NCBI GenBank assembly: GCA_002269645.1
Contig: NIVC01000370.1
Coordinates: forward strand, 1 to 34,620
DNA from: Macrostomum lignano
Lineage: Eukaryota
Reading direction: 5' to 3'
DNA: 34,620 bases
Positions within the stretch are counted from its first letter, which is position 1; the number at the start of each line of letters is the position of its first letter. The notes under the pieces were generated by a model that ran no database searches, was not told the origin of the DNA, and worked only from the letters and a program-made list of their open reading frames with translations. The position numbers were made by a program, and so were the translations under genes. Positions 1 to 34,620 of this stretch are shown here, in pieces.

Positions 1-877
1 GACTGTTTAAGAGTCTAGCTGACAATGACCAGGAGTTAAAGTTTGCCCATTATTGATGCTTGGTCAAAGACATCAAAGAATTTCACAACAGAGTGTTCAT
101 AGTCACCTGGTGCCACCTGTTGAAGGTCCGCCTGGGTGAAGGCAACTGACCAACAACGTCAGAGCTGACGCAGACACATTTGGTCGACGTGCTGTTGAAA
201 TTTGGAGGCTTGGCAAGGCGCAGTGCTGTGCTGATTGGCGCACAGGGGTGTACTGAATGCACTAGCGCTTATGGAGAAAATCCGATCTTCTGGCAGAATC
301 GTCGAATATCTCGACGGTCCGGAGGGCTGGCGACTTGATTCTTGTTTGAGAAGGTGCGCAACAAAAACTTAGCCGGTGTTCTTGAATTTCGTGTGCCTGC
401 GTTGCTCCATTCCGGCGCAGCAAAAAAATTATCGGGGGGGGGGGAATTCCCCCTCTTGGTATTTCGACGGCCGGAAAAGGCTTGGAATTCCCACTGTTAA
501 TAACCGACACCACAGAGCTTTGGCAGGGCGATTTGTCTTCAGCTCACTTCACTGCCAACGCCGCAAGATTTTCCAACTCTCGTTCTGGAGCAGTGGATCT
601 GGGGTAGCGGTTTTCGATTTTGCTGAGCATAAATGACACACGCAGTCTTTCGAGTTTAGGGACTACCTAGATTATTTATTACCTAGATTTAGGATGAGCC
701 AGATTAAAGACTATTCGCCATACAATTTCTCTAAATTATTTTATTGCTTCAAGTCCTTCCTTTTAGAAGACAAGCAATCGTCACACTGCAAAACTCTTCT
801 TCGCCGAGTCAACTTTTATGTCTATGGTAAATCATTAATTAAGGTTTCACTAAAAATGAAATCACAAAAAGAGAATG

Positions 878-1940
878 ATTGCTGCTCGGAGCAGAACAGG
901 ACTCAAATGTGTATTTCAACAGGCTTTAAAACTGTTAACGCGATACCATTCAAAAGGGTTACTGAAAGGGCAGAAGCACCAAGCAAACACGAGTCAATAG
1001 GAGACAATTCTGCAGTTGGCTCATAAAAATGTTTGTTATGCTGAGTCCACCACCCGATGGGAAAGTGAGAATGTTTTTCACCTGGTGATTCCTGAGCACA
1101 GAGTTCTTCAGTTCGAGCGGCCCCGCCAGTCCCGCTTGCAGATTCGCTCACGTGACCTGAACGACCACTTGCAGACGCCGGAGCAGCAGTCTTTGTCCCG
1201 CCTGCAGCTCTGACGAAGTGGCTTACAGGAGCGCTTGCGCCTGCAGACTCGCTCACGTGACCTAAAGGACCACTTGCAGACTCCGGAGCAGCAGTCTTTG
1301 TCCCGTCTGCAGCTCTGGCGGTGCTCCTTGCAGGAACGGTTGCGCTTGCAGACTCGCTCACGTGACCTGAACGACCACTTGCAGACTCCGGAGCAGCAGT
1401 CTTTGTCCCGTCTGCAGCTCTGGCGGTGCTCCTGACACGAGCTCACGCACCTGCCTCGTCGACAGTCGCCGGTGCAGCAGCGTCGCCATGGACGGTCGTT
1501 GTCGCATCGGTCGCCTTCGCGCCTGCAAGCGTCTGTGGGATGTTGGGAAAGAATTTTTGGTACGGGTACACGCAATCCAGATATGGTCGTTCACGTCACG
1601 TGAGCGAGTCTGCTACAGCGTACCCGAATTTCTTTTTAGAGCAAAGCAAAGTGAACTCACCAATGCAGCAGATCAACACTGCCGCCATTGCGGCAAGGAA
1701 AATCAGAGTGGCCTTCATGCTTTCAAGTCTCCAAAGAGCAATTAGATCTTTGACTGTAGCAAGGTTAGGGTTGATCCAGACTTTCTGAGAGCTATCGCTT
1801 TTATGGACTATATCTTGCCAATGCAGTATTAATGGACAGCGTGCCAGGAGTGTTACGCAACACGAGCAATGAGACCTTTTGACAATTGATTTTGTCATGT
1901 TGATTAATTAGTACGACGTATCAACGTCCTAATTATTACC
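878..1940 (-). repeat. Left arm of ~1.06-kb inverted segmental duplication (knottin gene plus flanks)
   Basis: Reverse complement aligns with ~2880-3934 across promoter, exons, intron and 3' flank (e.g. TTGAAATACACATTTGAGTCCTGTTCTGCTCCGAGC). Outer limits approximate. Confidence 0.85.
1108..1718 (-). CDS. Secreted four-domain cystine-knot (ICK/knottin-like) precursor, copy 1; exons 1661-1718 and 1108-1532; 160 aa
   Basis: ATG at 1718 gives hydrophobic MKATLIFLAAMAAVLICCI. Phase-1 intron with GTGAGT donor (1660) and CCCACAG acceptor (1533). Exon 2 is open to TGA: DACRREGDRCDNDRPWRRCCTGDCRRGRC followed by 3x C-x6-C-x5-CC-x3-C-x10-C. Spliced length 483 nt, in frame. Confidence 0.9.
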
Positions 1941-3017
1941 TTGTACCAAATTGGAATTTTTATTTGAATTGGCGCATGTTGCAAGTTGCTCATCCGACAA
2001 ATTCTGAAGCAACAAAAACAAGGTTACTTTAGAGAACGAATTGATGTAATGTGTTGTGACATGGCGTGATCGGATCTAGCTATGCTCTTTCAACGGACGA
2101 GGGTTATACGAGCTATGCCTACGTGCTACGTCAAACCGCTGGCCTGACTGACTTCGAAACTTGAGAGGGTGGATCGCGTCGACCAACTCGATCAACCCGT
2201 CCTTGGCCGTCCCGAACTCAAGCCGCAGTCGACAAGGAGCACAGCACAACACGGAACGCAGAACGTACTTAACAAACTATAGGTAAAAATTCTTCGAATA
2301 CGATAATTCTGTCGGTTGATGAGAAGCAACAAATACATGTAATAACGCAGACACGCGGGCAAAGGGGAGAAGAGTGCAATAATGGGCCCACTTGATCGAA
2401 AGCGCAAGCGATTGCTCATCGGTGCAAGTGTACCGGGCACAACTAATGCAAATGGAACATTGCGCAAGAACGCTGCTTCTAAGCTGTGAAAACGGCTCCT
2501 TAACTCGGACATAAATCAGAAAGTTTGATATAGTCGTGGCATAATTCATAAAATCTGATCTTCTCGTACGCTCGTAGTCATGGCATAACTCAGCAAATTT
2601 GCCTAGTGTTGGCATCAGTCAAGGCATCGATCTAGTCGTGGCGGGATTCAACAAAACTTCAAGACATTCATCCTTCGGATTCAGCGCAAGCAGGTGTCGC
2701 TTCAGGTAAACTTCGGTAAGCTGCGAAGACCAGTAATTAACCCTGTTGGAGTAAATGGCTACGTGCACCGATCAAGAGCCAAGTGTTATTAACTGACGGC
2801 TCATCAGCGGTCTAAAAATTGTGGTAAAAAAATGCATAGATAAACAGATGTAATTACCATTCACCTGCTCCATTAATCAGGTAGGTAATTACGACTTTAA
2901 TTATAACTAATTAATACGGCAACATTAACTGTCAATAGTTCTCATTGCTCGTGTTATGCAACATGCCCATCGACCCTGGCACGATGTTCATTATTACTGC
3001 ATTGGCAAGAGATAGTC

Positions 3018-3024
3018 TATAAAA
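3018..3024 (+). promoter_or_regulatory. TATA box of knottin copy 2
   Basis: TATAAAA ~80 nt upstream of ATG 3105, with ATTGG at 3001. The homologous site in copy 1 reads CATAAAA (1799-1805, minus). Confidence 0.55.
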
Positions 3025-3104
3025 GCGATAGCTCTCAGCAAGACTGGATCAACCCTAACTTTGCTACAGTCAAAGATCGAATTGCCTTTTATAGATTTGA
3101 AAGC

Positions 3105-3691
3105 ATGAAGGCCACTCTGATTTTCCTTGCCGCAATGGCTGCAGTGTTGATCTGCTGCACTGGTGAGTTCACTTTGCTTTGCTCTAAAGAGAAATTCAGA
3201 TACGCTGTTCAGCCTGTGCGTGTGTACCCATACCCAACATTCTTTCCCAACATCCCACAGACGCTTGCAGGCGCGAAGGCGACCGATGCGACAACGACCG
3301 TCCGTGGCGACGCTGCTGCAGTGGCGACTGTCGACGAGGCAGGTGCGTGAGCTCGTGTCAGGAGCACCGCCAGAGCTGCAGACGGGACAAAGACTGCTGC
3401 TCCGGAGTCTGCGAGTGGTCGTTCAGGTCACGTGAGCGAGTCTGCAAGCGCAACCGTTCCTGCAAGGAGCACCGCCAGCGCTGCAGACGGGACAAAGACT
3501 GCTGCTCCGGAGTCTGCGAGTGGTCGTTCAGGACACGTGAGCGAGTCTGCAAGCGCAAGCGCAACCGTTCCTGCAAGGAGCACCGCCAGCGCTGCAGACG
3601 GGACAAAGACTGCTGCTCCGGAGTCTGCGAGTGGTCGTTCAGGACACGTGAGCGAGTCTGCAAGCGCGACTGGCGGGGCCGCTCGAACTGA
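3105..3691 (+). CDS. Secreted four-domain cystine-knot (ICK/knottin-like) precursor, copy 2; exons 3105-3162 and 3261-3691; 162 aa
   Basis: ATG 3105 gives MKATLIFLAAMAAVLICCT. Phase-1 intron 3163-3260 (GTGAGT...CCCACAG). Four six-Cys domains with basic linkers. Spliced length 489 nt, in frame. Confidence 0.9.
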
Positions 3692-4067
3692 TGAAGCACT
3701 CGGTGCTCAGGAATCACCTGGTTGACAAACATTCTCTTTCTCCTACATTTACCTGGTGGCGGACTCAACAGAACAGATATTCTTTTACTGTGGCAATATC
3801 TCCTTACAGACTCTTGTTTGCTTGGTGCTTCTGAACTTTCAGTACGCTCGTAACCCTTTTAAATGGTATCGCGTTTACAATTTTATAGCTTGTTGAAATA
3901 CACATTTGAGTCCTGTTCTGCTCCGAGCTGCAATACCACCACGATTTCAGTAAGTCACTTGCAAAAGAAGTCAAAGTGAAGAAATCAAGCTGGCTCGAGA
4001 AGCATTGATTCCTTCTGCTTCTGCCTGCTTTGGCTACCAAATGCATTGATTCAAGAGTATGAAATCA

Positions 4068-4119
4068 AACTGTGAATTTATACTTAATGGTAAAGCGATT
4101 TGTGTCGAAAATTGCAAAT
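4068..4119 (+). repeat. 52-bp dispersed direct repeat, copy A (copy B at 8643-8694)
   Basis: AACTGTGAATTTATACTTAATGGTAAAGC(G/T)ATTTGTGTCGAAAAT(T/C)GCAAAT; 2 mismatches between copies. Confidence 0.8.
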
Positions 4120-5196
4120 GGCAAAAATTGCAAAGTGGAGGCTTGTCTTTCAGTTTCTGGAGCTCGTTTGAAACGAAATATTCTTAGAAATTAACTATCG
4201 ATTTTTAACTATCGAAACTGCAATCTTCGCTGAAATATTTTCTGAAGATATTCAATAACCTCATTTAATTTATCTGCACATCTGCGCACGCTTATTAACA
4301 AGGTAAAGTGATCTTAATTTAAGCATGTTACGCCCAATGTTATTTTTTTAGTCTAATGCAAACTTCAGAAGGTTTTTCTATCAGGAAAGTACAGCACACA
4401 TGCTTTTGCGGCAGTAAAGATCCCATTGCGTGAAGCGAACACCAATGAAATGCGTTATAGAAATCATATATATACTAGCGTTCAGTGAGAATGAAGCCAG
4501 TTTCCGCCTCGTCCGCCCTTGTCCGCTCTCGTCCCCTTGTCTCCTGGCCCTCGCGCCATCGGCTCTCCGCCTCTTCGTCTCCTCAACTGCTCCGCTAGCT
4601 TGCCCCAACAATCGAGCCTGAACTCTGATATCCTGGTCTAACAAAGAGATAAATCTGGACAAACGTCAATTCGTGCAACAGTATCGATAAGTATCCTGTG
4701 GCTCTATTTTCACTGAATTGCTTAACAAATTTGCGTGATAAATATCTTATCAGAAATTGCAACCAACATGAATTAGTAATAAACATCCTTGTTGAAGGTT
4801 AGAGATCGAGAGAAGCAAATCGAACCTCTGACTTATTTAATTCACCAGAAACATCGACGATTGTAGTCATCGTCAAAGAGAGGGGGAACACCCCCAAAAC
4901 ACTTACTCAAACATTTGAAAGGAAAACCAAGACCAGTAGAGAACAAAAACGGCGCTGTTAATATAAGCTGGATTGAAAGCCCCTCGAGATTTGCCCGCAG
5001 TGCATTTTCCTGCAGCGCATTTAGCCACGCGGCGGATTTTGTCTGCACAATGCTTAGTAAGTTTTAATAAAGAGATTTACCGGATCAAAACGTTTTGGTA
5101 GTAACTGTATATCAAATGCATATATTTTTGGGAGGGGGGAAGGCAACGCAGACAGAATCTAGCTGCCAAATGCGCTGCAGGAAAAAGCATTATCAT

Positions 5197-5296
5197 CAAG
5201 GACAACTTGATATCTCAGGACCGGAAACGAGCCAATTCATGGCGAAAAAAGTATGAGGCTCGTTTAAAAGCATTGTTCTATGGCCCATCCGTATGC
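5197..5296 (+). repeat. Left TIR of P element
   Basis: CAAGGACAACTTGATATCTCAGGACCGG...CCGTATGC; reverse complement of 7355-7454. Confidence 0.92.
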
Positions 5297-5390
5297 TACG
5301 AAAGCGAAGAAATCTGAGCTGAAAATTGAGTTCTTCGCATGCACTTGCAATTGAGAGAGAGAACTTTTATTCTTGCTGAAACTAAATATC

Positions 5391-7090
5391 ATGCCGAGAA
5401 AATGCAGCGTCATTTTCTGTTGTGCAAACTACAATAGTAACCGTGATCGGAATGTTGCAGTATTTTCATTTCCTAAAGATGCAACTGAACGAGAGGCTTG
5501 GCGACTGTCTCTGCCTAATCAACTGACGGTAAGACTTTCTTCAAATGTGCTTTGTGAATCAGATTTACCCTGGCCACATGAATTCATTAACAATTCTGTT
5601 GTTGTTTAGACCGTGACAGACTACATGGGCGTGTGTGCTAAGCACTGGCCTCAAGATGCACCAATGATAAAAAAGGAAGAATGGTATATGTTCCCCATTT
5701 ATTTTGTTGTCTAGCGGGCAAAAGCAAGAGGTGTCTCGTTTATTGACCGAGGCGAAGCGTGCGAAGCCTCGGTCAATGATCGAGACACCTCTTGCTTTTG
5801 GCCCTAGACAGCTGAATGAGTGGGGAATATGATATGTATCCCCCGTTCGTTGTCTATGGTTGTTGTCTCGAATTTATCAGCCCGCGGGGCAGCGGGAAAT
5901 AAATGATTTATTCACCTAGGGAAATAAATGAAAACATGCGTCACATAGACACTCGCCCGGGGCAAAAGCTACATCCACCATCAGTTTTCGACGGAGTCCC
6001 GCAGTCCTGCCTCGTTCAAACACAAGGTTTGTGAAGTTCTACTGCTCAAATATTTGCACTCCATCAAATAGGGTCGAAACGAAACACTAAGGTGCGTGCT
6101 TGGATATTGCAGTGCATGCCAGTCGACATGCTGAGGGAAGGGGCGTGCTGCTGTCCGAACGATGCCTTTTCCAAGATGAACTAGTAGAATTTCGAGAGCG
6201 TGACACGCTGCCATCGTGGACTGAATTCCGAGCATCCATTCACTGTTCAAACGTCATCAAAGCACATCAGCTTATTGTTACCATTGTTCAAGAGGAGGTA
6301 AAATATTCAGAAAATATTCGGCATCTTCTCGTTAAGCGCCAATGCCGAAATGGTTCTGCGAGTTTTCGTTTCACCAAACTATTCCGTGCGATGCTTTCGG
6401 TTACACTCACCAGTTGCGGTTCGAGATCTGCTTGGATTTCAACCAACATTAAAGTATTGGTCGCAACTTGAAGCTATCATAAATCGTTGTAAAAACTCTA
6501 CAGTGGACGTCGAAAGTGAGGTGAGGGCATTATCTAAGAACCTTTCTATTGCCTTTAACCACGATGGAGTTGTACCGGACACATCGGTTACATTCATCCT
6601 GAAGCTACTCGAGTTCGCCACAACGCACCCAAACAATCGACGATACGACATTGCCACTATGCGCCAATCTGCTTTGCTTTACCTGATTAGCAGTTCTGCA
6701 TACGCGCATGCACAGACGCTCCTTCCTTTGCCCCACCAACGCACATTACGCACTCAGTTGGCTGGTCTAGGAGAGATTGGCACTGAAAATGATGCACACG
6801 AGATCGTAAAGGTCGCATTTGCCAAACTGAAACCGCAGCAGAAGTCTTGTGTGTTGATTTTCGATGAAATGTATGTCCAGCCATCGATTCGCTATCGGTG
6901 CCAACATCTGCTCGGCCAAGCGTCAGACAATCATAACAAAACTGCTCGAACAGTGCTCGCAATAATGTTGAAGCCATTGTTCGGCGGTAAGCCATTTGTT
7001 CTAAGGCTGATACCGATTTTTCTTCTTTCCGCCGACTTTTTGTACCATCAGCTTCGAAAGTGCATTCAACTCGTCAATCAACATGGAGGC
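5391..7090 (+). pseudogene. Truncated, interrupted THAP-domain P-element transposase
   Basis: MPRKCSVIFC...FSFPKD...AW, intron 5529-5609 (GTAAGA...TTTAG), then VCAKHW completes the THAP C2CH motif; PPSVF follows at ~5985. ORF 6350-7126 has LPLPHQRTLR, CVLIFDEMYV (first catalytic Asp), TARTVLAIML and GGKPF, and homology appears to end near HGG, before the remaining catalytic residues. Confidence 0.85.
5687..5965. mobile_element. Foldback/hairpin insertion interrupting the THAP coding region
   Basis: Arms 5708-5753 and 5766-5810 are ~90% reverse-complementary around loop GAAGCGTGCGAA, with outer TTCCCCA/TGGGGAA. It separates KHWPQD from PPSVF. Exact ends uncertain. Confidence 0.65.
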
Positions 7091-7354
7091 CTATTTATCA
7101 TGGTCAGCTCTTGTCCCGTTCTGTGACTGTTACTTTCCTCTCTGTTAGTTCAGATGAAGAAAGAATCGTAAATTTTTCTCGAGTTTCCTTATATATGTGC
7201 TGCATGTACAGCTTTCCCATTGTGCAGCTTCACGACGGTTACTTTATGTAATAAAACTATTCAACATTTAAGAAACCGACCCTGCACCCGCCTTCTGACT
7301 GCCTATCAAAAAGCCAAATATGATACGAGTATACATTGGCAACTGAAAACATGC

Positions 7355-7454
7355 GCATACGGATGGGCCATAGAACAATGCTTTTAAACGAGCCTCATAC
7401 TTTTTTCGCCATGAATTGGCTCGTTTCCGGTCCTGAGTTATTAAGTTGTCCTTG
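7355..7454 (-). repeat. Right TIR of P element
   Basis: GCATACGG...CCGGTCCTGAGTTATTAAGTTGTCCTTG; reverse complement of 5197-5296. Confidence 0.92.
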
Positions 7455-8103
7455 ATTATCATATAGTCTAGCCAACAAGTGAGTCAAAACAATGGAGATT
7501 TTACCATAGACAATTGACAATCAGGGTGCAATAATGCGCCAAAAATGCACGCTGGCGGCTTTCAGCGTGCAATAATGCAACAACACAAACTTTATTTTAC
7601 GAAAAGCAAACGTAGCTAATAGTTGAACATTTTTAACGAGCTCTTTGTCTAGTAGTCAGTGCTCTAGTAGTAACTCGAAAACTCAGTAACTCACTCAGTA
7701 CTCATCAGTACTCACTGATCACCGAATTTGAAGTTGCAATTGCTGAAACTACCACTCAGATGAATATGTAGCTCCGGTCGAACAGTATCGGCCGAAGATG
7801 CTTGAACGTCAACCTTGACATTTTGGACTGACGTCGTCATTCCAACACTTGCCACCCGCTTTGGGACCTCGGAGATAGACGTAGCATCCCCCGCCGAATC
7901 CATATCGCCAGATGGTCCGACGATAGCCACAGACTTATCGTTGGTCGCAGAAGACGAACTGGCTCCATACAGCGCACACTGAGACGAACAAATATCACGC
8001 TGTAGTGGAGAGAAAGATATTCCTTGCCTCCCTCAACCCTGTTCTTTGCAAATTGCCATAGACAAAAATGAATAGCCACTGTTGGCTAGTCTATATGATA
8101 ATG
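7455..8103. mobile_element. Putative ~650-bp inverted-repeat-bounded element, disrupted by the P insertion
   Basis: Removing the P element restores CATTATCATATAGTCTAGCCAACA, which matches the reverse complement of 8080-8103 at 23/24. No TSD seen. Confidence 0.55.
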
Positions 8104-8642
8104 TGATAGAAGCACGGCTTGCCATTGCGGGCAAACCTCGGCGGGCACTTTGTCTGTGGGCAATTCTCATGGACCCAGCATCTATAGTTTGTAAAAGCTC
8201 GCTTTCCCACTACCATCAATTCAGGTTTAGCCATATAATTGGCAAAATAAAGTTTTTAAATGCGAACTCTAAACTGCAAATGAAGCGATTAGATGCTTTG
8301 TCCAATATGGTTTCCGAAGTTTATCGTGCTGAAAAGTGTGAAAATATACTGATTAGAAGTATGTCAATAATCAAACCTTAAATGATTGAGTGAGCGAGTT
8401 TTTACGCTCGTACCATTCATGAATTAAGAATTGAGAGATATACTCTTACACGAAGAGTCTGAGTGCAGCCATGGGCGACACAGTGAGAAGGAATATAGCT
8501 TTTTGCGGTCAGTTTGAGCTTAGGAGCAGCTGACTTAATCCAGAGTGGCAGAGCTTTCAAGACAACTGCTGCCCCTAGTCTAGGCTCGTATGGCCCAAAC
8601 TGCGACTGGTAAGCTCAATCTTTGGAGCATCCAACATAGTCC

Positions 8643-8694
8643 AACTGTGAATTTATACTTAATGGTAAAGCTATTTGTGTCGAAAATCGCAAAT
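8643..8694 (+). repeat. 52-bp dispersed direct repeat, copy B
   Basis: Matches 4068-4119 with 2 mismatches. Confidence 0.8.
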
Positions 8695-9256
8695 CACAAA
8701 AAGTGAGAATGAAAAGAAAAGTGCACCATCACTAATTTTTGTGTTGCTAAAATTAGTTAACTTTTAAATTACTTTGGACAAAACGTGCGCACCTACTCGC
8801 TGCATTTGCAATTCTGTAGTTTAGAATTGGGAGAATTTGTTCGTTCAGAGTTAAAAACTAAACTGCTTCCATCTCGCCAATACTTTTGTGTACTTTTTGC
8901 ACTACCAACCGTTCAATTTAACTTGTATAGGAAGGTTTTGATCCCCCTGGCGCAACTTCTTCAGCGACATCGTCCCACAAGCTGCGGTGATTCTGCATAT
9001 TCCGCTGAGCGCACCCAAGTGCGCGGATACAGTTCTTTTTGTACAAGCCCCAAATGAATATGGTCACGTATCAGGAATCGAATCAGGGGTTGTGGCGCGT
9101 GACTCAGAGACGCGTTTACCGCTCAGCTGCTCCCTCCTAACTTATTCAACTGGTTTTTTAACTAGCTACTCGTCAGAAAAATTAAACAGAGACAAAATAG
9201 GCACCGAAACCAATTTTTAGTGGTCAGAGTTCTCATTCGTCCAACAGCCACGGACT

Positions 9257-11483
9257 TCATCTGTCTGAAATGTTTGTTTACAATTTTTCCAAGTTTCGAT
9301 GATCCATTATGTAAAGAATTCACGAGAAGTCTTCGACACCATGCAAATGTTTACTTACCAAAGTAAATGATGAGCCTGTCTGCAAAATGTATGTCCTTTG
9401 CGTAAGGCACATCTTTCTGAGTAGAGTAGAACATAACTGGCGGACCGGTCTTGACTCCGTCTCGAACCCACTTGCACCCATCTGCAGCGGAGTTGCCGAT
9501 TCCTATGAAGCCTCTGTCGACACCGCAGCCTCCGTGCGTGAACTGGATGTAGAAGTTGCGGCTGGCTCCGTTGCTAAATTTGCTACCCTCGATGGAGAAT
9601 TTCACGAATGAGCCCTTGCCGATCCAATATGGGTAGGACTTGAGCAGTCTGTCCTTTGTGAACCAATTCTCCGAGTTCAGCTTATCGGTGTCCTTGCTCA
9701 CGTCGAAAGTGGCGCTGGCAACCGCCTTGCCGTTGTTGCGCATCTCGGCCACAATCTTGGTGAACCGGTACTTTTTTATGGCTGCGGGCAGATTATCCAG
9801 CAGGCTGGCTCGGAACAGCGTGGGGAAGTCCTTCGTGTGCGTGTCGCCTTTTTTAGTGTTCCTATATTCTACTAGGGCGTCTTTTCCAGAGTGTGCGGTA
9901 ATAGTGAAGAGCAGGACCTTTCCAGAGCCTGCAATAAGCGTTGCGGATCTTTGCAGACTTTGAATTCACAGTAATGGTATTTGATCGCGATCAGAGTTAG
10001 CACTGCACGATTCACCTAGCGCTATAGAATATTTTTTGCATGCTGGCCGAATCATTTTTTGAAGAGAATGTCTAGACGGGGTGAGTAGCGGGGTGTTAAC
10101 CTCTCTGACACTGGTGCCAAAGTACCCTGGTCCATGCCCAGTCACATTTTTCATGGGTTTGTGAACGGAAAGAGACCTGCGAAAGTGTCTGGATTCACAC
10201 CTATGAGAGCCGACCTCAAAGGTACGGAGTGTTGCATTCCTAATTAGGGGAACTCGGGGTCGCTGTACTCCGTTAGTGAGCGTGTGCCTGCCTACACATC
10301 CGGTGTGCGTGCTCTTGGGTCAGAGGAATGGGCCTGACTGCTGGACTCCTCACTGACGTGGGTCGACTGTGGTCAATTTTCGTGGCTGCACCGAAAAACT
10401 ACCAACTGACTGTAAATTTTTTCTGAGCCAGCTTATAGAATGAAGTAAACACTTGGACTATCTGCAACTCACCGAGCCTGTAGGTTTCGATTCTGCCTTC
10501 TAAAATATAAAATCAGTATGCATTACATTTGATTGCTATGCAACTAACCTATGCACAGTGAAGATTAGAATAAAGAGTTGCATGCATTCTTACTGAGATA
10601 GATGACAAACTTGTCTGCAAAATGTATGTCCCTTGCATAAGGTACATCTTTCTGAGTAGAGTAGAACATGACTGGCGGACCGGTCTTGACGCCGTCTCGA
10701 ACCCACTTGCACCCATCTGCAGCGGAGTTGCCGATTCCCATGAAGCCTTTGTCTACATCGCAGCCTCCGTGCGTGAACTGGATGTAGAAGTTGCGGCTGG
10801 CTGCGGTAAATTTGTTGCCCTTGATGGAGAACGTCACGAATGAGCCCTTGCCGATCCAATACGGGTAGGACTTGACCAGTCTGTCCTTTGTGAACCAGTT
10901 CTCCAAGTTCAGCTTATCAGTGTCCTTGCTCACGTCGAAGGTGGCGCTGGCAACCGCCTTGCCGTTTTTGCGCATCTCGGCCACGATCTCCTGGGCGTTT
11001 GCCAGCCTTACAGCATCTGGCAGGTTGTTGAGCAGAGTGGATCGGAATAATTTCCCATTTTGATCCTTTGTGTCGATGTGACCAGCTTTCCGGAATTCAA
11101 CAAGAGCGTCTTTGCCGAAGTGAGCGCTGATAGAGAACAGAAGTACTTTCCCATGTTCTGCAAGTATAAAATTTTGGTTTCTATAAGGTCGTAGTAAAGA
11201 ATTTGATCAGAGACAGTATGACCAAGACTTAAGTTTTTCAGAAAAGAGCTGCTGTGTGCAAAGTCTCTCTTCACCTGGTTCGTTTGGGAATCCGGCATCT
11301 ACAAAGCGAAAAGGTTTCATTTTATTTGGTCTGACTTTGATAAAATTTGAATCTAGCACTTGTTATATAGAACAGTATAGCACAGTTATATAGTATAGTT
11401 CAAATTCTATCTGTACCAGCAGAGATCAGCAAAGCAGTGAAGGCCAGCAAAGCAGTCAATGCTGCTCCAGCTTGATTCGACAT
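9257..11483 (-). CDS. Secreted protein with two tandem ~190-aa uncharacterised modules; exons 11417-11483, 11275-11298, 10594-11157, 10473-10499, 9359-9928, 9257-9264; ~419 aa
   Basis: Signal peptide MSNQAGAALTALLAFTALLISA. All five introns are GT-AG and phase 1. Internal exons of 24, 564, 27 and 570 nt are all multiples of 3. The modules share KVLLF, LFR-x-x-LL-x-NLP, ENWFTKDRL, YPYWIGKGSF and RNFYIQFTHGGC. The last micro-exon is uncertain (alternative stop at 9351). Confidence 0.75.
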
Positions 11484-12498
11484 ATCGAGTGAGAGTCAAA
11501 CAGTTTGCTGAAGGAAACTTTTTGGGTCTTGAAGAAGTGAAACACTTTGGTCCTTGGAAAGCAAGACTATATGGTCTTGAGTCGTTTCATACAGATAGCA
11601 CCTGCCATTGTGTGTAGCTGGTGAGTCTAAGGCTTATCGTGTGCTATTCAACAGCCAATCGAAGTGGAATTGAACAGCGAACCCCCATTCCATGGACTTA
11701 GACTTTTAGTTTTGATCCAGGAGTTCATGACTTGCCTATTCAAAAATATCGCCGAGCAGCAACAGCATTAGGAGGCAGCAGGAGAATGTTAGGGTTGCTT
11801 CCACTTCCAAAGTGCCTTCCTGGCCCAGTCAACCCTTAAATCGACTCAGCATTTTTTCTACGAGAGAGTAATAAAACTGTGTGCGATATGAGGGGCTCGG
11901 ACCTGTCTAAAGCTCCTAATCATTTCATGGCGTCTAGTTTAAGTTATGACAAATCAATAGTAGATAGAAAAAATGTAGAAAGCACTTGAGTTTAGTAGGG
12001 GTGAATATATACATGTGTAAGAACAAGCGAAAACGAGAAATTGGCTTAAGGCGTAGACCGACTCTTGGCTGCCCAGGGCGCCAAGGCATTCACTTATATA
12101 TTATCATTGTACAGCGAGCAAATGTACATAAGAGCTAGTGAACGTGCGCACACGCAATCAACTAAGCAAACCATCTTGATCTTACACATGTATTTCGAGT
12201 TCATGCGAAAATTAAAGCACTATCACAAATGGTTAGAGCCTCTGCACAAGCCCAGCTAACAGTATAGTTGCACTGAATTGGTCAGAGAAGAGCACAAGCT
12301 ATCGTTACTGTCACATTGTTTCTGACTTTAAGACTCTACTGGAGAAGGTTACAATGACAGACCAATTGCTTGAAACTTTAAGTTACAAACGATGCCGGCT
12401 GCACGGAATTATCATCAGGGAGCCTGCTATCCGACGAGTATTCAGTTGACGAAAAAAGTCGCTGTCGGATTGAAGTGCGATAATAAGTGCCCCGAAAG

Positions 12499-12551
12499 CT
12501 TTTCGCCATGATTCGGCTCGTTCCGCGTCCTGTTGGTGCTAGTTGTCTCTG
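12499..12551 (-). mobile_element. Solo terminal remnant related to the P-element TIR
   Basis: TTTTCGCCATGATTCGGCTCGTTCCGCGTCCTG...AGTTGTCTCTG parallels right TIR TTTTCGCCATGAATTGGCTCGTTTCCGGTCCTG...AGTTGTCCTTG. No partner end found. Confidence 0.55.
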
Positions 12552-12918
12552 AGTGCTACCGGATACCACAAATACTAGTTGTTTCGCTTGTAAAAATGCG
12601 CTCATGTACTCTTTTTCAGCAGCAAAATTAGCATTTTTTGTCTTATACAGAGACTTATAATTTTACTAAATTGTACAAGATATTTAAAGTTTTGAAGCTG
12701 TAACAATCGCCTCTGGCTTTAAAAAGCAGACCCATTAAATTAGCGTATTCAACCGGCAGACTTGCCCAGACTCGAAAATAATGAATTTAGGACTGAGATT
12801 TGCAGGAAAATGTGAAAAGCCACATCCTGTGCGTGTGCATAGCGAGCAAGAGAGAAAAGGGGTCGCGCCCCAGCTCCACCAGGCCGATAAACAGTTTGGC
12901 TTTCCTCTTGCCTGTGCC

Positions 12919-13077
12919 TGACTTTGAACTCTTTCCTTACTGCTCTCTCATTGGCTGAGATAGAGGAGGCCTGCCCCTAGGCTGAGTTTCGTCCGTCTGA
13001 CTTTAACCTCTCTCCTTACTGCTCTCTCATTGGCTGAGATAGAGTGGGCCTGCCCCCTAGGCTGAGTTTCGTCCTTC
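12919..13077 (+). repeat. 2x ~79-bp tandem duplication
   Basis: TGACTTT...CCTTACTGCTCTCTCATTGGCTGAGATAGAG...GGCTGAGTTTCGTCC starts at 12919 and 12998. Confidence 0.85.
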
Positions 13078-14004
13078 TTGCGTTCACTTGTACATCGAGT
13101 TAAATAATAATAATAATACTAATAGTTCGTAATAATAATATTAATCGAGTTAAATGCTTGTCGTTCATTCTTAACCTATATGCTCCTAAGGCCACAGACC
13201 CCAAGGAAGGAAAGGAAATCGCTGCTGCCACATAAATTTAACTGCAACTGAGTAGACGCTCTATTTTTCACAACTTTAATTGCGAATGACATATCATAGT
13301 TATTCTAGTATGTGTCAGTTGACCGGGCAAGCAACCAAAGTTTCGTTTTTCTAGTCGGATTTATCTCGAACGAATTTGTCTAGGGCGAAAACCCATTTAG
13401 CGCTTGCCCAATCCTAAATCATAAGCTTGCACAGGCACTTGCTATCCTGGCCATTGTGCGTGTTTGCTGCGATGCTAAGTGCTTCAGCTAATTCTTGAGT
13501 CCATATTACTATAAGTAGTCCCAGAGTCCAGATTAGTATAGTAGTCTATAGAATCACAAAATTCGATTTTATCAATGGCTTTACACTGGAATCATTTTTA
13601 ATTAATTATATAGTTGTGTCTTTGATACTGGCTACTTATACGAGTATGGGTAGTGTTTTTTCAGTGTACGGCTTGTAGTTTACACATCTAGACATTGTTT
13701 TAAAAGACACTGCCCTCACTTGCAGTCAGCGACGAAGCCACCTGCTCAAAATGCGCCGCTCAAGACAAAAAGTGCAACCGGGGTTCGGGTTGCTGCTCAG
13801 AAAAATTCGCGTAATTTTGAGTTTCCATGACGACTGGGATTAATTCAATTTTACTTAACCAGACATTTATTACAGTTATTTGAAAAAGACTATTTACTAT
13901 TGAAATATTGTTGATCGGTTGTGGGTAATTTGTCAATAAGCTGTTACTTCCCTGATTATGACAAATCCTTATTACTCGCATTTCAGTTTCGTGTCTTTAA
14001 GAGG

Positions 14005-14802
14005 CTCCATCCACATCTCCATCCTCATCTCCATCCACATCTCCATCCACATCTCCATCCTCACCTCAATCCTCATCTCCATCCTCATCTCCATCCTCAC
14101 CTCAATCCTCATCTCCATCCTCATCTCCATCCTCATCTCCATCCTCATCTCCATCCTCATCTCCATCCTCATCTCCATCCTCACCTCCATCCTCATCTCC
14201 ATCCTCACCTCAATCCTCATCTCCATCCTCATCTCCATCCTCACCTCAATCCTCATCTCCATCCTCATCTCCATCCTCATCTCCATCCTCATCTCCATCC
14301 TCACCTCAATCCTCATCTCCATCCTCATCTCCATCCTCATCTCAATCCTCATCTCCATCCTCACCTCAATCCTCATCTCCATCCTCATCTCCATCCTCAT
14401 CTCCATCCTCATCTCCATCCTCACCTCAATCCTCATCTCCATCCTCATCTCCATCCTCACCTCAATCCTCATCTCCATCCTCATCTCCATCCTCATCTCC
14501 ATCCTCATCTCCATCCTCACCTCAATCCTCATCTCCATCCTCATCTCCATCCTCACCTCAATCCTCATCTCCATCCTCATCTCCATCCTCATCTCCATCC
14601 TCACCTCAATCCTCATCTCCATCCTCACTCCATCCTCACCTCAATCCTCATCTCCATCCTCATCTCCATCCTCACCTCAATCCTCATCTCCATCCTCATC
14701 TCCATCCTCATCTCCATCCTCATCTCCATCCTCACCTCAATCCTCATCTCCACCCTCATCTCCATCCTCATCTCCACCCTCATCTCCATCCTCATCTCCA
14801 TC
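14005..14802 (+). repeat. 12-bp (6-bp based) microsatellite CATCTCCATCCT / CACCTCAATCCT, ~66 units
   Basis: Direct reading. It generates the artefactual HPHL, ISIL and MRME ORFs. Confidence 0.95.
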
Positions 14803-15344
14803 GGCACCATTCTGAGATGAGAAGATACTGCATGGATCTCATGCAAAGCAGCTTAAAGTACATGGTTGAACTTTTTTATGATTAAAAAATCAATAGCCAC
14901 CAGACCCTGATGATCGATGGCCGCTCAAGTTCCAGCACCAAAGCTTCAAAGCGACTCGCAACGAATGACGTCAAGTTGGTTTGACAGAGGAGCGGAGCAA
15001 CAGGCTGTCCTAATGAGCCCAGCGAGCTCATTTTCATACAGCTACTCGTAGCCGTAGAGTTTTTCCCTACGCCAGTTGCCCAAGCTCAACACCCACCCCC
15101 CACCACGATTTACAAGTTACCAAGCGTCACTGGCTCCAGCTCTGTGCGACCAGTCAGAATCGTACGAGCCAGCCTACACTCACGACTGAACTGCTCTATT
15201 GTCGTCGGGTTAGACTATAGAAAGAGGTGGACAGAATTGGAGGGGAGAGGGCACTGGGGGGGAGACAGAGAGTAGCTAGCATTGTATTGAACTGCACAGG
15301 CAATAACTGCCAACAGCATTGAAACAGCTCAGAACTGATCACCC

Positions 15345-15351
15345 TATAAAT
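15345..15351 (+). promoter_or_regulatory. Possible TATA box for the cadherin gene
   Basis: TATAAAT ~170 nt upstream of ATG 15519; motif only. Confidence 0.3.
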
Positions 15352-15518
15352 CCACAAAACCACGCCCAAAAGTGTCGGGAGGAAAACTTCTTCTTCTCAA
15401 TAAAATTCTGATTTTCTTTAATAGCTCCTAATTCTGTGACTCGCGGGAAAATACCTTATAAACATTGTTGACATGTTTTATATTAAGAGTTGAATTTTCA
15501 CGCGTTATTTTTCACCCA

Positions 15519-33444
<17,926 letters not shown>

Positions 33445-34135
33445 GTAAGAAGCTTCAAGGTGCGTGGAAAGTGCAGGCCAAAGCTGACAAGTAAAGAGAA
33501 TCATATTTCAAGAATGTCAAACAATTTTCTGTCACGTTTCCCCATAAATTAATTTTCCCAGTCCTCAACAGCGCGGCCAGTGTGTAGTTTTGCTCAGTCG
33601 GGCCCACTCTCGGAGGTGCTTTATTCAGCTTGAAGCAGCAGGAGAAGGAAAGAAAAACGAAAAGAAAAAGTAAAGAGACGGATTACCCCAGCGGACAAGC
33701 GCAGCAGATTAACTCCTCTCGTCAGTACCAGAGATGCTAAGCTAGTAAGAGAATTGTGGCGCGCACTTAAAAGCACTTCCCTCAGGCAATCTGGGAACAG
33801 TAAATGTTCAGTCTGGTTCCCGCTGGACTCGGAAACTCCGGGTAGCAGCGGAAGTTTCCCAGTTGCTGCGGCGAGGAGGCGCCGAGCACTCTTGCACAAG
33901 GGCGTCAGCTGGTCTACCAAAGGGGGGAGTGGAGTGGGGAGTGAGGATTTTTCGCCCCGTAATAATTCCTGGCATTTTTAGTGAGCATAATAAAAATATT
34001 AAGTGGGTGCTGCTGTTTTGGTCTGCGCGTGTGCGTGTATTGAATAGTTTGACGGCAGAAAAGTTACCAGGCATTACTATTTCAAATTTCCCTGCGTATG
34101 CAGCAAAATATTTATTTAGTTGTGTTCGTATTGGT

Positions 34136-34620
34136 GTACATCTGACCAAGCACACAGAGGGATGTACATCTGACCTAGCACACAGAGGGATGTACATCTG
34201 AGCAAGCACACAGAGGGATGTACATCTGACCAAGCACACAGAGGGATGTACATCTGAGCAAGCACACAGAGGGATGTACATCTGACCAAGCGCACAGAGT
34301 GATGTACATCTGACTAAGCACACGGAGTGATGTACATCTGACCAAGCACACAGAGGGATGTACATCTGACCAAGCACACAGAGTGATGTACATCTGACTA
34401 AGCACACGGAGTGATGTACATCTGACCAAGCGCACAGAGTGATTGACGTACATCTGAGCAAGCACACAGAGTGATTGATGGACATCTGACCAAGCACACA
34501 GAGTGATTGATGTACATCTGAGCTAGCACACAGAGTGATTGATGTACATCTGACCAAGCACACAGAGGGATGTACATCTGACCAAGCACACAGAGTGATG
34601 TACATCTGACTAAGCACACG
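34136..34620 (+). repeat. Intron 14 minisatellite, 28-bp unit (32-bp variants), runs off the window
   Basis: GTACATCTGACCAAGCACACAGAGGGAT. Confidence 0.93.

Follow-up and report, generated by a model that had tools for sequence, protein, structure and literature searches.

Knottins rank with the most useful natural scaffolds available to ion-channel pharmacologists and designers of peptide drugs, and multivalent knottins such as DkTx and Hi1a show unusual avidity. Proteins with a secretion signal followed by tandem disulfide-rich domains have been defined as SCREPs (Maxwell et al., PMC6262176), and the double-knot toxins act by bivalency (PMC6262176). A putative triple inhibitor-cystine-knot (ICK) protein was presented in a 2026 spider study, which states that none had been described earlier (PMC13172734). 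According to ScrepYard, dibasic linkers represent convertase sites, and the linkers of true SCREPs are short, polar or Pro-rich (PMC9885460). Repeat precursors of the Ugr 9a type, which are cut at dibasic sites, are a known class (PMC6262176, PMC9885460). As classes, tandem ICK proteins and repeat precursors cleaved at dibasic sites are both established (PMC6262176, PMC9885460, PMC13172734).

The two precursors described here, each with four predicted knot domains (D1 to D4), resemble DkTx, Hi1a/Hc1a, and the remipede Xt3a in having a signal peptide followed by tandem ICK-type domains in one exon. The segment D1-VSS-D2 has a short polar linker, as in true SCREPs. However, the double-knot and SCREP toxins have two domains, whereas the present proteins have four, without a propeptide or a detectable family sequence relationship to those toxins. 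The dibasic-cut multi-copy precursors, e.g., sea-anemone Ugr 9a, endothelin, neuropeptide, and antimicrobial peptide polyproteins, share with them the signal peptide, the Cys-rich repeats, and the KR/RR sites. Those precursors have other folds and usually spacer propeptides, whereas in the present proteins the basic site directly adjoins Cys VI, and D1 and D2 are joined without such a site. A highly cationic four-knot precursor that lacks close relatives would add a new sequence family.

Gene models and inverted duplication

Genes A (minus strand, 1108-1718) and B (plus strand, 3105-3691) were found in a window of 34.6 kb, the whole stretch of DNA that was analysed. They are head-to-head paralogues within a 1.03-kb inverted duplication, the arms of which were traced by inverted-repeat pairs (I1-I10, I12, and I14 for the left arm) and by a global alignment of the arms. 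The ends of the interval 1108-3691 are exactly the stop codons of the two genes. The features, with coordinates and strand, are as follows:

878-1915: left arm of the inverted duplication, with the entire gene A (putative promoter, two exons, about 240 nt of 3' flank)
1108-1532, minus: gene A exon 2, coding; four knot domains, linkers, tail KRDWRGRSN, stop
1527-1447, 1437-1348, 1332-1243, and 1227-1138, minus: gene A domains D1, D2, D3, and D4
1533-1660, minus: gene A intron, phase 1, GTGAGT...CACAG, 128 nt
1584-1613, minus: 30-nt insertion in the gene A intron, missing in gene B; seen as an alignment gap and in pairs I13, I15, and I16
1661-1718, minus: gene A exon 1, coding; ATG, predicted signal peptide MKATLIFLAAMAAVLICCI, first base of codon 20
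1798-1805, minus: gene A TATA-like element CATAAAAG, about 87 nt 5' of the ATG; aligns with TATAAAAG of gene B
1916-2904: unique spacer between the arms, about 1 kb
2905-3934: right arm of the inverted duplication, with the entire gene B
3018-3025, plus: gene B TATA box TATAAAAG, 87 nt 5' of the ATG
3105-3162, plus: gene B exon 1, coding, 58 nt; ATG, predicted signal peptide MKATLIFLAAMAAVLICCT
3163-3260, plus: gene B intron, phase 1, GTGAGT...CACAG, 98 nt
3261-3691, plus: gene B exon 2, coding; four domains, linkers, tail KRDWRGRSN; TGA at 3689-3691, a second in-frame TGA directly after it
3266-3346, 3356-3445, 3461-3550, and 3572-3661, plus: gene B domains D1, D2, D3, and D4

Rebuilding both genes from the sequence yielded products of 160 aa (gene A) and 162 aa (gene B). 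The initial annotation had described two paralogous two-exon genes for very Arg-rich proteins, in which a signal peptide is followed by four six-Cys domains without a pro-region, with Cys spacings of framework VI/VII and an asymmetry between VSS and basic linkers; all of this was borne out in both translations. The N-terminus of both proteins is MKATLIFLAAMAAVLICC[T/I], with a mean Kyte-Doolittle value of 2.66 over residues 3-18, and passes directly into the first Cys domain. The putative signal-peptide cleavage point was judged by eye and is good to 1-2 residues. D1 has the pattern C-x6-C-x8-CC-x3-C-x4-C, whereas D2-D4 are three copies of C-x6-C-x5-CC-x3-C-x10-C. VSS joins D1 and D2 in both proteins; the subsequent linkers are KRNRS and RRKRS in gene A and KRNRS and KRKRNRS in gene B, and the C-terminal tail of both is KRDWRGRSN. 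Each mature protein contains 24 Cys (17%) and about 25% Arg, with a net charge of +24 to +28, and the identity between the two is 91%. Both proteins carry a secretion signal and at least two tandem disulfide-rich domains, a combination required of a SCREP. When all 34.6 kb were searched in six frames with a C-C-CC-C-C regular expression, only these eight domains matched. Thus, a chance pattern was excluded.

Comparison of the two arms demonstrated an identity of 94-97% between the exons (exon 1, 0.966; exon 2, 0.944) and of 81-85% between the introns and flanks (5' flank, 0.81; intron, 0.847; 3' flank, 0.839). The dN/dS ratio between A and B was 0.038/0.137 = 0.28 (Fisher p = 0.003). Given this low ratio and the higher conservation of the exons compared with the intron and flanks, both copies appear to be functional. 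Both ORFs are intact, the canonical splice signals are identical, and 48 of 48 Cys are retained. The dN/dS ratio is unlike the diversifying pattern that is typical for many venom peptides.

The two genes are a divergently oriented, recently duplicated pair, and the locus evolved by inverted duplication of a whole gene together with amplification of repeats within an exon. In gene B, the 111-nt units 3444-3554 and 3555-3665 (repeats B3 and B4) are 100% identical, and this intra-exonic duplication and unequal crossing-over matches the account given for spider Hc1a (PMC13172734). The residue adjoining Cys V showed a concerted, gene-specific Glu/Lys switch through all three D2-type repeats, with Glu in gene B and Lys in gene A. 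With its inverted duplication, repeat amplification, identical 111-nt pair, and residue switch, the locus is a clean small example of array evolution. The insertion in the gene A intron (1584-1613) is the reverse complement of the exon-2 stretch coding for WSFRSRERVC, and a long-range stem was predicted for it (z = -4.8).

Predicted fold and relatives of the domains

The AF2 model of a single repeat had a mean pLDDT of 84, with at least 90 in the core, and contained a beta-hairpin at Cys V-VI (strands 25-28 and 33-36); the whole-protein model consisted of four units of the same kind. A Foldseek search of the PDB with the single-repeat model revealed knottins or ICK toxins in 22 of 26 matches. 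The best match was SOTI-III, a spinach trypsin inhibitor in complex with trypsin (TMq 0.68, TMt 0.79, rmsd 1.2 A, prob 0.99; 28% identity, E = 0.14), where Foldseek E-values are non-significant at such a small domain size and the match is model-level evidence. Maurocalcin ranked third, and Magi4, omega-atracotoxin, Tst2, and psalmotoxin were also matched; DkTx and Xt3a were likewise present among the Foldseek matches. Against the PDB sequences, the repeat profile found only ICK peptides, with nemertide alpha-1 first (E = 1.4e-3), maurocalcin second (E = 4.8e-3), and also delta-conotoxin Am2766 and imperacalcin, and the best PDB sequence matches of D1 were U1-TRTX-Sp1a and the cactus antimicrobial knottin Ep-AMP1 (E = 0.12-0.18); with E-values of 1e-3 or worse, the toxin matches in sequence and structure largely mirror the shared cysteine framework. 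In all eight domains, the loop lengths and the C-C-CC-C-C framework lie within the ICK range. Together, the models and sequence comparisons point to an inhibitor-cystine-knot (knottin) fold; the knottin assignment of the initial annotation is backed by the AF2 model, the Foldseek matches, and the ICK-only PDB profile.

Calcins penetrate cells and activate the ryanodine receptor. The Cys spacing of the scorpion calcins maurocalcin and imperacalcin, C-x6-C-x5-CC-x3-C-x10-C, is identical to that of D2-D4; the motif KDCCS is shared, and both groups are strongly basic. The repeat aligned with maurocalcin without gaps, with the six Cys in register and 11 of 31 positions identical, and by this register the domains would be expected to have the knottin disulfide connectivity I-IV, II-V, III-VI, in which the third bond threads the ring. 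However, calcins derive from single-domain, propeptide-bearing precursors of scorpions, whereas the present domains are in tandem and come from a different taxon. Similarity at the family level fails, Pfam Toxin_27 (calcins) scoring 9.8 bits (E = 1.1) against a cutoff of 25.

The C-C-CC-C-C framework is also common to the framework VI/VII conotoxins of the O-superfamily and to nemertide alpha. The spacing of D1 (C6-C8-CC-3-C-4-C) resembles that of omega-conotoxins, and nemertide alpha-1 has the motif C-x-W-x-F in common with the present repeat (CGWNF vs CEWSF). The signal sequence and pro-region of the conotoxin O-superfamily are absent here, and the Pfam Conotoxin score was 10.2-12.2 bits (cutoff 25.1), with only the Cys core aligned. 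Precursors of nemertides and conotoxins have one toxin domain each, in contrast to four here. Membership in the nemertide or conotoxin families was rejected because those precursors are single-domain and the scores are below threshold.

No close relatives were found in about 15 billion proteins. HMMER, run exhaustively on 1.84 billion cluster representatives, gave none, and word-indexed searches of 5.8 billion proteins gave no match for the precursor or for a 16-sequence alignment of the repeats. Likewise, a metagenome scan queried with both paralogues gave no match, and no publication was found to contain the peptide strings. These results agree with the initial annotation, in which the proteins were not assigned to any recognised family. 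The only relatives are remote, with an identity of about 30-36%; they are uncharacterised tandem-knot proteins of a whelk, a velvet mite, and a foraminifer-labelled transcriptome, as well as of many bacteria. The best were Babylonia areolata XP_076435068.1 (four knots), Dinothrombium tinctorium RWS12282.1 (six knots), and EukProt Bolivina argentea P301795 (ten knots), with E = 5.8e-9 to 3.6e-7 (1.84 billion proteins) at 26-36% identity, about half of it cysteines. These three proteins have the same C6-C5-CC-3-C-10-C repeat, D-x-[DE]-CC-S, and an aromatic residue at Cys V +2. In the Bolivina-labelled protein, pairs of D1-like and D2-like domains are joined directly (CSC), comparable to D1-VSS-D2 here. 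However, the relatives are acidic or neutral with non-basic linkers, whereas the present proteins are Arg-rich with basic linkers, and the Babylonia protein has a long pro-region, which the present precursors lack.

The Pfam matches were to knottin-toxin families throughout, namely UPF0506, Toxin_29, Toxin_21, Omega-toxin, and Conotoxin. UPF0506 (PF11703; cutoff 23.2 bits), with 28.3 bits for gene B and 23.6 bits for gene A, was the sole family above the whole-protein cutoff, although these scores are sums of two to three partial repeat matches, a single repeat reaching 18.4 bits. The match covers profile positions 34/35-56 of 59, and a full-length single-domain match fails. An unrelated bacterial tandem-knot protein scored 38 bits on the same model, above both genes; thus, the match reflects the cysteine framework and does not indicate family membership. 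UPF0506 has a knottin fold and an undefined function and is found in flatworm secretomes (PMC8400842). Judged by sequence, the four-knot precursors form a family that is new and an orphan; the kind to which they belong, toxin- or defence-like peptide precursors, is known.

Several other assignments were considered. Dkk and colipase were present among the Foldseek matches. A Dickkopf/colipase-type domain was rejected, as Dickkopf_N remained below cutoff (maximum 17.5 bits) and domains of this type require ten Cys per unit. A protamine-like or nuclear basic protein was rejected on the basis of the signal peptide, and a minicollagen-type cysteine-rich domain because of its different Cys pattern.

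Possible processing and function

Most likely, each gene encodes a knottin polyprotein with one of two fates: cleavage at dibasic sites into one double and two single knots, or persistence as an intact tetravalent protein. That the genes specify secreted four-knottin precursors which are cut into double and single knots acting as extracellular ligands is our preferred reading, held tentatively and at slightly less than an even chance. From expression and signal-peptide cleavage through disulfide connectivity and proteolysis to the target and biological role, the course of events we infer would be the following. The TATA elements may act as promoters driving each gene, and the phase-1 intron after the signal peptide would be spliced out. 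On entry into the ER, the signal peptide of about 18-19 residues would be lost, and the six-Cys units would fold into knots with a beta-hairpin at Cys V-VI. In the secretory pathway, proprotein convertases would cut after [KR]R behind Cys VI of D2, D3, and D4, and a carboxypeptidase would remove the exposed basic residues. The predicted products are a double knot, D1-VSS-D2 (62 aa, about 7.4 kDa, +5 to +7), two single knots (31-33 aa, about 3.7-4.1 kDa, +5 to +6), and a short peptide from the tail. The masses calculated for the oxidised peptides are 7367 and 4085 Da for gene B and 7380, 4000, and 3688 Da for gene A, whereas an uncut protein would have about 17.1-17.5 kDa. Outside the cell, the cationic knots may serve as stable ligands of a membrane target, in defence or prey capture. 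An ion channel would be the likeliest target, given the calcin-identical Cys spacing and the likeness to omega- and delta-conotoxins and nemertide alpha. The labels "toxin", "antimicrobial", and "seminal peptide" are guesses for these proteins, and no feature of the genes or their products spoke for a seminal role.

As far as the linkers can be read from their residues, cleavage at the basic ones is plausible. In both genes, [KR]R stands directly after Cys VI in D2, D3, and D4, the last repeat included, and one linker of gene A contains a perfect R-R-K-R site. Two of the three linkers (D2-D3 and D3-D4) are dibasic, and the ScrepYard rule would class these two as cleaved, whereas VSS passes. 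The linkers and tail carry about half of the net charge. However, the excess of basic residues in the linkers over the remaining protein is not significant (12/21 vs 34/98, p = 0.08), basic pairs also occur within the domains (CRR, WRR, and CRRD), and most of the [KR]R sites lack Arg at P4 and are therefore not classical furin sites.

Two of these observations, the non-significant excess of basic residues and the lack of P4 Arg, also suit a secreted, uncut tetravalent cationic tandem knottin (a SCREP) in which the basic linkers are flexible charged spacers and multivalency confers avidity for a repetitive or multimeric target, for instance a channel of several subunits, a polyanionic surface, or a glycosaminoglycan. 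We regard this explanation as possible, if on the unlikely side. Bivalent double-knot toxins (PMC6262176) and a putative spider triple ICK (PMC13172734) provide precedents, and the remote Babylonia, Dinothrombium, and Bolivina arrays, with their acidic or neutral linkers, are probably uncut. The [KR]R behind each D2-type Cys VI, the last of which precedes a tail that is not a domain, looks instead like a conserved processing signal, and the ideal RRKR site of gene A and a linker composition unlike that of genuine SCREPs also argue for cleavage. Whether cut or uncut, the knots might also be host-defence antimicrobial or antifungal peptides rather than neurotoxins, attaching to microbial envelopes or chitin through their charge as in Alo-3, PAFP-S, Ep-AMP1, and tachystatins; this seems rather unlikely to us. 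Multi-copy precursors with basic spacers are common among antimicrobial peptides, and these proteins are extremely cationic (+24 to +28 each, with +5 to +7 on every predicted peptide); nevertheless, calcins and omega-conotoxins are equally basic, which makes charge non-discriminating. Ep-AMP1 is among the best matches of D1 (E = 0.12-0.18), and PAFP-S and Alo-3 are among the Foldseek matches, but channel toxins are matched more strongly than antimicrobial knottins. Purifying selection (dN/dS 0.28) would suit housekeeping defence as well as venom.

The top Foldseek match, SOTI-III with trypsin (TMt 0.79, rmsd 1.2 A), and the Arg/Lys-rich loops, which offer potential P1 residues, would be consistent with knottin-type serine-protease inhibitors, possibly multi-headed, like the squash/Mirabilis-type inhibitors of plants. 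Since this likeness is at the fold level only (28% identity, E = 0.14), no inhibitor family was matched by sequence, and many channel toxins match the model equally, inhibitors are highly improbable. Hardly more probable are non-functional loci, either a recent pair of duplicated pseudogenes or ORFs that undergo neither splicing nor expression. The conserved 3' flank has AATACA only and no canonical AATAAA, the inverted exon copy in the gene A intron could disturb splicing, and gene conversion could keep two dead copies alike. Against this stand the ORFs intact across 160-162 codons with all 48 Cys, the dN/dS ratio of 0.28 (p = 0.003), the smaller divergence of the exons compared with the intron and flanks, and the retention of TATA box and splice signals in both copies.

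The architecture itself may be new, as a mixed array of fused and cleavable knots or as a tetravalent protein. One transcript might deliver a mixed payload, the fused D1-VSS-D2 and released calcin-like knots, with the copies tuned by the Glu/Lys switch, or else the product might be the first intact tetravalent polycationic four-knot ICK ligand; we consider this proposal doubtful. If true, either version would widen the multivalent ICK repertoire past two (putatively three) domains.

Other features of the window

Beyond the two genes, the window contains cadherin repeats, a P-element/THAP9-like transposase, and spliceosomal introns, which make a metazoan source probable. The best match of a cadherin exon was a Logan contig at 41% identity. 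Antisense ORFs at 903-1361 and 3358-3768 lie over the repeats and are by-products of them. An Rfam search of the whole window found no RNA families, and an exact look-up of a neighbouring ORF returned no record.

Structure and duplication of the gene pair

Both genes were reconstructed by script, gene B on the forward strand and gene A mirroring it on the reverse strand.

Features of the paralogous knottin genes (window coordinates)
3018, + strand: gene B TATA box, TATAAAAG, 87 nt before the ATG
3105-3162, + strand: gene B exon 1 (coding), ATG at 3105
3163-3260, + strand: gene B intron, 98 nt, phase 1, GTGAGT...CACAG
3261-3691, + strand: gene B exon 2 (coding), terminating with TGA TGA
87 nt before the ATG, - strand: gene A TATA box, CATAAAAG
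1718-1661, - strand: gene A exon 1 (coding), ATG at 1718
1660-1533, - strand: gene A intron, 128 nt
1532-1108, - strand: gene A exon 2 (coding)

The products (162 aa for gene B, 160 aa for gene A) begin with MKATLIFLAAMAAVLICC[T/I], which has a classic n-region and a 16-residue hydrophobic core (Kyte-Doolittle mean 2.66). Directly after the signal, both proteins carry the first domain, D1 (DAC-RREGDR-C-DNDRPWRR-CC-[ST]GD-C-RRGR-C), followed by VSS and three domains of the D2 type (D2, D3, and D4; C-x6-C-x5-CC-x3-C-x10-C). The latter are joined by KRNRS and then RRKRS in gene A, and by KRNRS and then KRKRNRS in gene B; the C-terminal tail is KRDWRGRSN in both. Each mature protein contains 24 Cys (17%) and approximately 25% Arg, with a net charge of +24 (gene B) or +28 (gene A). 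When the whole window was scanned in six frames by regex, the cysteine pattern occurred in these eight domains only. The initial annotation had described two paralogous 2-exon genes encoding Arg-rich proteins, with a signal peptide followed immediately by four six-Cys domains of these spacings, VSS between D1 and D2, basic linkers, and a KR-DWRGRSN end; the reconstruction, the translations, and the scan therefore uphold all of its descriptive statements, including the coordinates.

The genes lie in an inverted duplication of ~1.03 kb, the arms of which (roughly 878-1915 and 2905-3934) are separated by ~1 kb of unique sequence. Each arm is a whole unit comprising ~200 nt upstream with the TATA box, two exons, the intron, and ~240 nt of conserved 3' flank, in which the only polyadenylation-type signal was an AATACA variant. 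Between the genes, exon 1 had an identity of 0.966 and exon 2 one of 0.944, whereas the intron reached 0.847 besides a 30-nt indel, the 5' flank 0.81, and the 3' flank 0.839. Non-synonymous changes were the fewer (dN = 0.038, dS = 0.137, ratio 0.28, Nei-Gojobori; Fisher p = 0.003), and the full set of 48 cysteines is preserved, as are both splice-site pairs. We infer that both genes are expressed.

The three D2-type units differ at only 0-13 of 90 nt. In gene B, the third and fourth repeats are identical at the DNA level, the adjacent 111-nt units 3444-3554 and 3555-3665 being 100% identical, whereas the matching gene A units differ within the knot core (12 of 90 nt). Immediately after Cys V, all three gene A repeats have Lys (AAG) and all three gene B repeats have Glu (GAG); this gene-specific site therefore points to within-gene homogenization, probably very recent, by unequal crossing-over or gene conversion. 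[quoted passage not shown]

The 30-nt insertion in the gene A intron (1584-1613), missing from that of gene B, corresponds in reverse complement to the part of exon 2 that encodes WSFRSRERVC. It is 97% complementary to 1348-1377, and its complementarity to the remaining two repeats is 90-93%. A long-range stem of ~28 bp looping out the 3' splice site was predicted in the gene A pre-mRNA (MFE -131 vs -106 kcal/mol in shuffles, z = -4.8). Such a stem could affect splicing or provide a dsRNA substrate.

Predicted fold and family placement

The AlphaFold2 model of the whole mature protein (pLDDT 74, pTM 0.33; two-sequence alignment) resolved into four separate units, all of which have a hairpin linking Cys V to Cys VI. 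In a Foldseek search of the PDB with this model, no match was significant by E-value; Dickkopf held the two top ranks, and the list included the ICK toxins Magi4, Tst2, Pn3a, huwentoxin-X, psalmotoxin, DkTx, and the remipede double-ICK Xt3a. The single-repeat model reached a pLDDT of 84, with a core of at least 90 (16-sequence alignment). Its best match was the knottin SOTI-III (TMq 0.68, TMt 0.79, rmsd 1.2 A, probability 0.99), followed by maurocalcin, Magi4, omega-atracotoxin-Hv1, and Tst2, and 22 of its 26 matches were knottins. The repeat profile retrieved only ICK peptides from the PDB sequences: nemertide alpha-1 (E = 1.4e-3), which shares C-x-W-x-F with the repeat; maurocalcin (4.8e-3), which aligns without gaps and with all six Cys in register; and delta-conotoxin Am2766, imperacalcin, omega-conotoxins, and atracotoxin. 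The spacing C6-C5-CC-3-C-10-C is exactly that of calcins. D1 weakly matched the tarantula peptide U1-TRTX-Sp1a and the cactus antimicrobial knottin Ep-AMP1 (E = 0.12-0.18). Because the models, the Foldseek results, the PDB profile, and the maurocalcin alignment agree, the earlier reading of C-C-CC-C-C as an ICK framework is well supported as far as the framework and the predicted fold are concerned.

A word-indexed search of 5.8 billion proteins gave no match, and an exhaustive HMMER scan of 1.84 billion representatives gave 11 at E < 1e-3 and none at E < 1e-10. The best were uncharacterized tandem-knot proteins: XP_076435068.1 of the whelk Babylonia areolata, which has acidic linkers, a long pro-region, and four repeats of the same spacing; a transcript listed in EukProt as Bolivina argentea, with ten knots, in which D1-like/D2-like pairs joined via CSC resemble D1-VSS-D2; and hypothetical proteins of the velvet mite Dinothrombium tinctorium, with six knots. 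The remaining matches were metagenomic proteins with twin-arginine-type signals. Identity to the tandem-knot relatives was 26-36%, about half of it cysteine, and the common motif was C-x6-C-x2-D-x-[DE]-CC-S-x2-C-x-[WY].

A second scan of metagenomes, queried with the aligned tandem-knot arrays, revealed 44 loci (L004-L047; for example, L007 3479-4909, L012 40-1536, and L023 2951-4273) with long C-x6-C-x5-CC-S-x2-C arrays. ORFs were translated for 15 of them; most lay on contigs of 67-73% GC, started with lipoprotein-like signals, and had 33-79 cysteines each within repeats of this kind, and a single ORF of 53% GC had 158. Thus, the tandem knottin-like module also seems to be widespread, and unstudied, in bacteria. 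Locus L009 (39% GC) encodes a signal peptide and a double knot with 41% identity to the query, and looks eukaryotic in origin.

UPF0506 was the only Pfam family above the whole-protein cutoff (28.3 and 23.6 vs 23.2 bits), with a match covering only positions 34/35-56 of 59; one repeat alone scored 18.4. Since bacterial tandem-knot proteins outscored both products on UPF0506 and Conotoxin_I2, these matches reflect the cysteine framework, and the genes were not assigned to UPF0506, the calcins, or the conotoxins. Judged by sequence, the pair is an orphan, Arg-rich family inside the knottin-like superfamily; the initial annotation had not recognized the family, which agrees with the lack of a close relative among ~15 billion proteins.

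Processing and possible function

Processing of the precursors at dibasic sites appears somewhat the more probable fate. It would release a 62-aa double knot, D1-VSS-D2 (7367 or 7380 Da), and single knots of 31-33 aa (4085, 4000, and 3688 Da), each product with a charge of +5 to +7. In favor of cleavage, every D2-type domain of both genes has [KR]R immediately behind its Cys VI, the final [KR]R precedes a non-domain tail, RRKR in gene A is an ideal site, and about half of the net charge is located in the linkers and tail. [quoted passage not shown] Secretion as an intact tetravalent protein is distinctly less probable. It is consistent with the non-basic linkers of the tandem-knot relatives, with the lack of a P4 Arg at most [KR]R sites, and with a linker basicity that is statistically unexceptional (12/21 vs 34/98 basic residues, p = 0.08) because the protein is so Arg-rich overall. 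The small remaining weight is shared by processing at some sites only and a slight chance that the genes are unexpressed.

The computed results do not separate a neurotoxin from an antimicrobial role. A channel ligand is slightly favored by the resemblance to calcins, conotoxins, and nemertide and by the aromatic residue after Cys V. The dN/dS of 0.28 is unlike the diversifying signature of many venom genes, but a pair of converting paralogs makes for a weak test. A host-defence role is possible, given the high charge and the D1 match to Ep-AMP1, and the modelled fold match to SOTI-III is the one basis on which protease inhibition might be proposed. Nothing computed here supported a seminal role.

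Proteins with tandem ICK domains are already known, as are repeat precursors cleaved at dibasic sites (PMC6262176, PMC9885460), and the pair would not surprise a toxin specialist. New are the sequence family itself, the four knots per protein, the mixed linkers (one fused, the others potentially cleavable), and the extreme Arg content. As to the number of knots, even a triple ICK was previously undescribed according to the 2026 spider study (PMC13172734).

Other features of the window

Features outside the knottin pair
6350-7126, + strand: P-element/THAP9-like transposase fragment, flanked by the knottin pair and the next genes
9351-9752 and 10565-10984, - strand: two ORFs spaced 1233 nt apart, with 90-93% identity at the DNA level
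about 13900-34620, + strand: large cadherin gene, Pfam Cadherin matches at exons 32323-32802 and 32990-33364
14005-14802: minisatellite, 12-nt unit x67
17793-18879: minisatellite, 22-nt unit x50
30143-32302: minisatellite, 21-nt unit x103

The transposase ORF matched the TNP-like RNase H N-terminal and P-element transposase HTH domains (27.2 and 17.9 bits). The two similar ORFs, each ending at a GTAAGT donor and sharing the motif NFYIQFTHGGC...GIGNSAADGCKWVRDG, look like tandemly duplicated exons or genes; they matched no Pfam family and nothing meaningful in the PDB. The apparent cadherin introns are packed with minisatellite arrays, several with extreme GC skew. No functional link of the transposase, the duplicated exons, or the cadherin gene with the knottin genes was suggested.

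A near-perfect hairpin at 5716-5803 (38-nt arms, 92% complementary; 12-nt loop) could represent a small foldback or MITE-like element. The non-coding region upstream of the left duplication arm contains, at 434-460, a short G/C palindrome formed by ten consecutive G with GAATTCCCCC flanks.

What the first reader, a model, noticed from the sequence alone, without database searches (positions are those of the whole stretch)
9257..11483. Hidden secreted protein with two copies of an unnamed ~190-aa module built from phase-1 exon cassettes and microexons
The ORF track shows two partial ORFs that look like separate genes. Splice signals instead join a signal-peptide exon, a 24-nt microexon (AGFPNEP), module A (564 nt), a 27-nt microexon (GRIETYRL), module B (570 nt) and a short terminal exon, all at phase 1. 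Established: symmetric 1-1 exons are the hallmark of shuffled extracellular modules. The module has a conserved Cys pair (GGC...GCKW) and an RNFYIQFTHGGC motif. From memory this resembles the RRFFIxxxYGGCxxDxGW segment of an unannotated domain in molluscan and cnidarian predicted proteins. Function is unknown; lectin-like or matrix/mucus roles are speculation.
Basis: partly seen in the sequence, partly recalled or inferred. Interest (0 to 1): 0.7.

Follow-up and report, generated by a model that had tools for sequence, protein, structure and literature searches.

The report
Mis-annotated flatworm two-module secreted protein
A flatworm (Macrostomum lignano) gene that public databases model wrongly encodes a secreted protein made of two copies of a ~190-residue domain that is conserved from corals to amphioxus, has no Pfam name, and may be a very diverged relative of fibrinogen-type lectin domains.

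Summary
On the minus strand, six GT..AG exons with every junction in phase 1 join into a 1260-nt ORF. It encodes a 419-aa protein: signal peptide, 24-nt microexon, module A, 27-nt microexon, module B.

Both microexons rank first by splice signals among the chance candidates. They also supply the aromatic linker motif that precedes every module in paralogues. A paralogue has phase-1 introns at the same positions, and a hemichordate relative has a 21-nt phase-1 linker microexon. Only the 8-nt terminal exon is doubtful, because reading through gives "FGK*", as in relatives.

The host is Macrostomum lignano. Its only public protein for this locus is a chimera that lacks the signal peptide and both microexons.

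The module defines a real family (69 relatives): 1–9 tandem copies in Macrostomum, and mosaic extracellular proteins in coral, snail, nemertean, crinoid, hemichordate and amphioxus. There is no Pfam or PDB sequence match.

AlphaFold is confident (pLDDT 96), yet no fold match is significant. The weak top hits are nearly all fibrinogen-related domains, and two relatives carry a fibrinogen-type head fused to the module. Descent from fibrinogen domains is plausible but unproven. A lectin-like function is inferred only.

The parts
11417..11483 (-). Exon 1: start codon plus signal peptide (MSNQAGAALTALLAFTALLISA). It ends in phase 1, and its donor GTACAG is weak.
   Evidence: assembly; the best of 13 ATG-initiated phase-1 candidates in 2.5 kb upstream (Kyte-Doolittle 12-residue maximum 2.52). 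Paralogues also carry N-terminal signal peptides.
11275..11298 (-). Microexon 1 (24 nt, phase 1-1), encoding (D)AGFPNEP, the pre-module motif of module A.
   Evidence: rank 1 of 6 candidates; acceptor ttcgctttgtag, donor gtgaag; it resembles 'DGFAFEDGK', which follows the signal peptide of P0075. Its donor position and phase match the exon-1 donor of P0099.
10594..11157 (-). Module A exon (564 nt, phase 1-1): one complete ~188-aa domain.
   Evidence: AlphaFold pLDDT 96, pTM 0.91. The acceptor lies in the codon 3 residues before K of KVLLF, as in P0099.
10473..10499 (-). Microexon 2 (27 nt, phase 1-1), encoding (K)GRIETYRL, the inter-module linker. A tandem acceptor at 10496 would give a 24-nt variant.
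   Evidence: rank 1 of 36 candidates; acceptor tttatattttag, donor gtgagt. Y-R-L-GSG-K matches F-R-F-EGN-K in paralogues; same downstream intron position and phase; analogous 21-nt linker microexon in Ptychodera.
9359..9928 (-). Module B exon (570 nt, entered in phase 1): the second complete domain.
9351..9358 (-). Read-through tail (G)GT AAG TAA, giving ...IIYFGK*. This is the more parsimonious C-terminus.
   Evidence: ORF 9351..9752. P0001 ends IIYFGK. Paralogues end YL+1 residue within the module exon.
9257..9264 (-). Its use is uncertain.
   Evidence: The acceptor aaacaaacatttcag is pyrimidine-poor. No homology supports it.
10599..10989 (-). Module A side of a gene-conversion tract (92% nucleotide identity to 9364-9757).
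   Evidence: dS 0.22 and dN 0.054 over 132 codons, against saturated synonymous sites (pS 0.76) in the first 57 codons.
9364..9757 (-). Module B side of the gene-conversion tract.

Best explanation
One Macrostomum lignano gene (minus strand, 11483 down to about 9351) encodes a 419-aa secreted protein. It consists of a cleavable signal peptide followed by two tandem copies of a compact ~190-residue alpha/beta domain, each held by one disulfide (the family-invariant Cys133-Cys150). Each copy is preceded by a short aromatic linker motif encoded by a phase-1 microexon.

The domain belongs to a widespread, Pfam-unnamed extracellular family. In Macrostomum it forms arrays of 1-9 copies. In cnidarians, molluscs, nemerteans, echinoderms, hemichordates and amphioxus it is shuffled with ZP, EGF, Sushi, TSP1, F5/8C, C-lectin and Kringle modules.

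The family is most likely a very diverged offshoot of the fibrinogen-related domain (FReD). In this view it keeps the central-sheet half and the Cys-GW-Cys loop, while the ligand-binding half is remodelled.

The inferred mechanism is a soluble multivalent binding protein, lectin-like or a matrix binder. Its valency would come from tandem repetition within one chain, not from the coiled-coil or collagen oligomerisation that ficolins and angiopoietins use.

What is shown: gene structure consistent with paralogues, family membership, purifying selection, and a confident fold. What is inferred: secretion, the disulfide, FReD ancestry, and binding function.

My sub-confidences are: single two-module secreted gene about 0.85, family membership about 0.99, FReD descent about 0.45, lectin-like function about 0.3.
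For: Gene model: all junctions phase 1, ORF intact; microexons rank first; linker motif; paralogue P0099 has phase-1 introns at the same codon before each module; Ptychodera: unit bounded by phase-1 introns, 21-nt linker microexon; signal exon.

Functional constraint: (omega about 0.24 in the converted tract; dN well below pS in the old part).

Family: 69 hits, 22 at E<=1e-10; taxa; extracellular partner domains; invariant F74, W88, C133, C150.

Fold: (pLDDT 96, pTM 0.91).

FReD link: (about 44 of the top 50 Foldseek hits are FReDs). (P0042 has a Pfam Fibrinogen_C hit above cutoff on profile positions 5-52 only, running straight into the module as '...VFCDMVTDGGGWTMVFKASSG'; coral P0058 reads 'VYCDMTGGGWTMIFKAVSG'). 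(hhalign places module columns 1-32 on FReD columns 33-63 in the predicted register, E 0.019, with colinear FSI.G/FST.D, C..GW/C..WW, second Cys and last strand).
Against: No transcript evidence was available for any junction. The exon-1 donor (GTACAG) is weak.

The FReD link is not significant by any single test. Foldseek E values are 0.07-0.4 with TM 0.19-0.35. hhalign probability is 0.2% for the whole family and 2.5% for the non-flatworm subset. Pfam Fibrinogen_C does not hit the modules. The FReD Ca2+ motif (D.D.D after FST) has no counterpart in the sequence.

The fibrinogen-type head in P0042 and P0058 could be a shuffled neighbour, not the original N-terminus of the same domain.

No ligand-binding residues can be named, and the function is pure inference.
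Confidence: 0.6

Rival explanations
1. The module is a truly independent fold unrelated to FReDs. The fibrinogen-type head in two relatives would then be an adjacent shuffled module, and the Foldseek FReD hits would be noise multiplied by the many redundant FReD entries in the PDB.
For: There are 0 Foldseek hits at E<=0.001 and TM is at most 0.35. hhalign probability is 0.2-2.5%. A profile search of PDB sequences finds nothing.
Against: In P0042 the Pfam Fibrinogen_C match stops at the GGGWT strand, which is the module's own first strand, so the head and the module share a structural element. hhalign independently finds that same register. The only invariant Cys pair is colinear with the FReD P-subdomain disulfide.
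Confidence: 0.45
2. The locus holds two separate genes or products. Retention of the intron after module A would give a one-module protein ending ...VIYLSKNACNSLF*, and module B would be expressed on its own or not at all.
For: ORF 10565..10984 reads through the module A donor to a stop after 9 extra codons. Family members often end shortly after the last strand. Chance in-frame microexons are plentiful.
Against: There is no signal-peptide exon between the modules. Module B is under purifying selection. Microexon 2 carries the conserved pre-module motif and has consensus splice sites. Multi-module paralogues are the rule.
Confidence: 0.1
3. The protein is a structural or secretory-product component (mucus, eggshell, cement or adhesive gland, or seminal fluid) that works by self-assembly or matrix cross-linking, not by specific glycan recognition.
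For: Macrostomum has a large lineage-specific expansion with up to 9 tandem modules. Distant relatives are ZP/EGF/TSP1 matrix-type mosaics. No lectin-site residues could be identified.
Against: The sequence has no low-complexity or cross-linking motifs. The modules are compact globular domains with one disulfide each. No expression data were available either way.
Confidence: 0.3
4. The locus is a decaying duplicate (pseudogene), and the ORFs are relics.
For: The only public model of the locus is chimeric. A transposase remnant lies 2 kb away.
Against: Both 190-codon modules are intact. dN/dS is well below 1. All splice sites are preserved. All family-invariant residues are present.
Confidence: 0.04

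Closest known systems
Fibrinogen-related domain (FReD; Pfam PF00147 Fibrinogen_C): ficolins, tachylectin-5, snail FREPs, angiopoietins, tenascin FG
   Same: Both are extracellular domains of about 200 residues. The weak Foldseek top hits are almost all FReDs. Some family members start with the canonical FReD head 'V(F/Y)CDM.T.GGGWT'. The order of elements is colinear: first strand, short W-helix, helix, beta-hairpin, FS(T/I) strand, Cys...GW...Cys loop, terminal strand.
   Different: There is no Pfam hit on the window's modules. Profile-profile probability is at most 2.5% and TM is at most 0.35. The Ca2+-site D.D.D motif is absent. The flatworm proteins have no head subdomain and no coiled-coil or collagen oligomerisation region. 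Instead the domain is repeated in tandem.
Intelectins / X-type lectins (from general knowledge; not tested here)
   Same: They set a precedent: a lectin family that keeps only a short recognisable FReD-type N-terminal segment, while the body has diverged beyond sequence recognition.
   Different: No sequence or fold comparison with intelectins was run. Intelectins do not appear among the 50 Foldseek hits shown.
Macrostomum lignano paralogues (e.g. P0099 = BOX15_Mlig034437g1, P0005, P0004, P0013)
   Same: They carry the same module at 32-39% identity, the same phase-1 intron position before each module, signal peptides, and a stop 1-2 residues after the last strand.
   Different: Most paralogues carry an extra ~200-aa N-terminal domain or more modules. 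In P0099 the linker is part of the module exon, whereas here it is split off as a 27-nt microexon by an extra 94-nt intron.
Class 1-1 exon-shuffled extracellular modules (EGF, Sushi, Kringle, FN3; Patthy's rule, established knowledge)
   Same: The module unit is flanked by phase-1 introns in a flatworm and a hemichordate. It co-occurs with classic 1-1 modules in mosaic proteins.
   Different: In Ptychodera the module is itself interrupted by three internal introns with phases 0, 2 and 1. The single-exon cassette is therefore a Macrostomum feature.

Membership tests
Unnamed ~190-aa module family (alignment A3) | Significant HMM match over the full module length | tested here: met
   A profile of the window's modules finds 69 proteins, 22 of them at E<=1e-10, many covering positions 1-190.
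Unnamed ~190-aa module family (alignment A3) | Invariant F74, W88, C133, C150 and near-invariant F89, F110, G114, R122, D136, G138, P162, A181 (motifs NWF, FSI.G, R.F.I..(Y)GGC..D.G, C.W, AD..IY) | tested here: met
   All are present in both module A and module B.
Unnamed ~190-aa module family (alignment A3) | Extracellular context (signal peptide, or extracellular partner domains) | tested here: met
   A signal-like exon 1 is present. Paralogues carry signal peptides. Partner domains include ZP, EGF, Sushi, TSP1 and C-lectin. No signal-peptide predictor was available.
Fibrinogen-related domain (PF00147) | Pfam Fibrinogen_C match at or above the gathering score | tested here: not met
   No hit for the 419-aa protein or for module A even at E<=10. 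The match is met only for the head (profile positions 5-52) of the distant relative P0042.
Fibrinogen-related domain (PF00147) | Profile-profile homology to bona fide FReDs | tested here: inconclusive
   hhalign probability is 0.2% for the whole family. For the non-flatworm subset it is 2.5% with E 0.019, in the expected register. The FReD control set was validated at 235-324 bits.
Fibrinogen-related domain (PF00147) | Same fold as solved FReDs (TM>0.5) | tested here: not met
   The best FReD hits have E 0.07-0.4 and TMq 0.19-0.35. Local matches span about 75-85 columns at 4.3-6 A rmsd.
Fibrinogen-related domain (PF00147) | P-subdomain disulfide bracketing a GWW loop, plus the Ca2+ site (D.D.D after FST) | tested here: inconclusive
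   A colinear invariant Cys pair brackets 'D.GW' (C133-C150, spacing 17 residues). There is no acidic D.D.D cluster after FSI.G, as the sequence shows directly.
Fibrinogen-related domain (PF00147) | N-terminal A-subdomain (C...CDM.T.GGGWT head) | tested here: not met
   It is absent from both window modules, which begin at the strand equivalent to GGGWT (KVLLFSI).
Class 1-1 shuffled module | Both flanking introns in phase 1 | tested here: met
   This holds in the window, in paralogue P0099, and for the module unit in Ptychodera.

The most novel reading that the evidence does not exclude
The module is a previously unrecognised, metazoan-wide branch of the fibrinogen-like lectin superfamily, or else a new fold. 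It would have been lost or never detected in vertebrates. Its ligand-binding half is rebuilt and its multivalency comes from tandem repetition within one chain. In Macrostomum it would have expanded into a lineage-specific repertoire of secreted recognition proteins, diversified by exon duplication and intragenic gene conversion.
Probability: 0.35. Interest if true: 0.6.

Novelty: new variant of a known kind. Interest (0 to 1): 0.45.

Why it matters
It corrects a wrong public gene model and shows how phase-1 microexons can hide a simple secreted protein from ORF-based and automated annotation.

It delimits a conserved extracellular domain found from coral to amphioxus. The domain has a confident predicted structure but no Pfam entry, no solved relative and no literature, so it is a ready candidate for a new domain family.

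If the fibrinogen link is real, it adds a remodelled branch to a superfamily central to invertebrate innate immunity.

The locus is also a clean small example of exon-cassette duplication followed by a sharply bounded intragenic gene-conversion tract.

Tried and rejected
(1) Pfam on the protein, on module A, on 54 distant relatives and on single distant modules found no family for the module. The DUF7922 score in P0016 is a sum of four sub-threshold fragments with 0 passing stretches, and it vanishes for a single module. I rejected it.

(2) The PDB phmmer hits to designer PPR proteins have 0 passing stretches on a short helical segment. They are an artefact.

(3) UniProt auto-names of the Macrostomum relatives contradict one another: Jacalin, TSPc, Peptidase_S9, DUF4091, multihaem cytochrome, HZS_alpha, amine oxidase and fibrinogen C-terminal. 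My Pfam scans reproduce none of them, so I did not use them as evidence.

(4) AlphaFold with only the two modules as alignment was useless (pLDDT 31).

(5) The word-indexed homology search found nothing for module A and only three Ptychodera proteins for the family profile. The exhaustive HMMER search was needed.

Direct transcript confirmation was therefore not possible.

(7) Literature searches found nothing on this family: Macrostomum plus fibrinogen, novel domain terms, and the signature peptides. The Macrostomum adhesive proteins Mlig-ap1 and Mlig-ap2 are unrelated (PMC6410801).

(8) I considered ApeC and other invertebrate-restricted domains from memory, but no Pfam model of any kind hit the module.

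(9) The whole-family hhalign against FReDs was negative.

Full report
**1. What is in the sequence**

The window is animal genomic DNA, rich in minisatellites. The minus-strand exons are 11483-11417, 11298-11275, 11157-10594, 10499-10473, 9928-9359 and 9264-9257. All have AG acceptors and GT donors, all internal junctions are phase 1, and the joined CDS is 1260 nt = 419 aa.

The product reads as follows:
- a signal-like peptide MSNQAGAALTALLAFTALLISA;
- DAGFPNEP;
- module A (188 aa);
- KGRIETYRL;
- module B (190 aa);
- DR*.

The modules are 77% identical (E 8e-108). They are the only two copies in the window.

**2. Are the microexons more than chance?**

Being in frame is not evidence. Enumerating every AG...GT segment of 9-63 nt that is open in phase 1-1 gives 6 candidates in the first intron and 36 in the second. 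A tandem acceptor (tag|aag|) allows a 24-nt variant of microexon 2.

Three independent lines of support come from relatives.

(a) In all Macrostomum-type paralogues, each module is preceded by F(R/K/H)FEG(N/D)K. Our model supplies Y-R-L-GSG-K from microexon 2. It supplies GF-PNEPEHG-K from microexon 1, which compares with 'DGFAFEDGK' right after the signal peptide of P0075.

(b) I mapped the NCBI gene model of paralogue P0099 (BOX15_Mlig034437g1) exactly onto its contig. It has three exons, and both introns are phase 1. Each intron lies in the codon three residues before the K of K.LL(F/Y)T, which is the same position and phase as both module acceptors here. In P0099 the linker (...AISEAFEF|) is the 3' end of the module exon. 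Here an extra 94-nt intron splits it off as the microexon (...ETYRL|).

(c) In the hemichordate Ptychodera flava (P0023, locus L001) each module is split into four exons. The unit is still bounded by phase-1 introns, and the two modules are separated by a 21-nt phase-1/phase-1 linker microexon at L001 7899-7919.

Exon 1 is the most hydrophobic and the nearest of 13 possible ATG-initiated phase-1 exons in 2.5 kb. Its donor GTACAG is weak.

**3. The 3' end**

Reading through the module-B donor gives ...IIYFGK* (stop at 9353-9351), so the protein is 419 aa either way.

Family members, including transcript-derived contigs and P0099, end one or two residues after the last strand within the module exon (YLK*, YLV*, YLM*, YLI*). 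The public model P0001 also ends IIYFGK. I therefore consider read-through the more parsimonious end and the terminal exon unproven.

**4. Organism and existing annotation**

The exhaustive HMMER search returned P0001 (731 bits). This is UniRef A0A1I8IGX2 from Macrostomum lignano.

Mapping P0001 onto the window shows it is a chimera. Its residues 1-182 come from scattered minus-strand ORFs:
- at 20.8 and 17.7 kb;
- at 16.3 kb, antisense to a cadherin-like ORF;
- at 14.8 kb, in the translated MEMRMEMR minisatellite.

It lacks the signal exon and both microexons. It also jumps from ...VKTG in the middle of module A into module B. Identity to the window is 97-99%, so it derives from another haplotype or a near-identical copy. 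The correct product is therefore effectively absent from public protein sets, at least those I could query.

**5. Evolution of the two modules**

The last 394 nt of the modules are 92% identical. The first ~170 nt are barely alignable, and the introns are unrelated.

Nei-Gojobori counts give:

| Region | Codons | Synonymous | Non-synonymous |
|---|---|---|---|
| First part | 57 | pS 0.76 (saturated) | dN 0.45 |
| Last part | 132 | dS 0.22 | dN 0.054 |

In the last part omega is about 0.24. The boundary is sharp, at IVAEMR. This indicates an old duplication, a later gene-conversion tract confined to the exon, and purifying selection on both copies. It argues against a pseudogene.

**6. The family**

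There are 69 proteins at E<=1e-3 and 22 at E<=1e-10. Macrostomum paralogues carry 1-9 tandem modules.

Distant members come from amphioxus, a crinoid, a hemichordate, a gastropod, a nemertean and a scleractinian coral. In those the module is combined with ZP, EGF/cEGF, Sushi, TSP1, F5/8C, C-type lectin, Kringle, PAN and FN3 domains.

In a 63-module alignment (A3), F74, W88, C133 and C150 are invariant.

No Pfam family covers the module. No PDB chain matches by sequence or by profile. No paper contains its signature peptides.

**7. Structure and the fibrinogen lead**

With A3 as the alignment, AlphaFold2 gives pLDDT 96 and pTM 0.91. With only the two modules it gave pLDDT 31.

Foldseek against the PDB finds nothing at E<=0.001. 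About 44 of the top 50 weak hits (E 0.07-0.4, TMq 0.19-0.35) are fibrinogen-related domains: ficolins, fibrinogen beta/gamma, ANGPTL3 and the tenascin-R FG domain.

Independently, two distant members begin with the canonical FReD head. In P0042, Pfam Fibrinogen_C scores 28.8 bits against a cutoff of 22, but only on profile positions 5-52 of 221. That match ends in '...VFCDMVTDGGGWTMVFKASSG', which is the module's first strand. The coral protein P0058 reads 'VYCDMTGGGWTMIFKAVSG'.

I built a control alignment of eight human FReDs. Each was validated as a full-length PF00147 match at 235-324 bits, and one as ficolin-2 against the PDB. hhalign of the whole family against it is negative (probability 0.2%).

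With the 35 non-flatworm members, hhalign places module columns 1-32 on FReD columns 33-63, in exactly the register predicted from P0042 (E 0.019, probability 2.5%). In the relaxed alignment the landmarks are colinear: FSI.G/FST.D, GGC..D.GW/nCa..gaWW, the second Cys, and the terminal strand.

My reading is that descent from a FReD is the best single hypothesis (about 0.45) but is not established. An unrelated fold with a shuffled fibrinogen-type head is about equally likely. The FReD Ca2+ motif is absent.

**8. Mechanism**

Shown:
- a conserved, constrained, compact extracellular-type domain present in tandem;
- a family context that is uniformly extracellular.

Inferred:
- co-translational secretion with cleavage near ISA|DA;
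- one disulfide per module (C133-C150);
- each module primed by an aromatic linker strand;
- function as a soluble bivalent binder.

By analogy with FReD lectins (ficolins, tachylectin-5, snail FREPs) I favour glycan or acetyl-group recognition (about 0.3). A matrix or secretory-product role is about equally likely. Valency is achieved by tandem repetition in one chain, because no oligomerisation region is present.

**9. Verdict**

The gene is a new, correctly modelled member of an uncharacterised family. That family is best described as a new variant of a known kind: a shuffled phase-1 extracellular module, possibly FReD-derived.

Interest is moderate. It is a solid candidate for a new domain family and a useful annotation fix, but no function has been demonstrated.

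Noticed in passing
window 1108-1575 (-) and 3347-3691 (+): An inverted pair of ORFs. Each holds three tandem ~35-aa six-cysteine units (C..C..CC..C..C, e.g. SCKEHRQSCRRDKDCCSGVC.WSFR.RERVCKR) separated by basic KR sites. This looks like a multi-knottin precursor. Pfam gives whole-protein scores above the cutoff to the flatworm family UPF0506 (25-32 bits against 23.2), with no single stretch passing. It also gives weak whole-protein matches to spider ICK peptide families; in the + copy Toxin_21 scores above its cutoff (27.1 against 21). The tandem repeat periods are 105 and 111 nt.
   Followed up: partly
window 6350-7126 (+): A 258-aa ORF with a TNP-like RNase H N-terminal domain (27.2 bits against a cutoff of 24.6) and a weak P-element transposase HTH match. 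It is a THAP9/P-element-type transposase remnant about 2 kb from the gene.
   Followed up: partly
window 32323-32802 and 32990-33364 (+); probably also 15855-16352, 22845-23195 and ~28600-28970: Cadherin-repeat exons of a large plus-strand cadherin gene (Pfam Cadherin 64.6 and 35.4 bits, with FAT4/CELSR-like sub-hits). Its introns are packed with long minisatellites.
   Followed up: partly
window 14005-14802, 17793-18879, 19662-20208, 20899-21394, 22078-22753, 26264-26781, 27097-27582, 28149-28559, 29657-32302: An exceptional density of minisatellite arrays, with periods of 12-43 nt, up to 103 copies and 2.6 kb. Several create long spurious ORFs in multiple frames. One of them (MEMRMEMR...) was incorporated into the public protein model P0001.
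   Followed up: partly
P0005, P0099, P0003/P0074, P0009 (N-terminal ~200 residues): Many Macrostomum paralogues share a second uncharacterised N-terminal domain (...GNGYYF.VPL...C..KC...V.F.C.RRS.C.R...L.F...), also without a Pfam match. It is absent from the window's gene.
   Followed up: no
P0042 (ENA contig, 545 aa): This relative combines DUF4215 Cys-rich repeats, a fibrinogen-type head and the module. Its source organism is unknown (environmental assembly), so the family may extend beyond animals.
   Followed up: no
window 10679 / P0001 residue 343: The public model P0001 uses a cryptic phase-1 GT inside module A (after ...VKTG) spliced directly to the module B acceptor. This would delete the last three strands of module A. 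It is either an annotation artefact or a minor isoform.
   Followed up: partly
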